In this document: positions 1 to 64,000 of the stretch, in pieces | Position numbering within the stretch: position 1 is the first letter of the stretch | Layout: each line of letters starts with the position of its first letter | From: Escherichia phage PSD2002 | Reading direction: 5' to 3' (one strand) | Sequence record: OK335775.1 | Length of the DNA: 64,000 nucleotides | The notes under the pieces: generated by a model | Seen by the model: the letters and a program-made list of their open reading frames with translations, nothing else | Told to the model about the DNA's origin: nothing | Database searches by the model: none | Position numbers and translations under genes: made by a program

Positions 1-378
1 AAAGACTTCGATTTTGTAGCCGTGACTGCGCTAGGCGACTCAATTGATGCACTGCTGAATAGACAATTCAATTTGAATGCTTTGTTCCCTGGCGCATTCA
101 AGGAGATTCTGATGTGTGGTCATTCAGAATCAAAAGAAGACCTCTTCATAAGAGCTAAAAATACGTACGGTAAACGTATTAAGTTTTATGTTGATGATTT
201 GGCTCACCACTGTGATGCTGCATCTAATGTTCTCATGGATATCCAAGTTTATTGGTTAGCTCGTGGTGAACGTGACTTTAAACCTAATTTAGCCGTAAAG
301 GTTAATTCATGGGACGATATCGCAGCAATCGAATCCCTTCGTAATAATGCCGCAGTTGAATGGATTGCTCGAGGTTAA
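1..378 (+). CDS. hypothetical protein, 5'-truncated at window edge
   Basis: Frame 1 open from nt 1 to stop at 376-378; track ORF 22..378 starts at a non-ATG codon, so the true start is probably upstream of the window. Confidence 0.4.
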   Translation, partial: KDFDFVAVTALGDSIDALLNRQFNLNALFPGAFKEILMCGHSESKEDLFIRAKNTYGKRIKFYVDDLAHHCDAASNVLMDIQVYWLARGERDFKPNLAVKVNSWDDIAAIESLRNNAAVEWIARG

Positions 379-379
379 T

Positions 380-658
380 ATGTTTGTAGTTCATACAATT
401 TCAGACTATGGTCCTACCACTACAATGGATTATGGTCATGTAAACCAGTTTATTCGTCATGTGAATCATGATTACTCATTTGATGTAAATCCGGCTAAAG
501 ACCATCCTGTTTGGCGCGAATGCGTCGAACAGGGATTCATTTATGTCCACTTTATGTCCAAGTTCAAATCTGATGGGCGAATGAGATTTGTGTTCTCTTA
601 TCATAAGCGATTAGACTTGCTTTTGGCTGATGTGGCTTATAATAGAATCCATGACTAA
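380..658 (+). CDS. hypothetical protein
   Basis: Track ORF 347..658 trimmed to the ATG at 380 (MFVVHT...) preceded by GAGG; no recognisable motif. Confidence 0.45.
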   Translation: MFVVHTISDYGPTTTMDYGHVNQFIRHVNHDYSFDVNPAKDHPVWRECVEQGFIYVHFMSKFKSDGRMRFVFSYHKRLDLLLADVAYNRIHD

Positions 659-668
659 TGAGGTGATT

Positions 669-2195
669 ATGATTTTAGATATTTTAAACGAAATTGCTGC
701 TATTGATTCTACTAAAGCTAAAGAAGCCATTATTGCTCGTGAAAAGGACAATGAGCTTCTGAAACGTGTTTATCGTATGGCTTATACCCGTCGTCTGAAC
801 TACGGTATTAAAAAGTGGCCAGAACCTGGATTTACATCTCAATCCTTTGGTATGATTACTCTTGAAGACCTTCTTGATTTCGCTGAATTCACATTAGCCA
901 CACGTAAGATTACGGGTAATGCGGCTATTGAAGAACTGGCTCAAATCATTGCTGATGCTAAGGCCCCGGATGCCGAGGTATTACGTCGTGTAATGATGCG
1001 CGACCTTGAATGTGGTGCATCGATTTCTATTGCTAACAAGGTTTGGAAAGGTTTAATCCCTGAACAACCGCAGATGTTGGCGAGTTCTTATGATGAAGCT
1101 TTGATTAAGAAAAATATTAAATGGCCAGCGTTTGCTCAATTAAAAGCTGATGGTGCTCGTTGTTTTGCCGAAGTTCGTAACGATGGTGTGACATTCCTTA
1201 CTCGTGGTGGTAATGAATACCAAGGGCTTCATCTTTTAGCTGCTGAATTAATGGCGATGACCGAAGAAGCTCGTCAACGTCATCCTAATGGCGTTATGAT
1301 TGATGGCGAATTAGTTTACCATACTCCTAAAGTTGAACCTAAAGCATCTAATGATTTGTTTAGTATGTTTGACGAGGAACTTCCTGAATTAAGTAAAGCC
1401 AAAGAATTCCAAACTGTCGCCGATCGTTCTACGTCAAATGGATTGGCTAATAAGGCTCTTCAAGGAACTATCACCCCATCTGAAGCCGCTGGTATGGTAT
1501 TACAGGCATGGGATTATGTCCCACTGGATGTCGTGTATTCTGAAGGCAAAATTAAAGGTGATAAGTATGATGTACGCTTTACAGCCTTAGAACTTATGGT
1601 GGCTCATAATGTCGTATTGCATGGCACAACGCGTGTTGAAGCTATCGAAAACCAGTGGGTTAATAATCTTGAAGAAGCTAAAGTCGTTTATAAGAAATAT
1701 GTCGACCAAGGTCTGGAAGGTATTATCCTTAAGAACATGGACTCCTACTGGGAAAACCGCCGTTCTAAGAATCTTATCAAGTTCAAAGAAGTAATCGATA
1801 TTGCTTTAGAAGTGGTGGGTTATTATGAACACTCGAAGGACCCTAACAAACTAGGCGGTGTTGAATTAGTATCACATTGTCGTCGAATTACAAGTGACTG
1901 TGGTTCAGGCTTTAAAGATACCACCCATAAGAAAGATAAATCAGGTAAAAAAGTATTGATTCCATTGGAAGACCGTCCTGATTTAGACCGTGAACTTCTT
2001 ATGAAACAAGCTCGTGAAGGTAAGTTGATTGGACGTATTGCTGACTGTGAATGTAATGGTTGGGTTCATTCTAAAGGACGTACTGATACTGTAGGTATTT
2101 TCCTTCCAATTATTAAAGGTTGGCGTTTCGATAAAACAGAAGCTGATACATTTGAAGATGTATTCGGGTCGTGGGACCAAACAGGACTTAATTAA
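669..2195 (+). CDS. 30: ATP-dependent DNA ligase (T4 gene 30 homolog)
   Basis: Track ORF 630..2195 trimmed to MILDILNEIA...; KADG adenylation motif (AFAQLKADGARCFAEV); N-terminus and overall sequence closely resemble T4 DNA ligase as recalled. Confidence 0.9.
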   Translation: MILDILNEIAAIDSTKAKEAIIAREKDNELLKRVYRMAYTRRLNYGIKKWPEPGFTSQSFGMITLEDLLDFAEFTLATRKITGNAAIEELAQIIADAKAPDAEVLRRVMMRDLECGASISIANKVWKGLIPEQPQMLASSYDEALIKKNIKWPAFAQLKADGARCFAEVRNDGVTFLTRGGNEYQGLHLLAAELMAMTEEARQRHPNGVMIDGELVYHTPKVEPKASNDLFSMFDEELPELSKAKEFQTVADRSTSNGLANKALQGTITPSEAAGMVLQAWDYVPLDVVYSEGKIKGDKYDVRFTALELMVAHNVVLHGTTRVEAIENQWVNNLEEAKVVYKKYVDQGLEGIILKNMDSYWENRRSKNLIKFKEVIDIALEVVGYYEHSKDPNKLGGVELVSHCRRITSDCGSGFKDTTHKKDKSGKKVLIPLEDRPDLDRELLMKQAREGKLIGRIADCECNGWVHSKGRTDTVGIFLPIIKGWRFDKTEADTFEDVFGSWDQTGLN

Positions 2196-2365
2196 TGAAA
2201 GTTTATTTAGAAACAATTGTTATATCAAATACAAATATTACGGCAGTCTCTCAAATCATCCTTGATTTTGAGGACGAAATAGCTTTTGCCGATTTTAAAG
2301 ATACCTTCGATGGCTATGAAAAAGGCCCTACATTCGAAGTATATCGTACACTGTTACCACTTTAA
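2195..2365 (+). CDS. small hypothetical ORF (56 aa), start overlaps ligase stop (TAATG)
   Basis: ATG overlapping ligase TAA; open frame MKVYLETIVISN... ends just inside a terminator hairpin; below the 60-aa track cutoff. Confidence 0.3.
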   Translation: MKVYLETIVISNTNITAVSQIILDFEDEIAFADFKDTFDGYEKGPTFEVYRTLLPL

Positions 2366-2384
2366 GGCCTTCGGGCCTTTTCTG
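2364..2384 (+). terminator. stem-loop AAGGCC-TTCG-GGCCTT followed by a short T-run
   Basis: Perfect 6-bp stem with tetraloop, then TTTTCT, between ligase operon and alt1. Confidence 0.45.
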
Positions 2385-2415
2385 GCATAAATAAGGTTAT
2401 TAAAGAGGAATTATT

Positions 2416-4311
2416 ATGTCCGAACAATTGAATGAGGTATTTGATGGTGATATAAATTTATCTGCTGTCAATTTAAACCCTAAACTTAAAGTCCCACAGA
2501 TTTGGAATATAAAGGCTGAAGGTAACGAGAACCTTGTTGCCCGCATGGTTTCATATACTTCCGAAGGCGATGTAATTCGTCAGGTTAAGCCTGGTGACAA
2601 GTATGTTCATGTCGTTTTAATGAGCCTATCGGCTAAAGGTTCTCCTGCCGAACTCAAAGGTGGATTAGGTACCAATCCTATTTCCGCTATTCGTTCTATA
2701 TTTGATATCGTCTATGAACAGGTCAAGGCCCTTCGTATGGACGCTGTTATGTTCCGTTTTCCTACCAAGAAAATGAAAGGGCAGGAAAAAGCTATACAGA
2801 GGGTATTGGCTAAATTAATAGCCTCTAGAGCAGGCGGACAGTTTAAAGTTCTTGATGCCTTGTATCAATTCACCGGTAAGCATTCGTATGTTTTTATCTA
2901 TCGTAAAAATAAAAATATAGAATCTATAAATGGTATTCCTAATATTAATTTAGAATTGTATACTAAAGTCGAATCTGAAGTCGGTGACGTGTATGTTTCA
3001 AAGAAAACAGGCGAAGATGTTACCAAACTAGAAGCTATAGCTAAGTCCATAGACGAAATAGAAAAATCACGTTCTGATAAAACTGTTATAACCAAAACAA
3101 AGGTTTCTAAACGTGCTGCTATCAATGCTTTATATCCTACAGCAGAGCCTACAGGATTGAGTAAATTTTCGGCAGAGCACAAAAAAGCTTATGCAGATTA
3201 TTCTGCTACTAGTTCCGTTCATTCTTCTGAAGATTCTAAAGAAAGCCAAATAGCTTTAGCCAGTAATAAAATATTAAAAGACACCTCTAAAGAAATGGCA
3301 GAATATTTGGATTATATTTTTAACGGTGTTAATCCATCATTTGAAGTAGACGAGCGCAAACTTAAACTAATTGCTGATATAAAGTTTGCTTTAGAGGCAT
3401 CAGATTCTTTAGATAAATCTAATAGTGTCATAGAGGCTTTAAAATCAGGTAAATCTCATGTAGACATTCTTAGACTAGTCGCTGCGGCCCTTTTAGATGA
3501 TTCAGTTAAAGGTACTTGGGCTAGAGAATCTAAAATCAAGGAAGTAATAAAATCCTTAGTAGCAGTTTATACAAAATCTATCCAACCGTTGTTTAAGATA
3601 TCTGATAATCCTAATTTATCCAAACCTCAAGAAGAGGCAGTCAAAAAGTATACTCGTGGCGGCTACAACCATATAAACAACTTTTTGCTAGGTAAAACAG
3701 ATACCACCGATGAAATGATAAAAATGATTGGTGAGTTGGATTCTACATTTGAAAATGGTACAAAACTTCCTAAAGGAACCATAGTGTATCGTTCTCAGAT
3801 AATGCCTACCGAAATGGCTTTGAATTCTATAAAACATAAGGTGATGTATCTTCCTATTTTTGCATCAACTTCATTGGCTCCTAATATTTTCGGTGAAATG
3901 GGTCATGCTCAATCCAACTTAGACCCTGAAGCTCTTTCTAGCGATATAGATAGTAATCTTGAAGACACCATTAAAAGTGCGACCGGAAGTGCTAGAGATA
4001 CCATTAAGCTAGGGTTAATTATTAAAGGTGCTGATAAAATTAAGGTTATTGTGCCCGGTGACTTGGCTAATTGGTCTACAGAAACCGAAGTAATTCTTCC
4101 TCGTGGGGTTATGCTTAAGATTAATAAAGTATACGGTGCTTCCAAGGGACCTATGGGTTCAATTGGTAAATATGTTTTAGTGGAATGTGAAGTTGTAGCT
4201 ACCGAGCAAATCACAGAGGAAGATTCATATAGCACCGGATTCTCGTTTGGAAATTATGATAGAATTATGTATGAAGATTCTATGGAAAAATTAGCAAATT
4301 TATTTAAATAG
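2416..4311 (+). CDS. alt: Alt-like ADP-ribosyltransferase, paralog 1 (631 aa)
   Basis: RBS AAAGAGGAA; N-terminal block shared with the next two ORFs; C-terminal ART signatures VYRSQ, FASTSL, ETEVILPRG; position next to gene 30 as in T4. Confidence 0.8.
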   Translation: MSEQLNEVFDGDINLSAVNLNPKLKVPQIWNIKAEGNENLVARMVSYTSEGDVIRQVKPGDKYVHVVLMSLSAKGSPAELKGGLGTNPISAIRSIFDIVYEQVKALRMDAVMFRFPTKKMKGQEKAIQRVLAKLIASRAGGQFKVLDALYQFTGKHSYVFIYRKNKNIESINGIPNINLELYTKVESEVGDVYVSKKTGEDVTKLEAIAKSIDEIEKSRSDKTVITKTKVSKRAAINALYPTAEPTGLSKFSAEHKKAYADYSATSSVHSSEDSKESQIALASNKILKDTSKEMAEYLDYIFNGVNPSFEVDERKLKLIADIKFALEASDSLDKSNSVIEALKSGKSHVDILRLVAAALLDDSVKGTWARESKIKEVIKSLVAVYTKSIQPLFKISDNPNLSKPQEEAVKKYTRGGYNHINNFLLGKTDTTDEMIKMIGELDSTFENGTKLPKGTIVYRSQIMPTEMALNSIKHKVMYLPIFASTSLAPNIFGEMGHAQSNLDPEALSSDIDSNLEDTIKSATGSARDTIKLGLIIKGADKIKVIVPGDLANWSTETEVILPRGVMLKINKVYGASKGPMGSIGKYVLVECEVVATEQITEEDSYSTGFSFGNYDRIMYEDSMEKLANLFK

Positions 4312-4319
4312 GATAGATT

Positions 4320-6401
4320 ATGACCCAATTAAATGAAGTGTTCGAGTCCGAAGGTACACTGCCTGTTGTGAACTTGAACCCAAAACTTAAAGTACCTCAG
4401 ATTTGGAAGATTGGAGACGCGGAGTCTCAGTTAGTAGCACGTATGGTATCCTACGCTTCTGAAGGTGATGCTATTAAACAAGTTAAAATGGGTGATAAAT
4501 ATGCCCACGTTATCCTTATGAGCCTTTCAGCTAAAGGTTCGCCTGCCGAACTTAAAGGCGGCTTAGGCCCTACTCCTGTAGATGCGATTAATACTATTTT
4601 TGATGTGGTTTATGACCAAGTTAAAAAGCTTCGTATGGATGCCGTGATGTTCCGTTTCCCTACTAAGAAAATGAAAGGTCAAGGCCCTATCGTTCAACGG
4701 ATTATCCAACGTTTGGTAGCACAGAAAACCGGTGGACGTTTTAAAGTGGTTCCGGCTATGTACCAATTTACCGGTAAACATACTTACATCCTGGTAGTTC
4801 GTAAACAAGCTGATATAGAAGATATCAAAGGTATGCCTGGAATTAATGCTGAATTGTATACTAAGGTAGATTCTGATGTCGGTGAAGTTTATATTTCTAA
4901 AAAAGAAGGCGTACAGGTTACTAAAGAAACTGCTATCGCCGGTAGTATTGCTAAGGTTGAAGAACGTCGCACTGATAAAATGGTTATAACCAAGACTAAG
5001 ATTTCTCGACGTGCTATTGCAGCAAGTCAATCGTTAGAATCTTATCGTAATGAAAGTGGGCTGTTTAAGAAATATGAAGCTACTGCAGTAGATTTTAATA
5101 AACCGGCAACAGTTCCATTAATCCCTGAGGCCCAGGAAATGGTCACTAATAACAATTCTCCTGCGGCTAAAAATAAGGTTGCTAATATAGTAGCTGAAGG
5201 CACTGCTGAAGAATTGCATTACGACTATAAATTGTTCCCACTTCACGGTATTGGTGAAATCCAAGAGAAAATTAAAGAGAAAATTCTTACAGCTATCAAA
5301 AATGAACCTTTGACATCTGTTAAAGCCCTGGAAAAATATGCCTCTACCATTAATACCATTTTCGAAGAATATAAAGGCGAGTGGCTGGCTATCCATAACA
5401 GAACTCGTAAAGGCCAACCTGACGACGTCTGGAATGAATTAACCGAGTCCAAGTGGAAAGCAGCCAAGACTAAGTTCATTAAAAAACGTGTGTATAGTTT
5501 TGCTGGCGTAGGTGGTGGTATTATGGTCGATATTACTATTGCTCGTGAGGGCTCTAAATATACCCCATCACAAAAGCGCGGCATCAGAGAATATTGTGGT
5601 TCAGGATATACAGACATAAATAATCTTCTTTTAGGACGTTATAATCCCCAGAACTATGAGGTTATGAGCGAAAAAGATATCGAATCTGCAGTTAATAATT
5701 TGGATTCCGCTTTTGAAAATGGCGACCGTATACCAGAAGGCATCACAGTTTATCGTGCACAGAGTATGACTGCTCCTATATACGAAGCACTAGTTAAAAA
5801 TAAAGTGTTCTATTTCAGAAATTTTGTATCTACTTCTTTAACTCCTATAATTTTCGGACGTTTTGGTGTTACACACGCTGGTATTGGTCTTTTAGAACCG
5901 GAAGTTCGCAACGAATTGACAGTTGATAAAAATGAAGAAGGAATAACTATTAATCCTAATGAAATAAGAGCGTATAAGGAAAATCCCGATTACGTTAAGG
6001 TTCAAATAGGATGGGCCATTGATGGGGCTCATAAAGTTAATGTCGTATATCCAGGAAATCTCGGAATAGCAACTGAAGCCGAAGTTATTCTACCGCGTGG
6101 ATTAATGGTCAAAGTTAATAAAATAACAGATGCTTCTAATAATGATGGAACAACATCTAGTAATACAAAACTCATCCAAGCTGAAGTTATGACAACAGAT
6201 GAGCTTCAAGAATCTGTTGTATATGATGGTGATGTACTAATGGAAACCGGCGAGTTGGTCGTATATCAAGATGACTTCGATACTTCCGAAAGCCCCTTAT
6301 CTTTTGATTCATTTGTTAAATCTACACGGTTTGATGTACTGCCTCTTTTGGCTTCATGCATAGACCTCTATGACATCCCAGAAAAATTCATCCAAGGGTA
6401 A
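4320..6401 (+). CDS. alt: Alt-like ADP-ribosyltransferase, paralog 2 (693 aa)
   Basis: Same conserved N-terminal block; C-terminal VYRAQ, FVSTSL, EAEVILPRG; central region unrelated to paralogs 1 and 3. Confidence 0.8.
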   Translation: MTQLNEVFESEGTLPVVNLNPKLKVPQIWKIGDAESQLVARMVSYASEGDAIKQVKMGDKYAHVILMSLSAKGSPAELKGGLGPTPVDAINTIFDVVYDQVKKLRMDAVMFRFPTKKMKGQGPIVQRIIQRLVAQKTGGRFKVVPAMYQFTGKHTYILVVRKQADIEDIKGMPGINAELYTKVDSDVGEVYISKKEGVQVTKETAIAGSIAKVEERRTDKMVITKTKISRRAIAASQSLESYRNESGLFKKYEATAVDFNKPATVPLIPEAQEMVTNNNSPAAKNKVANIVAEGTAEELHYDYKLFPLHGIGEIQEKIKEKILTAIKNEPLTSVKALEKYASTINTIFEEYKGEWLAIHNRTRKGQPDDVWNELTESKWKAAKTKFIKKRVYSFAGVGGGIMVDITIAREGSKYTPSQKRGIREYCGSGYTDINNLLLGRYNPQNYEVMSEKDIESAVNNLDSAFENGDRIPEGITVYRAQSMTAPIYEALVKNKVFYFRNFVSTSLTPIIFGRFGVTHAGIGLLEPEVRNELTVDKNEEGITINPNEIRAYKENPDYVKVQIGWAIDGAHKVNVVYPGNLGIATEAEVILPRGLMVKVNKITDASNNDGTTSSNTKLIQAEVMTTDELQESVVYDGDVLMETGELVVYQDDFDTSESPLSFDSFVKSTRFDVLPLLASCIDLYDIPEKFIQG

Positions 6402-6404
6402 ATA

Positions 6405-8528
6405 ATGGAAAATTTAAATGAGGTTTTTGATAGTGATTCCGCTAAAAACTATCCAGTAACAAATCTTAAACCGGGTTCCGGTATTCCACAGATTTTCTCT
6501 ATCCAAGCACCAGGTAATGATAATCTGGTTGCTCGTATGGTATCTTATGCGTCTCAAGGAGACGCTATTAAAATGGTTAAGCCGGGCGACAAATATGTTC
6601 ATGTTATCTTAATGAGTTTATCTGCTAAAGGCGCTCCGGCAGAACTCAAGGGTGGTTTGGGTACCGATCCACTCGGTACACTGAACACCATTTTCGATAC
6701 CATATATGAACAAATAAACAAACTTAAAATGGACGCGGTTTTGTTCCGTTTCCCTACTAAGAAAATGAAAGGTAAAGGTCCTACCGTTCAGCGCGTATTA
6801 GCTCGCTTGGCTATGGCTCGTACCGGTGGTAAGTTTAAAGTTGTTGACGACATGTTCCAATTCAGCGGAAAACATACCTACGTTCTTTTAGTACGTCGTG
6901 GTGCTAGTATTGAAGATATCAAGGGTATGCCTGAAATTAATGCCGATCTTTATACTAAAGTTGAGTCTAAAGTTGGCGAAGTGTATGTTTCTAAGAAAAC
7001 CGGCCAGGCTGTAAGTAAGGTCGAAGCCGTAGCGGCATCTATTGCACAAGTTGAAGAGAAACGTACTGATAAGGCTGTCATTACTCGTACTAAGATTTCG
7101 CGTCGTATGGCAGCGGCGGCGCAGTATTCTACTGCTGAGCCTGAAACTTTGTCCTCTAAAGAATTGCAGGTTTATAACGAGTTTGAAGCTTCTGTACCGG
7201 TTCACACGGCTGAAGGCCCTGAGAACGAAGGTATTGAACAGATTAGTCAGAACTTTAAAAAAGGTGCCATTACTAAAATGCGTCAGGCTTCTCAGTTTAA
7301 ATCTAAGAGCGAGGACCTTGCCAACTTTAGATACACTATTGCTCTCACACACGCTTTAATGACTGATAGTAAATTTAAACTAAATTATGCTAATAGAGAT
7401 AAACAAGGGTTTGAAATTTACTCTAATAATATGGCATTTTTTAATACAGAAGTCGATAGACTTTTAAGTGGCCTTTCGCAAATCAATACAACCAATAGTC
7501 TGGATATTATTAAGAAAATTGTTAATAACCTGAGTACCCGTTTTAAGGGTTCCCCTTCAGAGAAAGCATCTAGAATTGCTTTCGCTATGGAAGCCGTTTA
7601 TAAACTGGTTAACGATTCTATTAGTGATGCATATGCTTATTCAGGCGAGCTCATTAAACCTAAGGACCTAACCAAAGATGAAAGCAATGCTATTATTGAA
7701 TATTGCGCGGCTGAATATGCTCCTATGAACTTATTCCTTTTAGGTAAACCTGAATCCGAAAACAATACAACGGCTATTAAATTGATTAAGGATTTAGACT
7801 CAGCATTTACTAAGGGTATTAAACTTCCTAAGGGTACTATTTTGTATCGTGGTCAGGATTTGCCATACAAAATTCTGCGCCATAATATCGATAACAAAAC
7901 ATTTTACTTTAAGAACTTTGTGTCAGCCTCATTAAAGCCTAACATCTTTGGTGAATTCGGTAAAAATTATATGGCCCTCGACAACCAAGCCGTTTTTGTT
8001 GGTGGTGAAGGTTCTTTGTCCTCCGCTGATGAGTTGTTTAAATTGGCTAGTGGTAGTTCATCTGATGTGGGTGAAGTCGATGACGAAGAGGTAGAATGGG
8101 AAGAAGACGAGTTTGGTAATCCAATTGCACCTGAAGGTCCTGCAGATAGAATTGCTGAAATTGGTATGGTTATTCGAGGTGCTGAAGCAGTTAAAGTTAT
8201 CGCTCCTGGTGACCTTACAGAATATGCCGAAGAAGCAGAAATTATCCTTCCGCGTGGATTATTGTTGAAGGTTGATAAAGTAGCGGCTTTTGCCATGAAT
8301 GATAGAGTATCTCACAAATACCTTATGGAAGCTACCGTAACGCCTCCTTCAGAGCTCAGCGAATCTGTTTACGATGGTGACCATTTGATGGAAACTGGTG
8401 AAGTTCGCCTGATGGATGGATTTAGTCAATTCTTGGTTAATGAATCCGTTTCTGAAAGCAACGAAGCTATGGAAATCCTTGCCGCGTCTTTGGATATCTC
8501 TTCTTTATCAAATAAATTCAAAATGTAG
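6405..8528 (+). CDS. alt: Alt-like ADP-ribosyltransferase, paralog 3 (707 aa)
   Basis: Same N-terminal block; C-terminal LYRGQ, FVSASL, EAEIILPRG; acidic insert (VDDEEVEWEEDEF). Confidence 0.8.
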   Translation: MENLNEVFDSDSAKNYPVTNLKPGSGIPQIFSIQAPGNDNLVARMVSYASQGDAIKMVKPGDKYVHVILMSLSAKGAPAELKGGLGTDPLGTLNTIFDTIYEQINKLKMDAVLFRFPTKKMKGKGPTVQRVLARLAMARTGGKFKVVDDMFQFSGKHTYVLLVRRGASIEDIKGMPEINADLYTKVESKVGEVYVSKKTGQAVSKVEAVAASIAQVEEKRTDKAVITRTKISRRMAAAAQYSTAEPETLSSKELQVYNEFEASVPVHTAEGPENEGIEQISQNFKKGAITKMRQASQFKSKSEDLANFRYTIALTHALMTDSKFKLNYANRDKQGFEIYSNNMAFFNTEVDRLLSGLSQINTTNSLDIIKKIVNNLSTRFKGSPSEKASRIAFAMEAVYKLVNDSISDAYAYSGELIKPKDLTKDESNAIIEYCAAEYAPMNLFLLGKPESENNTTAIKLIKDLDSAFTKGIKLPKGTILYRGQDLPYKILRHNIDNKTFYFKNFVSASLKPNIFGEFGKNYMALDNQAVFVGGEGSLSSADELFKLASGSSSDVGEVDDEEVEWEEDEFGNPIAPEGPADRIAEIGMVIRGAEAVKVIAPGDLTEYAEEAEIILPRGLLLKVDKVAAFAMNDRVSHKYLMEATVTPPSELSESVYDGDHLMETGEVRLMDGFSQFLVNESVSESNEAMEILAASLDISSLSNKFKM

Positions 8529-8558
8529 TTTACAACACCACAAGGATGTGGTACTATT
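8528..8558 (+). promoter_or_regulatory. sigma70-type early promoter (GTTTACA -35, 17-bp spacer, TACTAT -10) with an inverted repeat in the spacer
   Basis: GTTTACA at 8528-8534, TACTAT about 8552-8557; inverted repeat ACCACA-agga-TGTGGT at 8537-8552. Confidence 0.45.
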
Positions 8559-8585
8559 ACCTTACACAAACATGAGGAGAACATT

Positions 8586-8876
8586 ATGAAATCTGCATTC
8601 CGTTTTAATGGTCAAGAACTGGTAGTTGAAAACGTTATCCCTGCTTCCGAAGAGTTTGACAGTGCCGTAGGTAATGAATTACGTCGAGTTTTCGGTGAAG
8701 ACAAACAGTTTGATATCCGACCTGTTGAGAATTTTTCTTATCCAGAACAAACCGAAAACATTTTTAACGGTGTAGTGACAGGACAACTCGAATCTGAAGC
8801 TCCTATTTCTATCACGGTCTTTGTTAAAAAGCAGCCATTAATGACTGCAGCAGGTTTCATTTCGTTCCGTAAATAA
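8586..8876 (+). CDS. hypothetical protein (96 aa), alt-downstream position
   Basis: Track ORF with ATG and RBS GAGGAG; own early promoter upstream; no recognisable motif. Confidence 0.5.
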   Translation: MKSAFRFNGQELVVENVIPASEEFDSAVGNELRRVFGEDKQFDIRPVENFSYPEQTENIFNGVVTGQLESEAPISITVFVKKQPLMTAAGFISFRK

Positions 8877-8883
8877 ACCCCTA

Positions 8884-8909
8884 AAGGAGAGCATATGCTC
8901 TCCTTTTTT
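8884..8909. terminator. palindromic hairpin GGAGAGCATATGCTCTCC + T6 between convergent genes
   Basis: 18-nt perfect palindrome followed by TTTTTT; lies between the + ORF ending 8876 and gp54 ending 8911. Confidence 0.6.
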
Positions 8910-8910
8910 G

Positions 8911-9864
8911 TTATAACAGCCTCGATATTCCATTATTAATAGCACGCCCACCAAATGTATTAACCAATCCTGTTAATCCACTAGAAGCTCCTGAAAGTCT
9001 ACTTAATTTGGCCACTGAAGAACTCAGCGAATTGCTCTCACTTAGCCCAGCGACGCCTTTAATAATCTTATCTTCCAACCACTCATAAGCAGCTTGTTTA
9101 CCAACTGCACCCGTCTGTACACTTCTATAAGCAAATGTAACATCAAATGAAGCAATTTGGTTATCACCGTCGTAGGATAATTCCGGTGACGAAACACCAA
9201 CAGGAACACAACCATTAAGCATTACTACTGTATGGGGTAATCCATTACGAGAATGAAGGTTGACTTGAATGTCGGCTTCAACATCCTCGGGTAATGCTCT
9301 TAATTGTGTAATAGGGTCTTGAACACTATTAACCCAATCATTAAAAGCACGGTAGTTAGCAGCTTCAGAATCCATACGGAAGCTTAATACTAATGGAGAA
9401 TATTCTCTTCCGGTAATTTTGATGTTAGGTGAGTTGTGGTTCAAATCCATTTCATAGTTCAAAGTATTATCCGGGATTTTAACGGCGTGGACTAAAAGAC
9501 CTGCCGTAGGATAGGCCATATTGAAAAAATCCATCAGATATGTACCTACTTCAAACTCCCCTAGTAAGCTCTGCACAACCCTGGATGACATAGCTCCAAT
9601 CAAATATTTACTTATGCCTGACTTACGAATCAACTTCTGAGTGCCCGCTGTCACTAATGTCGTAACACCTTGGGTCAACTCTCCTTGTGTAATACCAAAC
9701 AAATCGCTATTCAATGGGATATTGTTAAATAAAGCTCCACCAAACTGGTCGAGGAGCGCTTGGGATTTAGAAGAAGGAACCGTAGCAAATACTACACTAA
9801 ACAGGTTATTCCTCTGTAGGTCAATATTAATTGCCTGGTTCTGAAATTCTTGTAAAGTATACAT
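8911..9864 (-). CDS. 54: baseplate tail-tube initiator gp54
   Basis: 317 aa (T4 gp54 about 320 aa); N-terminus MYTLQEFQNQAIN resembles T4 gp54; synteny 54-48-29. Confidence 0.8.
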   Translation of the reverse strand: MYTLQEFQNQAINIDLQRNNLFSVVFATVPSSKSQALLDQFGGALFNNIPLNSDLFGITQGELTQGVTTLVTAGTQKLIRKSGISKYLIGAMSSRVVQSLLGEFEVGTYLMDFFNMAYPTAGLLVHAVKIPDNTLNYEMDLNHNSPNIKITGREYSPLVLSFRMDSEAANYRAFNDWVNSVQDPITQLRALPEDVEADIQVNLHSRNGLPHTVVMLNGCVPVGVSSPELSYDGDNQIASFDVTFAYRSVQTGAVGKQAAYEWLEDKIIKGVAGLSESNSLSSSVAKLSRLSGASSGLTGLVNTFGGRAINNGISRLL

Positions 9865-10952
9865 TAGAATCCTTCCGTATAAAGTGAGCCACGGTTAAGA
9901 GTAATAATTTCACGGAAAGTAACTTCTAAACTAAACGTAGATGGTAAGTTAGGAGCAATAGCCAATCCGTTAAAATGGCCGTCCGGAGTTTTATCAAAAC
10001 GGATACTCTGGATTTGGCATGGACCAAAAATATCTTCACGACCATCATATGAACTGCTATCACCAAAGTTTCGGATATACCAAATGGTTGGGTTACTTAC
10101 CACAATAACATTAGAAAGGAAGCTTGTAATACTTTCCCCTAATAGCTTACCGTCAAACTTGTCAATAGCTTCTTTTTTAAACGTAGAACGATACCAGGTA
10201 TCAATCTTATCTTTTAATTCGCCTGCGAAGGCTGAATTGCCTGTTTCGCCATAAGAATAGTAATTAAAGATTTCATATATTTTAATAATCTGGATAAGGT
10301 CTTGGGCATTTCGTGGAGTCATTTCCCAAGTGAATACCTTAGTACGGTTATCCGGGCCGGCGTACATACTACGAGCTGTAGTGTATATCTGTTCGCCTGA
10401 ATCAGCCATTACGCCGTTAGTCACAGATTCTAATGCACCAAATACCGCGGTACTAGCAACGTTACTTAAAATACCTGTAGCAGTACCACCGCCTTTAGTA
10501 ATTAAGGACTCACCAACATCATTAAATTTGTGTGATACGGAATCCACATCAGATTTAGAACGAGGTAAAAGGATATTAGCTAAGGCTTGGGTATCAAATT
10601 TAACGCCCTTAGTATTTCCACCAAATAAGTTTTTAACAGCACTATATGTTCCACTATTGCCTGTTAATTTGCTGGCTGCACTTGAGAACTTTTTAGTCAT
10701 TTGACTCGAACGGTCGTTACGCAAATCCGGAGATACACGAGAACTAAAATTATATGCGGTAAAAAGCAATCCATTTTTATAGAGGTCGTTTAATACCATA
10801 TCGGTTGAGGTATCATTACCTGAAGCCCGCTCAGCTGGATACTGAGCGGTTACCGTGGTTTTTATTGGTGGTGTTTTAGATTGACCTGCGGAGGTCTTTG
10901 AACCTCCTTTAAACAAGGAGGCTACATCAAAGTCAAGTTCTTTTACTTTCAT
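9864..10952 (-). CDS. 48: baseplate tail-tube cap gp48
   Basis: 362 aa (T4 gp48 364 aa); synteny. Confidence 0.8.
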   Translation of the reverse strand: MKVKELDFDVASLFKGGSKTSAGQSKTPPIKTTVTAQYPAERASGNDTSTDMVLNDLYKNGLLFTAYNFSSRVSPDLRNDRSSQMTKKFSSAASKLTGNSGTYSAVKNLFGGNTKGVKFDTQALANILLPRSKSDVDSVSHKFNDVGESLITKGGGTATGILSNVASTAVFGALESVTNGVMADSGEQIYTTARSMYAGPDNRTKVFTWEMTPRNAQDLIQIIKIYEIFNYYSYGETGNSAFAGELKDKIDTWYRSTFKKEAIDKFDGKLLGESITSFLSNVIVVSNPTIWYIRNFGDSSSYDGREDIFGPCQIQSIRFDKTPDGHFNGLAIAPNLPSTFSLEVTFREIITLNRGSLYTEGF

Positions 10953-10960
10953 TATTAATC

Positions 10961-12697
10961 CTAATTAACTTTAGTAGCTTGACGCATACCAGGAGCAGGA
11001 GTAGAGGACTGTGGAGGCATATTATAGCTTGTCTTACTCGTTTTCTTGATATTCGTTTGCTGATTTATTTGAGTTGGAGCTTGCTGACTATATTTAGCAT
11101 TTTCCTTTGCTCTCATTTGCTCATCAACCTTTTTAACCTGGGTATTTTCAGGAGATTCCGCTACAGAAGCAGGTTTAGGCTTTTCAGCTTCATTAAATTT
11201 CTCTAAAGATTTATTCATCTTATCAAGTAATTGCTGGATATTAAGGTCTTTCGGTGCCCCACCTTTAGCCATAATAGGGTCGGCCAATTGTTTCTCGATA
11301 TCAGCTTTAAATGCTTTAGCATTTTCGATATCTTTAGAATCTGGCTTCATTATATTATCAGCGGTTTGTGTCAAACGAATAATATCAGCCTGAGCTTTAT
11401 CACGTTTCTTGAAATACTCTAAACGTTCTTCTTCAGGGAGGTCACGGAAGCTTGTGTCAATTCCACCTGCGCGTAATTGGTCGGCTTGTTCTTTAGTAAG
11501 ATTACCGTATTTCTCTGCCTGGTTTATAAGCTCAGGTTTATCCTTATACTTCTTATTCATTTTCTCGGCTGTTTCTAAAGCCTCGGCTGAACGTCTATCA
11601 TGGTACTTGGCCACTTTAGTTTGGTCTTCATCGTCCAAAGTGGCTCCGGTATTTTGCTGATATGACATTAAAGCAGAAGCCTCTACGTTTTCAGCTAAAT
11701 CACCCATACCAGGTATTTTACTTAAAATAGCAGAAATCAACTTAGAAATACCAAGCATTAAAAGTTGTGCCATATTTTTGGTAAGATTAACCATACCACG
11801 AATAATAGCTTCAGCCAGACCTAACCAGTTTCCTTCACTAAACATGGCTTCAGCATTCTTGGCCCATGTCATTAGCCCTTCAAGTAATGGTCCCCACTCT
11901 TTAAACTTATCGTTAAATTCTTTCCACCCTGACTCAAATTGGTCCATGAAATATTGGAAGTATACGCGAATGGCATCTATACCAAATATTAAAAGGACTA
12001 AACCTGCTGCGAGTTTAGCAGCTTCAGCGGCAGCGGTAATGGTATACTTAAAAAGCATGCCTGAAATTCTATCAGCGACGCCTATAGAAGCTTTAAATCC
12101 CTTTTCAGTTATTTTAGTAAGGGCTTCGATTTTCTCGGAAAGAGAAGTCTTATCACCTTCTTTACCTTCATCTGAATTTTTAGGAGGCTCAGGCATAAAT
12201 TCGGCGTCAGGTTTATTATCTTCAGGTGGAAGAATATCTTCAACAACAGCAGGAACTTTAGGAGTTTCGGCCTTAGGTTCTTCTGGAATAGAGTCTTCAA
12301 TAACCTTTAATGAGCTCCCTTCCGGTGGAATAGAAATACCAGAAAATTTAGCCTCCAACATATTAGAAAGCTTATTAATCTTTTCGTTTAATGCATCCGA
12401 AAGAGCTTTAGACTGTTGGGTTTGTTCTGATATGGCTTCGGCCGTTAATTCTGTTCCAGCGACAACATCTTGGACGCTTTTGTCTACTCGGTCTACAGAA
12501 TTAATAATCTGGTTAGACTTTGTCTCAACAACTTCAGAGAGCAATTCAGACGCCGCCTGGGAATCGGATAAAACATCTGATATATTTCCTAATTCGTCGT
12601 TCTGAGTTTGGGCTAGCGCCTCAGCACGACGCTGAGGAGCCATTTCTTCAATCAGTTTATTGCGACGAAAACTATTCTGATTAGATTCGTTCTTCAT
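10961..12697 (-). CDS. 29: baseplate hub / tail-length determinant gp29
   Basis: 578 aa (T4 gp29 590 aa); coiled-coil rich, low-complexity; synteny. Confidence 0.75.
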   Translation of the reverse strand: MKNESNQNSFRRNKLIEEMAPQRRAEALAQTQNDELGNISDVLSDSQAASELLSEVVETKSNQIINSVDRVDKSVQDVVAGTELTAEAISEQTQQSKALSDALNEKINKLSNMLEAKFSGISIPPEGSSLKVIEDSIPEEPKAETPKVPAVVEDILPPEDNKPDAEFMPEPPKNSDEGKEGDKTSLSEKIEALTKITEKGFKASIGVADRISGMLFKYTITAAAEAAKLAAGLVLLIFGIDAIRVYFQYFMDQFESGWKEFNDKFKEWGPLLEGLMTWAKNAEAMFSEGNWLGLAEAIIRGMVNLTKNMAQLLMLGISKLISAILSKIPGMGDLAENVEASALMSYQQNTGATLDDEDQTKVAKYHDRRSAEALETAEKMNKKYKDKPELINQAEKYGNLTKEQADQLRAGGIDTSFRDLPEEERLEYFKKRDKAQADIIRLTQTADNIMKPDSKDIENAKAFKADIEKQLADPIMAKGGAPKDLNIQQLLDKMNKSLEKFNEAEKPKPASVAESPENTQVKKVDEQMRAKENAKYSQQAPTQINQQTNIKKTSKTSYNMPPQSSTPAPGMRQATKVN

Positions 12698-13208
12698 TTA
12701 AGATATCCATGATTTTAAGCAATCCTTTGATAGGACCATTAGGACCAGGGATAGCTACAGTAGAAGTTATATCGTCGGCCCATGTAGCAACAAAGGCAGG
12801 CATATCCAGAAAATCTGGTACATCATCACCAAGATAAAGAGATTGTAGTACACTATCAACAGGACCAAATGTTTGAAATGGTTCATGTGATTTAAATTTA
12901 AACGTTTTACCTTGGAACTGGAATTCAAGTCGTTGGCAAATATAAAGGTCATTTAAATTATATGTGAATCCATCTTTAGTTACTTTTTCTTTTAATCGTC
13001 CGTTGAATTCTAAAAGGTGTAAAGCAGCAAAATCTGTTTCTGCTGCAGACAGTCCTTTACAAATGGATTCCATTGTCATATAGAGGGCCTTGTAAGGGTC
13101 CTTTTCATCTTTAACCAATTTCTGGTGTTTAAGACCCAATTTAGGAATGGAAATCTCTTTGTCACCCAGCGTTATTTTCTTGATCGGGAGTATCAGTTTT
13201 AAGTTCAT
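12681..13208 (-). CDS. 28: baseplate hub distal subunit gp28
   Basis: Track ORF 12681..13250 trimmed to internal ATG ([11 protein letters not shown]) with GAAGG RBS, giving about 175 aa (T4 gp28 177 aa); synteny. Confidence 0.7.
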
Positions 13209-14331
13209 TTTTAACCTTCGGCGGTTCTTCAATCTTAATAGGCTTACCATTAGTAAACATATAAAGGTTTGTAATTGATGTATTGTTACTCACTTCATGA
13301 ATAACTTCGTCTACATAAAAATCGTACTGGAATTGGTTTTTAGGGTCATAGAAATTAATCTTATCGCCTGGAGTTAGTTCAAAGTTACCATATACCTTAC
13401 AATGAGCGTATCCATCGTATTGGGCCATAGTAACTAATCTATCGGCTTCTTCAAAACCGTTTCGGTAGGTATAATCAGAATATCCACCGGAGCGAGAAAC
13501 CAATATACTGTTTTGCCCGTCACCAAAAGTAATTCGTGTGGCGTTTTTGTCTAAGAAAGAGTGGGCGTATACAGTAGCGTTTTCATATGGTTTTCTGGAA
13601 TGTTGGTTGGCTTTAGTTAACCATTCAAAATCAAATGCGATAGGTGTATCCATATCTTGAACGTATTGACCTATTAATCGCGGCTCACCCACTACAAAAT
13701 TAATAGGCTCTTGGTTAACCATAAATTCGTAGTCCATGATAGAAATACCATCTATATCTTCCCAGACAAATACAAATTTATCAGATTCAACGGCCATACC
13801 TACTTCTCGTACAAATTCCATATAACGGTCCATTGAATCACACCAAGGAACATTAGGAACGTAAACGTTTATCCCGTTCAAAGGAGGAGCAAGAAGCGGA
13901 CGGTCTTGATAAATAACACCAATCATTTCAGTTAATGTTTCTTGAACACTCGGGAAGAACATACGACTAAATTTAAGATTCTCTAAAAAGTGGATTGGGG
14001 CGAGTTGTATTGTTATGATATTGTCGCCCTTCGAATCCACTCCTACAGCAAAGTGTTTACTTCCATAAATTCTTGATTGGGTACGTTCAGAGTTAGCATT
14101 CTTAACAGAAATTTGAATAATCTGCTCACCGTCCATTTTAGTATGAAGGTTCTTTGCATCATAAAACTGAAGCAACCCTTCATTACTACCGTAAAGCCCA
14201 TCTCGCATTGTTAGAGTAGTAAATGTCGCGCCTAGTTCAACAAAACGATGCTCTAACCAGGCGTCATAATCTTCGTAAAGGCGTATACTAATATTAGGAA
14301 AGCCTTCACGTTGCATAGTTTTTGAACTCAT
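13162..14331 (-). CDS. 27: baseplate hub subunit gp27
   Basis: 389 aa (T4 gp27 391 aa); N-terminal region ([16 protein letters not shown]...) resembles T4 gp27. Confidence 0.85.
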
Positions 14332-15080
14332 TTCTTAAGGTCCTTTTCAACCAAAGACAAAGCAATACCGCGTTCGATTGGAATCATCTGCATAATGCTT
14401 TCTAATGAATAATTGTTCTTTACCAGTAAATGGTTTATTTGGTAAAATAAAAATATCTCATCCGGGTTGACTATAAGCTTAAACACCTCTAAAATATCGG
14501 TATACGTAATTGTTCTACGATTACAGCATCCATATTTTAGTTCAAAATTAATAGGGCTAGTTTGTTTGACTATATCCTCTAAAGTGGATAAGTCTATAGC
14601 ATCTATTACGGCTAATTGGTCTTCTTCAGAAAGGTCAGTCCAATTATATTTCCCGTTTTCATCTTCCACGGTTTGGAGGGTGTTCAGAATCAATTCGGAT
14701 TTGTCTTGATATTCTATTTCCGGAAATTTGAATGTTAGCTTCAAGCCGGCCACTTCAATTGTGGGATTATCTAACTTGGTCTGTTTCAAATTGAATAAAA
14801 CTTGTCTATCCTTTTCACACTTACTACAAGTGTATCGGATAGGAATTTTGGTCTTGCCGAGTGATGACGTATAAAGTTCAATGAACATATATGGGCGCCA
14901 TGACATAGGATATTCACCGAAGTATTCTTCCAGTAACTCATCTAAAATTTGTTTTTGCTCTTCAGGTGATTTATTATTCATGTCATTTCGAATCAAAATA
15001 AAATCACGATAATCAGCTACTGTAAAAGGTTTAAATCGGTGGACTCCATCAGGCATTTCACAACGTACTATATTAGCCAT
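14328..15080 (-). CDS. 51: baseplate hub assembly catalyst gp51
   Basis: Track ORF 14328..15131 trimmed to ATG at 15080 ([12 protein letters not shown]); about 250 aa (T4 gp51 249 aa); late promoter immediately upstream. Confidence 0.7.
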
Positions 15081-15100
15081 AGGGTGTCCTCTTATTGATG

Positions 15101-15112
15101 TATTTATAAATA
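15101..15112. promoter_or_regulatory. bidirectional late promoter: palindrome TATTTATAAATA gives TATAAATA on both strands
   Basis: TATAAATA at 15105-15112 on + (gp26 ATG 15131) and on the reverse strand at 15101-15108 (gp51 ATG 15080). Confidence 0.6.
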
Positions 15113-15130
15113 AGCTTAAAGGAGAAGACA

Positions 15131-15754
15131 ATGAATTATACTTTTGACGTAAAAATTAAAAACAAAACCATAAAATGCAGAGCATTTACCCTCAGAGAGT
15201 ATAAGGACTTGCTCCAAGCTAAATTAGAAGGCAGAATAGAGTCCTTTATCAATGAACTCATTTCGAATTGCACAGATGCTCGTGATTTAAACAAGCAAGA
15301 ATCTGAGCTCCTGGTGATAAACCTGTGGGCCCATTCATTAGCTGAAGTGAATATAGAACGTGAGTGGAGTTGTAGTTGTGGCCGCTCACAGGTTGTCCCT
15401 ATGACACTAACTCGAGCAACATTGGGTAAAGAGCCGGATGTTATTAAAGACTTTGGCAACTTTAAAATTGTTTTCAGATATCCTAAACTCTTTGAAGATA
15501 AAAATAGAGCTATGATGGTCGCAGGGTGTATCGATTATATTTTAACTTCTGCAGGCGAAAAGCTTCTTCTTTCCGATTTAAGCGGTGCGGAACTTGATGA
15601 CCTTTATTCTGTGATAACAGAAAAAGATATAAAAGAAGTTTATGATGCACTAGTCGCCCCTAAGCCTATTTTGGCTATACCTATTTCTTGTGAATGTGGT
15701 GAACACACCGTCCACGTTATTGAGGGACTTAAAGAGTTCTTTAAGGTGATGTAA
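15131..15754 (+). CDS. 26: baseplate hub subunit gp26
   Basis: 207 aa (T4 gp26 208 aa); RBS AAAGGAGAA; late promoter; synteny with gp25. Confidence 0.75.
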   Translation: MNYTFDVKIKNKTIKCRAFTLREYKDLLQAKLEGRIESFINELISNCTDARDLNKQESELLVINLWAHSLAEVNIEREWSCSCGRSQVVPMTLTRATLGKEPDVIKDFGNFKIVFRYPKLFEDKNRAMMVAGCIDYILTSAGEKLLLSDLSGAELDDLYSVITEKDIKEVYDALVAPKPILAIPISCECGEHTVHVIEGLKEFFKVM

Positions 15755-16143
15755 TGAATATCAATAAAATGTATTCAGATTTAGACCCTGAAATGAGGAC
15801 GTCTTGGAATAGAGACGTCGCTAAAGCTACAGGTGCTCGCGCAGTAAAAAATAGTTTGTTAGGCATTATTACTACTCGCAAGGGTTCGCGCCCTTTTATG
15901 CCTGAATTCGGTTGTGACATCAGCAACCAATTGTTTGAGAATATTACTCCATTAATCACGGATACCATTAAGCGTAATATAGTTTCCGCAGTGCGGAACT
16001 TCGAACCCAGAATTTCTGCTCTAGCTGTAGGTGTGACACCTGTGTACGATGATAACTCGATTATCGTGACCGTTCAGTTTAGTATCGTTGATGACCCAGA
16101 TACATTAGAGCAAATTAGAATCCAGCTCTCACAGAGTGGTTAA
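15754..16143 (+). CDS. 25: baseplate wedge protein gp25
   Basis: 129 aa; sequence (GIITTRKGSRPFMPEFGCD...) closely resembles T4 gp25; TAATG overlap with gp26. Confidence 0.9.
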   Translation: MNINKMYSDLDPEMRTSWNRDVAKATGARAVKNSLLGIITTRKGSRPFMPEFGCDISNQLFENITPLITDTIKRNIVSAVRNFEPRISALAVGVTPVYDDNSIIVTVQFSIVDDPDTLEQIRIQLSQSG

Positions 16144-16170
16144 TTGCTGTTCAAATGAATAGTGTATAAT
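16143..16170 (+). promoter_or_regulatory. candidate MotA-dependent middle promoter for uvsY
   Basis: TTGCTGTT (MotA-box-like, TGCT at about -32) and TATAAT at 16165-16170. Confidence 0.35.
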
Positions 16171-16201
16171 GGTCCTATGGTTATTACACAGGAAACATGC
16201 G

Positions 16202-16636
16202 ATGAGTAAAGAGATTGAGTACAAGTTGGAGTCGTTTCAAGATGCTTTGGATGAAGATTTAAAGATTGATGGGACTCGTTTACAGTACGAAGTACAGAAC
16301 AACGTTTTGCTGCACAGCAAATGGCTAAGGCTGTATACGAATTGTAAGAAAGAAATAATGAGATTAGAAATCCAGAAAAAGACCTCACTTAAGAAGCGAT
16401 TAGATTTCTACACGGGACGTGGAGAGCCTGGTGATGAGGTTTGTATGGACCAATATGAGAAATCTGAATTAAAGACCGTTATGGCTGCGGATTCTAGTGT
16501 AATTAAAATCGACACATCAATTCAGTATTGGGCTTTATTACAAGACTTTTGTAGTTCAGCACTTGATGCTATTAAGGCGCGTGGTTTTAACCTTAAGACC
16601 ATGCATGAGATGAGACAATTTGAGGCGGGCAAATGA
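16202..16636 (+). CDS. uvsY: recombination mediator UvsY
   Basis: Track ORF 16169..16636 trimmed to MSKEIEYKLESF...; strongly resembles T4 UvsY (LQYE...KSE.KTV.AD..V.K.DTS.QYW..L.DFCS.ALDAIK.RGF). Confidence 0.9.
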   Translation: MSKEIEYKLESFQDALDEDLKIDGTRLQYEVQNNVLLHSKWLRLYTNCKKEIMRLEIQKKTSLKKRLDFYTGRGEPGDEVCMDQYEKSELKTVMAADSSVIKIDTSIQYWALLQDFCSSALDAIKARGFNLKTMHEMRQFEAGK

Positions 16637-16737
16637 GTTATCGTAAACCAGTCATCAATAAATGCCCTAAACCATCTAAAGAGCGGATGGACGAACTCCA
16701 AAAATTCATTAATGCTGCTTTAGCAAGTAATAAATAG
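16633..16737 (+). CDS. small hypothetical ORF (34 aa), ATGA overlap with uvsY stop
   Basis: ATG overlapping uvsY TGA; position of T4 uvsY.-1; below track cutoff. Confidence 0.3.
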   Translation: MSYRKPVINKCPKPSKERMDELQKFINAALASNK

Positions 16738-16765
16738 GTATGTAAGTTAAACTAAGGAGACAATC

Positions 16766-16933
16766 ATGTCAGATAAGATTTGCGTTGTCTGTAAAACTCC
16801 AATCGATGCTGCATTGGTTGTTGAAACAGAAAAAGGTCCGGTTCATCCGGGCTCATGCTATAATTACGTTCAAAGCCTGCCGGTTACGGAAAACACTGAA
16901 GAACAGCTGAACGAAACCCAATTACTACTTTAG
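16766..16933 (+). CDS. small Cys-containing hypothetical protein (55 aa)
   Basis: Strong RBS AAGGAGA 7 nt before ATG; MSDKICVVCKTP...GSCYNY; terminator directly downstream; below track cutoff. Confidence 0.35.
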   Translation: MSDKICVVCKTPIDAALVVETEKGPVHPGSCYNYVQSLPVTENTEEQLNETQLLL

Positions 16934-16962
16934 TCTAGTGTGTATAGCCATTTATGGTTATT

Positions 16963-16990
16963 GGCCCTTCCGAAAGGTTGGGCCTTTTTT
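16963..16990 (+). terminator. rho-independent terminator GGCCCTTCCGAAAGGTTGGGCC + T6 (repeated element)
   Basis: GC stem plus T-run; near-identical copies at about 62337 and 62980. Confidence 0.6.
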
Positions 16991-16992
16991 GT

Positions 16993-17220
16993 TTAGAAAT
17001 CTTCCTCTTCCTCGTCGTCCATCGACTCCAATTCAGCTCTCTTACCAGCCAATGCATCACGCACGCTAATATCATCCGAATCACGAAGTTCGGCTTCCTT
17101 ACTACGAGTTTTGTAATACTTTTCCAATTCCTTCAGACCATCCATAGTCTGACAAGAACCAATTTTAGCCATGAAGCTTTCAATAGATGCTTCTTGAATA
17201 ACTTCTTTAAAGGTTTTCAT
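16993..17220 (-). CDS. uvsW.1: UvsW.1-like small acidic protein
   Basis: 75 aa (T4 UvsW.1 76 aa); position downstream of uvsW. Confidence 0.55.
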   Translation of the reverse strand: MKTFKEVIQEASIESFMAKIGSCQTMDGLKELEKYYKTRSKEAELRDSDDISVRDALAGKRAELESMDDEEEEDF

Positions 17221-17912
17221 AAATCCACCTGTTTCATTAAATTTCTGATTTTGTGACGAGAAAGACCCGTGGCTTCAGAAGCTTGTTTCATCGAGCCATA
17301 TTCAACACCATTTATAGTAACCTTTTTAGCTGCCGGGTTTTTAGATGGGTCTTTATATCTTTCTTTAGCTTTATCTGAAATTTTCTTAGAAGCTTCAGGG
17401 GTATGATTTTTACCATACATGCCGTTGCCGGCACCGGAATTTCTTTCAGATATAGCTTGACATTGTTCTTGCGTGTATTTATAAGGATTCGCTTTTTTAG
17501 TTGCAGATATTTTATCGCCCCATAAAATAGGTCTACCTTTAAATAAATTGCTCATATATTCTTTATGAGCTTCAGTGTGGTGCTTACCGTAAAATGGATT
17601 TCCTTCTCCAGTCTGAAGAATTGCCAATTGCCTACGTTCCCACCCATATGATTTACTAAATTGTCTTTTATGAGTCCTGGAGCTCATACCCATAGAAATA
17701 ACAGCTTTTATGAGACCGTAGTTATTTGGATAAATTTTGGCCAGTAATTTATGAGCTATAAAATGTTCTTCTGGGGTAAGGCGTACTCTATTTTCTTGAG
17801 TATCAGGCCCACCAATACACGACGGGATAATATGATGAGATTCTGTATAACCCATAGGTTTAGAAGCCTTTCGGCTTCTAATTAAATTGTCATAAATTTT
17901 TTGATAATTCAA
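17217..17912 (-). CDS. free-standing HNH homing endonuclease with NUMOD3 and NUMOD1 motifs; TTG start
   Basis: HNH motif HHIIPSCIGG...ENRVRLTPEEHFIAH; NUMOD3-like NPFYGKHHTEAHKEYMS and NGMYGKNHTPEASKKIS; C-terminal HTH; first codon reads TTG, overlapping the uvsW stop. Confidence 0.85.
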   Translation of the reverse strand: MNYQKIYDNLIRSRKASKPMGYTESHHIIPSCIGGPDTQENRVRLTPEEHFIAHKLLAKIYPNNYGLIKAVISMGMSSRTHKRQFSKSYGWERRQLAILQTGEGNPFYGKHHTEAHKEYMSNLFKGRPILWGDKISATKKANPYKYTQEQCQAISERNSGAGNGMYGKNHTPEASKKISDKAKERYKDPSKNPAAKKVTINGVEYGSMKQASEATGLSRHKIRNLMKQVDL

Positions 17913-19405
17913 ATTTGGACCTCTTTCATGACATAATTAAATTTCTCGTCTGCGTACCGTTGAATACGTTCTAATCCATGTTTTAATGCATAATTTAGGT
18001 GAATGTATTTCTTTTTAGAATCTTTGGATTTAGGTTTCACCCCCATGTCATCGATGATGTCAAAAACTTGGGCTGTTGTTTTAGATTTGTGTTTACGTAA
18101 AACCCTTCCTATGGTTTGCAGTACCGTTACCTTGGATTTTACTGGATGGGCAAATACAACGTGGTGAAGGTTCTTAACGGAAATACCTGTAGAGAACACA
18201 CCATAACTTGCCACAACAATAATACCCTTACCATTTTCCGCCATTACCTTCAGAGCATTACGCGTTTCGGTATTAACTTCACCCGATACGTAATAAACTT
18301 CTTTATGTTGCTCTTTAACCATTTCAAAAAGAGTTTTACCGTGTTCGATGTTTTTAAACATCAGGAATACGTTCTCTTCTTTCTTAGCGAGTTTAACAGC
18401 TAAATTAGCAACCCATTTATTACGACGAGTAGCCTTAGTAATGACCTTGATTTCTGATTGGTAATCTTTACCTTTCATTTTAACCGTGAATTCGTCTGGG
18501 TATCGAAGGAAAATACTGTTGATTTTAAGGTCAGTAACCTGTCCTTCTTCCATTAATTGGGAGGTGGATACTGGCTTAAACACATCACCAAACAAGCCCA
18601 TATATTGCATTAAATTAGCTTTACCATCTTTTAAAGAACCCGACAAACCGAATTTAAACATACAGTTGGTTAGGCCTTCGATGATAGTAGAAATAGATTT
18701 ACCTGTAGCCAAATGGCATTCGTCGTTCATAAACATACCGAACTGAGCAAACCATTCTTTAGGTTGCTTGATAGCGGTTTGATAAGTTGAAACATAAATC
18801 ATTGCATCGGAATCACGAGCAGTACCTGAACGAATACCAAGCATTGCGGCTTTAGGGAACAGACGATAATCGATGAAGTCATTAATCATCTGGTCGACAA
18901 GTGCAGTAGTAGGAACTAATATAAGGATTTTACCTTCATAGTTCTCAACGTAATATCGACTCAGGAGCGCCTGGATTAATGATTTACCTGCGGATGTAGG
19001 TAAATTCAGAATTGCACGACGTTTTGTCAGGCCGTTGTATACGGCTTCATTCTGATACCAATGAGGCTCAATCTTGGTAGACCCTGAATAAATTTCTTGA
19101 GAAGCCACCCATGAGTCAAAATCTTCACGAGAAATATCTTCCTGTTCAAGAATACGTGGGTCAATCCACAGAGAGTATTCAAATTGTTCAGCGAACTTTT
19201 TAATTTGAGGAACCAATCCATATGGCAGTTTACGGTTATAATCCAGAAGGCGAATACGTCCGTCCCATTGACCATAACGAAATTTAGGGTTGAATTTATA
19301 TCCATCAGCTTCAAAGCTAAAATAGTCTCTGAGTTCGTAGAATGTAGATTCATCGCATTCAATACGGACATGACTAAAATTATCAAAATGTACTTGAATT
19401 TGCAT
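17909..19405 (-). CDS. uvsW: UvsW helicase
   Basis: 498 aa; Walker A (PTSAGKS), DECH box; N-terminus resembles T4 UvsW. Confidence 0.9.
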   Translation of the reverse strand: MQIQVHFDNFSHVRIECDESTFYELRDYFSFEADGYKFNPKFRYGQWDGRIRLLDYNRKLPYGLVPQIKKFAEQFEYSLWIDPRILEQEDISREDFDSWVASQEIYSGSTKIEPHWYQNEAVYNGLTKRRAILNLPTSAGKSLIQALLSRYYVENYEGKILILVPTTALVDQMINDFIDYRLFPKAAMLGIRSGTARDSDAMIYVSTYQTAIKQPKEWFAQFGMFMNDECHLATGKSISTIIEGLTNCMFKFGLSGSLKDGKANLMQYMGLFGDVFKPVSTSQLMEEGQVTDLKINSIFLRYPDEFTVKMKGKDYQSEIKVITKATRRNKWVANLAVKLAKKEENVFLMFKNIEHGKTLFEMVKEQHKEVYYVSGEVNTETRNALKVMAENGKGIIVVASYGVFSTGISVKNLHHVVFAHPVKSKVTVLQTIGRVLRKHKSKTTAQVFDIIDDMGVKPKSKDSKKKYIHLNYALKHGLERIQRYADEKFNYVMKEVQI

Positions 19406-19419
19406 AAGTAATTCTCAGT

Positions 19420-19441
19420 TATAAATATAGTTATATTTATA
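19420..19441. promoter_or_regulatory. divergent late promoters (TATAAATA on + for inh/hoc; TATAAATA on the reverse strand for uvsW)
   Basis: TATAAATA at 19420-19427 (+) and complement of TATTTATA at 19434-19441. Confidence 0.55.
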
Positions 19442-19460
19442 CACCAACAAGAGACTAATT

Positions 19461-20132
19461 ATGGATACTCAATATATTGAAGAGCTTCGTGCACTCGAAG
19501 ATAAAAAAGAAGCTAAAGCTAAGTTAATCGAATACGGCGAACAGTTCGGTTTAAAACTTAAGAAAACCCGTTCGTTTGATAATTTGATTATCGATATCTC
19601 TGAAGGCCTTAAAGCCTTGGCTGACGAACCACTCCCAGAAACCGAAGGGTTGTCCATTTCTGATTTGATTGATGCTGCCGACGAACTTACAGGTGCTAAC
19701 GAATTTGTTGATGGTGCTGAACCAGCTAAAGAAGAAGCCACCCTGTTGTTCGATGCCCCTGAGGCTGCAGTAGAAGTCGTTGAGGTAGCCGAACTTCCTA
19801 AGGTAGAGATTATCGAAGAGGATGTTCCATTTGACGAAGAGAAATTCAAAGGGGCTATAGCCAAGGTTGTTGAATCTGAAAAACCTGTATTCTCTTTACC
19901 TGAAAACTTCAGTCCTAATCTTTTGCTTATCGGTAAGAACCCAGGTTATTGCACCGTTCCTTGGTGGATTTACCAATGGATTTCTGAGACTCCGGATTGG
20001 AAAGAACGTCCAACTGCTTTCCAACATCCTTCTGCCCACCAAACATTATTTAGTCTGATTTATTACATTAATCGTAATGGTTCAGTATTAGTACGTGAAA
20101 CTCGTAACTCATCTTTTGTCACTTTAAAATAA
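19461..20132 (+). CDS. inh: Inh-like protein (inhibitor of prohead protease), by position
   Basis: 223 aa (T4 Inh about 226 aa); located between uvsW and hoc as in T4; no diagnostic motif recognised. Confidence 0.5.
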   Translation: MDTQYIEELRALEDKKEAKAKLIEYGEQFGLKLKKTRSFDNLIIDISEGLKALADEPLPETEGLSISDLIDAADELTGANEFVDGAEPAKEEATLLFDAPEAAVEVVEVAELPKVEIIEEDVPFDEEKFKGAIAKVVESEKPVFSLPENFSPNLLLIGKNPGYCTVPWWIYQWISETPDWKERPTAFQHPSAHQTLFSLIYYINRNGSVLVRETRNSSFVTLK

Positions 20133-20141
20133 GGGTTTATT

Positions 20142-20990
20142 ATGGCTTATACCGTAGATATGGCTCCTTTGGCGGCTACGGCCGTTATTGGAGCAACAAC
20201 CAATTTCACTGCGACCGGTTCCGGTGCTGCAGCTGAAGGTACCGAATCATTTGTCTGGACCGTTGATGGCGTTCCTCAATCTTCTGTGACTGCTGCAATG
20301 GATTATGTTGCTGTTGGCCCGGCAGGCAGCAAGACTATTAAAGTTGTTGCAACAACTACACCGGCGGACGGCGAACCAGAAACAGCTGAAGCCGAAACAA
20401 CTTTAACTATCCAGAATAAAACCATTTCCGGTGTTTCTGTGACATTAACCCCAGCTTCGATTAATGTTCCGGAAGGCACTCCAGCTTCTTTTAAAGCGGA
20501 TGTGGTCGGCGCTCCTGCTGGTGCTACTTTTGCCTATTCTTGGAAGAAAGACGGTTCTCCTGTAGTTGGCACCACGGATACTCTAGCAATCGATACAAGC
20601 ACTGAAGGTTCACAGGTTATTGAAGTTTCTGTTGTGGTTTCGGCGACTGATTATAACCCGGCGACTGTCACAAAAACCGGTAATGTAACAGTCACGGCTA
20701 AAGTCGCACCGGTTCCGGATGGCGAATTACCTTACGTTCATCCACTCCCTGTTCGTAATTCAGCATATATTTGGGTTGGTTGGTGGGTTATGGATGAAAT
20801 CCAGAAAATGACTCTTGAAGGCAAAGACTGGAAAACAGATGACCCGGATAGCCCGTATTATTTGCACCGATATACACTTCAAAAAATGATTACCGACTAT
20901 TCAGAGGTTGATGTACAAGAATCTCGTAATGGCCGAATTATTCATCGCACCGCTTTAGAAGCTGGTATTATATACGATTACATTTATTAA
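20142..20990 (+). CDS. hoc: Hoc outer capsid protein (Ig-like domains + capsid-binding domain)
   Basis: C-terminal half (SWKKDGSPV...YNPATVTKTGNVTVTAKVAP...GWWVMDEIQKMT...) closely resembles T4 Hoc; 282 aa versus 376 aa in T4. Confidence 0.85.
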   Translation: MAYTVDMAPLAATAVIGATTNFTATGSGAAAEGTESFVWTVDGVPQSSVTAAMDYVAVGPAGSKTIKVVATTTPADGEPETAEAETTLTIQNKTISGVSVTLTPASINVPEGTPASFKADVVGAPAGATFAYSWKKDGSPVVGTTDTLAIDTSTEGSQVIEVSVVVSATDYNPATVTKTGNVTVTAKVAPVPDGELPYVHPLPVRNSAYIWVGWWVMDEIQKMTLEGKDWKTDDPDSPYYLHRYTLQKMITDYSEVDVQESRNGRIIHRTALEAGIIYDYIY

Positions 20991-20992
20991 TA

Positions 20993-21014
20993 ATGGGCCT
21001 TGCGGCCCATTTTG
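20993..21014 (+). terminator. stem-loop ATGGGCC-TTGC-GGCCCAT + T-run
   Basis: Perfect 7-bp stem with tetraloop, followed by TTTT. Confidence 0.55.
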
Positions 21015-21093
21015 CATTAAAGTACAAAATTCCTGTTTACAAGTTAAAAATTCTATGTTAAGATGGGTTTACCAACTCAACGAGAGAATTGTT

Positions 21094-21303
21094 ATGGATA
21101 AGGTTAAAGTACATTTTTTACACGAATCTGGGTTGAATTTTATAGAAATTGCTAAAAAAATGGGCGGGACCGCTAAGGACATGGCCAAAGCATGGGTTGA
21201 TGTAGAACAAGCCAAGGCCAAATTTAAAGCGAAAGAAAAGGTTGTTTATCGTAAAAGATTGAACAACAAGGTTCGGCGCAAAGCGCGTTCTAGTTCAAAG
21301 TAA
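21094..21303 (+). CDS. small basic protein with predicted helix-turn-helix
   Basis: Track ORF 21055..21303 trimmed to ATG with GAGAGAA RBS; basic C-terminal tail; candidate early promoter (GTTTACA, TAAGAT) upstream. Confidence 0.45.
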   Translation: MDKVKVHFLHESGLNFIEIAKKMGGTAKDMAKAWVDVEQAKAKFKAKEKVVYRKRLNNKVRRKARSSSK

Positions 21304-21417
21304 TATGCTTTAAATTTAGGTGTGATATAATGGGTCTAGGTCCTTCCGTTAAACCATTTGGCTTGGTGACAGAAGACTACTAGCTCTTCTATTTAATTAT
21401 ATTTATTATGGTGATTT

Positions 21418-22425
21418 ATGTTCAAGAAATATAGCAGTCTCGAAAACCACTACAACAGTAAGTTTATCGAAAAACTCCGTACTAACGGTTTGACTGGTGG
21501 TGAATGGGTAGCACGTGAGAAGATTCATGGAACCAACTTTAGTTTAATCATAGAACGTGACGCAGTCACATGCGCCAAGCGCACTGGCCCTATCCTCCCT
21601 GCTGAAGATTTCTATGGTTATGAAATTTTACTTAAGAACTATGCTGATTCTATTAAATCTGTTCAACATCTAATCGAATCGATTAATTACCAGTCATATC
21701 AGATTTACGGCGAATTCGCTGGGCCAGGTATCCAGAAGAATGTGGACTATGGTGATAAAGACTTTTATGTGTTCGATATCCGAGTTACTAAAGAAGATGG
21801 CTCAGAATCTGTTCTAACCGATACATTGATGGAAGCCTTCTGTATTATCCATAAGTTTAAGGTAGCTCCATGTCTGGCCACTGGTAGCTTTGAAGACCTT
21901 ATTAAACTTCCTAATGATTTTGATTCAGTTGTTCCTGATTATAATTTTGCAGTGGATAACGCAGGCTTAACTATTGCAAACTCAACCGATTTTATTCCTA
22001 AGGTAGAAGGTAAGGTATTCACGGCTGAAGGCTTTGTATTGAAACCTGATGTTCCTACCTGGCTTCCAAACGGAAATCGTGTGGCGATTAAATGTAAGAA
22101 CTCTAAATTCAGCGAGAAGAAAAAGTCTGATAAGCCTATTAAAGTTGCAGTGGTATTGTCCCAAGACGATATGGATTTGATGTGGCAATTCACCGATTAT
22201 GTGACTGTTAACCGCATTAACAATGTCATCAGTAAGATTGGCGAAGTATCGCCGAAGGATTTCGGAAAGGTGATGGGCTTGACAGTCCAGGATATCCTTG
22301 AAGAAGCCGCCCGTGAAGAATTGGAATTAACTGATGCGGAAAATCCCGTTGAAGTTAAAAAGCAGCTCGTTGAGTGCGTAAAAGAAACATTAAGACATGT
22401 ATGGATTGAACTAGTATCCAAATAA
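21418..22425 (+). CDS. rnlB: RNA ligase 2 (RnlB)
   Basis: 335 aa; nucleotidyltransferase motif I EKIHGTNF; sequence closely resembles T4 Rnl2; position adjacent to gene 24. Confidence 0.9.
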
Positions 22426-22432
22426 ACGATAA

Positions 22433-22454
22433 AGGGACCTTACGGTCCCTTTTA
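22433..22454. terminator. hairpin GGGACC-TTAC-GGTCCC with flanking T-runs, between convergent rnlB and gp24 paralog
   Basis: Perfect 6-bp stem; TTTTATTTTT downstream on +. Confidence 0.5.
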
Positions 22455-23732
22455 TTTTTCTAAAGGCGGTAATTTTACGCCGAGATAAGAACTCAATTGA
22501 CTTTGATTAGCCATTTTGTCCATATCAGAACCATCAATAATGCGGGCTTCTTTATCGTCCTTAGCGACGGTATAAGGGTTTGCAGACAATGCATAACGAG
22601 CAAGCAATGCTACTGTAGGTTGTAAGCTTTCCGGGTCAACAATAACCTTAAATTCACCAACTGAAGTATCACCTTCTTCGTCAACCACATTCAAACCTTC
22701 CGTATAAGGCGCATAATATAAAGATGCGACCGTCTGTCCTTCACCCATCTGGGCATTTACACCAACAATAACATAATCACATGGACTATTCATATCAGCA
22801 TAAAGTGGTAGGCCATTCTTTAATATACCATAAGCCAATTCGTCCTGGTCTTCCTTTTTCTCAACCCAACCAGAGGCGGCGAGAATAGCAGCACAACGAG
22901 AACTAGCTACTGCATAAGTCCCGGCAAAAGAAGTCTGTCGTTGGACGGCAGAGTTCATCTCACACATATAATAATATAATGTGCGAGCACGGTCCTGGGC
23001 ATTATCGTAGCGAGGGTTGGTAAGGTCTAATACACCCTTTTCAGAAACACCCTGGACTTTAAAACGAGAGCTCACGGTAATTAATGACTGTAATACATCC
23101 TTATTAATTTCTTCTGCCATTTGAATGCCTAGCAGATTTTCAACAAAATTAGGAGCATTAAACCCGTTAGATTCTAGGTCTTGGGCTAATTCGACTGTCA
23201 ATGAAGTTTTCAGTTTACGTGATTTAACTTCAGATTGCCATTTGTCGATACGGAATCCGGTTTCAGCAATTTCAGGATGGCCTTGTTCAAATTTAGAAGT
23301 AATAGCAGCATCCGACACCATACGGATATGGCCGGCTGCCACTGCTTCAGAAATAACTTCGCTGAGGTTGGTTTCTGTGGTTCCGGCGAAAGGAGATGCT
23401 TCTAGAACTTTAAACACTACGCTTTCAAACTGGAACATATCACCGACCGCATAAGCTGTAGATGAATCAGTAAATTCTGGAATATTTTCACGTTCCGTCA
23501 TACCAATCTGGCCCGCAAATGTTGCTCCACCAAGATAAGTCATTTTGTCGTCAGGATTCAGTACACGTACCCCATACAGAGCAGCAACCGGTTGATTTGT
23601 TTTTTGTTCAGCAACTAGGGCTTTAAAGATTCGTTTATTAGTTGCTTGGGTGTATGAAAGAAGAGCAGGACGGCCAACCGAGCTGGCAGCCGTCAATGTG
23701 GATTCTTTAATTAGGTCTACAATCTTAGACAT
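22452..23732 (-). CDS. second, diverged gp24-like capsid vertex protein paralog
   Basis: 426 aa; alignable along full length to the adjacent gp24 ortholog, shared blocks KSRKLKT, TVELAQD, EINKDVLQSLITVS, RYALSANPYTVAKDDKEAR. Confidence 0.85.
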   Translation of the reverse strand: MSKIVDLIKESTLTAASSVGRPALLSYTQATNKRIFKALVAEQKTNQPVAALYGVRVLNPDDKMTYLGGATFAGQIGMTERENIPEFTDSSTAYAVGDMFQFESVVFKVLEASPFAGTTETNLSEVISEAVAAGHIRMVSDAAITSKFEQGHPEIAETGFRIDKWQSEVKSRKLKTSLTVELAQDLESNGFNAPNFVENLLGIQMAEEINKDVLQSLITVSSRFKVQGVSEKGVLDLTNPRYDNAQDRARTLYYYMCEMNSAVQRQTSFAGTYAVASSRCAAILAASGWVEKKEDQDELAYGILKNGLPLYADMNSPCDYVIVGVNAQMGEGQTVASLYYAPYTEGLNVVDEEGDTSVGEFKVIVDPESLQPTVALLARYALSANPYTVAKDDKEARIIDGSDMDKMANQSQLSSYLGVKLPPLEK

Positions 23733-25015
23733 TAATCAGCCTCGTAAATAATTGCCGGAAGTTTAACGCCAACCAGATAAGACATATTGCTCTGTCCAGC
23801 CATTAAATCCATATTGGTTGCATCGATAACACGAGCTTCTTTATCGTCTTTAGCCACGGTGTACGGGTTAGCTGATAGTGCATAACGAACCATCAGAGAA
23901 ATAGAAGGTTGTAATGAATCCGGGTCAACAATAACCTTATAAGCACCGACGTGTTCTTGGTCATCTAAATCTAAGCCTTCGGTATAGGGAGCGTAGAAAA
24001 TAGAACCGACAACTTCATTACCGCCGTAATTCTCTTTAACACCAACGGTAACATAATCTAATGGACTGTTAACGTCACAAAACAGAGGCAGACCATTCAA
24101 CAAATATCCGTATGCAGTTTCCGGAAGCCAATTATTATCTTCGGGTTTATGTTTTAACCAGCCAGAACCTGCAAGCATTGCAGCCACACGACTTGAAGCC
24201 ACAACAAACGTGCCAGAATAAGAAGTAGTTTTCTGGATTTCAGAATTCATCTCACAAACGAGTTCATAAAGTTTACGTGCAGATTCAGGAGCACTGTCAT
24301 AAGACAAATCGATGATGCCGTTATCAGATACACCAGTAACTTTATAACGTTTGGATACGGTTATTAGAGATTGCAGAACGTCTTTATTAATTTCATCTGC
24401 CATTACTGTAGCCAAGAGGTCTTCTAAGAACGCCGGCGCGTCAAAGCCATTTGATTCCATATCCTGCGCTAATTCTACAGTCAAAGCCGTCTTCAATTTA
24501 CGGGTCTTAACCGGAGCATTCCATTTATTAACCTGGAATACAGCATCAGAGATTTCTACATCACTCGCTTCAAATTTAGTGGTATGGGCAGCATCAGGAA
24601 CCAGACGACATGTTAATGACACTAAACCTTCTTGAAGAGCATCAGCCAATTCTGTGGCGCTAGTGGACGCGAGTGGGCTTGCTTTAAGAGCCTTATAAAC
24701 CACATTCTGGTACTTGAAATATTCACCCTGAGCAATCGCCTGGGCCTTATCTGTGAGTTCTGGGATAGTTTCACGGTCTTTAGAACCAACTTCACCACCA
24801 TAAGAGGCACCTGTCTGGAAACTAAATTCATTATCAGGGGTAAGATATTTGACACCATACAGTGCAGCAATAGGCTGGCTAGTACGTTGTTCGGCGATAA
24901 TATCACGGTAAATCAATTTGGTTGTAGCACGGGTCAAAGCAACAAGATTAGGGCGACCCAATGAGTTGCTGGAAGTAGTTGTTGACTCGCGCAGTAATTC
25001 GTTAATCTTTGCCAT
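23732..25015 (-). CDS. 24: capsid vertex protein gp24
   Basis: 427 aa; N-terminus MAKINELLRESTTT... and overall sequence closely resemble T4 gp24. Confidence 0.9.
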   Translation of the reverse strand: MAKINELLRESTTTSSNSLGRPNLVALTRATTKLIYRDIIAEQRTSQPIAALYGVKYLTPDNEFSFQTGASYGGEVGSKDRETIPELTDKAQAIAQGEYFKYQNVVYKALKASPLASTSATELADALQEGLVSLTCRLVPDAAHTTKFEASDVEISDAVFQVNKWNAPVKTRKLKTALTVELAQDMESNGFDAPAFLEDLLATVMADEINKDVLQSLITVSKRYKVTGVSDNGIIDLSYDSAPESARKLYELVCEMNSEIQKTTSYSGTFVVASSRVAAMLAGSGWLKHKPEDNNWLPETAYGYLLNGLPLFCDVNSPLDYVTVGVKENYGGNEVVGSIFYAPYTEGLDLDDQEHVGAYKVIVDPDSLQPSISLMVRYALSANPYTVAKDDKEARVIDATNMDLMAGQSNMSYLVGVKLPAIIYEAD

Positions 25016-25043
25016 TGCGCTTTCCTTATTGAGGGTATATGTT

Positions 25044-25051
25044 TATTTATA
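25044..25051 (-). promoter_or_regulatory. late promoter TATAAATA upstream of gene 24
   Basis: Complement of TATTTATA, 28 nt upstream of the gp24 ATG. Confidence 0.5.
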
Positions 25052-25057
25052 AAAGTT

Positions 25058-25090
25058 GTTTACAGCAAGATTCTCACATGTTACTATAGA
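25058..25090 (+). promoter_or_regulatory. early promoter (GTTTACA ... TTACTATAG ... ATCAAAACA)
   Basis: Matches the conserved early-promoter core repeated at 59859, 60427 and 63031. Confidence 0.45.
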
Positions 25091-25116
25091 CATATCAAAA
25101 CATGAGGAGATTAAAA

Positions 25117-25383
25117 ATGAACAAGTTAAACTTTATTCGTACTACTCTTTCCGCTCTTGATAAAGACATCAAAGCTCTGGTAGAAAAATTCGGTAACAAT
25201 CCTAATGGTAATGCAGTGAATGCCTTAGTTAAGAAATACGAAGCCATGGCTTATGCTACCGACTTCTGGTGGAACGGTGAATACTCTACCCATACCAAAG
25301 ACAAATCTGGTAACTGGCTGAAAATCCAAGAAAATCGTATTGACTTCCGTGATATCATCAACCGTCGAGTTAAGATTGCATAG
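25117..25383 (+). CDS. hypothetical protein (88 aa), opposite strand between genes 23 and 24
   Basis: Track ORF 25102..25383 trimmed to ATG 6 nt after GAGGAGA; own early promoter; no recognisable motif. Confidence 0.5.
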   Translation: MNKLNFIRTTLSALDKDIKALVEKFGNNPNGNAVNALVKKYEAMAYATDFWWNGEYSTHTKDKSGNWLKIQENRIDFRDIINRRVKIA

Positions 25384-25396
25384 TACAGAAACAAGA

Positions 25397-25418
25397 ATGG
25401 GAGACCGAAGTCTCCCAT
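25397..25418. terminator. perfect 9-bp hairpin ATGGGAGAC-CGAA-GTCTCCCAT between convergent genes
   Basis: Stem-loop seen directly; T-rich tract follows on the reverse strand after gene 23. Confidence 0.45.
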
Positions 25419-25432
25419 AATAAGGTTATATC

Positions 25433-26992
25433 TTAGATACCTTTAACATATACACGACGGAAGTAACCATTCAGACCAAGGCTGTTAACGATGTCAGGCA
25501 TACCGCTCTGAATACGTTTGGTAGGAGCCTGTGCAGACGGGTCAGCGAACGGGTTGATACCGATACCGTAACGAGTTTTGAAGCCCATTACCGGTTGGAA
25601 GTTCTTCGGATCGGAACCACGCAGCGGGGTCAGTGCAACGTATGGAGCATAGTAGATACCTGCGTCCATTTCGTTAGCGCCTTTATAACCGATGGTGAAG
25701 TAATCGGAACGTGCATACTGGTCGATGTAAACGCGATATTTACCACCAAGAACACCGGCAAATACTGCTTTGGTTGTGTCAACGTTGAAACCTTGACCCA
25801 GACCTTGAGCTGCATAACTTACAGAAGTATCAACTGCAGCCAGTACGTTAACTACGTTACGGGAAGCGATGATGAAGTTACCAGCACCACGACCGGTCTG
25901 ACGAGCGATTTCGGCTGCTTCTTTATCAATCTGGAACAGAAGGGCTTTAAAGCTCTCACCGGCCCAACGAGCACCACGGATATCAATCGGGTCCTGGAAG
26001 TCAAACACACCAGCTTTAGCGCCAACGGTGTTGGTCATACCAGATTTACCAACCTGTGCAGAGTAGTTAATCCAATCGATAACTTCACGGTTGATTTCGA
26101 GCATAATTTCGGTAGCAAGGATACCGGACAGTTCAGCATCTGCATCCATACCGTGTACTGCACGAAGGTCCTGTGCCAGTTCGATAGAGTAGCTTGCTTT
26201 CAGCTGACGGGATTTAGCTTCGATAACTTGTTTGTCGATGCGGAAGCCCATTTCGTTCCACGGGTTATCGGTAGAACCGTTAAAGCCTTCCTGAAGTTCG
26301 GCGATAGAAGTAGCCATACCTTCAGCCAATTCAGCCAACTTACCAGCTTCAATCAAAGCGGTAACAGCAACATCCAGTTTAGCGGCATCAGTAGCAGCAG
26401 CATCAACGGTTACGGCTTCGACAGCCTGGAAGTGTGCAGCACCGGTAGCTTCGAAGAAGTGAGAATAAATTTTACCAACTTCCAGAACTTTGCTTGCAGC
26501 CAGTGCTTCGAAAGTTTCAGCAGCACCCTGACCAGAGAACATAGCGTCTGGAGAATACATCGGATGGAAAGCTTCTTTAGCGCCAGAAGCGATAGGGTCT
26601 TTACCATAAACTGCACGAAGGGCAAATACCTGGCCGGTAGGGTTATTCAGAGGCTGAACACCACAAATATCAAAAGCAATCAGATGAGGAATAGCACGAC
26701 GAACCATACCCATTACTGCCGGCCCAATCTGAGTTACAGCACCAGAAGTCTGGCCAGCTGCGATATTGGTAGCATCATAACCGTGGTCACCACCAATTTC
26801 AGCTTCGGTCAGGAAAGAACCAAATGCTTCAGAGATTTTTTCATCACGATATTCCGGAGCAGTCAGGATGTCTTGTTCCTGGTTTTCGAAAATTTTAGCG
26901 ATGATAGCTTGTTTAGAAGCACCCACGATTTCAGGAAGGGCTTCGTTTTCCAGCAGAGCGGACCATTTTTGAACTAATGCATTCTTTTTCAT
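25433..26992 (-). CDS. 23: major capsid protein gp23
   Basis: 519 aa; near-colinear with T4 gp23 as recalled (QAIIAKIFENQE...GSFLTEAEIGGDHGY...YYAPYVALTPLRGSDPKNFQPVMGFKTRYGIGINPF). Confidence 0.95.
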   Translation of the reverse strand: MKKNALVQKWSALLENEALPEIVGASKQAIIAKIFENQEQDILTAPEYRDEKISEAFGSFLTEAEIGGDHGYDATNIAAGQTSGAVTQIGPAVMGMVRRAIPHLIAFDICGVQPLNNPTGQVFALRAVYGKDPIASGAKEAFHPMYSPDAMFSGQGAAETFEALAASKVLEVGKIYSHFFEATGAAHFQAVEAVTVDAAATDAAKLDVAVTALIEAGKLAELAEGMATSIAELQEGFNGSTDNPWNEMGFRIDKQVIEAKSRQLKASYSIELAQDLRAVHGMDADAELSGILATEIMLEINREVIDWINYSAQVGKSGMTNTVGAKAGVFDFQDPIDIRGARWAGESFKALLFQIDKEAAEIARQTGRGAGNFIIASRNVVNVLAAVDTSVSYAAQGLGQGFNVDTTKAVFAGVLGGKYRVYIDQYARSDYFTIGYKGANEMDAGIYYAPYVALTPLRGSDPKNFQPVMGFKTRYGIGINPFADPSAQAPTKRIQSGMPDIVNSLGLNGYFRRVYVKGI

Positions 26993-27013
26993 GTGTTGTA
27001 TAACCTTATTAAA

Positions 27014-27829
27014 TTAAGAAATTCGTGATGCTGCGATTGCAGACAGGTCCGCGAAGGACAGGGTAGGCTTAGCGCCTTTTTCTTCAACTGCTTCTGAAAT
27101 GTAATTCAGTGCCGCAGCATCGTCTACATTTTTATTTATAGCGGCTTCGGTGATTGGGTTTCCAACGTCAGACTGACCTTTAACCATTTCAACAATAGCG
27201 CCAATTTTTTTACCGAATGCATCGGAATAATCCATGCCTTCTACCAGAGAACTGACTTTTTCTTTTTGAGATTCGGTCAGGTCTTTAGTTGCTTCCGTAA
27301 CAGCAACTTCACGCTGTACGTAATTAATATACGCATCGCGCATACCAACTTCTTCGAACAGACGAGCGGTTTCATCTTTCTGCTCTTGGAGCTCTTCTTC
27401 CATTTCAGCAACAACATCTACTGCTTCTTCTGGAACAACCACATTGTGTTCAACAAACAGTTCTTTCATACCCATCAACATGGATTCGAAAAGTTCGGCT
27501 TTAATACCTTTATCAACAGCCAGCTGGTTTTCAGCCATCCATTCTTTAGCAACGTGGTCAAGGAAACGACCTGCAGCTTCTTGGATTTTCTTATCGGCTT
27601 TTTCTTCAGCTTCTTCTTTATTTTTCTCGACTTCTTCTTCCGCTTTTTCAGCGATTTTAGCGATGTGAGATTCAGCCAGTTTCACGGCGTGTTGCTTGAC
27701 GGTAGCTTCGAATACAGTGCCGAAAGTTTCTTTTGCTTCCGGAGAAATATTAACTGATTCGAAAATACTATCAAGAGCAACGGAAGCATCAATATTCTGT
27801 GCTTCGGCAATCAGTTGTTCTTTAAGCAT
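27014..27829 (-). CDS. 22: prohead core scaffold protein gp22
   Basis: 271 aa; acidic coiled-coil; N-terminus MLKEQLIAEAQ resembles T4 gp22; late promoter TATAAATA (complement of 27857-27864) upstream. Confidence 0.85.
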   Translation of the reverse strand: MLKEQLIAEAQNIDASVALDSIFESVNISPEAKETFGTVFEATVKQHAVKLAESHIAKIAEKAEEEVEKNKEEAEEKADKKIQEAAGRFLDHVAKEWMAENQLAVDKGIKAELFESMLMGMKELFVEHNVVVPEEAVDVVAEMEEELQEQKDETARLFEEVGMRDAYINYVQREVAVTEATKDLTESQKEKVSSLVEGMDYSDAFGKKIGAIVEMVKGQSDVGNPITEAAINKNVDDAAALNYISEAVEEKGAKPTLSFADLSAIAASRIS

Positions 27830-27859
27830 TTTGTAGTCCTGTTGTTTAGATAATAATAT

Positions 27860-28495
27860 TTATAACGCTTTTTTCATGGCCTCTGCGAGAGCCATAAAGG
27901 CGTCATCGGCACTGGTATCGGTATCTACCGTTTGTGATTCTGTAATTTGCTTTGGAGTTACATAAGCATCAGGAGCAGATGGTCCCCATACTGCATCAAC
28001 ACCGACGGTTAATTTATAACCTTCGTTTACACGCTTATATCCTTTGTTGGTTTCGGTTAAAGAACCAAGACCACGAGAACTAACACCAGGAACCCAACCA
28101 GCACGGATATTTGCAGCTAGTTTATCACCCGGACCATGGTCACCTTCGATGATACGTGCACGTCCATAAACATCATTACCTTTCCACCACATATCTTCAA
28201 TAATGATAGCGGCTTGCATAGGGTCAACGTTAGCACGAGGTGGATGGTTTAATTCTCCTAAAGCTTGTTTAGTAGCAACCTGTTCTGCCATATAATCAGA
28301 AACGGCTTTTTCCAAAATAGGTTTTGGGTAAAGGCGTTTATTACGGTTAACTACCTCTGCTTGCATGAAAATGCCTTCTATATAAAGGCCGGGAGCAAGC
28401 CCAGAATTTTTTCCATCATGAGATTCCAACATAGGAACCCCATCGATAATTTCACCTGGTTGTCCCCAATGTTCGATGAGCAATTCAGGTTTCAT
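27860..28495 (-). CDS. 21: prohead protease gp21
   Basis: 211 aa (T4 gp21 212 aa); synteny 68-21-22. Confidence 0.85.
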   Translation of the reverse strand: MKPELLIEHWGQPGEIIDGVPMLESHDGKNSGLAPGLYIEGIFMQAEVVNRNKRLYPKPILEKAVSDYMAEQVATKQALGELNHPPRANVDPMQAAIIIEDMWWKGNDVYGRARIIEGDHGPGDKLAANIRAGWVPGVSSRGLGSLTETNKGYKRVNEGYKLTVGVDAVWGPSAPDAYVTPKQITESQTVDTDTSADDAFMALAEAMKKAL

Positions 28496-28923
28496 TAGTT
28501 AAGTCCAAAAGCTTTACGTTTAGAACGGGCTTTCTTACGCTTACGTTCGGCACGTACTTGAGTAGACGGGTTAGCACGTTTGGTTTTAGATGCTTTACGA
28601 GCAATCTGACGGCGTTTTGCTTTAGATAAACCTGTCGTTTGGAATGCGTTACGTTGACGGGTTTTAATATCTTTAGTACGAGTAAGCTCACCTTTAGAGG
28701 AAACGTGTTTAACGATAAATTCGTTAAGAGCCATTGATTCATTTAAAGAACCAAGAGCGATAGCACAATCGATATCGCCTTCAGCAATCATGTTCTCTAC
28801 AAGATTATTTATATCGCTTTTCTCGAGCGCTTCAGAAAGAGCAGCAAAACGTCCCTGTGCTTCTGGAATTTTGGCCTCTACGCTTTCTAGAGTTAATTCG
28901 TAATCATCAGGGATAAGGAACAT
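28495..28923 (-). CDS. 68: prohead core protein gp68
   Basis: 142 aa (T4 141 aa); basic C-terminus; synteny. Confidence 0.6.
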
Positions 28924-29189
28924 TATTCATCGTCCTCGTCTTTGCCATCATCACCTTCGTCCGCATCGTCAGATTCTTTTTTGTCTTTCTTATCTGCTTT
29001 ATCGGATTTTTTGTCATCTTCGTCTTCGTCATCTTCGTCGGCTTCTTCGCCTTCAATCATAACGGAGCGAGCAATTTCTGCTTTACGGGCTTCAATCAAA
29101 GCGGCTACTCGAGATTCGATAAGCGGGGCTGCTGCTTTACGAACTGCTACGAGGTCGTTTGATTTAATAGCTTCGATTAAATCTTCCAT
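28923..29189 (-). CDS. 67: prohead core protein gp67
   Basis: 88 aa; highly acidic C-terminus; synteny. Confidence 0.6.
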
Positions 29190-30763
29190 TAGAAATCCTC
29201 TTCTTCTTCATCTGGGTTTTGGAAACGAGCCTCTTTAGACTCTTCTTCAATTTGCTTAGCTTCTTGATTAATTTCTTCGTCAGTCATCTGGAGGAAATCT
29301 TTCATAGCCGTTTGATGTGAAATGTACTTACCAATAAATGGTTCGGCCATCGTTAGCATATTGATTCTGCGTTCCATGATTTCAGCATCTTTCATTTCAC
29401 TGAAATAGCTATCACGGTTAAATGTAACTTTAATATTATTTATTTCCTTTTCCCACTCATCTTCTGTAATAATCTTTTTAAGAATGAGGTTTGTTTTTAA
29501 CGGGTCTAGGAAAATTTCTTCAAATTTGTTTTGTAACTGACGAATCCATTTAGCAAATTTCAACTCATCACGAGTGATTGCTGTACCGGCATCAAACATA
29601 ACGCCTGAATTAGATTCACTAGGGATACGTGATTCTGGAATACGCAGTGCACGGTAAAGTGCTGTGCGGAAATAAAGAACGTCATCCATATCACTCATAC
29701 CAGTAGCACCTGGCATTGTATCAACTTCTGTTACCGCTTTACCGTCACGACGTTGCAACCAATAGTCTTCAGTCATGGACATATTGTGTTGTTGGTTTTT
29801 AATTTTACCTGTCGAAGCATCATACACCACACGGTTTTTCATCGTGTTCATGATATGTTGCATTTGTGCTGCAGCCTTACGTGAAGGCATATTACCTGTA
29901 TCGATATAAAACACACGACGGTCAGGAGCACGTGTAATACGGTAGATGACCATTGCGTCTTCCATCAATTTAAGCTGGTTTGCAGGCTTAATAGCACGTT
30001 GCAAATAGCCAATGATGTTTTTACCACAACAATCTAATAATCCTGAATGGGCATAAACCACAGCAGCACGAGGAATTTTAACTTTAGTCCCTGCTGAATA
30101 AATGCGTCCATCTGCGCAATAGCTTTCATGGCCTGTATCATAAACGAAAAACTCGCGATATCCGTCTACAACTTTAACACCATCTTCCATACGTGTAACG
30201 ATTTCACGAATATATTGGACTTGGCGTGGGTCTAAGCGACGAAGCTCTTGTACGCCATCTTTCATTTTTTTAGGGTTTATAATTTTATGAAAGAAAATTC
30301 TTGAGTCTACATACCAGCGTTGGAAATGGTCAGTGCCTTTACGTTGGAAATTTAAAAGGTTTAAAACGTCACTGAATTCGGCCAAGATTTTATCTTTAAT
30401 TGCTTGACTAAATTCTGTCCCGTCTAAATTCAATGCAACTACTTCTTTATCATCCTCGTAGACAATAGCGTCAGACACAATTTCCTGTACGGCGTTGTCG
30501 ACTTCATAGTTGTTCATTAAATTACGGTAGGTATCAATAAGTTCCCTGGTATTTTTAACTTCAGGCTCATTACTACCAAACATCTGTTGCATAAGAGCAT
30601 TATAAGGAATATTTTGCTCTTGTGTCTCAATTTCGCGAGCGCCATCATCAAGCTTAGGTGCGGTGACAGACTCTAAATTGTTATTAATTTGTTGTTTATA
30701 TTCTTTTTCGTCTTCATTAGCCCATGGCTTAAGAAAACTTAATATTGTATTAAAGTTTGCCAT
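29189..30763 (-). CDS. 20: portal vertex protein gp20
   Basis: 524 aa (T4 gp20 524 aa); synteny. Confidence 0.85.
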
Positions 30764-30820
30764 TAGAGTCTCCGATGAATGGGATAAGGAGCCGAAGCTC
30801 CTTGATAATTCTATTTATAC

Positions 30821-31312
30821 TCATTCCCACCAATCGATAGCGAACGTAGATTCGAAAGTTTCTACCTCGTTGTTTGAATCCCAATCCATCTGGACTTCAC
30901 CAACGTTAGTAGGCCATAAGCCGTAAATTGTAACTTCTTTGGTCACAGTCTTGCCGTCACGATGGAACTGGCGAACTACTGCTTGTTTCTTATATTCTGC
31001 AGGTGCTGCACCGGTAATTTCATTGGTCATACCATGACAGAGATTCTGCCAATCAACAATTGCCTGACGGGTGTCATGTGCATCATCGTTATAAATGGTA
31101 ATTGTCCAATCATCAAACGTACGGTCACCAGCTACGTTAATTTTACGGTTCATGTAGCCAACCGGTACTTTTTCTACAATGCCTGCCGGCATAGGTGCTG
31201 CTTTACATTTAAAGCTAAAGTTTTTACCAAGAAATGGAATTTCCACTTCGAAAAGGTTAGGGCGTGCAAAGTCACCAGATTCAAAAGCCCTAGTGATATC
31301 GGTAAGTTCCAT
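30821..31312 (-). CDS. 19: tail tube protein gp19
   Basis: 163 aa (T4 gp19 163 aa); synteny. Confidence 0.85.
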   Translation of the reverse strand: MELTDITRAFESGDFARPNLFEVEIPFLGKNFSFKCKAAPMPAGIVEKVPVGYMNRKINVAGDRTFDDWTITIYNDDAHDTRQAIVDWQNLCHGMTNEITGAAPAEYKKQAVVRQFHRDGKTVTKEVTIYGLWPTNVGEVQMDWDSNNEVETFESTFAIDWWE

Positions 31313-31497
31313 GGGATGCCTCTTAAGTCAGTTCCTGGACACACCAGGAACGTTCTGATTAATTTATTTATAACAGTTGATAAATCATATTCCTAAAGAA
31401 TAATCAATCCCAGGCGCAATTCTACGTGATGTACGCTGTAACCAAACTCATGGTATAATGGTTTTAGGTTCTTTATATTACAGCCTGGGATAATAGA

Positions 31498-33480
31498 TTA
31501 TACTAAAGGTCCAATCAATTCATCAAAATCAGCACCAGTGCTCGTTGCAACGAAGTTCAACGTGATATAATTTATCGATCTCGCCGGCTTGATGTATATA
31601 TTAGCAATAAACTCGTTACGGTCAATAACCGCAGGGGTGTTCACTGTAGTATCACAAACCACACGTCCTTCATAAATCCCACCAAGTGCCTTAATACCAT
31701 CTAAATACTGAGAAACTTCCATACGGAAGCTTGAACGAGTGAAGTTGTCGTTCAATTCAAACAGCTTATATTTAGAGGCATCACCGATATTTTTCTTAAG
31801 CATGTTGAACAGACGGCGAACGTTAATGTGGTCCATCGGAGATGGAACTTTAGTTGCAGTCTTATCACCAAACAATACGAAACCATCACCACCAGCAAAA
31901 CCAACAACTGGGTTAATAGCTTCCTGGTACATGCGGTCACGTTGTGCTTGACGTGGTTCAATTGCCAATTTCAGAACGTTAAGAATCTGGCCACGGTTAT
32001 AACCTGCCGGAGACATCCAAGGCTGAGAAACATCATCAGTACGTGCACACAAACCAGCCATATCAGCGGCCAGAGGCACCCAACGGTTTACGTCATTATA
32101 TTTGTCATACTGATATTTATAGTTACCGTCAATAGCAGCATAAGTGGTGCTAATGTTCATGTTGTTGGCATCGAAAGTACCTGCACCGGTACGCCAGTCG
32201 ATAAGGTTATCTACTGCACGAGTCAATGGAACGTTAACCAACAGACCTTTAGGAGGAGAAATAAATGCCAAGCAATCCTGACGTTCATCAGCAATGCTCA
32301 CAACATGTTTCTGGACGGTCGAAGCAACTTCGTCACCTTCACCGGCAACAGCACCTGCAATAAGAAGGTTGATGTGTAATGCTTCACGGTCGGCAAACAA
32401 ATCCCAACCCTGCATCAAATCACCTGCAGTAACCTGGTCGTTAGCAGAAACACCGCCCATCAGATTAATGATACCACTGAAGCCTTTAGGCCAGTTCAGC
32501 GAGGTAGCGAAGATATAGTTCGAAGTACCTTTAGCGAAATAGTCATCAAGATAAATGTTATTACCGTAAACGTCTTTTTCGCCTTCTTTGGTAGAAAGTA
32601 CGACGGATTCTACGATTGCACCGTCACGGCGAACAATAATAGCATATTGGTCTTCTGTTTGAGGGCCGTAGTTGAATACCGCTTTAGCAACAGAAGCACG
32701 CGTACCACCATTTGGATAAATATCCAACATTTTAGTAGAACCTGCATCATAAGCTGCTTTAGAAACAATTTCAACTTCCAGAGTACTACCAATTTCACCA
32801 GGATAAAGAGCGACCACGCCTGGCATAGCGAATTGTTTAAGGGACGCCTGGAATTCCAGAGAAGTTATCGCTTCTTGACTATTCTCTGCTTCGGTCAACA
32901 GAATACCTGAATCGGTTACAATTTTACCAACAGTAATGGTACCGGAAACACCGGAAGAGGCAGAAGTAACTTCAGCAGTCCATGCTGGTCCAAGGTCAGG
33001 ATATTGATTGATAGAACGGGCATAAGAAATAATCTTGGCCGTAGGAATAAACACCGATAGAATTTTACCGTCTGTATCAACCGAAGTTACACGCCCTTCA
33101 GATTCGACTACAGTTTGGTTATGTTTAATATTGATTTTATCGCCTACAGCATAGTTAGAACCTGCAGTAGTAATAGTGGTTTGGACGTTACCTGCTACCG
33201 GAGATGCGTTTTTAGCAAACTCACGACTAACAACACGAACTGTACGAAGGTCGTTACCGTACTGGAGGAAGTTCATACCAGACATAAAATAATCTGCTAC
33301 TTCGTTATTAGGGCCTCCAAACAAATCCACCAGTTCAACTTCGTTAGTAATTTGAGTTACCTGGAAAGCAGGGCCCCACTGGAATTTACCAACCAGCGCT
33401 GCACGACCCGTTGCGTTACGAACGACAGTACTCTGTACGGACGTTTCTTTGAGCTCAATGCCCGGTGATAATAAAGCCAT
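31498..33480 (-). CDS. 18: tail sheath protein gp18
   Basis: 660 aa (T4 gp18 659 aa); late promoter (complement of 33510-33517) upstream. Confidence 0.9.
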   Translation of the reverse strand: MALLSPGIELKETSVQSTVVRNATGRAALVGKFQWGPAFQVTQITNEVELVDLFGGPNNEVADYFMSGMNFLQYGNDLRTVRVVSREFAKNASPVAGNVQTTITTAGSNYAVGDKINIKHNQTVVESEGRVTSVDTDGKILSVFIPTAKIISYARSINQYPDLGPAWTAEVTSASSGVSGTITVGKIVTDSGILLTEAENSQEAITSLEFQASLKQFAMPGVVALYPGEIGSTLEVEIVSKAAYDAGSTKMLDIYPNGGTRASVAKAVFNYGPQTEDQYAIIVRRDGAIVESVVLSTKEGEKDVYGNNIYLDDYFAKGTSNYIFATSLNWPKGFSGIINLMGGVSANDQVTAGDLMQGWDLFADREALHINLLIAGAVAGEGDEVASTVQKHVVSIADERQDCLAFISPPKGLLVNVPLTRAVDNLIDWRTGAGTFDANNMNISTTYAAIDGNYKYQYDKYNDVNRWVPLAADMAGLCARTDDVSQPWMSPAGYNRGQILNVLKLAIEPRQAQRDRMYQEAINPVVGFAGGDGFVLFGDKTATKVPSPMDHINVRRLFNMLKKNIGDASKYKLFELNDNFTRSSFRMEVSQYLDGIKALGGIYEGRVVCDTTVNTPAVIDRNEFIANIYIKPARSINYITLNFVATSTGADFDELIGPLV

Positions 33481-33512
33481 TTTGAATCCTCTTGGTTATG
33501 CTTTATTGTTAT

Positions 33513-35819
<2,307 letters not shown>

Positions 35820-35823
<4 letters not shown>

Positions 35824-36686
35824 GGGTTTCTCCTTGGTGCTGGAGGCGCTGGCTCGACAGGCACTGGAATATCTTGTGAATATGTTTGAACGGAACTTCC
35901 ATCCCATTCTTTTTCTTCTACACCTCTAGGAACCACTTCGCTATCAACCGATTCAAAATTACCTTCGGGAGCGAGTTCCTTTGAGTTAGCAAAGAAATCA
36001 AGATAAATGGTTTTAATTTCGCCTTCCATTTCTTTAACCGGAGGATATAACCATCCGTTAACCTCAAACATCATAGACCATTCTAAGCGACGACGTGAAG
36101 TGGTATCGCCTTCTAATTGTTCGTCCATTGCAATAGACTGGAACACAATACGAATATCACGGTCAAATTTAATTTCGTTTGTATAGAGTTCAGTGATTGT
36201 TGTATTAAAGTGAGGTTGGAAATAAGGCATAATCTGTTCCACAATTTGGAACATATCATCTTGGGTTCTAGTGTAAATACCCAGTTCGAAAATCATTTTA
36301 ACCGGAGTAGGAGAATATTGGCTGACACGCTTACGTGGGTCGCCATTCTCAAATTGAATTTGTGTTCTGTTTTGAAGGGCTGTTTTATATTGTGAGTTGT
36401 AAAGCATATCAACCATTTGGAGGTTCATACGCGGAAGAACTGTTTCCACTTTAGCTTTTTGTTCGGCCCGTTCTTTAGCTGTCATATTAGGATTTGGAAT
36501 ATTCTGTACTGCCGTCCATTTACCTAAGTTAGCCATAAATCTTTCTTTAGAAGCATATGTAATAGGAACCTTAATAAATTTAAGTCCTGTATCTTCTCTT
36601 TGACGTGCTACTTGAACATGGGAAAATAAATCACCCATCAAAACAATATAGCGACGTAGCGAACTATTATACCAATGTCCAAACAT
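35820..36686 (-). CDS. 15: tail sheath stabilizer / tail terminator gp15
   Basis: Track start codon reads TTG followed by ATG; ATG with AGGAGG RBS taken as start; 288 aa; synteny. Confidence 0.8.
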
Positions 36687-36725
36687 CAAACCTCCTAAAA
36701 TGGCGCACCATGCGCCATGTATTAT

Positions 36726-37499
36726 TTAATCATCTAAAAAAGCATCATCAAATGCTGTAGGAGGAGCATCCTCTCCTCGTCCATTAATTACAACATAAGG
36801 ATGTACGAATTCCGCCGCTTCAGCATTAATCTCATTGACCTCTTCATATTGAATGTCTGAGATATCCGCCAATCCGTCGATATTCTTAACAGGCATTAAA
36901 TCAAGCTCACTAAACTCAGGAATATTAATACCTTCATTTCTCTGTAATTCGGGACGAAGTTCTTCACCATTGTAAATGAACTTGGTAGCAGTGATGCGAC
37001 GCTGGACGTTAGCTCCTACTTGATAGAATGGGTCATAAGGTTGTACCCAGTTAATTTCGAATAGGCTGTTGTCCATTGGGAAATAAATCAAATCGCCTGA
37101 AACAGGTTCAGTGCCATTGCATTGATGTTTAAAAAGGTTAGGGTTAATTGTGATTGTTACTTCATCATTAACCATCATACCTAACTTACTGAAATAAGTA
37201 TTGTCACCGGAATAACCTTCAAAGGAATCTAAATAACCTGCAAATTTCCAGGCTTTAGTAAATTTGTTCTGAAGGTCTTCGCCAAATAGCTGGTCTGGAT
37301 TAACGTATTCACGTGGTATATAATAAAGCTCAATACCACGCATTTGAATAGACTCAGCAACTAAAGCATCAGCCAATGTTTGGGTATTCTCATGCTTGTA
37401 GAAGTTGACAAAGGGATTGAGAATTTCGGCTTCGTTCGTATTAGCGTAACCTGTATTATTTTCTAGTTTGGCAAATAAACTCGAATCGAAAGTAGCCAT
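36726..37499 (-). CDS. 14: neck protein gp14
   Basis: 257 aa (T4 gp14 256 aa); synteny. Confidence 0.75.
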
Positions 37500-37501
37500 A
37501 A

Positions 37502-38437
37502 TTATCCAATTAAAATAGGTGTTGGTGGGTCGAGTAAATCTAATTCTTCGCGAAGGCGTTCTTTTTCTAAACGGGCTTCTTCAATCAATCGAATACCGTC
37601 TACAGTGGTTCCACCTGCAAGTTGCATGCCTTGGTGTTTGGCCAAAATATTACCATTGACTTCTTTAACCAATGCCGTGGCATAATCTTTGACCCAACGG
37701 TTATTATATGAACCATCTTGCAAACCAAGGTCTTCACCTGCTCTCATACCTGAAATACGACGAGCCGGGTTGTCCCAAATAGCTCCGGGGCTCCATTCAT
37801 TTTCGTCGCACCCACCAGAGGCATATCCATATCCTGCGGTATTTCCTACCATAGAATCGACCCCATTAAAAGAGCGAGTATAAACTTCAATTACAATAAA
37901 ATCGCCTTTAACAAAGTTACCCATTACCTTCAACTGCTCAGTGGCATCGTTATACCAATAATCAGGCAATGGAACCAAAAGGTCTTGCATCATAGAACGA
38001 TATTGCATTAATTGTGTAAAATAACCAAGGTCAGCACCGAAGGCATTAGGTCCAAAGCTATTACAAGAAGTTCCAAGACCACCATTAATACCGGCTAAAC
38101 CCAATACAAAATCAGTAAACCATGGATAAGTCGCTTGACCGTCCATAGATGTTAAAGAACCCACATTGGTTCTTAAAATTTGTGTCACCGCAAATATATT
38201 ACGACCTTTAAGGTCAAATACGCCGTTACGGAATTTTTCTTCGTCATCATGGCCTATATAAAAAGCCTGATAACCTTTGTTATAGCCGTTATAATGATAC
38301 TCACCGTAGAGCTCCAGGGCGCGCTGGATGCAATCGTATACTTGGTCTGTAGTTACTTCAATATTCGTAATCGGTGCACCCAGGCGGCGCAGGATTGCGT
38401 CCTTGAGTTGCTTAGGGTTATATGATTCACTTGCCAT
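37502..38437 (-). CDS. 13: neck protein gp13
   Basis: 311 aa (T4 gp13 309 aa); N-terminal region ([21 protein letters not shown]...[14 protein letters not shown]) resembles T4 gp13. Confidence 0.8.
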
Positions 38438-38458
38438 GGTTTATTCCTCTAATAACCG

Positions 38459-38489
38459 TATTTATAGCAAAAAAGGGCCGAAGCCCTTT
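38459..38489 (-). promoter_or_regulatory. terminator hairpin after wac followed by late promoter TATAAATA for gene 13
   Basis: Reverse strand reads AAAGGGC-TTCG-GCCCTTTTTT, then TATAAATA (complement of 38459-38466) 21 nt before the gp13 ATG. Confidence 0.55.
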
Positions 38490-38491
38490 TA

Positions 38492-40561
38492 TTATGGTGC
38501 TGGGTTTAAAGTCACAAAATCTGACAATAGCACCCACGCATTATCAACAAGAACATATGGAAGTCCATCAGCAACTGGAGCCGCTGGTGGACGTTTACCA
38601 AGTTCAGTTTCTAGTGCAGTGATTTTAGCTTCAGCCGCAGTTAAACGGGTTCCTAAATCAGCAACTTTATCAGATTCAACTTTAACAGCAGCTAAACCTG
38701 TTTCAAGAGTACCAACTTCACCTTCAACTGTAGTGACTCGGACGGTCAAAGGAGCTATTTTAGCAGTGTCCAATTTAATATCAGCAATTTCACCTTCATT
38801 AGCAGCTACTCGTCCAGTTAAAGTAACGATATCGCCTTTGTTCTTAGTTATATCAGCTTTAATAGGAGTTAATTGTGATTCTATAGAACTCACATCTAAG
38901 GCCAAAGCAGTAACATCAGAATCAGTGGTATCGGTTTTAGATTCAAGTGCCGTTATTTTTCCATTAACGGTAACATCACTTTCTTCTAAAGCTGTGATAC
39001 GACTATCTTGCTCGGTGTCTTTAGATTTTAACAAAACGATATCGGCTTTAATTTCTCCTACTGAAGTGTTTAAAGCTCCGGTACGTGTATCAAGAGAAGA
39101 AATTGAAGCATCATTATCGTCGACTCTAGAAGTTAAGGCAGTTACTTTACCATTGGTAACAACTAAATCAGCCTTAATAGATTCTATTTCTGTAGAGTTA
39201 TTGAGAACTTCGGTCCATGTAGCATTACGACGAGCATAAAGCTTACCATCGGAAGGAGCATCATTTAACTTACCTAACATCTGGGTTTCTAAAGAAGTAA
39301 CCGCATTAATAAGACCACGTTCTTCTACAGTAGCACCGTTAGGGTTTGTCCCATCAACCTTATTGGTGAGTTTAAGTAAAGTACCCTTAATACCAGATTG
39401 GTTATTCCCAATTTCTACTTGAATATCCTGGATAGATGAAGTAGATTGGTTTGCTTGGATAATAACGTCATTTAAACGCTTATTAATGGTCCCAGCTGCC
39501 GGAGATACTTCACTACCTAAACGGCGGTTGATATCAGTAACTTGGAAACGTAAGCCATCACTTGAACTAACACCCACTATGGTTTTAAGGTCATTTACAT
39601 CAGTACGAAGACCGCTTAAACGTCCATTAATAGAAGTAGGAGTTGATTCAGAACCTATTTGGGTTTCAATTGATGTTACACGAGGTTTTAAATCAACGTT
39701 GACTGAATTTTCTAGGGTAAGAGTTTTGCTTTCTAAAGTAGTTACTCGGTCCTTTATAGGCATACCGGAGAAATCAATATTAGTCTTAATTTCGTCGATA
39801 GATGTATTGAAATTAATTGCAGCCGTTTCTAATACAGAAATTCGGGTATAAGCCTGTTGTTTACCTACCGTATCGGAATGGGGCCCGAGTTCAGCACGAA
39901 TTTCATTTAATTTAATACCTAGTTGCCCGACGTCAGAATCTTCATAATTCCTTTCAAGGGTATCAATGCGAAGACGATGGTCGACCAATTGAGTGGTATT
40001 ATCAATGATGCGACGTTTCATACCGGTGGCTTCGCTGGTTTCACCAGGAGGCAACGGATTACCATTTATATCCCGGTTTTCATAATGACCTATTTCGGTT
40101 TTAAGAAGAACAATATTTTCACGTACAGTTAAATATGGGCCATCTTGTAAAGGGTCATGGTAACCAACGTCTTCTTTTAGGTGGTCTAAATTTATGGTTA
40201 AATTGTTTAGCCCAGTAGTGGTTTCGCCTTCTACTCTCTTAAGCTCTACGATATCAACACGGTTTTTCTCAATTTGTTGGATGACGGAAATATCCGTAGC
40301 CATTTCTAAGGCATCATTGATATTATTAACGTTTTCTACCAGTTCGTTAACTTTATCTGCGGTTTTCAAATCATTCGCATCAAGAGCTTCAACGTTTTTC
40401 TGAACTCCTAAAGCAGCAGCGTTCAAATTACCTTCATTGCCGTATTTTGTTTTTGCTGCAGACATACAATCACCCTCGCGTATCCATTGGATACGCTTTT
40501 GAGGAGCATCAGGTACGCCGTCAACAAATGGTAACTCACTAAGTTCCAATTTGTTAATCAT
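38492..40561 (-). CDS. wac: fibritin (whisker antigen control), extended coiled-coil
   Basis: 689 aa versus 487 aa in T4; segmented coiled-coil; C-terminal foldon-like GLPYVLVDNAWVLLSDF. Confidence 0.8.
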   Translation of the reverse strand: MINKLELSELPFVDGVPDAPQKRIQWIREGDCMSAAKTKYGNEGNLNAAALGVQKNVEALDANDLKTADKVNELVENVNNINDALEMATDISVIQQIEKNRVDIVELKRVEGETTTGLNNLTINLDHLKEDVGYHDPLQDGPYLTVRENIVLLKTEIGHYENRDINGNPLPPGETSEATGMKRRIIDNTTQLVDHRLRIDTLERNYEDSDVGQLGIKLNEIRAELGPHSDTVGKQQAYTRISVLETAAINFNTSIDEIKTNIDFSGMPIKDRVTTLESKTLTLENSVNVDLKPRVTSIETQIGSESTPTSINGRLSGLRTDVNDLKTIVGVSSSDGLRFQVTDINRRLGSEVSPAAGTINKRLNDVIIQANQSTSSIQDIQVEIGNNQSGIKGTLLKLTNKVDGTNPNGATVEERGLINAVTSLETQMLGKLNDAPSDGKLYARRNATWTEVLNNSTEIESIKADLVVTNGKVTALTSRVDDNDASISSLDTRTGALNTSVGEIKADIVLLKSKDTEQDSRITALEESDVTVNGKITALESKTDTTDSDVTALALDVSSIESQLTPIKADITKNKGDIVTLTGRVAANEGEIADIKLDTAKIAPLTVRVTTVEGEVGTLETGLAAVKVESDKVADLGTRLTAAEAKITALETELGKRPPAAPVADGLPYVLVDNAWVLLSDFVTLNPAP

Positions 40562-40570
40562 TTTTTACCC

Positions 40571-42097
40571 TTATTCTACTTTAATAATAAAAAGAACGGA
40601 CATTGTCCATGGACGTGTTTCGTTGGCAATAAGACCTTCACTATTCAATGTGGTATGTCCATCACGGTTCCAAGGATCGGTGGTCTCAAAACCTTCGTTG
40701 GTATAATAACTACGGTTATCCCAGTCAAGGCCTTTACGAGTACCAACATATCCGGAGTTAGCGGTGTTACCAAAAGCGCCATAGTTATCATGTTCACCAA
40801 AACCACCAGCATGTTTATGATAACGTAATGCTTGGGCTTGAACGGAAGATTGCGGGAAAGAACCAACACCATTACCTAAACGGGCTTTACCTTTACCGTC
40901 TTCTCCTCGGTTACCGGCAATATGCGGGTTAACTTCGCCTTCAGAATATCCACCGACCATGTTAGCGCCACGAGGATATAATCCACGGAAATCTGGAATA
41001 GCACCCCACCATCCCCAACGCCCACCAACAGCATTTAAATATGCTCCACCAGTGTAAGTCCCACCTACACAAGCACGCCATTTACCAGGTATATTACCTT
41101 CATTGCCACCCCACATGCAAATAGTACCCACCGGAACGCTATCTGATAATTGGTCATGGGTAACAACATCAACACCATTACGACGTAATGCTCCATTAAC
41201 GTTTAAAGTACCCCATATTTCGCCGCCTGAAGTAGAAATAACGTTAGCATTATAAGCCAGCGCCGTATTACCATCGCCTTGGCCTACAGTAGTAGATAAA
41301 CGAACCAACCCAATACGTCCAGTATTACCTGTACGAGCTAACAAAGAAGCCGGTGTAACTGCGGCGGTATGGTCGGTACCATTAGATACCATATCCCAAC
41401 CTGCGAGTTTAATAATACCGCTTCGTTCTTCGGTGGAAGTTAATGTGGCTAATCCTGCCGGAGAAATAGCGATACCTACCGAAAGACTTCCATTACCAAC
41501 CTCTGCATTGGTCGCTAAACGAACTAAACCTTCATTTGTAGTCGTTGCTGTAGAATAAACCGGTAACGCGGCCGTCGCTGCACCAATTGCCTGAGATACT
41601 TTAAGTGGGGTCATTGCTGTGGTATCATCGGTACCAGCTAATGCGGCAGGTGTAGTTGAAATCTTGATAACGCCTGTGGCGTTCTCTGTTGATAAACGGT
41701 TCTCAAATGTATAATCCATTACCGCTTTCAAAGAAGTTGCTACGATTGCAGCCTGGGGCTCTGTGCCTGCTATAGCTTCAGCGTTAGTAGCATAACGGGT
41801 GATACCTACATAAGTTTCTGTTGCCTGAGTAGGAATATCTAAACGGGCTTTTAAAGTTGCCGGTGTCACTGCACTATAAGCATCCAGACCATCCATTACT
41901 TCTTGTGTTGTGGCAAGACGAATAATGCCTTGGGACGTTTCTGTAGCTGAAGGAACATTACCTGTGACGCCGATTAATGAAATAGTTGCCAATGCTTCTT
42001 GAACATTAGTAATATCAGGCGGGAAATTCGACCCAGTAGGGTCGAATGATTTGAATTCCGATTTATCACTAATGTGTTTTAGTGTGTTTGTTGACAT
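40571..42097 (-). CDS. 12: short tail fiber gp12
   Basis: 508 aa; N-terminus and C-terminal receptor-binding region (YHKHAGGFGEHD..GAFGNT...VGTRKGLDWDNRSY.TN.G...L...L..NETRPW) closely resemble T4 gp12. Confidence 0.9.
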   Translation of the reverse strand: MSTNTLKHISDKSEFKSFDPTGSNFPPDITNVQEALATISLIGVTGNVPSATETSQGIIRLATTQEVMDGLDAYSAVTPATLKARLDIPTQATETYVGITRYATNAEAIAGTEPQAAIVATSLKAVMDYTFENRLSTENATGVIKISTTPAALAGTDDTTAMTPLKVSQAIGAATAALPVYSTATTTNEGLVRLATNAEVGNGSLSVGIAISPAGLATLTSTEERSGIIKLAGWDMVSNGTDHTAAVTPASLLARTGNTGRIGLVRLSTTVGQGDGNTALAYNANVISTSGGEIWGTLNVNGALRRNGVDVVTHDQLSDSVPVGTICMWGGNEGNIPGKWRACVGGTYTGGAYLNAVGGRWGWWGAIPDFRGLYPRGANMVGGYSEGEVNPHIAGNRGEDGKGKARLGNGVGSFPQSSVQAQALRYHKHAGGFGEHDNYGAFGNTANSGYVGTRKGLDWDNRSYYTNEGFETTDPWNRDGHTTLNSEGLIANETRPWTMSVLFIIKVE

Positions 42098-42762
42098 TAA
42101 TATAATCTCTTATAGTAATATAAAGGAATCGTGCCGTTAACTGTACCACCTGCTAACGATTGGGTAGAGTTACCTAAGTATTCCCACTTACCGTATCCAG
42201 CCCTTGGCTGTTGGACTATAGTATGGGAAATTGTACAACCCGATTGTTTATATGGTGAAAAAATATGATTCTGATAGTCATTGTATTTAATATTCAAGGT
42301 AGATTGGTCTAAGGCATCAATAGCAGTTTCGGCCAAAATATAGCTATTAGCAATAGCGTCTAAAAACACATCATTTACTTTAGATGCAACCAATACAGAT
42401 GAATCGCCAACTAAGACCTCTACAGGAAGTCCGAACACTTTAATAATAACCGGGTCGCCAAGTTCACCGCCTGAAGAAATAGAACCGGTAAATGTAATTT
42501 TATCAGATTGCTGGATAAATCCAGGTGCTCTGTTTTCTGTGGTAATAATAACAGAGTTCACAGGAAGCTCTGTTCTAAATGCAATATCATCTATTGCACT
42601 TTGGACCGTAGGAAAATAAACACCCTTCTGGGTTTGGTTTGCAGAAGGACCACCAATAGGACGTTGGTCAGCGACAGCAGTAGGCTTGTCACTAGTGTAA
42701 GATAATTCCAAATAATCGGCTAAGCGGGATTTTAACCCGCTTTTCATTTCAGTTAAAGTCAT
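42097..42762 (-). CDS. 11: baseplate wedge / short-fiber attachment gp11
   Basis: 221 aa (T4 gp11 219 aa); synteny. Confidence 0.75.
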   Translation of the reverse strand: MTLTEMKSGLKSRLADYLELSYTSDKPTAVADQRPIGGPSANQTQKGVYFPTVQSAIDDIAFRTELPVNSVIITTENRAPGFIQQSDKITFTGSISSGGELGDPVIIKVFGLPVEVLVGDSSVLVASKVNDVFLDAIANSYILAETAIDALDQSTLNIKYNDYQNHIFSPYKQSGCTISHTIVQQPRAGYGKWEYLGNSTQSLAGGTVNGTIPLYYYKRLY

Positions 42763-44573
42763 TATGCAATCCTCATCCAGCGATGAACAGTTAAGTATGG
42801 TGGTAGAGTATTAACCGGGATAGGAGTGGTTCCTTGAGCCTTATTAATACTGGCTTTATCTTCACGATATTTTGTATAAGCCGGTCCTTGTGAATCAGGG
42901 TCAACTAAACATCCACCTACAAAAATAGGGCCATCGTTATCAGCAATAAGGACTTTATCATCGGTATTAAGTTCAGGGATATTCTCATATTTCAAATTAG
43001 CCACATGAGCGCCACCAGTACCGCCAGCAGTTGACTGTGGAATACCAGCAGAATTCAGATCGTTGTTATTTGCATTAAACAAAGAACTAGCGTCAGGAGA
43101 CCAACCTACCAAGAACACATCAGATAAACGCTTCCATGAACCAAAGCCCATATAAGTTTTAGGGTTATTAGGGTTCACTGTGTTCTCGTAGATAGTTCCT
43201 ACAGGGTAAATTAAATCAAAAAACGTTGCTGCTGTATCTATTGTAATATTGGACGCGGCGACCGGTTCAACGTTAGGTGCAAAAGGATTGTCTACATCAG
43301 TGATACGAACTTGACCTGTTATATCGATAGAAGGCCCTTTAGAAATATAGATGTTGTTGGTATAATCCAAAATCTCATCAATTTCCATGGTGGTACCGAT
43401 ATCATTATTGTACCAAATTACTGTAAGAATATCGCCGTGTTCAAAGTTACGTCCAAATTCAATAGATTCAATCTTGTCTTCAGGAGTCAAATTAAAAATA
43501 TAATCTGATTTAGATTGGGTCCATTGACCACCAGCATTAAAACACTCGGTAGCAGTACGACCATCAGCACCTTCACAATAAAACGAAGGAAGTCCTGCCG
43601 TACCAGCTTGATGAAGTAATGTGCTATTCAGCATAACTTGGCAAGCATTTGGGTTGATAGGACTATTAACAGAAATATTCAAATCTGCGGCCGATATAAC
43701 ATGCGAAGTATTCAAATCAGCCACGAAAGAAGAACCAGGAACAGAAACGTTTTTAGTCAATTCTGAACTTTGGATTGTTATATCACGGCGGTTATAAGAA
43801 CTGCGCCATTGAGCAAGCCCGTCATTATATGATTTGATAATAACAGTATCACCTGCTTCACAAGGATATTTTAAACGGATGTCTTTACCATTCAAGGCAA
43901 CCAATTCACCTGGTTGAGCACCCGGAGAACCGAATTCTGCAGTAGCCGCATCAAAAATATCATCAATACCGTAGAACAAATTGTTACCACGTTGCGAAAC
44001 GCTTAAACTTGCTACGTTATAAGAAAGCCCTGGGAAAATGTCTAGAAAGTCTGTTTGACCTTCAGTGGCAATAAACTGCTTAGTTGCTACAGTAGCGAGG
44101 TCGTTATTTGGAATACGGTTTACTTGCTTATTTTCAACATATTCCCAACGTCCTGGGGCACAATAAACTAATTCAAGGTCAGAGAAGTTGCGAGCAATTT
44201 CTACTTGAGTAGCTGAACCCTTAATGGTATCACCTGTGGCAGGGATTAGGGTTACAGGGTTAGCTTGCCATGAGGAATACACGTCACGTACACGGATAAC
44301 AAAGTTATATTCTTCAGGGGAGCCTTTAGGAAGCTGAACGTTAATACGCCCACCTTGAGTATTAAGGGTATAGCTATGACCCATTACAGCGTTCAACAAA
44401 GCACCATCTGCAGTAGAATGCTGTTTCCAAGCGCCCGCTGCATGCGGGTTGTTGCCATCACCTAATTGGTAATAAAGCTCATTGAAGTTGTTATTAATTT
44501 TAAGACCACCTGCACGCAGGTAATCACCGGACCCGTCATCAACAGCGGAACCTACTTTTAAGTCTTGTTTCAT
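42762..44573 (-). CDS. 10: baseplate wedge gp10
   Basis: 603 aa (T4 gp10 602 aa); synteny. Confidence 0.75.
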   Translation of the reverse strand: MKQDLKVGSAVDDGSGDYLRAGGLKINNNFNELYYQLGDGNNPHAAGAWKQHSTADGALLNAVMGHSYTLNTQGGRINVQLPKGSPEEYNFVIRVRDVYSSWQANPVTLIPATGDTIKGSATQVEIARNFSDLELVYCAPGRWEYVENKQVNRIPNNDLATVATKQFIATEGQTDFLDIFPGLSYNVASLSVSQRGNNLFYGIDDIFDAATAEFGSPGAQPGELVALNGKDIRLKYPCEAGDTVIIKSYNDGLAQWRSSYNRRDITIQSSELTKNVSVPGSSFVADLNTSHVISAADLNISVNSPINPNACQVMLNSTLLHQAGTAGLPSFYCEGADGRTATECFNAGGQWTQSKSDYIFNLTPEDKIESIEFGRNFEHGDILTVIWYNNDIGTTMEIDEILDYTNNIYISKGPSIDITGQVRITDVDNPFAPNVEPVAASNITIDTAATFFDLIYPVGTIYENTVNPNNPKTYMGFGSWKRLSDVFLVGWSPDASSLFNANNNDLNSAGIPQSTAGGTGGAHVANLKYENIPELNTDDKVLIADNDGPIFVGGCLVDPDSQGPAYTKYREDKASINKAQGTTPIPVNTLPPYLTVHRWMRIA

Positions 44574-45433
44574 TATACTGGAACTCCAATAGTTTGGGTT
44601 TCTACGACCTTAATTGCAAGCCTCATAGGATTGACAGAAGAAGCGGTCGCGATAATATAGTTTGATGTATCGAATTTAAAATCTAGGGAATAAATTTCGT
44701 CATCATCTGAAGTTTGTCCACGTTTAATAACAGCGTATTCAGTGGAATAAATCTTTCTAGCTTGGTTGTCGATAAACACAAGGTATTCTGAAGCTTTGTA
44801 AATGGTTTCGTTGGCATTCACTGCCGTAACTAAAAGTTTGACCAATGAATACTGACCGGAATAAACCACCGGAATATCACGAGCGACAGAAGATATATTA
44901 TATGTCTTATTTAATGGAACTCGTTTATCACCAAACATACTTTCAATTGAATAATCCCATACTGCAACGCCGTTTGTATCCGATACACACCATAAAAGAA
45001 CTCGTGTATAAGGTGTTACGATACGCAAAGTCGAAGTTGAATGGCTTGCAAAAGTATCCAATATACGGATTTCAAGATAATTAGTGGAAGAAATACTCCC
45101 GTTAGAGTTGATAATCTCGATTCCTTCACCGACTGCACCTTTTACAGTGGTTAATACGATAGAACCGGTAGAAGCATCGATATCTACCAAAGAGCCTAAA
45201 TCAACTGAACTTGCTTGGTCCGTATCACCAAATTTTTGATAGTAGCCTGTAGCGTGTAATTTCTGACCTGTTAATTCGCCGGTTAAAGCAGTTTTACGTT
45301 GGTCACCGAAAGTATTATAAATGTTGTTTAAGTCAGTGTTCAGTTTAACACCGCCGTCATAAAGAATGTCGCCGGTGCTGGCATTACCAATTTCACCGAC
45401 GTCAATTAGTTCTTTACCAGTTTGCTTAATCAT
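44573..45433 (-). CDS. 9: baseplate wedge / long-fiber socket gp9
   Basis: 286 aa (T4 gp9 288 aa); synteny. Confidence 0.75.
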   Translation of the reverse strand: MIKQTGKELIDVGEIGNASTGDILYDGGVKLNTDLNNIYNTFGDQRKTALTGELTGQKLHATGYYQKFGDTDQASSVDLGSLVDIDASTGSIVLTTVKGAVGEGIEIINSNGSISSTNYLEIRILDTFASHSTSTLRIVTPYTRVLLWCVSDTNGVAVWDYSIESMFGDKRVPLNKTYNISSVARDIPVVYSGQYSLVKLLVTAVNANETIYKASEYLVFIDNQARKIYSTEYAVIKRGQTSDDDEIYSLDFKFDTSNYIIATASSVNPMRLAIKVVETQTIGVPV

Positions 45434-45476
45434 AGGTATGCCTCATTATTGATATACTGTATTTATTAAACCCCGA

Positions 45477-45494
45477 AAGGGCCTTGCGGCCCTT
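45477..45494. terminator. hairpin AAGGGCC-TTGC-GGCCCTT in gp8-gp9 spacer
   Basis: Perfect 7-bp stem with tetraloop; weak T-run only. Confidence 0.35.
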
Positions 45495-45495
45495 A

Positions 45496-46500
45496 TTAGA
45501 ATTCGAAGATAATGTTAATTTCTTCTGTTTGGTCCATGGAACGAATAACCGGAGGACGGTTTTCCATATAAATCATTTCACCGGAATGGCGGGAGAGGTC
45601 TATAACATCATAGTACTCTTTTTCGGCTTTAATGATCGGATCGGATGGGTGAGCTTTAGCTTCTAATGGATTAGAGATTATCGAAAGCTGTCTAAATCCT
45701 TTGTTACCAGGAAGACTAAATTCAGGGAAGTAAACTGAATCTAAGAATGCTTTAAAACGAATGGTATTGCCTTTAATACGATAAATCAATCCATAATCGT
45801 CTTGCTGCCAAGTAAGGTTATTCTCGTATCCCCAACGTTCTGGGTCTTCAGCAATTTCTTCCGGCCATGGAACCACAATATATTCATTAGTGCAACGGTT
45901 GATACTTACATCAGGTGGAATCTCATACAAATATTCCCAGAGATATCCATCACCTGTATCAACCATACCTTCCGTATCGCCTTGTCCTGCAGGGGCTTTA
46001 ACCGATTGTACGTTTGAAGTCCATTTACCACCAAGTTTAATACACTCAGTTTTATTATCAAGGGACAAAATAGAACATGTACCCGATTCAGGAATATCTA
46101 CACAACGATAAACCATCCACCCAGCGCCGACATCAGTACGGTTTTGCGGCTGGCTGTTCGCCACTACAATTTCACCAATCTGGAAAGTAAATGGGTTAGG
46201 ATAAGAGGTATCGCCCCAGTCTTTGCGCGGGACAACACAATCCAACATGCTCTTATAAACCTTAACACAACCCATCATGTTTGTCCAGACGTCTTCTACG
46301 CCCTCAGAATCATCTACAGGATATGGTGGTGCAAAACCCGGGTCATTTTCGTTATCGGCCCATGGTCGGGCCCTTCCGAAAGATACATACATGGTGTTCT
46401 GGTCTTCACCATCACCTATTGTTCTGTAAAAGTTGTACATTTTTTCCGTTCTAAATTTTGAAGTAACAATAGAACGATAAACTACTGTAGAATTAATCAT
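45496..46500 (-). CDS. 8: baseplate wedge gp8
   Basis: 334 aa (T4 gp8 334 aa); synteny. Confidence 0.75.
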   Translation of the reverse strand: MINSTVVYRSIVTSKFRTEKMYNFYRTIGDGEDQNTMYVSFGRARPWADNENDPGFAPPYPVDDSEGVEDVWTNMMGCVKVYKSMLDCVVPRKDWGDTSYPNPFTFQIGEIVVANSQPQNRTDVGAGWMVYRCVDIPESGTCSILSLDNKTECIKLGGKWTSNVQSVKAPAGQGDTEGMVDTGDGYLWEYLYEIPPDVSINRCTNEYIVVPWPEEIAEDPERWGYENNLTWQQDDYGLIYRIKGNTIRFKAFLDSVYFPEFSLPGNKGFRQLSIISNPLEAKAHPSDPIIKAEKEYYDVIDLSRHSGEMIYMENRPPVIRSMDQTEEINIIFEF

Positions 46501-49500
46501 TAATTTTTACCTGAGTTGGAACTTTAGGGTCTCTAGGATTTCCAATACCGTCTTTAAGACGCTTATCAACCAGTGCACGCCAATTGGCAAAGGTCACCAC
46601 ACTTTGGTCAAACAATGGACTATGCTTTTTAATACGTTCGTGTGGTAATTGACCTTGGAATACAGAGAAATCATTTTCTGCATCATAATCGGCAGGAATA
46701 TCAAACGGTTCTCCTGCTTTAGGTCCTACGTTGTACGTTGGAGCACCTGTACGAGGGTCTCGTTCTATATTACCATCAAAACCTATTACAGCAACTCTAT
46801 CATACCATTCAGATGGCAAACCTGAGTCCCATTTATAGTTCTTAAGGATATTAATAATAGTTTCTGTATGTTTTAGCGTTAAACCTACGTTAACAAACAT
46901 AGAAAGCAAAGTTATACCTACAAAGCCGAAACCTACTGGATGAACAAATCTCAAAACATCGTTGCGGTAACGAGAGGTAGGGAGATTAGACTTAATAGTC
47001 ATAACATAATAAGAACGGTTACGGTTGATATAGTCGATATTGTTACTCAAAAGCTCTTTACCACGTACACCCCGAACAATCATACCCTTGAACGAAGTAC
47101 GTTCAGATTTAATTTCCTGACCGACTATAAAACGACCTAAAAGGTTATGAATGGTTAAACGCCATTGCAGTTTACCTTGTTTATAGTTACGTTCAATATA
47201 AGTAACATTACTACGTCCTGTAGGAGTATAAATGGTTTGGCCGACAATATCTTCACTGATATTATCAGATTCTACGATGATATCATATTCGATAGAGTTC
47301 TTGGACTCGATATCAATTTCGACATCTTCGTTGTAAAGCAATTTAAACAGGAATTTATATGAAGCTTCGGTACCTTTAGTAGACCAAAAATCGCTTTGGC
47401 GCGCCTGGAAAAAACGAACAACTTCATCGCGTTTTTCCTTCGACAAATAGATATTACGCTTATAGATTTCTGACCACAAATATTCCCATGAATCTTCTTC
47501 ACGTGGGTATTGGTTACGAATAAGATTCAACAAATTATTATAGTGTGTACCAGAACCATCACTAATAAATTGGAGATAGTATTCACAGAATTTTTCAAAG
47601 TTAGAATCTTGAAGCAAATAACTATCTGGAATCATTTTAACCAGTAAAGGCTGGAGGTCTGGGTCCTGCTCACCAACTTCCTCTTTAGGTTTCCATGGGA
47701 TTTCATGTTCTTGGTTTTGCAATTCTGCCGTAAACATAATTTCTTTAGGCTTCCAAATAACACGGACTTCATCACGCACGCGATAGTCAAATTCAAAATA
47801 TCCAACCAATTCGCCTGTAGATTTGTGAATCATCATTCCGGAAGAATATTTCTTAAAGCCATTAAACTCTATATTAGGAGATGTGACTTTACAAAAACCT
47901 TTATTCCAAATCTCATGAACAATACGTTCAGGTGAAGAACCACTGTTCAGGTCGATAATTTTCTGGTATAAAGCATCATTATAAACAACCATCGCATGGT
48001 CGCCAGTAGTAATCCATGAACGGGTTCCATCACGACGAGACCAACTAAAGAATGGTTCGGCATAATAAGCCATACGCCCAGGTTTAAATTCTTTGAAATC
48101 GGATTTAGAGTTAGACCTAAAACTCATCATCAAATAATGTTTATCGTGAATCCATTGTTCATCTTTAACATATTTAACGGCGGAGGTGACAATTTCAGGG
48201 TATTCCAAAGGAAGCTCAGAATCAACCTCTACTTCATATCTAAAGTTGCTTGAACTGAAAAATAATTCCTCTCCGTCGGTAGACATGCTGGTATATCCAT
48301 GCTCTATACGACGACGTTCTTCTTCTGTGTTTCCAAATACACGAGTCCATGTATCAGTTGAAGTGTCTAACCAATAAACACCTTTGGATTCAGAATCAAC
48401 CACATTGGATTCGACCGTAGGGTCCATTTTTTCTTCTTTAACTTCACCTGTAATTAAAGCAAATGTATGGCCTTGGATAGAATCTAATTTATAACAAACA
48501 GCTTTAGGGTTCCCTGTGATAGTCGAATATCCGCTTTCAAATATCTTCTCTCCATAAGTCGGAGAACTAGGGTCGGTGTCTATAGGGGCTTCAGATGTTT
48601 TTGCTTTATAAACTCTGTCTCTACCGGCAACATAAATGAATTCATCAGATGCGCACATGGCCTCGGCAATAGTAGAAATAGGTAAAGGAAGCTTTGCATA
48701 TGAACCGAATATCTCAATTTCAAATGGAAGGTCGATATCGCTACCTATTTTAGCAAAAGTTACATCTTGGGAACTAAATCTAACGTCATCAGCAGACCAA
48801 CGAATATCACTTGATTTACGTCCGTAAAATATTTGGTCATAACCTAGAACATAAGTGGTCGTGTCGGTTTGGTAGTGTACCGTACGTGAAACAGGGTTAC
48901 CTACTCGGTCATTAAACAAACGGATATAATGCCAGTTCTGCCCTTTATCATTAGAAACCTTAGCGGTACTTTGGAATCTTTCTAAAAGGTAAAGTACGCC
49001 ACCGAGTTCCATTAAAATAGAACGTTTAGGGTCTTTACAAACCGCTTGGATGCTTCCTTGGATTTCATGGAAACGGTCAGCTTTTAAAACATAATTTGAT
49101 ATAGATGACAAATGCGAATATGCAGGGGTAAAGTTAAAATCTTCACTCATCAAAGAAGCCATAATGGCGTCAGTATTAAAGTTCACATAATTCTGATTAT
49201 TTTTTGTGAATTTTTCTTCAATAAATTTATTAGACAAAGTGAATTCGCGCATATGCTCAAATGTATATGCGTTGGTAGAGAAAGTTTCAAATTCTTCAGT
49301 GTAAACCCATTCGGACTGCTCAAACCCCTGGGCGGCCACCGCAACTCGCATTTTATAAAATGAATTAGGAGAAATGAATGCCTCTTCAAACCATTCGTTA
49401 TTAGGGGTGTAACCTAAATTTCTCCAAAATAATCTATCGTCGGGAATTTCTACACCCGCATCCTTCGTTTGGGCCAGTTCTACGAAATAATAGAAGTTGG

Positions 49501-49588
49501 CGCCTACGTCATCCCAAAGAATGCTCACATGGTTAGCCGAGAGTTTATCAATTCTCAGACTAGTAACATAAGGCGCTTGTACAGACAT
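46493..49588 (-). CDS. 7: baseplate wedge gp7
   Basis: 1031 aa (T4 gp7 1032 aa); synteny. Confidence 0.8.
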   Translation of the reverse strand: MSVQAPYVTSLRIDKLSANHVSILWDDVGANFYYFVELAQTKDAGVEIPDDRLFWRNLGYTPNNEWFEEAFISPNSFYKMRVAVAAQGFEQSEWVYTEEFETFSTNAYTFEHMREFTLSNKFIEEKFTKNNQNYVNFNTDAIMASLMSEDFNFTPAYSHLSSISNYVLKADRFHEIQGSIQAVCKDPKRSILMELGGVLYLLERFQSTAKVSNDKGQNWHYIRLFNDRVGNPVSRTVHYQTDTTTYVLGYDQIFYGRKSSDIRWSADDVRFSSQDVTFAKIGSDIDLPFEIEIFGSYAKLPLPISTIAEAMCASDEFIYVAGRDRVYKAKTSEAPIDTDPSSPTYGEKIFESGYSTITGNPKAVCYKLDSIQGHTFALITGEVKEEKMDPTVESNVVDSESKGVYWLDTSTDTWTRVFGNTEEERRRIEHGYTSMSTDGEELFFSSSNFRYEVEVDSELPLEYPEIVTSAVKYVKDEQWIHDKHYLMMSFRSNSKSDFKEFKPGRMAYYAEPFFSWSRRDGTRSWITTGDHAMVVYNDALYQKIIDLNSGSSPERIVHEIWNKGFCKVTSPNIEFNGFKKYSSGMMIHKSTGELVGYFEFDYRVRDEVRVIWKPKEIMFTAELQNQEHEIPWKPKEEVGEQDPDLQPLLVKMIPDSYLLQDSNFEKFCEYYLQFISDGSGTHYNNLLNLIRNQYPREEDSWEYLWSEIYKRNIYLSKEKRDEVVRFFQARQSDFWSTKGTEASYKFLFKLLYNEDVEIDIESKNSIEYDIIVESDNISEDIVGQTIYTPTGRSNVTYIERNYKQGKLQWRLTIHNLLGRFIVGQEIKSERTSFKGMIVRGVRGKELLSNNIDYINRNRSYYVMTIKSNLPTSRYRNDVLRFVHPVGFGFVGITLLSMFVNVGLTLKHTETIINILKNYKWDSGLPSEWYDRVAVIGFDGNIERDPRTGAPTYNVGPKAGEPFDIPADYDAENDFSVFQGQLPHERIKKHSPLFDQSVVTFANWRALVDKRLKDGIGNPRDPKVPTQVKIND

Positions 49589-49615
49589 TAAATCTCCTTA
49601 AACCTCCGAAGAGGC

Positions 49616-51574
49616 TTATATTGTAATTGGTTCCAACTCTATAGTTGTGTACTGAGGACGAAGGTCATCTTCAAATACGATTAAAGAACCGTCTTTGGTA
49701 AAGATGTTGTCTTGGTCTGGCCCTGCATAAAGTTCAATAGACTGGACTTCAAAACGATCGGAAGTAAGGCCTATTGCGGCGATATCCCAGAAAATAAAGT
49801 CCGAGTAATAATCAATTTCGCCAATAACATAGTAGACCGATTGGTCTGCAGGCGCTGCCATTTTATCAAAGTCATCTCCGGTGTAAGGTTGGATGTATTG
49901 GTTTTCAATTACATCGCCAGGTCGGAAAGGACCTATAACCATTTTACCATCGCCTCGTTCGTCTTTATCTGTGGCAACAATACGTACGTTGTAAGATTTA
50001 ACAACATCAGATACGTTTGTTGGGACGAACTCAAATTCACTAGAAGTTACAGAACGGTTGGTGTATTGATTATAGTATTTAATACCCGCTTCAGGTGTTT
50101 TGAAGAAGTTTAATACCTCGCGAACCATTGTTACCGTAGCCGAAGAGCCAAGGATACTGTGGTCTGCATTATCAATATAAGTCAGCATTTTAGACTTGGC
50201 AAATCCGTGGTTGAATATTTCAACTTCGTTAATATAATAACGGTCTATTTGGGAAAGGATTTGGGCCGTTAACCATTGTTCGGATTCCTGTAATTTGTTC
50301 AGTGCATATGAAACCTTAATTTTATGCTTCAAGAACAAGTAGTCAGGAGAAATAACCGAAGGGGTAATAGGTGCCAAGTTAAATTCTGAAAGATAATTTT
50401 GGATATCTTCGCGTTGAACCGCAGTCAAATACAATCCTGATTTAGGTTTAATGGTAACAAAGGCATAACCTGGTTTATTTGGGTCTGTAAAGGTTTGTAC
50501 TGCTTGTACAATAGAACCAAATCGCTCCGAAACGAATGTATCATAATCTGTACCGGTTACAGCACGCATCTGGGCTTCACGTTTAACTACAGCAAGTTCA
50601 CGAATACGTTCAATATCTTCAGGGTCACCACCACCGTCAGCACCTACATAATCCGGGTTTTCATCGTAGTTTTCTGTAATTTTTTCAACCGTAATATATG
50701 CCAAAGAATCCGCATAACTAAAGTCCACTGCCCCGTTAGCAACTTCACCATCTGTACGAAGGTATTCTATAACAATGGTAGCATCTTTAACAGGTTTTAA
50801 ACCACCAATATAATTAGCTTCTAATACCCCACCTGCAACTGATTTTTCAGCAACACCTTCACCAAAGAAGAATTCAGTATTACCATCTACGGTTTCACGC
50901 ATATAGTAAATTGTTGATGTACTACCAGCATGAACCATGGATTTATTAGTCCAGTTAGTCCATTCTGCGCCATCGACATAAAGTTTAACTTCCTGTCTAT
51001 CAATATCCGGGTCACGAATAAGAATAGGAGTTTTAGGGTCATACTTAAGTTCAGTACGGATAATACGACCTTGTGCTAAAGATACGATAGGAAGATATTG
51101 GTTATTAACATCACGTACGGCAATAACGTTTTCCGTGGTAACAAAAGAATACGGGTCTGCTGAAGTATCACGGGCATAGGCCAAGAATTTAGTACCACGT
51201 GGGATACGAATATTCTTTTCATTCAGGGCTTGGGTACAGGTCAACATGATACTTGTTTTGGCTGCTGATTTAGAACTTGGCAAATAGCCGTTATCCTGTG
51301 CAGCCTGGACGACGGAGGAACGCAAGTTAGCAGTACCGATGAAAGATTCATATACCGCGGTATTAGCAAACTGCTGCATATACAGGGTGTTGTAAGCTAA
51401 CATGTCAATCAGGATATTCATTCGCGAACCAACGAAATCGTAATCCTTAAATTCGTCCTGGCTAGAAAGCCAATCGATAATATTCTTTTTAATCTCTTCA
51501 AACGTAGCTCCCACAAATACTTTTGGGATAGCGTTAACGGTTCTTGTTAATTGGTAATTCGTAGGAGTAGCCAT
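49616..51574 (-). CDS. 6: baseplate wedge gp6
   Basis: 652 aa; N-terminal region (NYQLTRT.NAIP..FVG.TF.EIK...DYDF.GSR.N.L.D.LAYNTLY.QQF) closely resembles T4 gp6. Confidence 0.9.
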   Translation of the reverse strand: MATPTNYQLTRTVNAIPKVFVGATFEEIKKNIIDWLSSQDEFKDYDFVGSRMNILIDMLAYNTLYMQQFANTAVYESFIGTANLRSSVVQAAQDNGYLPSSKSAAKTSIMLTCTQALNEKNIRIPRGTKFLAYARDTSADPYSFVTTENVIAVRDVNNQYLPIVSLAQGRIIRTELKYDPKTPILIRDPDIDRQEVKLYVDGAEWTNWTNKSMVHAGSTSTIYYMRETVDGNTEFFFGEGVAEKSVAGGVLEANYIGGLKPVKDATIVIEYLRTDGEVANGAVDFSYADSLAYITVEKITENYDENPDYVGADGGGDPEDIERIRELAVVKREAQMRAVTGTDYDTFVSERFGSIVQAVQTFTDPNKPGYAFVTIKPKSGLYLTAVQREDIQNYLSEFNLAPITPSVISPDYLFLKHKIKVSYALNKLQESEQWLTAQILSQIDRYYINEVEIFNHGFAKSKMLTYIDNADHSILGSSATVTMVREVLNFFKTPEAGIKYYNQYTNRSVTSSEFEFVPTNVSDVVKSYNVRIVATDKDERGDGKMVIGPFRPGDVIENQYIQPYTGDDFDKMAAPADQSVYYVIGEIDYYSDFIFWDIAAIGLTSDRFEVQSIELYAGPDQDNIFTKDGSLIVFEDDLRPQYTTIELEPITI

Positions 51575-51575
51575 T

Positions 51576-53639
51576 TTAATTCCTAGTAGGAGATTCTAAA
51601 CAAGGTATGCAAATGGAAAGGGATGGAAATGCAATCGTTAAACCGAATATTCCCAGCATCTTATTAATCCATTGTACCACCTTACTTAAGGATAATGTTG
51701 ATATTTGGTTATACATTGATTTGCACAAGTCTTTCATTGACCTGGAACCATCAGTAAATTCGTGATATAAAGATTTTGCTTTAGTTACTGAGTTCTCGTA
51801 TATAACCATGATATCATCTACAGTAGCTCCGAGCATACCGAGAAGTTCTTCCATTTGAGCCACAATAGGAAGTTTTTTGAATTCTTCTAAAGCCATATCT
51901 AATACATCAGAAACGGAGGTTTGACTTTCGGTAATAGAGTTCTTAATCTGATTATATTTATTCTTTAAAAGTTCGAGTGCAGCTTCAGCTTGTGCTAATG
52001 CGGCTTCCTTCTGAGCAGTTAGCTCGTCTGTAACTTTTTCGTACATTCCTGAAAGATATTGTTTAAATTCAATAGCTTGTTTTTGTACTTCTTGCTTTTT
52101 GAGCTTAATCTCATTCCACAGATTGAGTGCCTGGGTTTTAAGAGCCTCAATCATTGCATAAGCTTCGTCTATTTTCTGGTCTACCTTTTCCATAACCATT
52201 TGATAAACATCTGATGCTGTGAATCCTGGAAAGTTACCGCTCATTATCATGTCCAGTGGTTTAACTTGCTTCATCATTTCCTTGACCGCAGTAATAACGC
52301 TCCAAACTGGGTTCGGAACTATAGGAGGCATACTCCATATTTGAGCGAGGTCTACACACAGTTTTGATAATGCAACACCAGCCATAAGCAATTGAGACCA
52401 GGCCCAGTCATACAAGTCTGTAATTGCATCAATAAGGTCACGCGAATACATCTTGACGCGTTCAACCGAATAATCGTATGCAGACCCAATGGCAGAATAA
52501 ATCGATTGGATGGTTTCTTCTAAATTAAAGTTTTTCCATGCTTCTTTTAATTTCTGTACACCATCACCTGAAGTGCAGAGGTCTTCTAGGTCAATAGTCA
52601 TGCCCATAATAGTAATCGAGGGTAAAAAGCTTTTAAGTAAGTCCCACCCACCGCCAACAATATCCAAGACCTGTGATATGGCATCTTTAAATGCAAGAAA
52701 AGCCATTTGCTGAACATATTGACACATAGCAACAGCTGAGTTGCCTAGCTCTTCCATTGCGACCGATAGCTTACTATAACCAGAATCGAAGAATTTTTCC
52801 CAATCGGTTCCACCAGATGATGGCCATCCAGGGAGCATATCCCAATATAATTTGAATGAATTCCTAGATGTATTCCATGAAGCCATAATCGCATTGGTCA
52901 ATCCGTTGTAAGGGAATTCCGCTGTAAAAGGAACACAGCTTATTGCCCTGGCTCGCCCGGTTATTTCTGGCGGTAAAGACCCGATGGATACCGGTCCCGG
53001 AATCGGAGTTCCTGGGATACTCATATCAACATCTAGATTTAATACCAGTCCAACATAAGTACAAGGTTTTGTCTCATAGTACTTCAAATAAGCCCTGCGG
53101 GAGTCACCAAGGCCGTTAAAGTTGACATACATATGATAATCAGCCGTAACTGCAATCATCGTCCTGGGGTCCATTCTGGGGCCTTGTGATGTCCATACAC
53201 CGCCACAGTTTTCGATGCGATACATATCATATTCAATAGATGTTTTATACAATACAGATTTTGATAAATCAGCGCCGTACCAATCATTACCGGGCAAAAG
53301 AGTTGCACCAATCGATTCTACATAATTTTCTAAATCCAATTGCGTAATAAAGAATATTCCGAGTTTAGCACACCAGATACCTTGACTTGTTCCATCTTCC
53401 GGTGGGGGAGGTGCAGGAAAAGTTTCGGACTTATTACCAAATGGATTTTGTGTGTATAAATGTGTAGCTAGTGGAATAATCTCGGTATCCCATTCAACGC
53501 CATTCCCAGGTTGAATAAAAGCACCTGTTGGGTTATATAATTCCCATTTAACCCGGCGATATTCACCGGGTCCTACTGCGTCATCACAGGGACTTGTTAC
53601 AGTCCCTACCACTTCATCAACTTTATCGTAGTAATTCAT
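51576..53639 (-). CDS. hypothetical protein of unknown family (687 aa from ATG; 695 aa if GTG start) between gp5 and gp6
   Basis: Long uninterrupted ORF tightly packed in the baseplate operon; C-terminal coiled-coil and hydrophobic tail; no motif I recognise; T4 has only small 5.x ORFs here. Confidence 0.6.
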   Translation of the reverse strand: MNYYDKVDEVVGTVTSPCDDAVGPGEYRRVKWELYNPTGAFIQPGNGVEWDTEIIPLATHLYTQNPFGNKSETFPAPPPPEDGTSQGIWCAKLGIFFITQLDLENYVESIGATLLPGNDWYGADLSKSVLYKTSIEYDMYRIENCGGVWTSQGPRMDPRTMIAVTADYHMYVNFNGLGDSRRAYLKYYETKPCTYVGLVLNLDVDMSIPGTPIPGPVSIGSLPPEITGRARAISCVPFTAEFPYNGLTNAIMASWNTSRNSFKLYWDMLPGWPSSGGTDWEKFFDSGYSKLSVAMEELGNSAVAMCQYVQQMAFLAFKDAISQVLDIVGGGWDLLKSFLPSITIMGMTIDLEDLCTSGDGVQKLKEAWKNFNLEETIQSIYSAIGSAYDYSVERVKMYSRDLIDAITDLYDWAWSQLLMAGVALSKLCVDLAQIWSMPPIVPNPVWSVITAVKEMMKQVKPLDMIMSGNFPGFTASDVYQMVMEKVDQKIDEAYAMIEALKTQALNLWNEIKLKKQEVQKQAIEFKQYLSGMYEKVTDELTAQKEAALAQAEAALELLKNKYNQIKNSITESQTSVSDVLDMALEEFKKLPIVAQMEELLGMLGATVDDIMVIYENSVTKAKSLYHEFTDGSRSMKDLCKSMYNQISTLSLSKVVQWINKMLGIFGLTIAFPSLSICIPCLESPTRN

Positions 53640-53640
53640 A

Positions 53641-55428
53641 TTAACCGACCTGTACGTTGCCACCAGATACTTTAGCTAATGAACCGCCATCCATATGCAC
53701 AGTATTTGATGCGTTTAAATTAATGTTCGTCGCTGCAAAATTTAAATCTTGTTCGACATTTACATCCATATTTTGAGCATTGATTGTGGCCTTTTGTTTA
53801 ACGCTTATATCTGCATTCTGGTTGACATTAACTGTTGTATCTTTTTCAACCGTAATATATGCTTCTTGTTCAACAGTTATATCAGCAGTACCCATAATAA
53901 CTATTTTAACATTTCCTTTAACAAGCAGAGTTCCATTACCTTCTACAGTTTTGGTTTCATTCCCTCGAATATGAATGCTTTCAGACCCATCAGTTTGACG
54001 GCGCACGTTTGCCATATTATAATAGGTTTCATCGCCACCAACGTTGACTTTATTATTACCACCAACATAAGTATTTGAATCGCCTTGGGTCATATAATAA
54101 CCATCGGCTACCGTCTTAGAAGTTTTACGTCCATCAGGAGCAACTTCTTCATAACTACCGGTAGGATGGATTAAACGGTATCGTTCTTGCCCTGGGGTAT
54201 TATCGAATTCTTGGATATGCCCGCCTTCAGTTTGCATGGTTTGGACATATGGATATTCGCCTTTATAACTAGAATCAGGTTCTTTAAAAAGAATCCTTGT
54301 GTCTTCTGGAGTCCACGGGTCGGCAGGGTCTGAATTTGTAGGGGCCACAAAGGTTTGAATCATTCTATACGAACGGCCATTAAATGACCTTTCTTTAGGG
54401 GCCATAATACCATATGATTCCATGTTACCTGTGAGGATAATCATTGACACCCTTGATGCGCGACCTTTAGTTTGGTTAAACCATACCGAATTACGGGCTT
54501 CTTCAAATGCCTTTTTATAATCGCCTATTAACATTGCACTAAGCATTCCACGGAATTTAGCAAGCCCACCTAATCCCATTTGGAAAGCCATGTTTTCAAG
54601 AGCCATTTGTCTCGAACGGTTTTCTTTATTATAAACAGGACCTACAACACTATGCAGGCCTATATCATTTTGGACTTTTTTAAGGTCGTCTTGGAATAAT
54701 TTAGAAACCTCGTCCATTGATATTGCACCAGGGTTACCTTTAACTTCTCGTCCTACCTGATTAGATAATATTTTGTTTATTTGATTCATATCTCTAATAG
54801 GTTGTGGCGTAATAAGGTGACCTATACCTATAGTAGGATAACCTTCGGTATCCCAATATACCTTCAGTCTAAGCCCTTCATCACGATGAAGCATGTTTTC
54901 TATTGTGAAATTAGGATTATCATCAGGCTTGACTTGGCTCAAATCCAAACCGTCTGGGTTAATACCTACATCGGTGTTTGCATCTTGTATTACGTTGGAA
55001 GTGGCATCATATCCAACTTCACCACCTCGGTTTAAAGCCGCGGCATCATTACCTAAATAAAGTGGGTATTGACCTGTCGGGTCGCTAAAACCTTCATTAG
55101 GATTAGCCTTTTGTCTTGAAGCGGAACCGTATGTACCAAGGACCAGTCCGTTTAATTTCCACTTATCAAGAAAATGCCCATAAACCTGTGTACCAGGAAC
55201 CATACCGGTCATGGCGGTTTGAATACCTGAAACAGAGGCTGAAGATGTAGGCATTAATACCGACATCCATGGTAAATCTTCTGTACGAAGGCCTTTTACT
55301 GGACCTTGCACTTTTTCGTATGGATGCATGCCCCATACGCGCACGCGTACTCGGCCTTGTTGGAGTGGGTCCATTCGGTCTTCAACTACGCCGACGAACC
55401 AACTGACATTATCAGACATGTTAATCAT
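53641..55428 (-). CDS. 5: baseplate central spike / cell-puncturing lysozyme gp5
   Basis: 595 aa; N-terminal OB domain (NVSWFVGVVED..DP...GRVRVRV.G.HP) resembling T4 gp5; lysozyme domain (TIENMLHRDEGLRLKVYWDTEGYPTIGIGHL); C-terminal beta-helix repeats. Confidence 0.9.
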   Translation of the reverse strand: MINMSDNVSWFVGVVEDRMDPLQQGRVRVRVWGMHPYEKVQGPVKGLRTEDLPWMSVLMPTSSASVSGIQTAMTGMVPGTQVYGHFLDKWKLNGLVLGTYGSASRQKANPNEGFSDPTGQYPLYLGNDAAALNRGGEVGYDATSNVIQDANTDVGINPDGLDLSQVKPDDNPNFTIENMLHRDEGLRLKVYWDTEGYPTIGIGHLITPQPIRDMNQINKILSNQVGREVKGNPGAISMDEVSKLFQDDLKKVQNDIGLHSVVGPVYNKENRSRQMALENMAFQMGLGGLAKFRGMLSAMLIGDYKKAFEEARNSVWFNQTKGRASRVSMIILTGNMESYGIMAPKERSFNGRSYRMIQTFVAPTNSDPADPWTPEDTRILFKEPDSSYKGEYPYVQTMQTEGGHIQEFDNTPGQERYRLIHPTGSYEEVAPDGRKTSKTVADGYYMTQGDSNTYVGGNNKVNVGGDETYYNMANVRRQTDGSESIHIRGNETKTVEGNGTLLVKGNVKIVIMGTADITVEQEAYITVEKDTTVNVNQNADISVKQKATINAQNMDVNVEQDLNFAATNINLNASNTVHMDGGSLAKVSGGNVQVG

Positions 55429-56030
55429 TAGAGGGCTTTCTCCATTTCTCTAATTAAAGCGGAAACAAAGGACTCGATGTCATTAGGGTCTATAATCTTT
55501 ATTTCGCGCTTATATTCATTTTTACGAATGGCGTCCTCGTAAATATCTACTGCAGCCAAAGGACCTTCATATTGAGGATAACGTTTTTCTGTATCACCTT
55601 TATCGTACCAAGTATAAGGATTTTCCGGAGTATTTACTAGATTCCAGAATTTCTCACCCTTTTCATTGACATGATAAAGGACTTGGTTTCCGCCTGCAGT
55701 AGCATAACGTTGAATAGCTGCTTGATACGCAGATTCTTGGCCTGTAATCCAGCCGTAATAAGGGTCATATACGTTATTACACATCAATAAAACCCAATAT
55801 AATTGCACGTTACCATAAAGTTGATGGGCTAATTCTTCTGGACGAGGGGCCCCACTGATATAATATGTTTTAAGTGTATAATTTTTAGCCACTTTATCAA
55901 AATATTCTTTATAGTTTCTAAATATATCAGTCATCGGTACGCTCAGTACATCGGCATCAGTTAATGAGCCGGAATCTGGCTTGACTGTTTTTGATTCGTA
56001 ATTTATAGGATCGAAAAATGAGAAGAGCAT
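55428..56030 (-). CDS. 53: baseplate wedge gp53
   Basis: 200 aa (T4 gp53 196 aa); synteny; late promoter upstream. Confidence 0.7.
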   Translation of the reverse strand: MLFSFFDPINYESKTVKPDSGSLTDADVLSVPMTDIFRNYKEYFDKVAKNYTLKTYYISGAPRPEELAHQLYGNVQLYWVLLMCNNVYDPYYGWITGQESAYQAAIQRYATAGGNQVLYHVNEKGEKFWNLVNTPENPYTWYDKGDTEKRYPQYEGPLAAVDIYEDAIRKNEYKREIKIIDPNDIESFVSALIREMEKAL

Positions 56031-56075
56031 AGTGCCTCCGAGTATAAATAATATTAATATTTATAAGGAGGCACT
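56031..56075. promoter_or_regulatory. symmetric divergent late promoter region: TATAAATA on each strand flanked by 9-bp inverted repeat AGTGCCTCC/GGAGGCACT
   Basis: TATAAATA at 56043-56050 (+, gp4) and complement of 56058-56065 (gp53); the inverted repeat supplies GGAGG RBS to both genes. Confidence 0.6.
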
Positions 56076-56525
56076 ATGGCCTACTCAGGGAAATTTAAAC
56101 CTACAAACTTACAAAAATATAAAGGTGATTGGAAGAAAATCCAATATCGTTCCTCTTGGGAAGCATGGCTTATGCGTTGGCTTGACAACCATCCTAATGT
56201 CGTCCAGTGGAACTCGGAAGAGGTTGTGATTCCATATTTTAGTAACGCTGATGGAAAGAAACGTCGGTATTTTATGGACTTCTGGGTGAAGTTCGACAAT
56301 GGTCAACAATTCTTTTTCGAAGTCAAACCTTTTAAAGAGACCCATCCTCCAGCGGCGCCTGCTAAAATGACTACAGCTGCTAAAAAGAGATATATCAACG
56401 AACATTATACATGGAGTGTAAATAAAGATAAATGGAAAGCTGCTAAAGCTACAGCAGATAAAATGGGAATTAATTTCAGATTGATTACCGAAAACTCACT
56501 GAAAAAATTAGGATGGAAAGGATGA
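56076..56525 (+). CDS. 4: head completion protein gp4
   Basis: 149 aa; sequence (MAYSGK...[16 protein letters not shown]...GQ.FF.E.KP.KET.PP) resembles T4 gp4. Confidence 0.85.
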
Positions 56526-57349
56526 GTATATTTTCTTACATCAACGAGGCTACTGAAACTACAAAAGGTTCCAAGCCTACTCGTTCAGAACAACAATGGA
56601 TAACTTTAGGCGTTGAATATGCCAACGCTAAGGCTAAAGGTGTTTCGGCTAAGAAATTCGCTGAAGATAAAGGCATCAAGTATTCTAGCTTTACATCTGC
56701 GATGTCTCGATACTCGAGTCGAATTAAAACTGCTGTACAGGTTGAAAAACTTCAGAAGAAACCTGGCAATAAATTAACCAAAGCCGAACGTCAATTAATT
56801 TTGGTGAATAGTTTTAGAAAGAGTATTCGCGATAAGATTGCTAACGAAGGCGCTGCCGTAAACAATAAATCAGCTAAATGGTTTACAGAAACATTAAAGA
56901 AAGGAATTCGTGGACACCAGGTATCTAAACCGTCTCCTGGTAAGCTTTATGCTTATATCTATGATGCCAAACATAAGGATACCCTACCATACTGGGACAA
57001 ATATCCTTTAATAATTTATCTTGGGTTAGGTAAGCATAATTTAATGTACGGACTGAACTTACACTATATTCCACCTAAAGCACGTCAGCAATTTCTGGAA
57101 GAATTGCTGAAGCAATACGCGAGTACGCCTACCATTACGAACTCGACTAAATTAAAAATCGATTGGAGTAAGGTAAAAGGATTCGCTGGCGCCGACGTGA
57201 TGATTAAGGCTTATATCCCTGGAAATATTAAGGGACCTTTAGTAGAGATAAAACCGTCTGATTGGGCTAATGTCGTAATGATGCCGCTCCAACAGTTCAT
57301 GTCTAAAGGCAAGCGTTATTCAGCTCAGAAAGTATGGAAGAATTCATAA
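56522..57349 (+). CDS. 2: DNA end protector gp2
   Basis: Track ORF 56513..57349 trimmed to ATG overlapping gp4 TGA (ATGA) with GGAAAGG RBS; 275 aa (T4 gp2 274 aa). Confidence 0.7.
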
Positions 57350-57431
57350 TCTATTATCCCAGCCAGTTATTGAATGGAACAGACCTAGGACCATTATACA
57401 CTGTCTGGGACTTAAGCAATATAGGAACCCT

Positions 57432-58022
57432 ATGAACGGTTTATTTAACCAAACTAACACTACTAACTTTATCTTAGAGGTTAGTGACGCAGGAATGACG
57501 CAGGCATTCAAATTGAACGTACAAGATGTAACACTACCGGGTATCCATATTCCGGTCTCAGACGTCCCGGGATCGACCCAGGGCATACATCGTGCTAAGC
57601 TGCCAGGTTCTACGGTAGAATTCGATCCATTGATTGTGAACTTTCTTGTAGACCGTGAATTGAAATCATGGCTTGATGTTTATAAGTGGATGTTGTCATT
57701 AAACAACTATGTAACCCATGATTCAGAAGCCTGGCACCCTAAAGGACAACCGGAAGCTATCACCCTCCACATCCTTGATAACAACAAACAAAAAATCGTA
57801 ATGAGCATTCATTACTACGGTGGTTGGCCATCTGACCTCTCGGAAATCCAGTACTCTTATAAAGAGGATTCTGACCCGGCGATAATCGCCACAGCAACAT
57901 TCAACTTCAAATCGTTTGCTGTAGAAATAGATGGTACAATAGTTACAGGTCGTCCACAAATTGATTCGTATGCCGAACAACGAGTGGCTCGTATGTCTAT
58001 GCATCCATCTATGAGAAAATAA
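57432..58022 (+). CDS. 3: tail completion / sheath stabilizer gp3
   Basis: 196 aa; assignment by position between genes 2 and 1 only. Confidence 0.6.
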   Translation: MNGLFNQTNTTNFILEVSDAGMTQAFKLNVQDVTLPGIHIPVSDVPGSTQGIHRAKLPGSTVEFDPLIVNFLVDRELKSWLDVYKWMLSLNNYVTHDSEAWHPKGQPEAITLHILDNNKQKIVMSIHYYGGWPSDLSEIQYSYKEDSDPAIIATATFNFKSFAVEIDGTIVTGRPQIDSYAEQRVARMSMHPSMRK

Positions 58023-58772
58023 TGAAACTAATATCAATTGTAGGAATCAAACGTAGCGGTAAGGATACCGTTGCTAACTATGTAATCGAAAATATGGATT
58101 CGGTAAAATTTCAGCTCGCAGGTCCTATTAAAAAGTATCTGGCTGAAGCCTATGAATACATCTCTGATGACCCTGTATTCGACCGTAGTTACATGCCTAA
58201 ACTAGATTTTAACTGTTTTGAAGGTATCGGTTACGACCGTGAAGAAATCCTTCCTTTAAAACCAGATGATGTGATTGATATCTTTGAACATGCTATTGTC
58301 AAACTGAATAATATCCTTCCTATTCCAGGAATTGATACCGTAACTACGTATCATTATGGTCCTACCATTCAATATCTGTCTGAAGAAACAAAAGACCAAC
58401 TGTTTGAAGTAATAAATAAAAATAACAATTGGTCAGTACGTCGTCTCATGCAGACCCTTGGGACTGATATTATTGTTAACCAATTTGATAAGATGTATTG
58501 GGTTAAGTTGTTCGCTTTAGACTATTTTGATAAAATATACTCTGATGCGAAATACTATGTCGTACCTGATGTTCGTCAAACACACGAAATTGATTCGCTC
58601 AGAGCGATGGGTGCTACGATTATTCATGTAGTTCGCGCTGAAACCGGTCAAGTACAAGACTCGCACATCACTGAAGCGGGTCTACCAATTTTACCCGGTG
58701 ACGTTGTTATTGAAAATAACGGCACTCTTTCTGAACTATACACCACTATTGATAAATTATTAGGAAATAAAA

Positions 58773-58780
<8 letters not shown>
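58022..58780 (+). CDS. 1: deoxynucleoside monophosphate kinase gp1
   Basis: 252 aa; P-loop GIKRSGKDT near N-terminus; synteny. Confidence 0.8.
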
Positions 58781-59473
<693 letters not shown>

Positions 59474-59480
59474 GAACAAA

Positions 59481-59810
59481 ATGAAAACATATAACGAATT
59501 TGTACAAACTGAAGCAATTAATGAAGTAGCCATCCCTAAACCGGCTAAAGCTGACGGTACTGAGTACTACCATATTGAAACATCTTTTGATGCAGCTTCA
59601 GATATGGCTAACGGGCTTGGTGATTTCATCCGTCAAGCTAAGTCCGACCTGGCTAAATTTACAAAGACCCTTGATAAAGAGCAAAAGAAACCTTTCTCGG
59701 ATCTGGCTAAAAAACTGGACGCGTTAAATGACAAGGTCTTTAAAGAAGTTTACCACGGTATGATTGGTCTTACCCGTGAATTCAATGCTGAAGTTAAAAA
59801 ACTTCCCTAA
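59481..59810 (+). CDS. internal-protein-like gene 1 with capsid-targeting N-terminus (MKTYNEFVQTE...)
   Basis: N-terminus matches the T4 internal-protein capsid-targeting consensus MKTYQEFIAE; gp21-type (L/I)-x-E sites; position adjacent to 57B as T4 ipI. Confidence 0.7.
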   Translation: MKTYNEFVQTEAINEVAIPKPAKADGTEYYHIETSFDAASDMANGLGDFIRQAKSDLAKFTKTLDKEQKKPFSDLAKKLDALNDKVFKEVYHGMIGLTREFNAEVKKLP

Positions 59811-59820
59811 GTACAGATAA

Positions 59821-59841
59821 GGAGCCACAAAGCTCCTTTTT
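59821..59841 (+). terminator. stem-loop GGAGC-CACAAA-GCTCC + T5
   Basis: 5-bp GC-rich stem followed by TTTTT. Confidence 0.5.
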
Positions 59842-59858
59842 GTATCTAAACAAAAGGT

Positions 59859-59889
59859 GTTTACTTTCCTGGATAGCCGTGATACTATA
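59859..59889 (+). promoter_or_regulatory. early promoter cassette (GTTTAC ... TGATACTATAGCCCTATCAAAACAA)
   Basis: 32-nt core identical to the copy at 60443-60472. Confidence 0.55.
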
Positions 59890-59925
59890 GCCCTATCAAA
59901 ACAAACTAACCAAACGGAAATCAAA

Positions 59926-60150
59926 ATGAAAACTTATCAAGAATTTATTACCGAAGCTAAAAGACATGAAGATGAACTGCCAATTGTTACAAAAACCTTT
60001 GATGGCACACTGGCTGATTTTAAAAAAGTCCCTAGTGATAAGCTTGCTAAATTGACTGGCTCTATCAATGAAAAAGGTGGCAAGGTCACATTTTCTGCTC
60101 AAGGCACTGCCAATCTTAAAAAACTTTTGAAAGCCGCAGGCGTAGAATAA
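59926..60150 (+). CDS. internal-protein-like gene 2 (MKTYQEFITEAK...)
   Basis: Track ORF 59857..60150 begins at GTG inside the promoter; ATG at 59926 gives the MKTYQEF capsid-targeting N-terminus. Confidence 0.65.
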   Translation: MKTYQEFITEAKRHEDELPIVTKTFDGTLADFKKVPSDKLAKLTGSINEKGGKVTFSAQGTANLKKLLKAAGVE

Positions 60151-60151
60151 A

Positions 60152-60424
60152 ATGAAATCATACCAAGAATTTATCGCTGAATCTATTCTTAATGAAGAAG
60201 TAAAAATTAACAAATCTGTTAAGACCATGATTGATAATATAAATCATCTCTATAACATCGATTTGACTAATCACGTAACTTTAGGCAATAAGCGAAACTT
60301 TTTTGTATTTGATACTTCAGAACTTGACCAGAATCAAATTAACAATATTGAACGTTTTGCTAATGAAAAAGGGCTGCGCCACGAGACAGCCGGTTATAAA
60401 AAGTATGCAATTTATTTAAAATAA
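60152..60424 (+). CDS. internal-protein-like gene 3 (MKSYQEFIAESILNEE...)
   Basis: Capsid-targeting-like N-terminus with I-A-E and L-N-E gp21-type sites. Confidence 0.65.
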   Translation: MKSYQEFIAESILNEEVKINKSVKTMIDNINHLYNIDLTNHVTLGNKRNFFVFDTSELDQNQINNIERFANEKGLRHETAGYKKYAIYLK

Positions 60425-60426
60425 TT

Positions 60427-60457
60427 GTTTACAACGGGCTTTAGCCGTGATACTATA
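60427..60457 (+). promoter_or_regulatory. early promoter cassette (GTTTACA ... TGATACTATAGCCCTATCAAAACAA)
   Basis: Duplicate of the cassette at 59859-59903. Confidence 0.55.
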
Positions 60458-60492
60458 GCCCTATCAAAACAAATGAGTGAATGGAGAATAAA

Positions 60493-60678
60493 ATGAAACG
60501 TTGTGAATTAATTAGAAATGTTACTGCACTGGCCGCTGTTACTGCTTTTGGCTTTAGTATGTTTGCAGGATTCATGCTCGATATGCTTTCAACTTCCGAG
60601 AATATAATCTCTTTAGTAGTGGCATTTTTAATTGGTTCAATTTCTTTTGTTATGGATAAAATCTCTAAAGGTGAGTAA
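60493..60678 (+). CDS. small predicted membrane protein (two hydrophobic helices)
   Basis: Track ORF 60481..60678; ATG at 60493 follows GGAG; hydrophobic segments LAAVTAFGFSMFAGFML and [16 protein letters not shown]. Confidence 0.5.
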   Translation: MKRCELIRNVTALAAVTAFGFSMFAGFMLDMLSTSENIISLVVAFLIGSISFVMDKISKGE

Positions 60679-60679
60679 A

Positions 60680-61060
60680 ATGTATAAAGTGTATGCAGAT
60701 TATCAGGCAAATCCATCTGAAAAACCAGATTGTCAAATTGGGTGGGCACACGACACCCTGCTTAAGGCGGTAGATAAAGCCCAGGAATTAGGGTATAGTT
60801 ATGTGGATATTGTTCAACCCAATGGGACCGTTATTACACTTGAAGAATTCAAGAATATCAAAACAAACTTTTTGCTCTTTGCGGGTGATAACTATTACCC
60901 TCGTGGCGGTTATGCCGACTTAATCGCAAAGGCCGCTACTGAAGATGAACTGCGCGATATCATTAAAGAAAATGAGAATAACCCTCTTTACGGTTCTAAT
61001 CGTTTTGACTGGTGGCAGATTGTTAATGCCAATACCCATACTATTGTAGACGAGGGTTAA
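60680..61060 (+). CDS. hypothetical protein (126 aa)
   Basis: Track ORF 60632..61060 begins at TTG overlapping the previous gene; ATG at 60680 with AAAGGTGAG RBS. Confidence 0.5.
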   Translation: MYKVYADYQANPSEKPDCQIGWAHDTLLKAVDKAQELGYSYVDIVQPNGTVITLEEFKNIKTNFLLFAGDNYYPRGGYADLIAKAATEDELRDIIKENENNPLYGSNRFDWWQIVNANTHTIVDEG

Positions 61061-61351
61061 ATGTTATACGTTAAGGTTACTAATCCAGAGAATGGATATA
61101 ATTCAGACCAGGTTGCAGCAGAGCTACTGATTCGCAACTTTGGCAAAGGTGCTGTGCTTGATGTCCAACAGGTTAATATTGGTCGTAGTTCAAGCGACGT
61201 TAAACTAAAAGTTAACGGTCGCCGTTATAATTCTGTTAACTTTACTTTCTACACCGCAACTGAAAACGGGTTGGTCGAATACGACATCTTTAAAAATCCT
61301 TTGAAGATTGCTTCTATTAAACTTGATTACATTAATATGTGGCCACAATGA
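61061..61351 (+). CDS. hypothetical protein (96 aa)
   Basis: Track ORF, ATG start immediately after previous stop. Confidence 0.5.
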   Translation: MLYVKVTNPENGYNSDQVAAELLIRNFGKGAVLDVQQVNIGRSSSDVKLKVNGRRYNSVNFTFYTATENGLVEYDIFKNPLKIASIKLDYINMWPQ

Positions 61352-61525
61352 ACCAAATTTGACCAGACTATTCCTAAAAATAGTAATATGCTTTAAGAGT
61401 AATGTGTTATTATTACTCTATCATTAATACCCTCTATTACCAAAGGTTCTTCCCTCAAAGAACCTTTCATAATAGACAAGGTCTATTAATCAAACTTACT
61501 TTACTTAATTTTATTTGAGGTGTTT

Positions 61526-61792
61526 ATGTTAGTATTAAAATTAGCTTTTTATGACCCGGCAACCAAGACAACAACAACCAAACGTTGTTCTATTTCATAT
61601 GAATGTCAATTTGGTGAAGTTGAGACCGACGGCGGGCCCTTTATGGCAATTGCCGATAGCACATTCGCTAAACCAAAAATAATTCCACTAGTTAACGCTG
61701 CGGCTTATCTGGTTGCTCCTGAAGAAATGACTTATCACACAATTCAGCACATGGCTAAAGATGATAATGCTCCTGCTGGATTTGTAGTTTAA
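61526..61792 (+). CDS. hypothetical protein (88 aa)
   Basis: Track ORF 61520..61792 begins at GTG; ATG at 61526 follows GAGG. Confidence 0.5.
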   Translation: MLVLKLAFYDPATKTTTTKRCSISYECQFGEVETDGGPFMAIADSTFAKPKIIPLVNAAAYLVAPEEMTYHTIQHMAKDDNAPAGFVV

Positions 61793-61797
61793 ATTAA

Positions 61798-61874
61798 GGC
61801 CCTGTAGCTCAATGGTTAGCAGCAGTCCCCTCATAAGGGAAAGGTTACCAGTTCAAATCTGGTCCGGGTCACCA
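61798..61874 (+). tRNA. tRNA with CAU anticodon (Ile2 or Met), non-canonical D-stem
   Basis: Hand fold: acceptor GGCCCTG/CCGGGTC (one mismatch, one G-U), anticodon loop CTCATAA, T-arm ACCAG-TTCAAAT-CTGGT, encoded CCA. Confidence 0.6.
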
Positions 61875-61879
61875 ACTAT

Positions 61880-61954
61880 GTCCCGCTGGTGTAATGGATA
61901 GCATACGATCCTTCTAAGTTTGCGGTCCTGGTTCGATCCCAGGGCGGGATACCA
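61880..61954 (+). tRNA. tRNA-Arg (anticodon UCU)
   Basis: Hand fold: acceptor GTCCCGC/GCGGGAT, D-loop AATGGATA, anticodon loop CTTCTAA, T-arm CCTGG-TTCGATC-CCAGG, encoded CCA; T4 also encodes a tRNA-Arg(UCU). Confidence 0.75.
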
Positions 61955-62335
61955 AATGAAGACTATTATATAGTCAAGCCGTCGTATGAAGACTGATTAC
62001 CAGCATTCACCGGCGCAACAAACAAGAAACCGGGTCGCTACCGGTAAGTCGTCGGACTGATGTTCCCTGAGTAAGGACTGGCATTAACAAATCTTTACGA
62101 TCTGTTAACGTTCCCTTACATCACAGCAGAAACGGCGCACCGAATTATCGATTCGAGGAAATATCTTTGCCGTAAGCCGAGTAGCGTTTTTGACGGAACG
62201 TTCGGATATGGTCGAGATATGGCCTTTTAAAAATATTGAGTGGCGTCAACTACTTAATAACCGGGTTCGAATCCCGGCGTTTCGTACAAACACTTGCCTA
62301 GCAGGTGGAACCCCGACAAGGTTACCCTAGGTTAA
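61955..62335 (+). ncRNA. candidate stable small RNA(s) with tRNA-like T-arm (position of T4 rnaC/rnaD); boundaries uncertain
   Basis: About 380 nt with no ORF over 24 codons, immediately after tRNA-Arg and ending at a terminator; contains CCGGG-TTCGAAT-CCCGG at 62261-62277 and a possible 7-bp acceptor pairing 62194-62200 with 62278-62284. Confidence 0.3.
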
Positions 62336-62336
62336 A

Positions 62337-62364
62337 GGCCCTTCCGAAAGGTTGGGCTTTTTTT
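62337..62364 (+). terminator. terminator GGCCCTTCCGAAAGGTTGGGC + T7 (variant of the repeated element)
   Basis: GC stem plus T-run; copy of the motif at 16963 and 62980. Confidence 0.55.
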
Positions 62365-62365
62365 G

Positions 62366-62373
62366 TATAAATA
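62366..62373 (+). promoter_or_regulatory. late promoter TATAAATA upstream of internal-protein-like gene 4
   Basis: Exact TATAAATA 26 nt before the ATG at 62400. Confidence 0.5.
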
Positions 62374-62399
62374 TGTAGTAAACTAACTTAGGAAATAAT

Positions 62400-62864
62400 A
62401 TGAAAACTTACAATGAATTTTTGACTGAACAATCTAGTTCAGATGTAAAAGCCGCTGCTATTGCAGCAATTCAAGCAGGTAAATATTCTTACAAAGACGC
62501 CTCTGATGAAGAACGTTTCCGTTTTATTAAAGATTTTAAAGCCGAAGGTTTTACTAATGCTAATACTGTTAGCCGAGTTTTTAAAAGCCTAGCTGCATCA
62601 GGTGAATTGTTCCAGAAAGCTACAGGTAAAGCACCTGCGTCAAAAGCGGACCCTAAAGCCGCTCAAGAAAAAAATATCGCCAAAGGAATTATTTCTAAGT
62701 ATGAAGCAATTCTTAAAGAGCTTTTAGTAATCAAAACAGAAGGCCAGAAACTGGCACGAGCACATAGCTTCAAAGATAATCCACATGCTCACGACTTAGA
62801 GTATGTTGAAGATATTCAGAAAATCATCAAAGACCGTATCTGGTCTGCTAAACAAATCAAATAA
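62400..62864 (+). CDS. internal-protein-like gene 4 (MKTYNEFLTEQ...)
   Basis: Capsid-targeting-like N-terminus with L-T-E gp21-type site; late promoter. Confidence 0.65.
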   Translation: MKTYNEFLTEQSSSDVKAAAIAAIQAGKYSYKDASDEERFRFIKDFKAEGFTNANTVSRVFKSLAASGELFQKATGKAPASKADPKAAQEKNIAKGIISKYEAILKELLVIKTEGQKLARAHSFKDNPHAHDLEYVEDIQKIIKDRIWSAKQIK

Positions 62865-62866
62865 CG

Positions 62867-62888
62867 AAAGCCCCAGATGGGGCTTTTT
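62867..62888 (+). terminator. stem-loop AGCCCC-AGAT-GGGGCT + T5
   Basis: Perfect 6-bp stem followed by TTTTT directly after the stop codon. Confidence 0.6.
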
Positions 62889-62979
62889 GGTTAACTTAGA
62901 GAAATATATGAAACTTTTAAAATAAAGCTATGTTAGCCTTCCACATAAACCCATTCCGGTTCTACAAGAACTGATTCTA

Positions 62980-63007
62980 GGCCCTTCCGAAAGGTTGGGC
63001 CTTTTTT
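62980..63007 (+). terminator. terminator GGCCCTTCCGAAAGGTTGGGCC + T6 (repeated element)
   Basis: Identical to the element at 16963. Confidence 0.6.
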
Positions 63008-63030
63008 GTTTCTAAAAAGTTTAAAAAGTT

Positions 63031-63060
63031 GTTTACACCTCCTTTAAACATGATACTATA
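63031..63060 (+). promoter_or_regulatory. early promoter cassette (GTTTACA ... TGATACTATAGACCTATCAAAACAA)
   Basis: Third copy of the conserved early-promoter core. Confidence 0.55.
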
Positions 63061-63094
63061 GACCTATCAAAACAACAGAGTGAAGGAGAGTAAA

Positions 63095-63358
63095 ATGGAT
63101 AATTATGGTGAATTGTTTAATTTCTTTATGAAATGCGTTCCGGAAGAATTTGGTGCTACAGTTAACGATATTAAAGTTATCGGTCCTGAACACCCGGTGT
63201 ATGAAACCTATGCAGTAATGGGTAATGAAGATGGACAGTGGTATACAATTAAAGTTGTGATTAATATGTTCTCAGCTGAAGGTTACGCCAAATCGTCTAC
63301 CAAAGTTTACCATGGTAATGATTTTGATGCAGAAAATTATTTCAATAATATGAAATAA
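63095..63358 (+). CDS. hypothetical protein (87 aa)
   Basis: Track ORF 63080..63358 begins at GTG; ATG at 63095 follows GAAGGAGAG. Confidence 0.5.
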   Translation: MDNYGELFNFFMKCVPEEFGATVNDIKVIGPEHPVYETYAVMGNEDGQWYTIKVVINMFSAEGYAKSSTKVYHGNDFDAENYFNNMK

Positions 63359-63361
63359 AAC

Positions 63362-63397
63362 GTTTACATGGGCTCATGATTAAGATATTATGAGCCC
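63362..63397 (+). promoter_or_regulatory. early promoter (GTTTACA, 17-bp spacer, TATTAT) with 8-bp inverted repeat across spacer and -10
   Basis: GGGCTCAT at 63370-63377 pairs with ATGAGCCC at 63390-63397. Confidence 0.45.
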
Positions 63398-63416
63398 ATA
63401 ATTTGAGGAGAACATA

Positions 63417-63815
63417 ATGAATATCGAAGATAAAGAAATGCAAGAGTTGTATAATTCATTAACACCTGAACAACAAAAATATGCCAAAGAACTAGAGAAA
63501 GCTCTTACTTTCAACTTGGCAAAAACTGATTGGGCCGCGATGTATGAAGAAAAAACTAGATTAGAAATTGAAGCTGCTGAGAGAAATGAATGGGTTGTCG
63601 AAACCAAGATTTCTGATGGTGGTTGCTCTGTTGAGGTGTCAGCTGTAGTTAAAGGTACCCATGGCGAAAAATCATGGGGCTGGCATAATGAAGCAAACAA
63701 ATGTATTGTTCTCTCAACGTCAAAAACTTATGGGCAAAGGGCTCCTGTATCCAAAGCTATTATTAAGCAAGCTCAATGGGAAGCCAATGAAATTTGCCTC
63801 GCAAAAATGAAATAA
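63417..63815 (+). CDS. hypothetical protein (132 aa)
   Basis: Track ORF with ATG and GAGGAG RBS; no recognisable motif. Confidence 0.5.
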   Translation: MNIEDKEMQELYNSLTPEQQKYAKELEKALTFNLAKTDWAAMYEEKTRLEIEAAERNEWVVETKISDGGCSVEVSAVVKGTHGEKSWGWHNEANKCIVLSTSKTYGQRAPVSKAIIKQAQWEANEICLAKMK

Positions 63816-63819
63816 AAAT

Positions 63820-63855
63820 GTTTACAACCCTCAGAGGACAGGGTATAATGTCCTC
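63820..63855 (+). promoter_or_regulatory. early promoter (GTTTACA, 17-bp spacer, TATAAT) with 7-bp inverted repeat flanking the -10
   Basis: GAGGACA at 63834-63840 pairs with TGTCCTC at 63849-63855. Confidence 0.45.
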
Positions 63856-63891
63856 ATGGATTATAAATCTTAATCAACTGAAGGAAATACT

Positions 63892-64000
63892 ATGAACACT
63901 TTAAAGAAAATCGTTGAATTCATCCGTTCTAAACTGGGTACCGCAATGACTCAGAACCTGTCAATCGAAGACCAATACACCAAAGCGGCTTCTACCCTGA
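63892..64000 (+). CDS. hypothetical protein, 3'-truncated at window edge
   Basis: ATG at 63892 after GAAGGAAA; frame open to the end of the window ([16 protein letters not shown]...). Confidence 0.4.

Follow-up and report, generated by a model that had tools for sequence, protein, structure and literature searches.

The Alt protein of phage T4 (gpAlt) is a head-packaged NAD+–arginine ADP-ribosyltransferase (ART) that enters the host together with the DNA and is, to our knowledge, the only Alt paralogue that has been characterized. Each head contains about 40 copies of this core protein (PMC9958956). Its two mapped cleavage sites are ITE-6 and LTE-619 (PMC5694885), and a mutant published as 'E577A' is inactive (PMC11404850). 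According to the literature on T4, RNA polymerase alpha and other host proteins are ADP-ribosylated by Alt, and an Alt homologue was detected in the virions of Morganella phage MP1. Tandem Alt/Alt2 pairs are common among T-even phages, and duplication of Alt has already been described (PMC1524935, PMC4177764).

The window analyzed here is the whole 64-kb stretch of DNA from Escherichia phage PSD2002 (OK335775.1), which was 98.2% identical to Escherichia phage vB_EcoM-E33. Its gene order, ligase (gene 30), alt.1, three alt genes, alt.-3, 54 and 48, was the same as in T4 apart from the number of alt genes (Table 1). The three consecutive plus-strand open reading frames of 631, 693, and 707 aa reported in a preliminary description of this DNA were found at exactly the coordinates claimed, together with the motifs it had quoted. 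The genes were separated by 8 nt (copies 1 and 2) and 3 nt (copies 2 and 3), and at the DNA level formed three in-register repeats with 70–73% identity and a spacing of 1.9–2.1 kb; no further Alt-like copy was found elsewhere in the 64-kb window. The array resembled T4/T6 Alt in domain order, genome position, and the R, S-x-S, and E-x-E residues. Like T4 Alt, it had the hairpin upstream, followed by a late-promoter-like box, and [L/I]-x-E motifs where the two gp21 sites have been mapped. It differed from T4/T6 Alt in having three genes instead of one and N domains only 42–46% identical to those of Tequatrovirus. We consider it likely (probability about 0.7) that the region represents the alt locus of a T4-like coliphage of the genus Dhakavirus, with three functional Alt paralogues that are packaged, injected, and directed at differing targets.

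The array is real, yet it was already known from near-identical annotated genomes, and the novelty implied by the preliminary description did not hold: the Dhakaviruses E33, WG01, PSD9, and ABTNLS3 carry the same order of copies 1, 2, and 3 at 96–98% nt identity, annotated as Alt-like ADP-ribosyltransferases. The three-gene array is by itself an ordinary finding, and what the present analysis adds is the mosaic structure of the alt locus.

Table 1. Features of the alt region of the window, with the domain layout of the three Alt copies
Feature	Position	Strand	Length	Remarks
alt.1 homologue	2195..2365	+	56 aa	Start overlaps ligase stop (TAATG); read from sequence
Hairpin AAGGCC-UUCG-GGCCUU	2364..2379	+		Probable terminator/insulator for early transcription upstream of the array
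Late-promoter-like box CATAAATA	2386..2393	+		22 nt before copy 1 ATG
Copy 1 gene	2416-4311	+	631 aa	Alt-like ART, rare 'third' cassette type; N domain aa 1-233, helical middle aa 234-411, ART aa 412-601; R459, S484-T-S486, E556-T-E558; predicted propeptides aa 1-7 and 602-631
Copy 2 gene	4320-6401	+	693 aa	Counterpart of Alt proper (T6-type allele), by sequence; N domain aa 1-231, middle aa 232-424, ART aa 425-631; R479, S504-T-S506, E586-A-E588; predicted propeptides aa 1-6 and 632-693
Copy 3 gene	6405-8528	+	707 aa	Counterpart of Tequatrovirus Alt2, by sequence; N domain aa 1-234, middle aa 235-432, ART aa 433-653; R482, S507-A-S509, E610-A-E612; predicted propeptides aa 1-6 and 654-707
Early-type promoter-like site, GTTTAC / 17-nt spacer / TACTAT	8529..8557	+		Precedes alt.-3 homologue
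alt.-3 homologue	8586..8876	+	96 aa	Downstream neighbour of the array; 59% identity to T4 Alt.-3
Terminator-like hairpin, 10-bp stem and T run	8883..8906	+		Between alt.-3 and convergent gene 54

Domain structure and catalytic residues

All three copies matched PF03496 above the gathering score (E = 6.5e-14, 4e-36, and 3e-17 for copies 1, 2, and 3), and almost the whole of each protein was covered by a match to phrog_802 'Alt-like RNA polymerase ADP-ribosyltransferase' (E = 1e-205 to 1e-263); an NCBIfam search with five proteins gave no matches. Each copy consisted of an alpha/beta Alt N domain (~232 aa), an all-helical middle, an ART domain of the C3/VIP2/iota type, and a short tail. An AF2 model of copy 1 (pLDDT 71) matched Vis, iota Ia, CDTa, C3, and VIP2 in Foldseek. 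When copies 1–3 were aligned with T4 Alt and Alt2, the R, S-x-S, and E-x-E columns were invariant, and the Arg and E-x-E of the copies aligned to the YR and E-x-E in the structures of BECa and iota-toxin. The R-S-E signatures noticed earlier in the C-terminal parts thus agreed with the profile matches, the invariant residues, and the predicted fold of copy 1, and membership in the ART family stands. The serine motif of copy 3 was S-A-S, not the S-T-S of copies 1 and 2, a departure that was weighed against the reading of three functional enzymes. E-x-E instead of Q-x-E is the signature of arginine-specific ARTs. The 'E577A' site in T4 Alt was taken as the second Glu of E-x-E, which is E576 in the sequence used, with a numbering offset of one residue; the equivalent Glu was present in all three copies.

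The Alt copies have the ART fold and catalytic triad in common with the R-S-E toxins C3, VIP2, iota-toxin Ia, CDTa, and Vis, but they lack the binary-toxin adaptor domain, and their delivery would be by head packaging via the Alt-specific N domain. The conserved N-terminal block, put at about 190 aa in the preliminary description, is indeed common to the copies but extends over about 232 aa with 62–67% identity between them. The centres are unrelated, as that description held, although the unalignable, type-specific helical part covers about 170–200 aa and not 250–300 aa: the middles were 12–23% identical between copies, with hhalign probabilities of at most 6% among the three types. The ART domains were themselves only 36–41% identical, and the variable unit is the middle together with the ART, not the middle by itself. 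A variable middle may plausibly confer a different specificity. In turn 1 of the ARTT loop, four residues ahead of E-x-E, copies 1, 2, and 3 had W, I, and Y, and T4 had S; this divergence was counted toward differing specificity and suggests different targets. Copy 3 also carried an acidic insert (around aa 553–575) in the loop between S-x-S and E-x-E.

The Alt N-terminal domain of about 230 aa was matched by phrog_802 from residue 1, and its homologues carry a precomputed PF26846 assignment. Searched separately against Pfam, the N domain and each of the three middles gave nothing above noise. A word-indexed search with the N domain alone returned three proteins, and an exhaustive profile search was used instead. 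Among 1.84 billion proteins, this profile found only 72 clusters, in which the domain was always N-terminal and nearly always accompanied by an ART; P0089 was the one candidate for a non-ART cargo, and the other cargo detected consisted of ARTs of one family. The same profile had no match among PDB sequences at E values up to 10, and no Alt structure was found in the PDB. A GNAT acetyltransferase fold (a beta-alpha core with the acetyl-CoA-binding Q/R-x-x-G-x-G/A loop) was considered for the N domain and not adopted; that the domain has a GNAT-like fold, and with it might have a cofactor-binding or additional enzymatic role, is speculative.

Predicted processing sites and transcription signals

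Both mapped cleavage sites of T4 Alt aligned to [L/I]-x-E in all three copies. The N-terminal L-N-E followed by V, read earlier as a protease consensus, aligned exactly with the mapped gp21 site ITE-6 and gave LNE-7, LNE-6, and LNE-6 in copies 1, 2, and 3. A second, C-terminal site had been overlooked and lay at ITE-601, LQE-631, and LSE-653; the residues of copy 1 after E601 were predicted to be disordered. The motif is short and occurred 6–14 times per protein, so that its weight comes only from positional conservation. The conservation of the C-terminal site points to trimming of every Alt paralogue at its two termini within the head. The mass computed for residues 7–619 of T4 Alt, 68.2 kDa, agreed with the published value.

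The alt.1 homologue occupied the position of T4 alt.1 and of WG01 ORF202, and its C-terminal residues were similar to those of T4 Alt.1. Folding of positions 2356–2395, which include the hairpin, gave a minimum free energy of -12.3 kcal/mol (z -2.7). A nearly identical hairpin lies upstream of T4 alt, and a terminator upstream of alt is kept in five of six T4-like genomes (PMC1524935). The box CATAAATA has one mismatch (position 1) to the T4 late consensus TATAAATA and is syntenic with a perfect TATAAATA found in T4 after the same hairpin. No perfect TATAAATA late promoter was present within positions 1–9000, and boxes with one mismatch are common in this AT-rich DNA, with 15 of them within 2150–8600. 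The GTTTAC -35 box in front of alt.-3 corresponds to the T4 early consensus (PMC1524935).

For packaging, cleavage, activity, and targets alike, we infer the course of events from T4. Copies 1–3 would be co-transcribed late from the region behind the hairpin and CATAAATA, built into the prohead core, and cut by the gp21 protease at both conserved sites, which would leave predicted mature enzymes of about 65, 69, and 71 kDa, respectively. Injected together with the phage DNA, these would mono-ADP-ribosylate arginines of host proteins, and the set of proteins modified would differ from copy to copy. Copy 2 would most probably act like T6/T4 Alt, on RNA polymerase alpha and other proteins, and copies 1 and 3 would have target preferences other than those of copy 2.

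Distribution and mosaicism of the alt locus

Copy 2 was 66% identical to the T6/Bas41 Alt and 47% identical to T4 Alt over the full length, and by sequence it corresponds to Alt. Its ART segment was 95% identical to that of Bas41 (T6-type) Alt at the amino acid level overall (88–100% aa, 82–94% nt), compared with a baseline of 61% for ligase, 63–64% for gp54, and 59% for alt.-3 among the flanking genes. With such an ART segment behind an N domain as remote from Tequatrovirus as noted above, the gene is a mosaic.

Compared from end to end, copy 3 and Bas41 Alt2 had 48.7% identity (middle 48%, ART 58%, tail 62%) and ended in the same KFKM C-terminus, and on this sequence evidence it corresponds to Alt2. 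Tequatrovirus Alt2 (Bas41 'ADP-ribosyltransferase Alt2', Bp7 alt', ime09 'alt.-2') is, like copy 3, the last alt gene before alt.-3; the acidic insert in the S-x-S/E-x-E loop is longer in copy 3. The earlier statement that T4 has a single alt is correct only superficially. T4 alt.-1/alt.-2 were 95–98% identical to the start of the intact Alt2 gene in other Tequatroviruses, so they can be identified as remnants of a second alt copy, and the single alt of T4 as a derived state.

Copy 1 is a rare extra type of Alt, a protein that roughly 1,200 phage records carry. Among 50,697 records, it was represented by seven phage records at >95% identity and six at 60–80%, and its GC content (34–37%) compares with 39.7% for the window. 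Other phages have other arrays. In the Dhakaviruses MX01, QL01, AnYang, and fDHCT2, copy 2 is followed by a 681-aa Gaprivervirus-like cassette behind a copy-3-type N domain and then by copy 3, a cassette found in 12 records; IME08, JS10, and IME281 have copies 2 and 3 only.

Segment identity matrices revealed the mosaicism of the alt locus: N domains group by phage lineage, and middle-plus-ART cassettes group by type and are swapped across phages and genera. The N domain of MX01 ORF195 was 92–94% identical to the copy 3 type, whereas its cassette was 31–36% identical to all copies in the window and 77% identical to Gaprivervirus Alt. Between T4 and Bas41, nt identity in Alt was 97–100% for aa 1–235, 41–58% for aa 255–400, and 95–98% from aa 616, a pattern that identifies T4 and T6-type Alt, at the sequence level, as carrying a replaced cassette between near-identical flanks. 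Recent gene conversion was considered as the cause of the lineage grouping of the window's N domains and was not supported, as their third-codon-position identity was only about 30–60%. A recent tract was present elsewhere: the first 60 codons of MX01 ORF195 were 96–97% identical to copy 3 at the nt level.

Alternative readings and significance

The copies are co-linear in one apparent operon and share an N domain, catalytic motifs, and the two processing motifs, as would be expected if three genes merely raised one Alt activity per virion against the same targets. This is quite improbable given how far the ARTs and middles have diverged, the differences between copies in ARTT-loop residues and loop inserts, and the counterparts that copies 2 and 3 have in other genera (Alt and Alt2). 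In addition, all three copies were under strong purifying selection (dN/dS 0.06–0.08), and long-term retention at dN/dS of about 0.07 argues against simple redundancy. Since Alt has been described both as an enzyme and as part of the prohead core (PMC11404850, PMC9958956), at least one copy might not be an injected enzyme at all but mainly a structural core component, or might act late in the producing cell like ModA/ModB. We regard this as highly improbable: the catalytic residues are intact in all three copies, conservation extends to the N domain and the two protease motifs, and gpAlt is dispensable for assembly in T4.

Within the preferred reading of three injected enzymes with differing targets, a special case is that injection of the extra cassettes, copy 1 above all, serves to put immune or toxin proteins of the host out of action on entry, and that the locus turns over with the hosts. 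PMC5408214, citing Alawneh 2016, describes ADP-ribosylation of the MazF toxin by T4 Alt, which weakens the toxin, and the neighbouring alt.-3 is the locus of T4 CmdTAC escape mutations (PMC11618068). The patchy spread of the copy 1 type (7 plus 6 of the records searched) and the MX01 type (12), and the exchange of cassettes between genera, would fit as well, but patchiness and mosaicism are generally common in non-essential T4-like genes. We consider this special case rather unlikely.

The array also recalls polymorphic toxin systems, in which a constant N-terminal delivery module is combined with variable C-terminal effector cassettes; here, too, cassettes behind a constant N-terminal module are exchanged through recombination at domain boundaries. 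Neither between the cassettes (intergenic gaps of 8 and 3 nt) nor behind them was there a small same-strand ORF, neither immunity genes nor orphan cassette stubs were seen, and the resemblance is one of logic by analogy, not of membership. A tentative generalization, on which we would not rely, is that the T-even alt locus is a recombination-driven polymorphic array, with the N domain as head-incorporation module and homology anchor and the rare cassettes serving counter-defence. If true, a lineage-specific N domain would anchor the gain, loss, and swap of middle-plus-ART cassettes, even across genera. Natural arrays with one, two, and three copies, in which at least five types of cassette sit behind a shared N domain, form a ready-made panel for studying how injected phage ARTs come to select their substrates and whether additional copies work against host defences.

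A tandem array of three alt genes

The three-gene alt array proposed in the preliminary description is real, and its interpretation there was correct. Three consecutive ORFs on one strand, of the lengths originally claimed (copies 1 to 3; see table), were separated by gaps of 8 nt (copy 1/copy 2) and 3 nt (copy 2/copy 3). The DNA of the region consisted of three in-register direct repeats with 70-73% identity and a spacing of 1.9-2.1 kb, and no additional Alt-like sequence was found within the 64-kb window. All three proteins scored above the Pfam gathering threshold for PF03496 (ADP-ribosyltransferase exoenzyme) and matched PHROG 802 ("Alt-like RNA polymerase ADP-ribosyltransferase"), the match covering most or the whole of each protein (E 1e-205 to 1e-263); homologues are named NAD(+)--arginine ADP-ribosyltransferase in source databases.

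A three-way protein alignment, in which every motif quoted earlier was present, yielded 41-44% identity overall. The conserved N-terminal block exists but reached ~aa 232 (62-67% pairwise identity), not the ~190 aa first estimated; the centre was indeed unalignable (12-23% identity) but spanned ~170-200 aa instead of 250-300 aa. The ADP-ribosyltransferase (ART) domains were 36-41% identical and the C-terminal tails 18-39%. Profile-profile comparison detected no significant similarity among the three middle types (probability <=6%), and the sole shared signal was a faint linker motif in the first ~55 residues of copy 1-type and copy 3-type middles.

Features of the alt region, with one related gene from phage MX01 (window positions unless stated)
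Feature	Position	Strand	Size	Remarks
alt.1 homologue	2195-2365	+	56 aa	
Hairpin AAGGCC-UUCG-GGCCUU	2364-2379	+		directly upstream of copy 1
Late-promoter-like box CATAAATA	2386-2393	+		downstream of hairpin, before copy 1
Copy 1	2416-4311	+	631 aa	R459, S484-T-S486, E556-T-E558; predicted mature chain 8-601 (LNE-7/ITE-601), 65.3 kDa
Copy 1 model, N domain	aa 13-235			alpha/beta
Copy 1 model, middle	aa 245-395			all-helical
Copy 1 model, ART domain	aa 400-595			
Copy 1 model, tail	aa 597-631			disordered
Copy 2	4320-6401	+	693 aa	R479, S504-T-S506, E586-A-E588; predicted mature chain 7-631 (LNE-6/LQE-631), 69.4 kDa
Copy 3	6405-8528	+	707 aa	R482, S507-A-S509, E610-A-E612; predicted mature chain 7-653 (LNE-6/LSE-653), 71.1 kDa
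Early-type promoter-like site (GTTTAC, 17 nt, TACTAT)	8529-8557			ahead of alt.-3 homologue
alt.-3 homologue	8586-8876		96 aa	59% identical to T4 Alt.-3
Terminator-like hairpin	8883-8906			downstream of alt.-3
MX01 ORF195	L007 3762-5807		681 aa	middle position of MX01-type arrays

Along 100% of the region, identity to Escherichia phage vB_EcoM-E33 was 98.2%; for PSD9, LQ5, ABTNLS3 and WG01, identity was 96-98%. Phage WG01 and the two-copy relatives retrieved are classified as Dhakavirus, Straboviridae. The gene order was that of T4: ligase (gene 30), alt.1, alt genes, alt.-3, gene 54, gene 48. Too short for the 60-aa cut-off of the ORF listing, the alt.1 homologue starts on an ATG shared in part with the ligase stop codon (TAATG) and ends with a stop codon that reaches into the first bases of the conserved UUCG hairpin. 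The 40 nt holding this hairpin folded at -12.3 kcal/mol (z -2.7), and the late-promoter-like box was followed by a GAGG ribosome-binding site. In T4, too, alt is preceded by a nearly identical hairpin, and behind this hairpin stands a perfect late promoter, TATAAATA; the window box has one mismatch. Conservation of a terminator upstream of alt has been reported for T4-like genomes (PMC1524935). No comparable hairpin/promoter element was found before copy 2 or copy 3. Copies 1-3 may form one late operon; the box is imperfect, and boxes with one mismatch are common here. For the neighbouring alt.-3, C-terminal extension mutants of the T4 protein escape the CmdTAC defence system (PMC11618068).

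Catalytic residues and predicted processing

Copies 1-3 were aligned over the ART domain with T4 Alt and one Alt2, the product of the second alt gene of Tequatrovirus. The Arg of (V/L)YR-x-Q, both Ser of S-x-S and both Glu of E-x-E were invariant, which, together with the PF03496 match and the predicted fold of copy 1, bore out the R-S-E signatures first noticed in the sequence. In the R-S-E clade, arginine specificity is marked by E-x-E and not by Q-x-E. Searched against the PDB, a profile built from the ART alignment matched BECa, iota toxin Ia, CDTa, VIP2, Certhrax and Vis, with the YR and E-x-E positions lining up with those of the toxin structures. In the AlphaFold2 model of copy 1 (pLDDT 71, pTM 0.63), the ART domain grouped with Vis, Ia, CDTa, C3 and VIP2 (Foldseek, E ~1e-6). 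In T4 Alt, a mutation published as "E577A" abolished activity (PMC11404850); we equate this residue with the second Glu of E-x-E, which is E576 in the 682-aa sequence used, a one-residue numbering offset. All three genes showed dN/dS of 0.06-0.08 against their nearest relatives, indicating strong purifying selection. It is very highly probable that all three copies are functional arginine ARTs of the Alt family.

In T4, gpAlt belongs to the prohead core, where it is non-essential and present at ~40 copies, and gp21 removes its N-terminal peptide (PMC9958956); mass spectrometry mapped cuts at ITE-6 and, unexpectedly, LTE-619, with a mature mass of 68.2 kDa (PMC5694885). Both sites coincided with [L/I]-x-E in copies 1-3. 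The match of the N-terminal L-N-E to the prohead protease consensus had been noted in the preliminary description, which missed the C-terminal site. Calculated identically, T4 residues 7-619 gave 68.2 kDa, in agreement with the published mass. An Alt homologue was found by mass spectrometry in virions of Morganella phage MP1 (PMC5384007). By analogy with T4, copies 1-3 would be co-expressed late, packaged, trimmed twice by gp21 and injected with the DNA, a good inference to which we assign a probability of about 0.7.

Exchange of cassettes behind a constant N domain

Segment-wise identities were incongruent: the N domain clustered by phage lineage, and the middle, ART and tail by type. N domains were 62-67% identical among Dhakavirus paralogues and 67-68% between Tequatrovirus Alt and Alt2, but only 42-46% between genera. 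Among the three window N domains, synonymous sites were near saturation; older gene conversion, independent duplications and co-evolution with head-core partners are all candidate explanations for the grouping by lineage.

Three comparisons reveal exchange of the cassette (middle plus ART) directly. Copy 2 was compared with the T6-type Alt of Tequatrovirus Bas41 (L004 4181-5443): amino acid identity was 30-57% in the N domain and 60-70% in the middle, and residues ~395-615 (ART segment, window 5500-6170) reached 88-100% aa, 82-94% nt and 57-88% at third codon positions. This is above the inter-genus baseline of the flanking genes (ligase 61%, gp54 63-64%, alt.-3 59%), which indicates a recent inter-genus transfer, and the segment looks like a recombination tract. 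T4 and Bas41 Alt were 97-100% nt identical over aa 1-235, 41-58% over aa 255-400, 63-72% across the greater part of the ART, and 95-98% from aa 616 onward: a cassette replaced inside conserved flanks. The N domain of MX01 ORF195 was 92-94% identical to the copy 3 type (first 60 codons, 96-97% nt), and its cassette was closer to Gaprivervirus Alt (VR7, VR25, SP18 altB; 77% identity) than to any of the window copies (31-36%). Between the window and WG01, the copy 1 cassette was 100% nt identical and an N-domain patch (aa ~31-165) 80-88%. The breakpoints coincided with the limits of the domains, one at the K-(T/V)-K-(I/V/F)-S-(R/K)-R motif (~aa 232), one where the ART begins and one at the predicted site of C-terminal cleavage.

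Array content also varied. Over the full length, copy 2 shared 66% identity with T6/Bas41 Alt and 47% with T4 Alt, and copy 3 shared 48.7% with Alt2, including a common KFKM end; they are the counterparts of Alt and Alt2, respectively, and copy 1 is an extra type. The copy 1 type occurred in seven phage records at >95% and six at 60-80%, including the SP18 altA type, with the remainder at <= ~41%. Its GC content (34-37% over 2416-4308, vs 39.7% for the window and 37.5-41% for copies 2 and 3) is consistent with foreign origin. The Dhakavirus phages IME08, JS10 and IME281 carried only copies 2 and 3, and 12 records, including MX01, QL01, AnYang and fDHCT2, had a 681-aa gene between them. T4 was described as having a single alt, which holds for complete genes; however, its alt.-1/alt.-2 (L005 3556-3941), annotated as an old duplication of the alt start, matched residues 1-56 (95% identity) and 62-116 (98%), respectively, of the intact Alt2 (L004 5598-7655) that follows alt in Bas41. 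T4 therefore once had a second alt gene and lost most of it, and its single alt is a derived condition.

Among 1.84 billion representative proteins, a profile of the three window N domains matched only 72 clusters, always N-terminally and nearly all in 600-712-aa proteins with an ART. One match, P0086 (1142 aa), had a long additional C-terminal region. In the metagenomic P0089 (541 aa), the N domain (aa 1-162) preceded ~380 aa in which neither an ART nor any other Pfam/PHROG family was detected, possibly non-ART cargo on an Alt delivery domain.

Novelty and possible roles of the array

The array is not new: annotated records among the near-identical genomes already label the three genes RNA polymerase ADP-ribosylase or Alt-like, and such arrays have been described in kind. 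Alt paralogues were recorded for 44RR, RB49 and T4 (PMC1524935). Alt has been described as duplicated in JS98, Bp7 and Ac42, and ZZ1 as having three Alt-like genes, one of which is split at ~aa 217/409 (PMC4177764). Only the mosaic picture of a constant N domain with swappable effector cassettes and the conserved C-terminal processing site go beyond existing annotation.

Because the middles are unrelated, the ARTs are diverged, and the ARTT turn-1 residue (W in copy 1, I in copy 2, Y in copy 3) and loop inserts differ, it is plausible, and somewhat favoured, that copies 1-3 have different substrate sets. Copy 3 has a strongly acidic insert (EVDDEEVEWEEDEFGNP...; aa ~553-575, window 8060-8130) in the loop between S-x-S and E-x-E, with 17 D/E and 4 K/R among the 60 residues of aa 541-600; copies 1 and 2 lack the insert, and that of Alt2 is shorter. 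T4 Alt ADP-ribosylates and weakens the toxin MazF (PMC5408214, citing Alawneh 2016). Since T4 Alt acts on MazF and the cassettes are patchily distributed, a putative role of the extra cassettes in counter-defence is an attractive sub-hypothesis.

Follow-up and report, generated by a model that had tools for sequence, protein, structure and literature searches.

A hairpin in the spacer of the alt.-3 early promoter of a QL01-like Dhakavirus with a probable role on read-through RNA

In this work, the region upstream of alt.-3 in a QL01-like Dhakavirus was interpreted as an immediate-early promoter and a PeSL-type composite, whose spacer hairpin acts on read-through RNA. We assign this reading a probability of roughly 0.7. 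The parts of the composite follow each other as the upstream stop codon, an AT-rich tract, the –35 box, the hairpin-encoding spacer, the TGn/–10 box, the SD and the ATG. Initiation at about 8564 would give the promoter's own mRNA without the hairpin and with an open leader, and read-through RNA from the upstream alt genes would contain the hairpin ACCAC[AAGGAU]GUGGU together with a short anti-SD, CCUUA, and the SD. The hairpin would act post-transcriptionally and uncouple alt.-3 expression from upstream transcription.

Results

The window (the whole stretch of DNA that was analysed, 64,000 nt) shares ~99% identity with Escherichia phage QL01 (Dhakavirus), and the features are listed in Table 1. 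The ORF at 6405..8528 ends in TAG (8526–8528), and G8528 is also the first base of the –35 sequence GTTTACA (8528–8534), as the first-pass annotation had pointed out. The early promoter that it had placed here holds as far as sequence allows, and we infer that it is active. The site fits the T4 early type, with 80% AT upstream, GTTTACA, a spacer of 17 bp (measured from TTTACA), the extended –10 TGn formed by T8549–G8550, and TACTAT. The strict promoter motif has 38 matches on the early strand vs 1 on the opposite strand. The distance from the promoter to SD/ATG is 28 nt, as in the paralogous promoters, and the –35/–10/SD/ATG layout is orthologously conserved ahead of alt.-3 in 12 genera, including T4. 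It is likely that this early promoter has its +1 at about 8564 and serves alt.-3 as its sole gene. The alt.-3 transcription unit is closed by the terminator at 8883–8906, the equivalent of which is annotated on both strands in the PhAPEC2 record. A scan of 8300–9000 against Rfam gave nothing relevant, with two sub-threshold sRNA matches only, both at the terminator. The + strand ahead of the alt genes lacks the canonical late promoter TATAAATA; only a variant, CATAAATA, occurs there, at 2385–2392.

Table 1. Positions of the features at the alt.-3 locus and of paralogous early promoters in the window
Feature	Position	Strand	Basis
Third tandem Alt-like ADP-ribosyltransferase gene	6405..8528	+	ORF list; Pfam ADPrib_exo_Tox 2.6e-17; annotation of the near-identical QL01 record
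AT-rich upstream (UP-like) region	8498..8527	+	80% A+T vs 60% for the window
–35 region GTTTACA, hexamer TTTACA 8529–8534	8528..8534	+	Invariant in all orthologs
Spacer inverted repeat ACCACA-AGGA-TGTGGT that can form a hairpin	8537..8552	+	RNA ΔG –6.9, DNA ΔG –5.3; ortholog covariation
Extended –10 TGG and –10 hexamer TACTAT (8552–8557)	8549..8557	+	TGn-TACTAT shared by the majority of the 36 paralogous promoters
Weak second helix CCUUA (8560–8564)/UGAGG (8573–8577)	8560..8577	+	Folding; SD unpaired probability 0.24
Predicted transcription start, A, 7 nt past –10	8564 (about)	+	Standard sigma-70 geometry
Shine-Dalgarno GAGGAG (8574–8579) and alt.-3 ATG (8586–8588)	8574..8588	+	TGAGGA-N7-ATGAAA kept in orthologs
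alt.-3 homolog, 96 aa, DUF5498	8586..8876	+	Pfam DUF5498 2.9e-34; synteny with T4 alt.-3
Intrinsic terminator (bidirectional) in the gap from alt.-3 (+) to gene 54 (–)	8883..8906	.	10-bp stem and T-run
Paralogous early promoter, GGGCU...AGCCC enclosing –10	60427..60460	+	ΔG –11, z –3.1
Paralogous early promoter GTTTACA-N17-TATTAT, 13-bp helix (63368–63399) enclosing –10	63362..63399	+	
Paralogous early promoter, GAGGAC/GTCCTC flanking TATAAT	63820..63855	+	

The 6-bp inverted repeat described for the spacer is present and perfect, with the arms ACCACA (8537–8542) and TGTGGT (8547–8552) around the loop AGGA (8543–8546). Its location was described correctly as far as the spacer is concerned, but the stem does not cross the –10, since only T8552, the first base of that box, is touched. 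In the frame shared by the orthologs, the RNA forms a GGA hexaloop closed by C–G and A–U. The RNA ΔG of 8537–8552 corresponds to a z of –2.5 in a 20-mer (3/200 shuffles) and –1.3 in a 35-mer (20/200), and the spacer-shuffle test gave p of about 0.03 for this site alone. By itself, the stem is only marginally non-random. Folding of a 131-nt context gave an alternative pairing of 8480–8492 with 8541–8553, which was not significant (z –1.3), and the minus-strand helix at the hairpin site extends to 11 bp with G·U pairs. The hairpin stands 9 nt past the stop codon of the Alt paralog. The stem is located wholly upstream of the predicted +1, so the hairpin would be present in read-through RNA only.

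The orthologous promoter was found in nine further genera, in which the hairpin is kept with compensatory changes, and the GGA loop is invariant among the hairpin-bearing orthologs. Protein-pattern scans of IMG/VR gave only 9–19 alt.-3 loci, and the matches of a degenerate DNA pattern scan were mostly unrelated promoters, from which 17 useful orthologs were filtered out. The covariation set consisted of 12 distinct ortholog sequences. In the alignment, which was anchored on the loop by hand, a choice that favours the structure, 84.7% of cells are paired vs 59.6% after shuffling (0/500), and the covariation score is 0.586 vs 0.132 shuffled (0/500; slid controls 0.01–0.20). Double changes occur in five of the six stem pairs, and one pair (P4) was seen as C–G, U–A, A–U, G–C and G·U. 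The mismatches tolerated within the helix are G·U on the sense strand, and the position of the stem relative to –10 shifts by 1–2 bp between orthologs. The compensatory changes and the conserved GGA loop show that the hairpin is under selection at the alt.-3 locus. Two functions had been offered for the stem, an RNA hairpin in read-through transcripts or a protein-binding site. The position, the co-varying arms and the G·U pairs speak for the RNA, whereas the DNA site is disfavoured by arms that vary around a conserved GGA. PeSL-mediated recombination at the promoter in close relatives was also considered and was dropped; the only indel near the alt.-3 locus in these relatives is inside gene 54 (8933–8957), with none at the promoter.

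The recurrence of a stem in other early promoters of the window, which the first-pass annotation had noted at 63370–63397 and 63834–63855, was confirmed at both sites. The helix at 63368–63399 has 13 bp, with ΔG –20.1 and z –7.1 (0/200 shuffles), and that at 63834–63855 has 7 bp around TATAAT, with ΔG of about –12 and z –1.7. Compensatory variants of GAGGAC/GTCCTC occur at paralogs elsewhere in the genome (GGGACC/GGTCC, GGGAGC/GCTCC). For the 36 promoters of the QL01 genome, the summed MFE is –397 vs –256 ± 11.6 kcal/mol shuffled (z –12.1, 0/300), and the spacer-swap control gave z –7.8 (0/200). The class-wide folding test of the T4 promoters gave z –10.2. As a class, the 36 genome promoters carry spacers that are each complementary to the sequence following them, and this matching is clearly beyond chance. 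Moreover, for most promoters, in QL01 as well as in T4, RNA that begins at the promoter's own start site has an MFE close to 0, and the alt.-3 own-promoter transcript is nearly unstructured (MFE –1.7).

At alt.-3, the main hairpin at 8537–8552 makes no contact with the SD, which is predicted to pair in the weak helix CCUUA/UGAGG (5 bp, including one G·U). The anti-SD CCUUA is located just upstream of or at the predicted +1, so this helix would be formed in read-through RNA only. Analogous anti-SDs are found in X20 (GUUCCU/AGGAAC), EcS1, Bp7 and MY02. The spacer of the T4 alt.-3 promoter, CCUCGUGUUGUGU, pairs with ACAUAACAUGAGG in a 13-bp spacer-SD helix (ΔG –23, z –4.25), and T4 would achieve the uncoupling at alt.-3 by this helix instead. 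In the predicted read-through RNA, the SD is mostly paired in QL01, Bp7, EcS1, X20, MY02, T4 and Kosakonia 305. It is predicted to be open in KMI12, TH55 and CC31, so not all relatives mask it by pairing. The most likely route, as we infer it, is reduced translation of alt.-3 from read-through RNA.

Discussion

The alt.-3 hairpin is probably neither an intrinsic terminator nor a DNA operator. A role as attenuator or terminator for alt-operon transcripts, or as stabiliser of their 3' ends, is the function that the PeSL authors proposed, and it is unlikely here. The stem-loop of RB49/phi1 PeSL211/210 showed terminator-like activity, with a reduction of downstream lacZ similar to that by rrnB T1 (PMC2839356), and a position so shortly past the alt stop is a natural site for a 3'-end structure. 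However, the alt.-3 stem has only 6 bp (ΔG –6.9) and is followed by UACUAUUACCUUAC without a U-run, and the terminator scan did not list 8537–8552, although it found the real terminator at 8883–8906. The larger stems at other promoters likewise have no U-tracts. Furthermore, neither a terminator nor a stabiliser needs a conserved loop sequence, yet the GGA is invariant in the hairpin-bearing orthologs. The intrinsic terminator was rejected because there is no U-tract.

The invariant GGA loop could also mean that the hairpin is a target of host CsrA or of a different GGA-loop-recognising protein, and that alt.-3 would thereby be silenced on read-through RNA only. This is quite unlikely. With CsrA, one dimer would contact both the GGA of the loop and, 32 nt downstream, that of the SD. 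The core ACAAGGAUGU agrees at 10/10 positions with the conserved part of RUACARGGAUGU, the SELEX consensus of CsrA, and the two 5' positions of the consensus (RU) are CC at the alt.-3 hairpin. The context preferred by CsrA is a hexaloop with AC/GU closing pairs, and the bridging range of the dimer is 10–63 nt (PMC7652899). The alt.-3 hairpin is a GGA hexaloop with just this closure, and its loop GGA (8544–8546) and SD GGA (8576–8578) are spaced within the range. The loop is invariant while the stems co-vary; a like hairpin occurs in the imm promoter, and Gaprivervirus imm has a different stem, ACGGCA[AUGGAU]UGCCGU. Six of the 12 early-strand CAWGGATG sites are intergenic hairpins, their intergenic status being judged from sequence context as the crude ORF-based classifier was unreliable, and T4 P(rIIA.1) carries UACCACAAGGAUGUGGUA. 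On the other hand, the motif match was noticed post hoc: the core ACAAGGATGT (8540–8549) is the only ACARGGATGT match in the window, but with 0.30 matches expected per window one is not rare. Several orthologs are off consensus (AUGGAA, AAGGAC), the genome-wide excess of GGA-loop hairpins is only mild (91 vs 67 ± 8), and no link between CsrA and T4-like mRNAs was found in the literature. Infection with T4 reportedly stabilises CsrB (PMC9697503), which would reduce free CsrA. A search of the QL01 and T4 sequences with E. coli CsrA gave no match, so a host factor would be required.

If the hairpins were read in this way, they might form a new class of GGA-loop hairpins (core CA-W-GGA-UG) in early promoters and intergenic regions of T4-type phages, read by host CsrA or some other GGA-loop-binding protein, which is equally doubtful. 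Candidate members are those at alt.-3, imm, the modA-side promoters, T4 rIIA.1 and T4 ndd.6. Because such hairpins are upstream of +1, the regulation would be confined to read-through transcripts; a host global regulator would be used to silence or tune a gene on read-through RNA and would leave the promoter-proximal transcripts free. The invariant GGA loop is a new lead in this respect and makes a role of host CsrA in T4-like gene expression a testable hypothesis.

It is improbable that the stem is functionless, either as a chance palindrome or as a side effect of recombination of the PeSL type, by which promoter cassettes spread. The single-site significance is weak, the near-identical spacers at the non-orthologous promoters of QL01 imm, T4 rIIA.1 and T4 ndd.6 are consistent with cassette spread, and T4 has an identical cassette at alt.-3 and alc. 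But the compensatory changes and the conserved loop are found at the same locus in nine genera, and the spacers match their own downstream sequences (z –7.8).

A DNA operator for a dimeric regulator, such as an early-promoter shut-off factor, is very improbable. The palindrome CACA-N4-TGTG between –35 and –10 occupies the classic repressor position, and the mechanism of T4 early-promoter shut-off is not known (PMC2988021). However, the arms differ among promoters of one genome and change by compensatory substitutions among orthologs, in which the stem also shifts by 1–2 bp vs –10, and G·T is tolerated inside the helix. What is conserved is the asymmetric centre GGA and not the half-sites, the opposite of a dimeric operator, and the reading was rejected on this variation pattern. 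A RegB cleavage site was rejected as well, the loops (AGGAU, UGGAU, UGGAAG) never containing GGAG.

The preferred reading is a spacer hairpin that would act on read-through RNA. Since early-promoter spacers can pair with the leader that follows them, the –35 to +1 segment may double as an RNA element by which read-through transcripts differ from promoter-proximal ones. This point and the CsrA hypothesis are of relevance for how upstream transcription is kept from affecting the densely packed genes of such phages, and for the design of phage expression cassettes.

Comparison with known systems

The alt.-3 promoter shares with the T4 early promoters (UP/–35/TGn/–10 class; PMC2988021) the AT-rich upstream region, the GTTTAC –35, the TGn and a TAnnAT –10. 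The site is the ortholog of the region preceding T4 alt.-3, and there is no essential difference; the spacer content, i.e., the hairpin, is outside the promoter definition. With the CsrA/RsmA hairpins (glgC leader, CsrB repeats), the alt.-3 hairpin has in common the AC/GU-closed GGA hexaloop, the 10/10 core and a second GGA in the SD at bridgeable spacing. It differs in its phage context and predicted restriction to read-through RNA; the R and U positions are not kept in some orthologs, and the binding is putative.

A PeSL is defined by an upstream stop codon, an AT-rich region, –35/–10 boxes and a stem-loop, followed by SD and ATG; the commonest positions of the stem-loop are between –35 and –10 and over –10, and there are five positional subclasses (PMC2839356). 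By sequence, the alt.-3 element matches this published class, subclass "between –35 and –10", so the arrangement has already been described. Its TAG (8526–8528) lies within an AT-rich tract (8498–8527, 80% AT) and overlaps the G of the –35. The sigma-70-type boxes have the form TTTACA-17-TACTAT with TGn, the 6-bp stem is between them, and GAGGAG (8574–8579) and the ATG at 8586 follow 3'. The architecture occurs in 36 copies in the genome, of which the alt.-3 copy, between alt and gene 54, is conserved in 12 genera. The part order is identical to that of the PeSLs of RB49/phi1 (Arbiol et al., 2010, PMC2839356) and of PST/T4 and nt-1/KVP40 (Comeau et al., 2014, PMC4122927), which also share the many copies per genome and the tolerance of G·T pairs in stems. 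On the other hand, the boxes are T4-type (GTTTACA/TACTAT), whereas published PeSLs have near-perfect TTGACA/TATAAT, and the alt.-3 stem is short and not polyG/polyC. For T4/PST, the PeSL authors assigned the stem-loops to positions directly ahead of the promoter, whereas we find the 5' arms inside the spacers, both in this genome and in T4. Published PeSLs are preferentially found in hyperplastic regions next to ORFans, and their copies are credited with recombining with each other or giving rise to mini-circles, whereas the alt.-3 copy is at a syntenic, orthologously conserved locus, without sign of terminator features or recombination. PeSL-like sequences were noted in JS98, a Dhakavirus (PMC2839356), and the extension of PeSL-type promoter/stem-loop cassettes to Dhakavirus is confirmatory. 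Selection on the stem is shown here at one conserved locus; the PeSL papers contain no covariation test.

Translational masking of read-through transcripts is documented for the T4 genes e, soc, 49 and I-TevI (PMC3014915). Common to both systems are a 5' strand of the structure that is transcribed solely from upstream promoters and proximal-promoter transcripts that are open. The T4 alt.-3 ortholog and about 8–10 QL01 promoters, in which a spacer TCTCCT... pairs with the SD, fit this principle exactly. The spacer/leader complementarity is systematic at early promoters of both QL01 and T4 and thereby extends the principle to early promoters, whereas late or middle promoters are involved in the documented cases e, soc, 49 and I-TevI. 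Unlike in T4 masking, the hairpin at 8537–8552 has both arms ahead of the predicted +1, and neither arm includes the SD, which is touched by the weak CCUUA/UGAGG helix only.

Anatomy of the alt.-3 promoter locus

From 8000 to 9000, the window matches Escherichia phage QL01 (Dhakavirus, Straboviridae) with 100% identity, and the rest is ~99% identical with small indels. Relative to NC_028847, a net offset of ~163 bp separates window 1-356 from 8000-9000, and more indels follow before 64000. The window comes either from a near relative of QL01 or from another assembly. The early strand of the phage is the window + strand. The first-pass annotation had reported an early promoter that overlaps the stop codon of the third alt gene, with an inverted repeat in its spacer. 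Both features were borne out, since G8528 is the last base of the stop and 6-bp arms lie in the spacer; the claimed recurrence at 63370-63397 and 63834-63855 holds as well.

Window 2416-8528 carries three full-length Alt paralogs in tandem (631, 693, and 707 aa), whereas T4 has one alt and the remnants alt.-1 and alt.-2. At 2365-2418, a CUUCGG-type hairpin terminator (GGCCTTCGGGCC followed by TTTTCT) precedes a late-promoter-like CATAAATA, after which the first alt paralog has its Shine-Dalgarno sequence (SD) and ATG; the terminator and CATAAATA span 2365-2392. Judged from this arrangement, the three alt genes seem to be transcribed as a separate unit, probably a late one. As the unit begins after the terminator and the late-like CATAAATA, read-through into alt.-3 would come from the alt unit. 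The 3' end of gene 54 has a 24-nt indel at 8933-8957 compared with IME281-like phages.

Features of the alt.-3 locus and of related promoters (L036, L037, and L038, QL01 segments; rc, early-strand numbering)
Feature	Position	Strand	Remarks
Alt-like ADP-ribosyltransferase gene, last of a tandem of three	6405..8528	+	Pfam ADPrib_exo_Tox; TAG stop 8526-8528
-35 region GTTTACA	starts at G8528	+	
Spacer, 17 bp	8535-8551	+	with ACCACA 8537-8542, AGGA, TGTGGT 8547-8552
Extended -10	T8549-G8550	+	
-10 hexamer TACTAT	8552-8557	+	first base is the last T of the inverted repeat
SD GAGGAG	8574-8579	+	alt.-3 ATG at 8586
96-aa ORF 3' of promoter		+	homolog of T4 alt.-3; DUF5498, no assigned function
Bidirectional terminator	8883-8906		after alt.-3 ORF, then convergent gene 54
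Anti-SD promoter region	63031-63095		63039-63046 pairs with 63081-63088
Further anti-SD promoters	L037rc 7976, 10472; L036rc 2662, 42118; L038rc 30680	QL01 early	
imm promoter	QL01 L036 ~26,850-26,910		immediately 3' of gene 43 stop; Gaprivervirus from IMG/VR loci L171/L172
CA-(A/T)GGA-TG hairpins	L038rc 2027, 27885; L037rc 2489; L036rc 3253, 5247; T4 ~2445, ~49903	QL01 early	
T4 alt.-3 promoter spacer/SD helix	NC_000866 (L193) ~123,040-123,100		

Spacer structure in the early promoter class

The hairpin at 8537-8552 has an RNA ΔG of -6.9 kcal/mol (z -2.5 as a 20-mer, z -1.3 as a 35-mer), and the spacer-shuffle test gave p ~0.03. Taken singly, it is hardly beyond chance, whereas the promoter class as a whole clearly has spacer structure beyond chance. 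In a near-complete genome assembled by joining the window to three QL01 segments, the pattern G-TTTACN-N16/17-TAnn[AG]T matched 38 times on the early strand versus once on the other, and an SD and start codon lay 3' of 36 of the 38. Each spacer-to-ATG RNA was folded, with 300 spacer shuffles and real spacers swapped among promoters as controls. The summed MFE of the 36 promoters was -397 kcal/mol, compared with -256 ± 11.6 in the shuffles (z -12.1) and -296.5 ± 12.9 after swapping (z -7.8). The latter value means that each spacer fits the sequence downstream of its own promoter. RNAs folded from the predicted +1 of these promoters were nearly without structure. The same pipeline gave z -10.2 for T4 (97 kb, 25 promoters).

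Three geometries were found across the 36 promoters. The first is a local hairpin within the spacer, of which site 8528 is the strongest example; in the second, the 5' arm lies in the spacer and the 3' arm right after the -10 (60427, 63362, 63820, and others). In the third, seen at 63031 and at no fewer than seven other promoters, the spacer starts with an anti-SD (TCTCCT...) that pairs with the SD of the gene that follows. Such anti-SDs (TCTCCTGTAG, TCTCCTCATG, CTCCTT...) open the spacer of at least eight early promoters, pairing over 6-10 bp, and their paralogs show compensatory changes (TCTCCTGTAG/CTACAGGAGA versus TCTCCAGTAG/CTACTGGAG). Documented cases of T4-type translational masking are e, soc, 49, and I-TevI (PMC3014915). 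At the anti-SD promoters, folding suggests that translation would be masked in read-through RNA and that RNA from the promoter itself would stay open, which carries the e/soc/49 principle over to early promoters.

Conservation of the hairpin among alt.-3 orthologs

The promoter, SD, and ATG 5' of alt.-3 are kept in Tequatro-, Mosig-, Karam-, Jiaoda-, Dhaka-, and Gaprivervirus, and also in Moon-, Winkler-, Kagamiyama-, Marfa-, and Kanagawavirus. Twelve distinct spacers (nine named genera and an unassigned contig) fit a single frame, a 4-6-bp stem with the hexaloop A(A/U)GGA(N). In the ortholog alignment, whose pairing and covariation figures depend on our anchoring it on the loop, 84.7% of cells were paired versus 59.6% when shuffled (0/500), both-sided changes occurred in five of six pairs, and the covariation score was 0.586 versus 0.132 (0/500), with 0.01-0.20 for slid partners. 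One helix pair is found as C-G, U-A, A-U, G-C, and G.U. Thus, the spacer hairpin is shown to be under selection, both to pair and to keep a specific loop.

The GGA-loop hairpin is absent from the spacers of the Tequatrovirus and Kanagawavirus orthologs. The T4 alt.-3 spacer CCUCGUGUUGUGU pairs over 13 bp with ACAUAACAUGAGG and buries the SD (ΔG -23, z -4.25). In Kosakonia phage 305, an anti-SD located after the -10 is predicted likewise to bury the alt.-3 SD. A near-copy of the T4 alt.-3 promoter-leader cassette lies upstream of T4 alc at ~136,290-136,340 (AGTCCCTCGTGTTGTGT-TATAGT-AGTCTTACTGACATAACATGAGGA), which looks like a PeSL-type duplication within T4 (PeSL, promoter-early stem-loop).

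GGA-loop hairpins and a possible role of CsrA

The CsrA SELEX consensus is RUACARGGAUGU, its favoured structure is a hexaloop with AC/GU closing pairs, and CsrA bridges GGA sites 10-63 nt apart (PMC7652899). The hairpin core ACAAGGAUGU matches 10 of 10 conserved consensus positions, a match noted post hoc, and has the hexaloop and closing pairs; the SD GGA lies 32 nt from the loop GGA, within bridging range. The motif type occurs once in the window against 0.30 expected. From this resemblance, the hairpin is a candidate CsrA site, with low probability. No CsrA homolog was found in QL01 and T4 sequence with an E. coli CsrA query, nor was a link of CsrA to T4-like mRNAs found in the literature.

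The imm promoter spacer has the hairpin TACCAC[AAGGAAC]GTGGTA, and its Gaprivervirus ortholog, ACGGCA[AUGGAU]UGCCGU, has a wholly different stem with the same loop type. Of 12 CAWGGATG sites on the early strand, six are intergenic hairpins whose stems have 6 bp or more, and T4 P(rIIA.1) carries UACCACAAGGAUGUGGUA. Hairpins with a CA-(A/T)GGA-TG core and 6-8-bp stems recur between genes, inside promoters or right 5' of SDs, e.g., ACCACA-TGGA-TGTGGT directly 5' of AGGAGG-ATG.

Possible action of the spacer hairpin

The stem lies 5' of the predicted +1, and therefore its RNA form is possible only in transcripts from upstream. The hairpin probably acts on read-through RNA. Because T4 masks the alt.-3 SD at the same locus, SD masking on read-through RNA as a shared goal is the most economical reading. 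A short anti-SD lies between -10 and +1 in QL01, Bp7, EcS1, X20, and MY02, with a predicted SD unpaired probability of ≤0.26. A serious rival to masking is that the hairpin is an attenuator or a 3'-stabiliser, as the PeSL authors proposed. An intrinsic terminator is argued against, because no U-tract follows the hairpin at site 8528, which a terminator scan does not list, and a real terminator lies 330 nt downstream. In minus-strand RNA (8529-8563), the helix grows to 11 bp via G.U pairs (ΔG -10.7, z -2.4), which would be relevant only where gene 54 transcripts cross the 8883-8906 terminator; plus-strand RNA is favoured because the three ortholog wobbles within the helix are all G.U on the sense strand. 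The first-pass annotation had left a protein-binding site and a read-through RNA hairpin side by side; the position of the stem favours the latter, and the variable arms, together with the conserved asymmetric centre, exclude a palindromic DNA operator as the main reading. The arrangement itself is confirmed, and the first-pass interpretation is supported.

Relation to PeSL elements

A PeSL combines the stop codon of the preceding gene, set in AT-rich sequence, with -35/-10 boxes, a stem-loop, an SD, and an ATG; the stem-loop most commonly lies in the spacer between the two boxes or across the -10 (PMC2839356). PeSL-like sequences were briefly mentioned for JS98, a Dhakavirus (PMC2839356), and the class was later widened to T4/PST and KVP40/nt-1 (PMC4122927). 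The anatomy of the alt.-3 promoter is that of a published PeSL, and it is therefore one more example of an already-known type of element. The initially transcribed region is also repeated (TACTAT-AGACCTATCAAC/AAAAC...) at 25064-25095, 59865-59895, 60433-60465, 63037-63075, and most other early promoters, so the conserved cassette reaches ~20 nt beyond the -10, in agreement with the claim that PeSLs are conserved over roughly 100 bp. To this known class, the present analysis adds evidence of covariation, the finding in both QL01 and T4 that spacers generally match their own leaders, and the lead given by the GGA loop.

Follow-up and report, generated by a model that had tools for sequence, protein, structure and literature searches.

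The window (the whole 64-kb stretch of DNA that was analysed) belongs to a Dhakavirus, and over positions 14300-15800 its identity is 99.6% with Escherichia phage WG01 and about 94% with JS98. Two divergent genes that code for the hub assembly proteins gp26 and gp51 (PMC3004832) are located in this region and are separated by a spacer of 50 nt. The two genes are as follows.

14328-15080, minus strand: gp51, baseplate hub assembly catalyst, 250 aa (Pfam PF12322, 4.7e-56; phrog_150; phrog_634)
15131-15754, plus strand: gp26, baseplate hub subunit / hub assembly chaperone, 207 aa (Pfam PF12322, 2.3e-51; phrog_150)

The window gp51 is 51% identical to T4 gp51 over 247 aa, and the window gp26 is 49.5% identical to T4 gp26. 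As in T4, the genes run 27-51 / 26-25-uvsY, with gp28 following gp27 on the gp51 side. These results agree with the gene identities given in the preliminary description. Like T4 gp51, the window gp51 begins at an ATG, at 15080 (MANIVRC...); the ORF listing runs on to a TTG at 15131. The genes gp51 and gp26 are head-to-head paralogues around the palindrome of the spacer: PF12322 and phrog_150 match both proteins over the full length, and the two proteins of the window are 21% identical over 201 aa (E = 1e-5). In the T4 annotation, gp26' is a product of internal in-frame initiation and spans the 95 codons at the end of gene 26. The analogous region of the window is about 15467-15754 on the plus strand.

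The spacer contains TATTTATAAATA at 15101-15112. According to the preliminary description, this element is a perfect self-complementary 12-bp palindrome that carries a late box on both strands at an offset of 4 bp. Both statements are exact: the 12-mer equals its own reverse complement, and TATAAATA is located at 15105-15112 on the plus strand and at 15108-15101 on the minus strand, with 4 bp (15105-15108) in common. The features of the spacer are as follows.

15101-15112, both strands: 12-bp palindrome formed by two late boxes with 4 bp in common (sequence and relatives)
15105-15112, plus strand: late box TATAAATA for the rightward unit gp26-gp25(-uvsY), at -13 to -6, very probably the equivalent of T4 P26 (box search with the published definition)
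15101-15108, minus strand: late box TATAAATA for the leftward unit gp51-gp27-gp28..., at -13 to -6, very probably the equivalent of T4 P51 (box search)
15118, plus strand: predicted transcription start, A, 6 nt past the box, with a 13-nt leader (from the box position)
15095, minus strand: predicted transcription start, A on the minus strand, 6 nt past the box, with a 15-nt leader (from the box position)
15119-15124, plus strand: Shine-Dalgarno sequence AAGGAG of gp26, 6 nt before the ATG (sequence; aAGGAG/GAGG kept in relatives)
15088-15091, minus strand: Shine-Dalgarno sequence GAGG of gp51 (CCTC on the plus strand), 7 nt before the ATG (sequence; CTCC/CCTC kept in relatives)

The T4 late promoter has the consensus box TATAAATA at -13 to -6, and A is permitted at -13 (PMC1524935, PMC2988020). 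In the window, both boxes agree with this published definition and lie directly upstream of late (assembly) genes, gp26 and gp51. The predicted start sites 15118 (+) and 15095 (-) are 23 bp apart. In each case the start is an A, the leader begins just ahead of the Shine-Dalgarno sequence, and the ATG follows 13-15 nt on. An A at box+6 is present at 14 of the 18 late boxes in the window. T4-type late promoters have an A/T-rich segment directly after the box. The 5-nt stretches between box and +1 (AGCTT and CATCA) contain 3/5 A/T each (60%) vs 76% over the 18 window boxes and a background of 60%, so that the pair falls short of the average box in this respect. The preliminary description placed the start codons 20-25 nt away on each side. 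They do flank the palindrome on both sides, but the distances are shorter: the gp26 ATG at 15131 is 18 nt past the palindrome, and the gp51 ATG at 15080 (-) is 20 nt past it.

The 60% A+T content of the window would favour a chance A/T-rich sequence or a folded element of DNA or RNA (a hairpin or a cruciform, for instance a terminator). A single copy of the 12-mer is present in the window vs 0.01 copies expected from dinucleotide-preserving shuffles, and its sequence is conserved across genera. The box TATAAATA occurs 18 times vs 6.96 expected, and none of the shuffles reached 18. As for folding, no stable hairpin was found in the spacer: the DNA minimum free energy of -2.7 kcal/mol (z = -0.13) does not surpass that of shuffled sequences. 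No terminator-like site and no sigma-70-type promoter were found in the 51/26 spacer, and both candidates were rejected. The chance, hairpin and cruciform readings are refuted by conservation and folding, and their probability is practically nil.

The genes gp51 and gp26 are each the first gene of the unit on their own strand, and neither has a same-strand gene upstream. Thus, each gene needs a promoter within the 50-nt spacer. This point bears on the explanation that only a single promoter works, and that the other box is a by-product of the palindrome while the gene concerned is served by a different promoter or by read-through. Besides the pair, no further late box was found in 15040-15170 with one mismatch allowed; as described above, the spacer holds no sigma-70-like site that could take its place. 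TATT upstream of the box is found only at these two boxes among the 18, so it is no general upstream feature, and the second box does not simply extend the first. Among the 18 boxes, the 4-mers on the upstream side bear no relation to one another, which fits the absence of a -35 or upstream consensus. On the other side, the Geiduschek review warns that activity in vivo is not proven for every listed T4 late promoter (PMC2988020), and in Krischvirus the junction sequence TATTTATAAAATACTAAATAA has a perfect box on the gp51 strand only. All the rearranged lineages described below, however, retain a late box on each strand, exact or near-consensus, and each predicted +1 is an A in 33 of the 37 distinct relatives. 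Taken with these features, a single working promoter is very unlikely.

We conclude that the palindrome very probably represents back-to-back late promoters of the gp55 type, with the predicted start sites given above, and that it is orthologous to the T4 P26/P51 pair. The T4 26/51 junction consists of the orthologous genes, the identical TATTTATAAATA and a spacer of 50 nt, and the order of Shine-Dalgarno sequences and start codons is the same. Only the spacer sequence other than the boxes differs, and the ATG distances are 20 and 18 nt here vs 17 and 21 nt in T4. Overlapping promoters for divergent transcription of the T4 base plate gene cluster, at genes 26/51, were reportedly described by Scarlato and co-workers in 1989 (Virology 171:475). 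The T4 GenBank records have no promoter features annotated at the 26/51 junction, and a literature search for genome-wide T4 start-site data gave nothing useful.

In the case of RB69, the late promoters Pl:118620(+) and Pl:118672(-) were predicted by Nolan et al. (2006) (PMC1524935, Additional file 5). Both fall in the RB69 26/51 spacer (118623-118669). Thus, a promoter is predicted for each strand of this spacer as in the window, and the Mosigvirus junction carries the same 12-mer; RB69 differs in that it belongs to another genus, its promoters are in-silico predictions, and the overlap is undiscussed in the paper (PMC1524935). The same supplement gives no coordinates for the 44RR 26/51 junction, and the variant box TTTAAATA is not listed there for 44RR.

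The junction was also taken from annotated genomes of 14 genera, and from IMG/VR loci. The preliminary description had suggested comparison with the 51/26 junction of T4 and its relatives. This comparison bore out the late-promoter reading: the exact 12-mer, identical in T4, is located at the 26/51 junction in 11 of the 14 sampled genera and in 47 of the 56 IMG/VR loci, a gp25-anchored set that overlaps the isolate genomes. The genera with the 12-mer are Dhakavirus, Gaprivervirus, Winklervirus, Karamvirus, Mosigvirus, Jiaodavirus, Marfavirus, Muldoonvirus, Hadassahvirus, an unclassified Acinetobacter phage and Tequatrovirus. Within the genera set, the identity of gp26 to that of the window drops to 30%. 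Over 37 distinct sequence contexts, the flanks of the 12-mer hold 0.41-0.44 bits per position and the remaining spacer has diverged. The following lineages have other arrangements.

Aeromonas phages (44RR, AS-gz): TATTTAAATA, with TTTAAATA on both strands, one mismatch on each
Krischvirus: TATTTATAAAATACTAAATAA, minus strand (gp51) box intact, plus strand box imperfect; not palindromic
L030: TATAAATATTTATAAATG, boxes on both strands
L062, 1878-1891 (junction placed by motif search): TATAAATATTTATA, a face-to-face 14-bp palindrome with 2 bp in common
L063, 1904-1926 (junction placed by motif search): TATAAATA-N7-TATTTATA, face-to-face, separated boxes

In Krischvirus (L010, about 1150-1175), a 1-nt insertion gives TATTTATAAAATA, and ACTAAATA is present downstream. 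The lineages that lack the 12-mer thus retain a late box on each strand, exact or near-consensus, in other geometries. These results indicate that the two promoters are conserved, and not the palindrome or the spacing as such. What the compared sequences share on either strand is a late box, be it exact or near-consensus. A pair of perfect boxes is no strict requirement, given the imperfect plus strand box of Krischvirus. In searches by tblastn, neither the window gp26 nor the 44RR gp26 reached Aeh1, KVP40, RB43 or the cyanophages, and the junction survey covers the 14 genera and the IMG/VR loci given above.

The perfect two-fold symmetry is typical of operators for dimeric proteins. The palindrome might accordingly be mainly the site of a dimeric DNA-binding regulator of the hub genes, for example a DsbA-like binder of A/T sites, with the boxes being secondary. 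DsbA has been reported to bind with low affinity at A/T-rich sites overlapping two late promoters (PMC2988020). However, a 4-bp overlap between two TATAAATA boxes automatically yields a palindrome. The symmetry ends at the 12 bp, and the adjoining positions (-1 and +1 of the palindrome) are unconserved among the 37 distinct relatives. Moreover, the altered lineages retain the boxes and not the palindrome or the spacing: the Krischvirus junction is non-palindromic, and the L063 boxes lie apart.

Aeh1 also bears on this point. Its late box is CTAAATA (PMC1524935). At the junction of gene 4 (-) and a gp48-like gene (+), Aeh1 contains a perfect 14-bp palindrome, TATTTAGCTAAATA (L074, 1005-1018; NC_005260, about 122804-122817), which is the Aeh1 variant late box on both strands. 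Nolan et al. predicted the opposed Aeh1 late promoters Pl:122785(+) and Pl:122835(-), and these coincide with TATTTAGCTAAATA (PMC1524935). Like the 51/26 element, TATTTAGCTAAATA consists of back-to-back overlapping late boxes that form a perfect palindrome; it differs in the variant box (G)CTAAATA, the 2-bp overlap and the gene pair. By inspection of Aeh1 by hand, no 26/51 junction and one gp26-like gene only were found. The Aeh1 palindrome follows the promoter consensus of its own phage, which argues against a separate palindrome-binding factor. Such a regulator as the main user of the site is therefore even less probable than a single working promoter.

For the pair of late promoters, the following mode of working is proposed. 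The genes for gp55, gp33 and gp45 lie outside the window, and of these gp55 was looked up, in WG01 (the phage with 99.6% identity over 14300-15800): the 185-aa '55 gene product' encoded there has a match at 1e-68 to phrog_234 (late sigma transcription factor). Transcription from T4-type late promoters depends on gp55 and gp33 and, through the loading of gp45, on DNA replication. RNA polymerase with gp55 would engage the site in either orientation. Rightward binding would lead to a start at about 15118 and transcription of gp26-gp25, and leftward binding to a start at about 15095 and transcription of gp51-gp27-gp28. In the gp55 open complex, the DNA is unwound from -12 to +2, and gp33 and gp45 are located on the upstream duplex (PMC7892883). 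The activated footprint reaches 13 bp further upstream (PMC2988020). Here, -12 to +2 corresponds to 15106-15119 for one promoter and to 15107-15094 for the other. Either open complex would thus melt part of the opposite box and cover the opposite start site. As the boxes have 15105-15108 in common and each complex would cover the other promoter, a single polymerase should be engaged at a time. The mutually exclusive occupancy put forward in the preliminary description is thus structurally well grounded, whereas the coordination of hub gene expression through the shared site, also put forward there, is speculation.

A similar arrangement is known for the bidirectional sigma-70 promoters of bacteria (Warman et al. 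2021; Nucleic Acids Res 2026, PMC12825309). They have a symmetric -10-type element, binding of polymerase either way and mutual exclusion. Divergent start sites 23 bp apart make up one of their three common classes (PMC12825309), and 23 bp is the distance predicted here. In the case of the 51/26 element, unlike the sigma-70 case, the sigma factor is gp55, the box is 8 bp long and there is no -35 element; in addition, a sliding clamp activates the promoter and its orientation sets the polarity, and both directions drive essential mRNAs. For the E. coli bidirectional promoters, exclusion alters the output only if one direction is strongly activated (PMC12825309).

The orientation of the clamp sets the polarity of promoter activation (PMC2988020). 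The direction of firing at a given moment may thus depend on the orientation of the arriving gp45 clamp; this step is our own addition. Taken further, the site could be a clamp-polarity switch, at which one gp45 orientation would fire the gp26-gp25 unit and the other would fire the gp51-gp27-gp28 unit. The idea is prompted by the back-to-back geometry, which is kept letter-for-letter despite the workable alternatives in L062, L063 and the Aeromonas phages. Relatedly, genes 26 and 51 could be the products of an inverted duplication with the promoter as its axis; they are paralogous, and Aeh1 has a single gp26-like copy. An origin of this kind is conceivable, but it is improbable as stated, as is the switch. 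If the switch were true, the direction of the replication fork would set the ratio of two paralogous hub-assembly proteins.

Two other divergent junctions of late genes in the window have an exact box on each strand, a 45-55-nt spacer and an inverted repeat, as the 51/26 junction does. At the junction of uvsW (-) and an inh-like gene (+) (19420-19441; spacer 19406-19460), the sequence is TATAAATAta-GT-taTATTTATA, with perfect 10-nt inverted arms. Its late boxes are face-to-face, one per strand, each in the leader of the other, with starts predicted at 19433 (+) and 19428 (-). A late promoter of T4 uvsW is known (PMC3016281). At the junction of gp53 (-) and gp4 (+) (56020-56086; spacer 56031-56075), an extended inverted repeat, CATAGTGCCTCC...TATAAATA-N7-TATTTATA...GGAGGCACTATG, takes in both Shine-Dalgarno sequences and both start codons. 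Its outer arms are 20 nt long and 85% complementary, the late boxes are face-to-face (56043-56065), and the symmetry reaches far past the boxes. In both cases the boxes are 6-7 bp apart, each within the leader of the opposite gene, and the predicted starts cross, with an overlap of about 5 nt. By contrast, the 51/26 boxes are back-to-back with 4 bp in common, and the starts are 23 bp apart.

Near the first of these junctions, a 231-aa ORF (17217-17912, minus strand) with two NUMOD3 motifs (Pfam PF07460, 5.6e-12) is located between uvsW (17909-19405) and uvsW.1 (16993-17220), and the stop and start codons overlap. This ORF probably encodes a homing endonuclease, and it contains an exact TATAAATA at 17476-17483 on the minus strand.

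The element at 15101-15112 is a correct re-identification of a known T4-type promoter pair in a new genome, and the value as a discovery is small. The modest gain is comparative. The 12-mer is invariant over many T4-like genera, alternative geometries are found in a few lineages, and the predicted 23-bp spacing of the starts is that of a common class of bacterial bidirectional promoters. The junction is a convenient natural system for studying polymerase competition or clamp-polarity control at a symmetric promoter. Dhakavirus thus retains the classical T4 solution, in which two divergent baseplate-hub operons are served from one 12-bp element.

What the first reader, a model, noticed from the sequence alone, without database searches (positions are those of the whole stretch)
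17217..17912. HNH-NUMOD homing endonuclease between uvsW and uvsW.1, with TTG start
A 231-aa ORF has an HNH motif (HHIIP...ENRVRLTPEEHFIAH), two NUMOD3-like repeats and a C-terminal NUMOD1-like HTH. It sits exactly between uvsW and uvsW.1, which are adjacent in T4. Its first codon reads TTG and overlaps the uvsW stop, with an AAGAGG RBS inside the uvsW 3' end, suggesting weak, coupled expression typical of selfish endonucleases.
Basis: partly seen in the sequence, partly recalled or inferred. Interest (0 to 1): 0.6.

Follow-up and report, generated by a model that had tools for sequence, protein, structure and literature searches.

The report
Mobile HNH nuclease gene beside uvsW
A selfish, mobile nuclease gene (a MobE-like HNH homing endonuclease) has recently copied itself into the junction of two DNA-repair genes of a T4-like coliphage; the kind of element is ordinary, but this copy preserves unusually clean footprints of its arrival and of how it plugs into its host's translation signals.

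Summary
Window 17217-17912 (minus strand) is an intact 231-aa ORF wedged between uvsW and uvsW.1 of a Dhakavirus (protein identical to PSD2002_0132). Its TTG start overlaps the uvsW stop (TTGA), with AAGAGG 7 nt upstream. Its stop overlaps the uvsW.1 start (ATGA). The N-terminus is 56% identical to the HNH domain of T4 MobE. The C-terminus is an I-TevI-type DNA-binding module (two NUMOD3 repeats plus a helix-turn-helix). Near-identical phages (PSD9, QL01, WG01) have an empty site. Against them the window differs only by the gene plus a 202-nt, 28%-diverged stretch of uvsW just upstream, a co-conversion footprint. Relatives down to 49% identity sit at the same junction in several T4-like genera, always with an NTGA start/stop overlap, mostly TTG or GTG. 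About 10% of the matching records in each of three searches are occupied. New detail: the last 5-7 codons of the gene are the resident uvsW tail, and uvsW receives a surrogate tail that carries the endonuclease's ribosome-binding site. The idea that the element split an ancestral uvsW found no support. Verdict: an uncharacterised member of a known kind of element, of low-to-moderate interest.

The parts
17217..17912 (-). Free-standing HNH homing-endonuclease gene (231 aa), TTG start, TGA stop
   Evidence: ORF. PHROG 655 'homing endonuclease' at 4.7e-53. 100% identical to PSD2002_0132. Omega 0.05-0.17.
17751..17849 (-). HNH catalytic motif (residues 22-54; H26, H27, N41, H50, H54), MobE-type
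   Evidence: H27, N41, H50 and H54 are invariant in 56 homologs, and H26 is present in at least 90% of them. Residues 1-72 are 56% identical to T4 MobE, E 1e-26. The family profile matches the McrA HNH motif at 3.7e-4. The AF2 model gives strand 24-27, strand 42-45 and helix 47-60.
17511..17615 (-). NUMOD3 repeat 1 (GEGNPFYGKHHT... around residues 100-134)
   Evidence: Pfam NUMOD3 with 2 stretches. Motif positions. BLASTP to I-TevI residues 170-197.
17376..17480 (-). NUMOD3 repeat 2 (residues 145-179)
   Evidence: Best Pfam NUMOD3 stretch is 145-179.
17229..17351 (-). C-terminal I-TevI-type helix-turn-helix DNA-binding region (residues 188-228)
   Evidence: Profile match to the I-TevI DNA-binding domain 1i3j at E 4.1e-5, profile positions 154-219. 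Foldseek top hit is 1i3j with probability 0.98. Pfam I-TevI_DNA-bd hits 6 of 15 orthologs.
17909..17929 (-). Surrogate uvsW tail ATGAAAGAGGTCCAAATTTGA (MKEVQI*), which carries the HEG Shine-Dalgarno AAGAGG (17925-17920) and the TTGA start/stop overlap
   Evidence: The empty alleles read ATGAAACAGGTGGATTTATGA (MKQVDL*) here.
17217..17239 (-). Displaced resident uvsW tail TAATGAAACAGGTGGATTTATGA, now the last 6 codons of the HEG (…LMKQVDL*). It keeps the original SD and ATGA coupling to uvsW.1
   Evidence: 23 of 23 nt identical to the uvsW 3' end of the empty phages JS10, PSD9, QL01 and WG01. The same arrangement is seen in Gaprivervirus (SP18 against TH57) and Tequatrovirus (ACG-C40 against RB51).
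17933..18134 (-). Co-converted (donor-derived) 3' part of uvsW: 57 mismatches in 202 nt against the otherwise near-identical empty-site phage PSD9
   Evidence: Mismatch map. All 13 UvsW amino-acid changes lie in residues 426-498. The empty-versus-empty control shows no such peak.
17909..19405 (-). uvsW helicase gene (498 aa, same length as in empty-site phages)
   Evidence: Pfam UvsW_N, ResIII, Helicase_C. JS10 uvsW is also 498 aa.
16993..17220 (-). uvsW.1 (75 aa), start ATG overlapping the HEG stop
   Evidence: Pfam UvsW-1 2.5e-24..
19434..19441 (-). T4-type late-promoter consensus TATAAATA 28 nt upstream of the uvsW ATG. It is the likely source of the uvsW-HEG-uvsW.1 transcript
   Evidence: Function is inferred from the consensus only.

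Best explanation
This is a free-standing, MobE-type HNH homing-endonuclease gene that entered a WG01/QL01/PSD9-like Dhakavirus genome recently by homing, that is, recombinational repair from an HEG-carrying co-infecting phage. The protein joins an N-terminal MobE-like HNH nuclease domain to an I-TevI-like extended DNA-binding module of two NUMOD3 repeats and a helix-turn-helix.

Inferred mechanism. In a mixed infection the enzyme recognises the conserved 3' end of uvsW or the uvsW/uvsW.1 junction of an HEG-less phage and nicks or cuts it. Repair that uses the HEG-carrying genome as template copies the gene together with about 120-200 nt of donor uvsW. The occupied allele is protected because the insert splits the junction and the adjacent uvsW sequence is diverged.

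Anatomy shown here. The element effectively sits inside the last approximately 6 codons of uvsW. It supplies a surrogate uvsW C-terminus and stop (MKEVQI*), whose nucleotides also serve as its own Shine-Dalgarno sequence and TTG start. Its ORF reads out through the displaced resident uvsW tail and ends at the original stop. UvsW therefore keeps its length, and uvsW.1 keeps its original SD and ATGA coupling.

Inferred expression. The gene is co-transcribed with uvsW from the late promoter. It is translated at a low level by termination-reinitiation at a weak TTG codon.
For: Shown:
(1) Domain identity. Residues 1-72 are 56% identical to T4 MobE (E 1e-26). The HNH residues H27, N41, H50 and H54 are invariant in 56 homologs, and H26 is present in at least 90% of them. 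Pfam HNH hits 11 of 15 orthologs. NUMOD3 occurs twice. The I-TevI DNA-binding domain is matched by profile (4e-5), by BLASTP (2e-4) and by Foldseek (top hit, probability 0.98).
(2) The ORF is under purifying selection, with omega 0.05-0.17.
(3) Presence/absence polymorphism. PSD9, QL01 and WG01 are empty at this site. Against PSD9 the window has 1 mismatch in about 750 nt of upstream uvsW and 1 in about 540 nt downstream. It has 57 mismatches in the 202 nt of uvsW that adjoin the insert.
(4) The same one-sided divergent tract appears in UP19 against JS10, UGJNEcP3 against PSD9, Bp7 against PSD9 and ACG-C40 against RB51 (37 mismatches in 118 nt). It is absent in the empty-versus-empty comparison JS10 against PSD9.
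(5) The same HEG (dS 0.15-0.22) sits in three different Dhakavirus backbones: the window, ESCO10 and UP19.
(6) Site specificity. Members down to 49% identity all lie in the order uvsW, HEG, uvsW.1, in Dhaka-, Gapriver-, Tequatro-, Moon- and Bragavirus, in Klebsiella phages and on metagenomic contigs.
(7) An NTGA start/stop overlap is present in all 16 loci examined, and 12 of them use TTG or GTG. The N-terminal residues M1, Y3 and Y7 are conserved, and helix 3-16 is modelled at pLDDT 97.
(8) The HEG tail equals the resident uvsW tail in three genera where a true empty allele is available.
(9) No intron or other RNA family is found.

From the literature: MobA and MobE nick their targets. Free-standing HEGs cleave at a distance from their own gene and co-convert the flanks. 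The mobE start overlaps the nrdA stop (PMC2988022).
Confidence: 0.85

Rival explanations
1. The gene is an old, vertically inherited resident of the uvsW operon. It has been lost many times, for example by deletion between the two uvsW-tail repeats, and is not a currently mobile element.
For: The gene is at the same site in many genera, and its divergence (49-98%) roughly tracks the host genus. The flanking 16-23-nt direct repeats could mediate precise deletion.
Against: Deletion between the repeats would leave the diverged upstream uvsW tract behind. Yet PSD9, QL01 and WG01 carry the uvsW 3' end typical of other empty Dhakaviruses, and the window alone has the foreign 202-nt tract contiguous with the gene. 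The same HEG occurs in three different backbones. Only about 10% of the matching records in each of three searches are occupied (6 of 56, 8 of 76, 49 of 502).
Confidence: 0.07
2. The ORF is a decaying or inactive endonuclease relic, like T4 I-TevIII, that persists only because it does no harm.
For: Pfam HNH does not score this sequence. The weak TTG start could mean little or no expression.
Against: The ORF is full length and all HNH motif residues are intact. Omega is 0.05-0.17, including 0.05 against ESCO10 at dS 0.15. The acquisition footprint is recent.
Confidence: 0.05
3. The ORF is not translated from the TTG. Either it starts at the internal ATG (M20), or it is made as a UvsW-HEG fusion by a -1 frameshift at the uvsW stop.
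For: RefSeq annotates the SP18 ortholog from a downstream ATG. The HEG frame is -1 relative to uvsW, and an SD lies just upstream of a stop codon.
Against: M20 is Leu in UP19 and Ile in SP18. Residues 1-19 are conserved across 56 homologs and across T4 MobE. An NTG codon occupies the same position in all 16 loci, while the nucleotides before it vary (CAAATT, AAACTT, AAATTG, AATTTA), so there is no conserved slippery heptamer.
Confidence: 0.03
4. The protein is an HNH nuclease with a different role, such as a packaging co-factor, an anti-host or anti-phage weapon, or a repair factor working with UvsW, and it is merely located here.
For: HNH domains serve many roles. The neighbours are recombination and repair genes.
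Against: The gene is dispensable, since most relatives lack it. The architecture is that of homing endonucleases: a MobE-type HNH domain plus an I-TevI-type DNA-binding domain. Co-conversion footprints are present. A second, different HNH HEG alternates at the same site.
Confidence: 0.03

Closest known systems
T4 MobE (free-standing HNH homing endonuclease between nrdA and nrdB)
   Same: The N-terminal HNH domain is 56% identical over 73 residues (E 1e-26). Both genes are free-standing and sit between two genes of one pathway. In both, the start codon overlaps the stop of the upstream gene (PMC2988022). MobE is reported to nick its target and to be inherited at high frequency (PMC2988022).
   Different: MobE has 141 aa and lacks the NUMOD3/HTH module; nothing beyond residue 72 aligns. 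It has a different insertion site and target (nrdB). MobE starts with AUG, whereas this gene starts with TTG. The ACG-C40 ortholog is labelled 'MobE' in its record, which holds only for the catalytic domain.
I-TevI (GIY-YIG, td intron) DNA-binding domain
   Same: The NUMOD3 repeats and C-terminal HTH align with I-TevI residues 162-234 (27% identity, E 2e-4; profile match to 1i3j at 4e-5; Foldseek top hit). This suggests an extended, modular, minor-groove plus HTH way of binding a long site, with the nuclease domain tethered at a distance.
   Different: The catalytic domain is HNH, not GIY-YIG. The gene is not intron-encoded. The zinc finger was not detected in this protein; I-TevI_ZnF appears only weakly, in 2 of 15 orthologs.
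Bp7-type HNH endonuclease (Bp7, UGJNEcP3/4, Yersinia phage P8) at the same uvsW/uvsW.1 junction
   Same: It has the same insertion point and the same NTGA overlap with the uvsW stop. The N-terminus is MobE-like (55% identity over residues 1-59). A diverged uvsW tract lies upstream. In P8 it also ends in the resident uvsW tail...FIKQVEI.
   Different: It has 260 aa and is 29% identical overall. Its C-terminal region is unrelated, so it presumably has a different recognition sequence.
T4 SegE (GIY-YIG, between inh and uvsW)
   Same: It is another free-standing homing endonuclease whose listed target is uvsW (Table in PMC2988022). uvsW is therefore a known homing target in T-even phages.
   Different: It belongs to a different nuclease family and sits on the other side of uvsW. 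It is absent from this window: inh at 19461 and uvsW at 19405 are separated by only 55 nt.
Aeh1 mobE in nrdA ('genes-in-pieces')
   Same: An HNH HEG is placed within or at the edge of a coding sequence, and the flanking coding parts remain functional (cited in PMC2988022).
   Different: In Aeh1 the host gene is split into two polypeptides. Here UvsW keeps its full length by receiving a surrogate 6-codon tail. No fused UvsW-UvsW.1 ancestor could be found.

Membership tests
HNH (beta-beta-alpha-metal) nuclease superfamily | Conserved His(-His)...Asn...His motif | tested here: met
   H27, N41, H50 and H54 are invariant and H26 is present in at least 90% of 56 homologs. The motif aligns with the HNH motifs of McrA, IscB and Cas8f-HNH.
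HNH (beta-beta-alpha-metal) nuclease superfamily | Significant match to a curated HNH family model | tested here: inconclusive
   The window protein has no Pfam HNH hit at E<=1. Of 15 orthologs, 11 hit PF01844 (best 6e-6) and 10 hit HNH_5. The family profile matches McrA at 3.7e-4. Residues 1-72 are 56% identical to the T4 MobE HNH domain.
HNH (beta-beta-alpha-metal) nuclease superfamily | Beta-hairpin plus helix fold around the motif | tested here: inconclusive
HNH (beta-beta-alpha-metal) nuclease superfamily | Metal-dependent DNA nicking or cleavage | not testable with these tools
   Needs purified protein.
I-TevI-type modular DNA-binding region (NUMOD3 + HTH) | NUMOD3 repeats above the Pfam gathering score | tested here: met
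   45.8 bits against a cut-off of 20.4, 2 stretches. 15 of 15 orthologs hit.
I-TevI-type modular DNA-binding region (NUMOD3 + HTH) | C-terminal HTH homologous to the I-TevI DNA-binding domain | tested here: met
   Profile match to 1i3j at 4.1e-5. BLASTP to I-TevI at 2e-4. Foldseek probability 0.98. The single-sequence Pfam hit is only 0.067.
   NUMOD1 is not among the families hit by any of the 15 members at E<=1.
Free-standing homing endonuclease gene (functional class) | Presence/absence polymorphism at one site in otherwise near-identical genomes | tested here: met
   The window compared with PSD9, QL01 and WG01. Occupied records are 6 of 56, 8 of 76 and 49 of 502.
Free-standing homing endonuclease gene (functional class) | Co-conversion of flanking sequence with the gene | tested here: met
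   57 mismatches in the 202 nt upstream, against 1 in about 750 nt further upstream and 1 in about 540 nt downstream. Replicated in four other occupied-versus-empty pairs, with a clean control.
Free-standing homing endonuclease gene (functional class) | Not inside an intron or intein | tested here: met
   No Rfam family at E<=1 in 16500-19600. The ORF is bounded by the uvsW stop and the uvsW.1 start.
Free-standing homing endonuclease gene (functional class) | Site-specific cleavage of the HEG-less allele and over-representation in the progeny of crosses | not testable with these tools
   Requires in vitro cleavage assays and PSD2002 x PSD9 co-infection.
T4 MobE orthologs | Full-length similarity and the nrdA/nrdB location | tested here: not met
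   Only residues 1-72 align. The location is uvsW/uvsW.1. It is MobE-like in its catalytic domain and is not a MobE ortholog.

The most novel reading that the evidence does not exclude
The uvsW-tail duplication may be a general and so far undescribed way for intron-less homing endonuclease genes to invade the 3' end of a coding sequence without harm. The cassette brings a surrogate C-terminus and stop for the host gene, and these nucleotides double as its own SD and (weak) start. The endonuclease ORF then reads out through the displaced host tail, so the downstream gene keeps its native translational coupling. The two tail copies would also act as built-in homology arms next to the cut site. 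The same site is contested by two HEG lineages that share a MobE-type nuclease domain but carry different DNA-binding domains.
Probability: 0.3. Interest if true: 0.45.

Novelty: new member of a known kind. Interest (0 to 1): 0.3.

Why it matters
The element gives a natural before-and-after pair for HNH 'mob'-type homing. PSD9, QL01 and WG01 carry the empty site, and the window phage (PSD2002) carries the occupied one. The mechanism of this kind of homing, in which a nick rather than a double-strand break is thought to start the event, is listed as an open question in the T4 mobile-DNA review (PMC2988022). The one-sided 120-200-nt co-conversion tract narrows the search for the cut site to the last roughly 140-200 nt of uvsW. 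The surrogate-tail and duplicated-initiation-region arrangement shows how a selfish gene can sit inside a translationally coupled operon without changing the length of UvsW or the coupling of uvsW.1. For genome annotation it shows that these genes start at TTG or GTG codons overlapping the uvsW stop, a start that some records miss (SP18). The element itself is not a new kind of system.

Tried and rejected
(1) HEG insertion split an ancestral uvsW-uvsW.1 gene ('genes in pieces'). All 63 close UvsW.1 homologs are 54-96 aa. A UvsW.1 profile search of 1.84 billion representatives found 34 hits. These were stand-alone proteins of 40-145 aa, proteins of about 260-300 aa with the domain at the N-terminus, and two long repetitive proteins. 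None was a helicase of about 580 aa with the domain at its C-terminus. The idea is unsupported.

(2) An RBS-sequestering hairpin of the I-TevI or Aeh1-mobE type. The fold of 17870-17990 is no more stable than shuffled sequence (z 0.16).

(3) An internal terminator in the HEG, as in T4 mobE. The hairpin at 17570-17550 is weak (-8.2 kcal/mol) and is lost in SP18 and L095.

(4) A group I intron or other structured RNA. There is no Rfam match at E<=1.

(5) A -1 frameshift fusion with UvsW. There is no conserved slippery site.

(6) Paralogs in the window. None were found by tblastn.

(7) Positions in the uvsW 3' end that separate occupied from empty alleles across genera and would define the target. 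Apart from the tail itself, none is consistent. For example, G477 also occurs in the empty phages TH57 and RB51.

(8) An early reading that the ACG-C40 HEG tail (RKTVNL) came from a Klebsiella-phage uvsW. It was replaced by the simpler finding that this is the resident Tequatrovirus tail (RB51).

(9) Whole-chain fold searches. They were uninformative beyond weak matches to the I-TevI DNA-binding domain and to HNH domains, because the model is an extended multi-domain chain (pTM 0.57).

(10) Literature. No paper describing an endonuclease between uvsW and uvsW.1 was found in the searchable library.
Full report
OBSERVATION

On the minus strand, window 17217..17912 is a 231-aa ORF.
- Its first codon is TTG (17912-17910). 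It overlaps the TGA stop of the upstream 498-aa ORF (17911-17909) as TTGA.
- AAGAGG lies at 17925-17920, 7 nt upstream of the TTG.
- Its TGA stop (17219-17217) overlaps the ATG of the downstream 75-aa ORF as ATGA.
- The upstream ORF is UvsW (Pfam UvsW_N 6e-44, ResIII, Helicase_C). The downstream ORF is UvsW.1 (Pfam UvsW-1 2.5e-24).

WHAT THE PROTEIN IS

PHROG 655 ('homing endonuclease') matches at 4.7e-53.

HNH status. No Pfam HNH model scores this particular sequence at E<=1. The assignment is nevertheless solid:
- Residues 1-72 are 56% identical to the HNH domain of T4 MobE (E 1e-26).
- PF01844 hits 11 of 15 orthologs.
- A profile of the orthologs matches the HNH motifs of McrA (3.7e-4), Cas8f-HNH, a group II intron maturase and IscB.
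- H27, N41, H50 and H54 are invariant in 56 homologs, and H26 is present in at least 90% of them.
- An AlphaFold model (pLDDT 89.6) places the motif on strand 24-27, strand 42-45 and helix 47-60.

DNA-binding region. The C-terminal half aligns with the I-TevI DNA-binding domain: profile to 1i3j at 4.1e-5, BLASTP to I-TevI at 2e-4, and Foldseek top hit with probability 0.98. Pfam NUMOD1 hit none of the 15 orthologs, so 'I-TevI-type HTH' is the accurate label.

The protein is therefore a domain mosaic of a MobE-type nuclease and an I-TevI-type DNA-binding module. It is under purifying selection, with omega 0.05-0.17. There is no RNA family or intron around it and no paralog in the window.

WHERE THE WINDOW COMES FROM, AND THE EMPTY SITE

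The protein is 100% identical to PSD2002_0132 of Escherichia phage PSD2002. The DNA is Dhakavirus.

In the phage collection, most relatives carry only the two flanks, about 710 nt apart. That is the case for 30 of the 40 listed rows, and only 6 of 56 matching records cover the whole query. In JS10 the uvsW stop and the uvsW.1 start overlap directly as ATGA.

The closest backbones are PSD9, QL01 and WG01, which are all empty. Against PSD9 the window has:
- 1 mismatch between 18881 and 18135;
- 57 mismatches between 18134 and 17933 (28% divergence);
- then the 693-nt gene;
- then 1 mismatch in the next roughly 540 nt.

All 13 UvsW amino-acid differences lie in residues 426-498. The last roughly 130 nt of uvsW and the gene itself are ESCO10-like (95-99%). 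The ESCO10 and UP19 backbones are otherwise different from the window.

This is the footprint of a recent homing or recombination event. The gene arrived in a WG01/QL01-type genome together with about 200 nt of donor uvsW on one side and essentially nothing on the other.

The same one-sided divergent tract is seen in four further occupied-versus-empty pairs: UP19 against JS10, UGJNEcP3 against PSD9, Bp7 against PSD9, and, in Tequatrovirus, ACG-C40 against RB51 (37 mismatches in 118 nt). Two empty phages compared with each other (JS10 against PSD9) show no such peak.

A SITE-SPECIFIC LINEAGE

Orthologs from 98% down to 49% identity all lie in the order uvsW, HEG, uvsW.1. They occur in Dhakavirus, Gaprivervirus (SP18), Tequatrovirus (ACG-C40), Moonvirus (NM4.3), Bragavirus (PM2), Klebsiella phages and metagenomic contigs.

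Occupied records are a minority among the matching records of each of three searches. The searches were seeded from a Tequatrovirus, a Gaprivervirus and the Dhakavirus window, and their hits are not confined to one genus: 49 of 502, 8 of 76 and 6 of 56.

A second HNH gene (Bp7 type, 260 aa, 29% identical overall) occupies the same junction in Bp7, UGJNEcP3/4 and Yersinia phage P8. It shares only the MobE-like N-terminus.

START CODON

In all 16 loci examined the start overlaps the uvsW stop as NTGA. The codon is TTG in 10 loci, GTG in 2 and ATG in 4.

The N-terminal residues are conserved, including in T4 MobE. The only in-frame ATG nearby (M20) is Leu or Ile in close relatives. The TTG is therefore the real start. 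The RefSeq call for SP18, at a downstream ATG, is probably too short.

No hairpin sequesters the SD, and there is no conserved slippery sequence for a frameshift fusion.

The T4 review notes that the AUG of mobE overlaps the nrdA stop. It interprets this as coupling that limits expression, and it notes that all T4 free-standing endonuclease ORFs but one start with AUG (PMC2988022). A weak start codon plus termination-reinitiation is thus a variant of a known theme. Low expression is inferred, not shown.

A TATAAATA late-promoter consensus lies 28 nt upstream of uvsW.

NEW ANATOMICAL DETAIL

The last 23 nt of the gene (TAATGAAACAGGTGGATTTATGA, encoding ...LMKQVDL*) are identical to the 3' end of uvsW in the empty phages (...VMKQVDL*). 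In the window, uvsW itself ends in a diverged copy (ATGAAAGAGGTCCAAATTTGA, MKEVQI*) that contains the SD and start of the endonuclease gene.

The same holds where true empty alleles are available in other genera:
- SP18 against TH57: IKQVEI, with about 24 nt identical.
- ACG-C40 against RB51: KTVNL, with 19 nt plus the downstream hairpin identical.
- PM2: 18 of 21 nt identical between the two copies.
- The Bp7-type gene in P8 also ends in the resident tail.

In effect the element sits inside the last approximately 6 codons of uvsW. UvsW receives a surrogate tail and keeps its 498-aa length. The endonuclease reads out through the displaced tail. uvsW.1 keeps its native SD and ATGA overlap.

The duplication is absent in NM4.3, Wolf_ER13, L095, L096 and Bp7. 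There the endonuclease 3' end has its own SD-like sequence before the ATGA. The duplication is therefore frequent but not obligatory.

MECHANISM (INFERRED)

The inference draws on MobA and MobE, which nick their targets, and on other free-standing endonucleases, which cut at a distance from their gene and co-convert the interval (PMC2988022). By analogy, the enzyme most likely recognises the strongly conserved uvsW 3' end or junction of HEG-less phages. The sequence ...LERIQRYADEKFNYVMK... is nearly invariant at the nucleotide level among the empty Dhakaviruses. The enzyme would nick or cut within the last roughly 140-200 nt of uvsW, and repair from the HEG-carrying genome would copy the gene across. 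Activity, cut site and polarity are untested.

REJECTED IDEAS

- That the element created the uvsW/uvsW.1 split. No fused helicase-UvsW.1 protein was found among 63 close homologs or in a profile search of 1.84 billion representatives.
- An internal terminator.
- An intron.
- Relic status.

NOVELTY

Orthologs are already annotated 'homing endonuclease' or 'MobE' in public records, and the family has its own PHROG. No paper describing this uvsW/uvsW.1 endonuclease was found in the searchable library. It is an uncharacterised member of a well-known kind of element. Its value lies in the clean natural donor/recipient pair and in the surrogate-tail arrangement. Interest 0.3.

Noticed in passing
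window 17476-17483 (minus strand): A perfect T4 late-promoter consensus TATAAATA lies inside the endonuclease ORF (codons P-Y-K-Y), 256 nt upstream of the uvsW.1 start. It is at the same offset (+429 from the start) in ESCO10, UP19, SP18 and the 75%-identical contig L095. It is absent in more distant orthologs. It could give uvsW.1 its own late transcript, or it could simply reflect codon usage.
   Followed up: partly
L002 (Bp7), L090 (UGJNEcP3), L101 (Yersinia phage P8) at the uvsW/uvsW.1 junction: A second HNH endonuclease lineage of 260 aa occupies exactly the same junction. It has the same MobE-like N-terminus but an unrelated C-terminal region. The two lineages appear mutually exclusive and may compete for the site.
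   Followed up: partly
window 19405-19461: inh and uvsW are divergent and only 55 nt apart, with back-to-back TATAAATA motifs (19420-19427 on the plus strand, 19434-19441 on the minus strand). T4 carries the GIY-YIG endonuclease gene segE in this gap. The window and all Dhakaviruses examined do not.
   Followed up: partly
L091 (T4 RefSeq NC_000866, 112677-114440): The T4 reference record still annotates uvsW as one 587-aa fused ORF, with a note on sequence discrepancies. RB51 and ACG-C40 show the true arrangement: stop, a GGGCTTCGGCCC hairpin, an SD, then the uvsW.1 ATG. Tequatroviruses thus separate the two genes by a hairpin, whereas Dhakaviruses overlap them as ATGA.
   Followed up: partly
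proteins P0203-P0217: Proteins of about 260-300 aa from metagenomes carry a UvsW.1-like domain at their N-terminus (E 1e-8 to 4e-4). The rest of these proteins was not examined.
   Followed up: no
L002 (Bp7) 389-601 and 912-1892: In the Bp7 record uvsW is annotated as two separate CDS with a gap of about 310 nt. This could be a frameshift, a sequencing error or real damage to uvsW next to the endonuclease gene.
   Followed up: no
L004 (SP18) 1985-2584: RefSeq starts the SP18 ortholog at a downstream ATG, which removes 32 conserved N-terminal residues that reach into the HNH motif (through H27, I28 and P30). The conserved TTG at 1889, overlapping the uvsW stop, is the likely true start.
   Followed up: yes
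window 19271-18881: A loose cluster of 12 substitutions against PSD9 lies in the 5' third of uvsW. None changes the UvsW protein. This stretch is separated from the endonuclease-linked tract by about 750 nt containing a single mismatch, so it may be a separate, older recombination patch.
   Followed up: no
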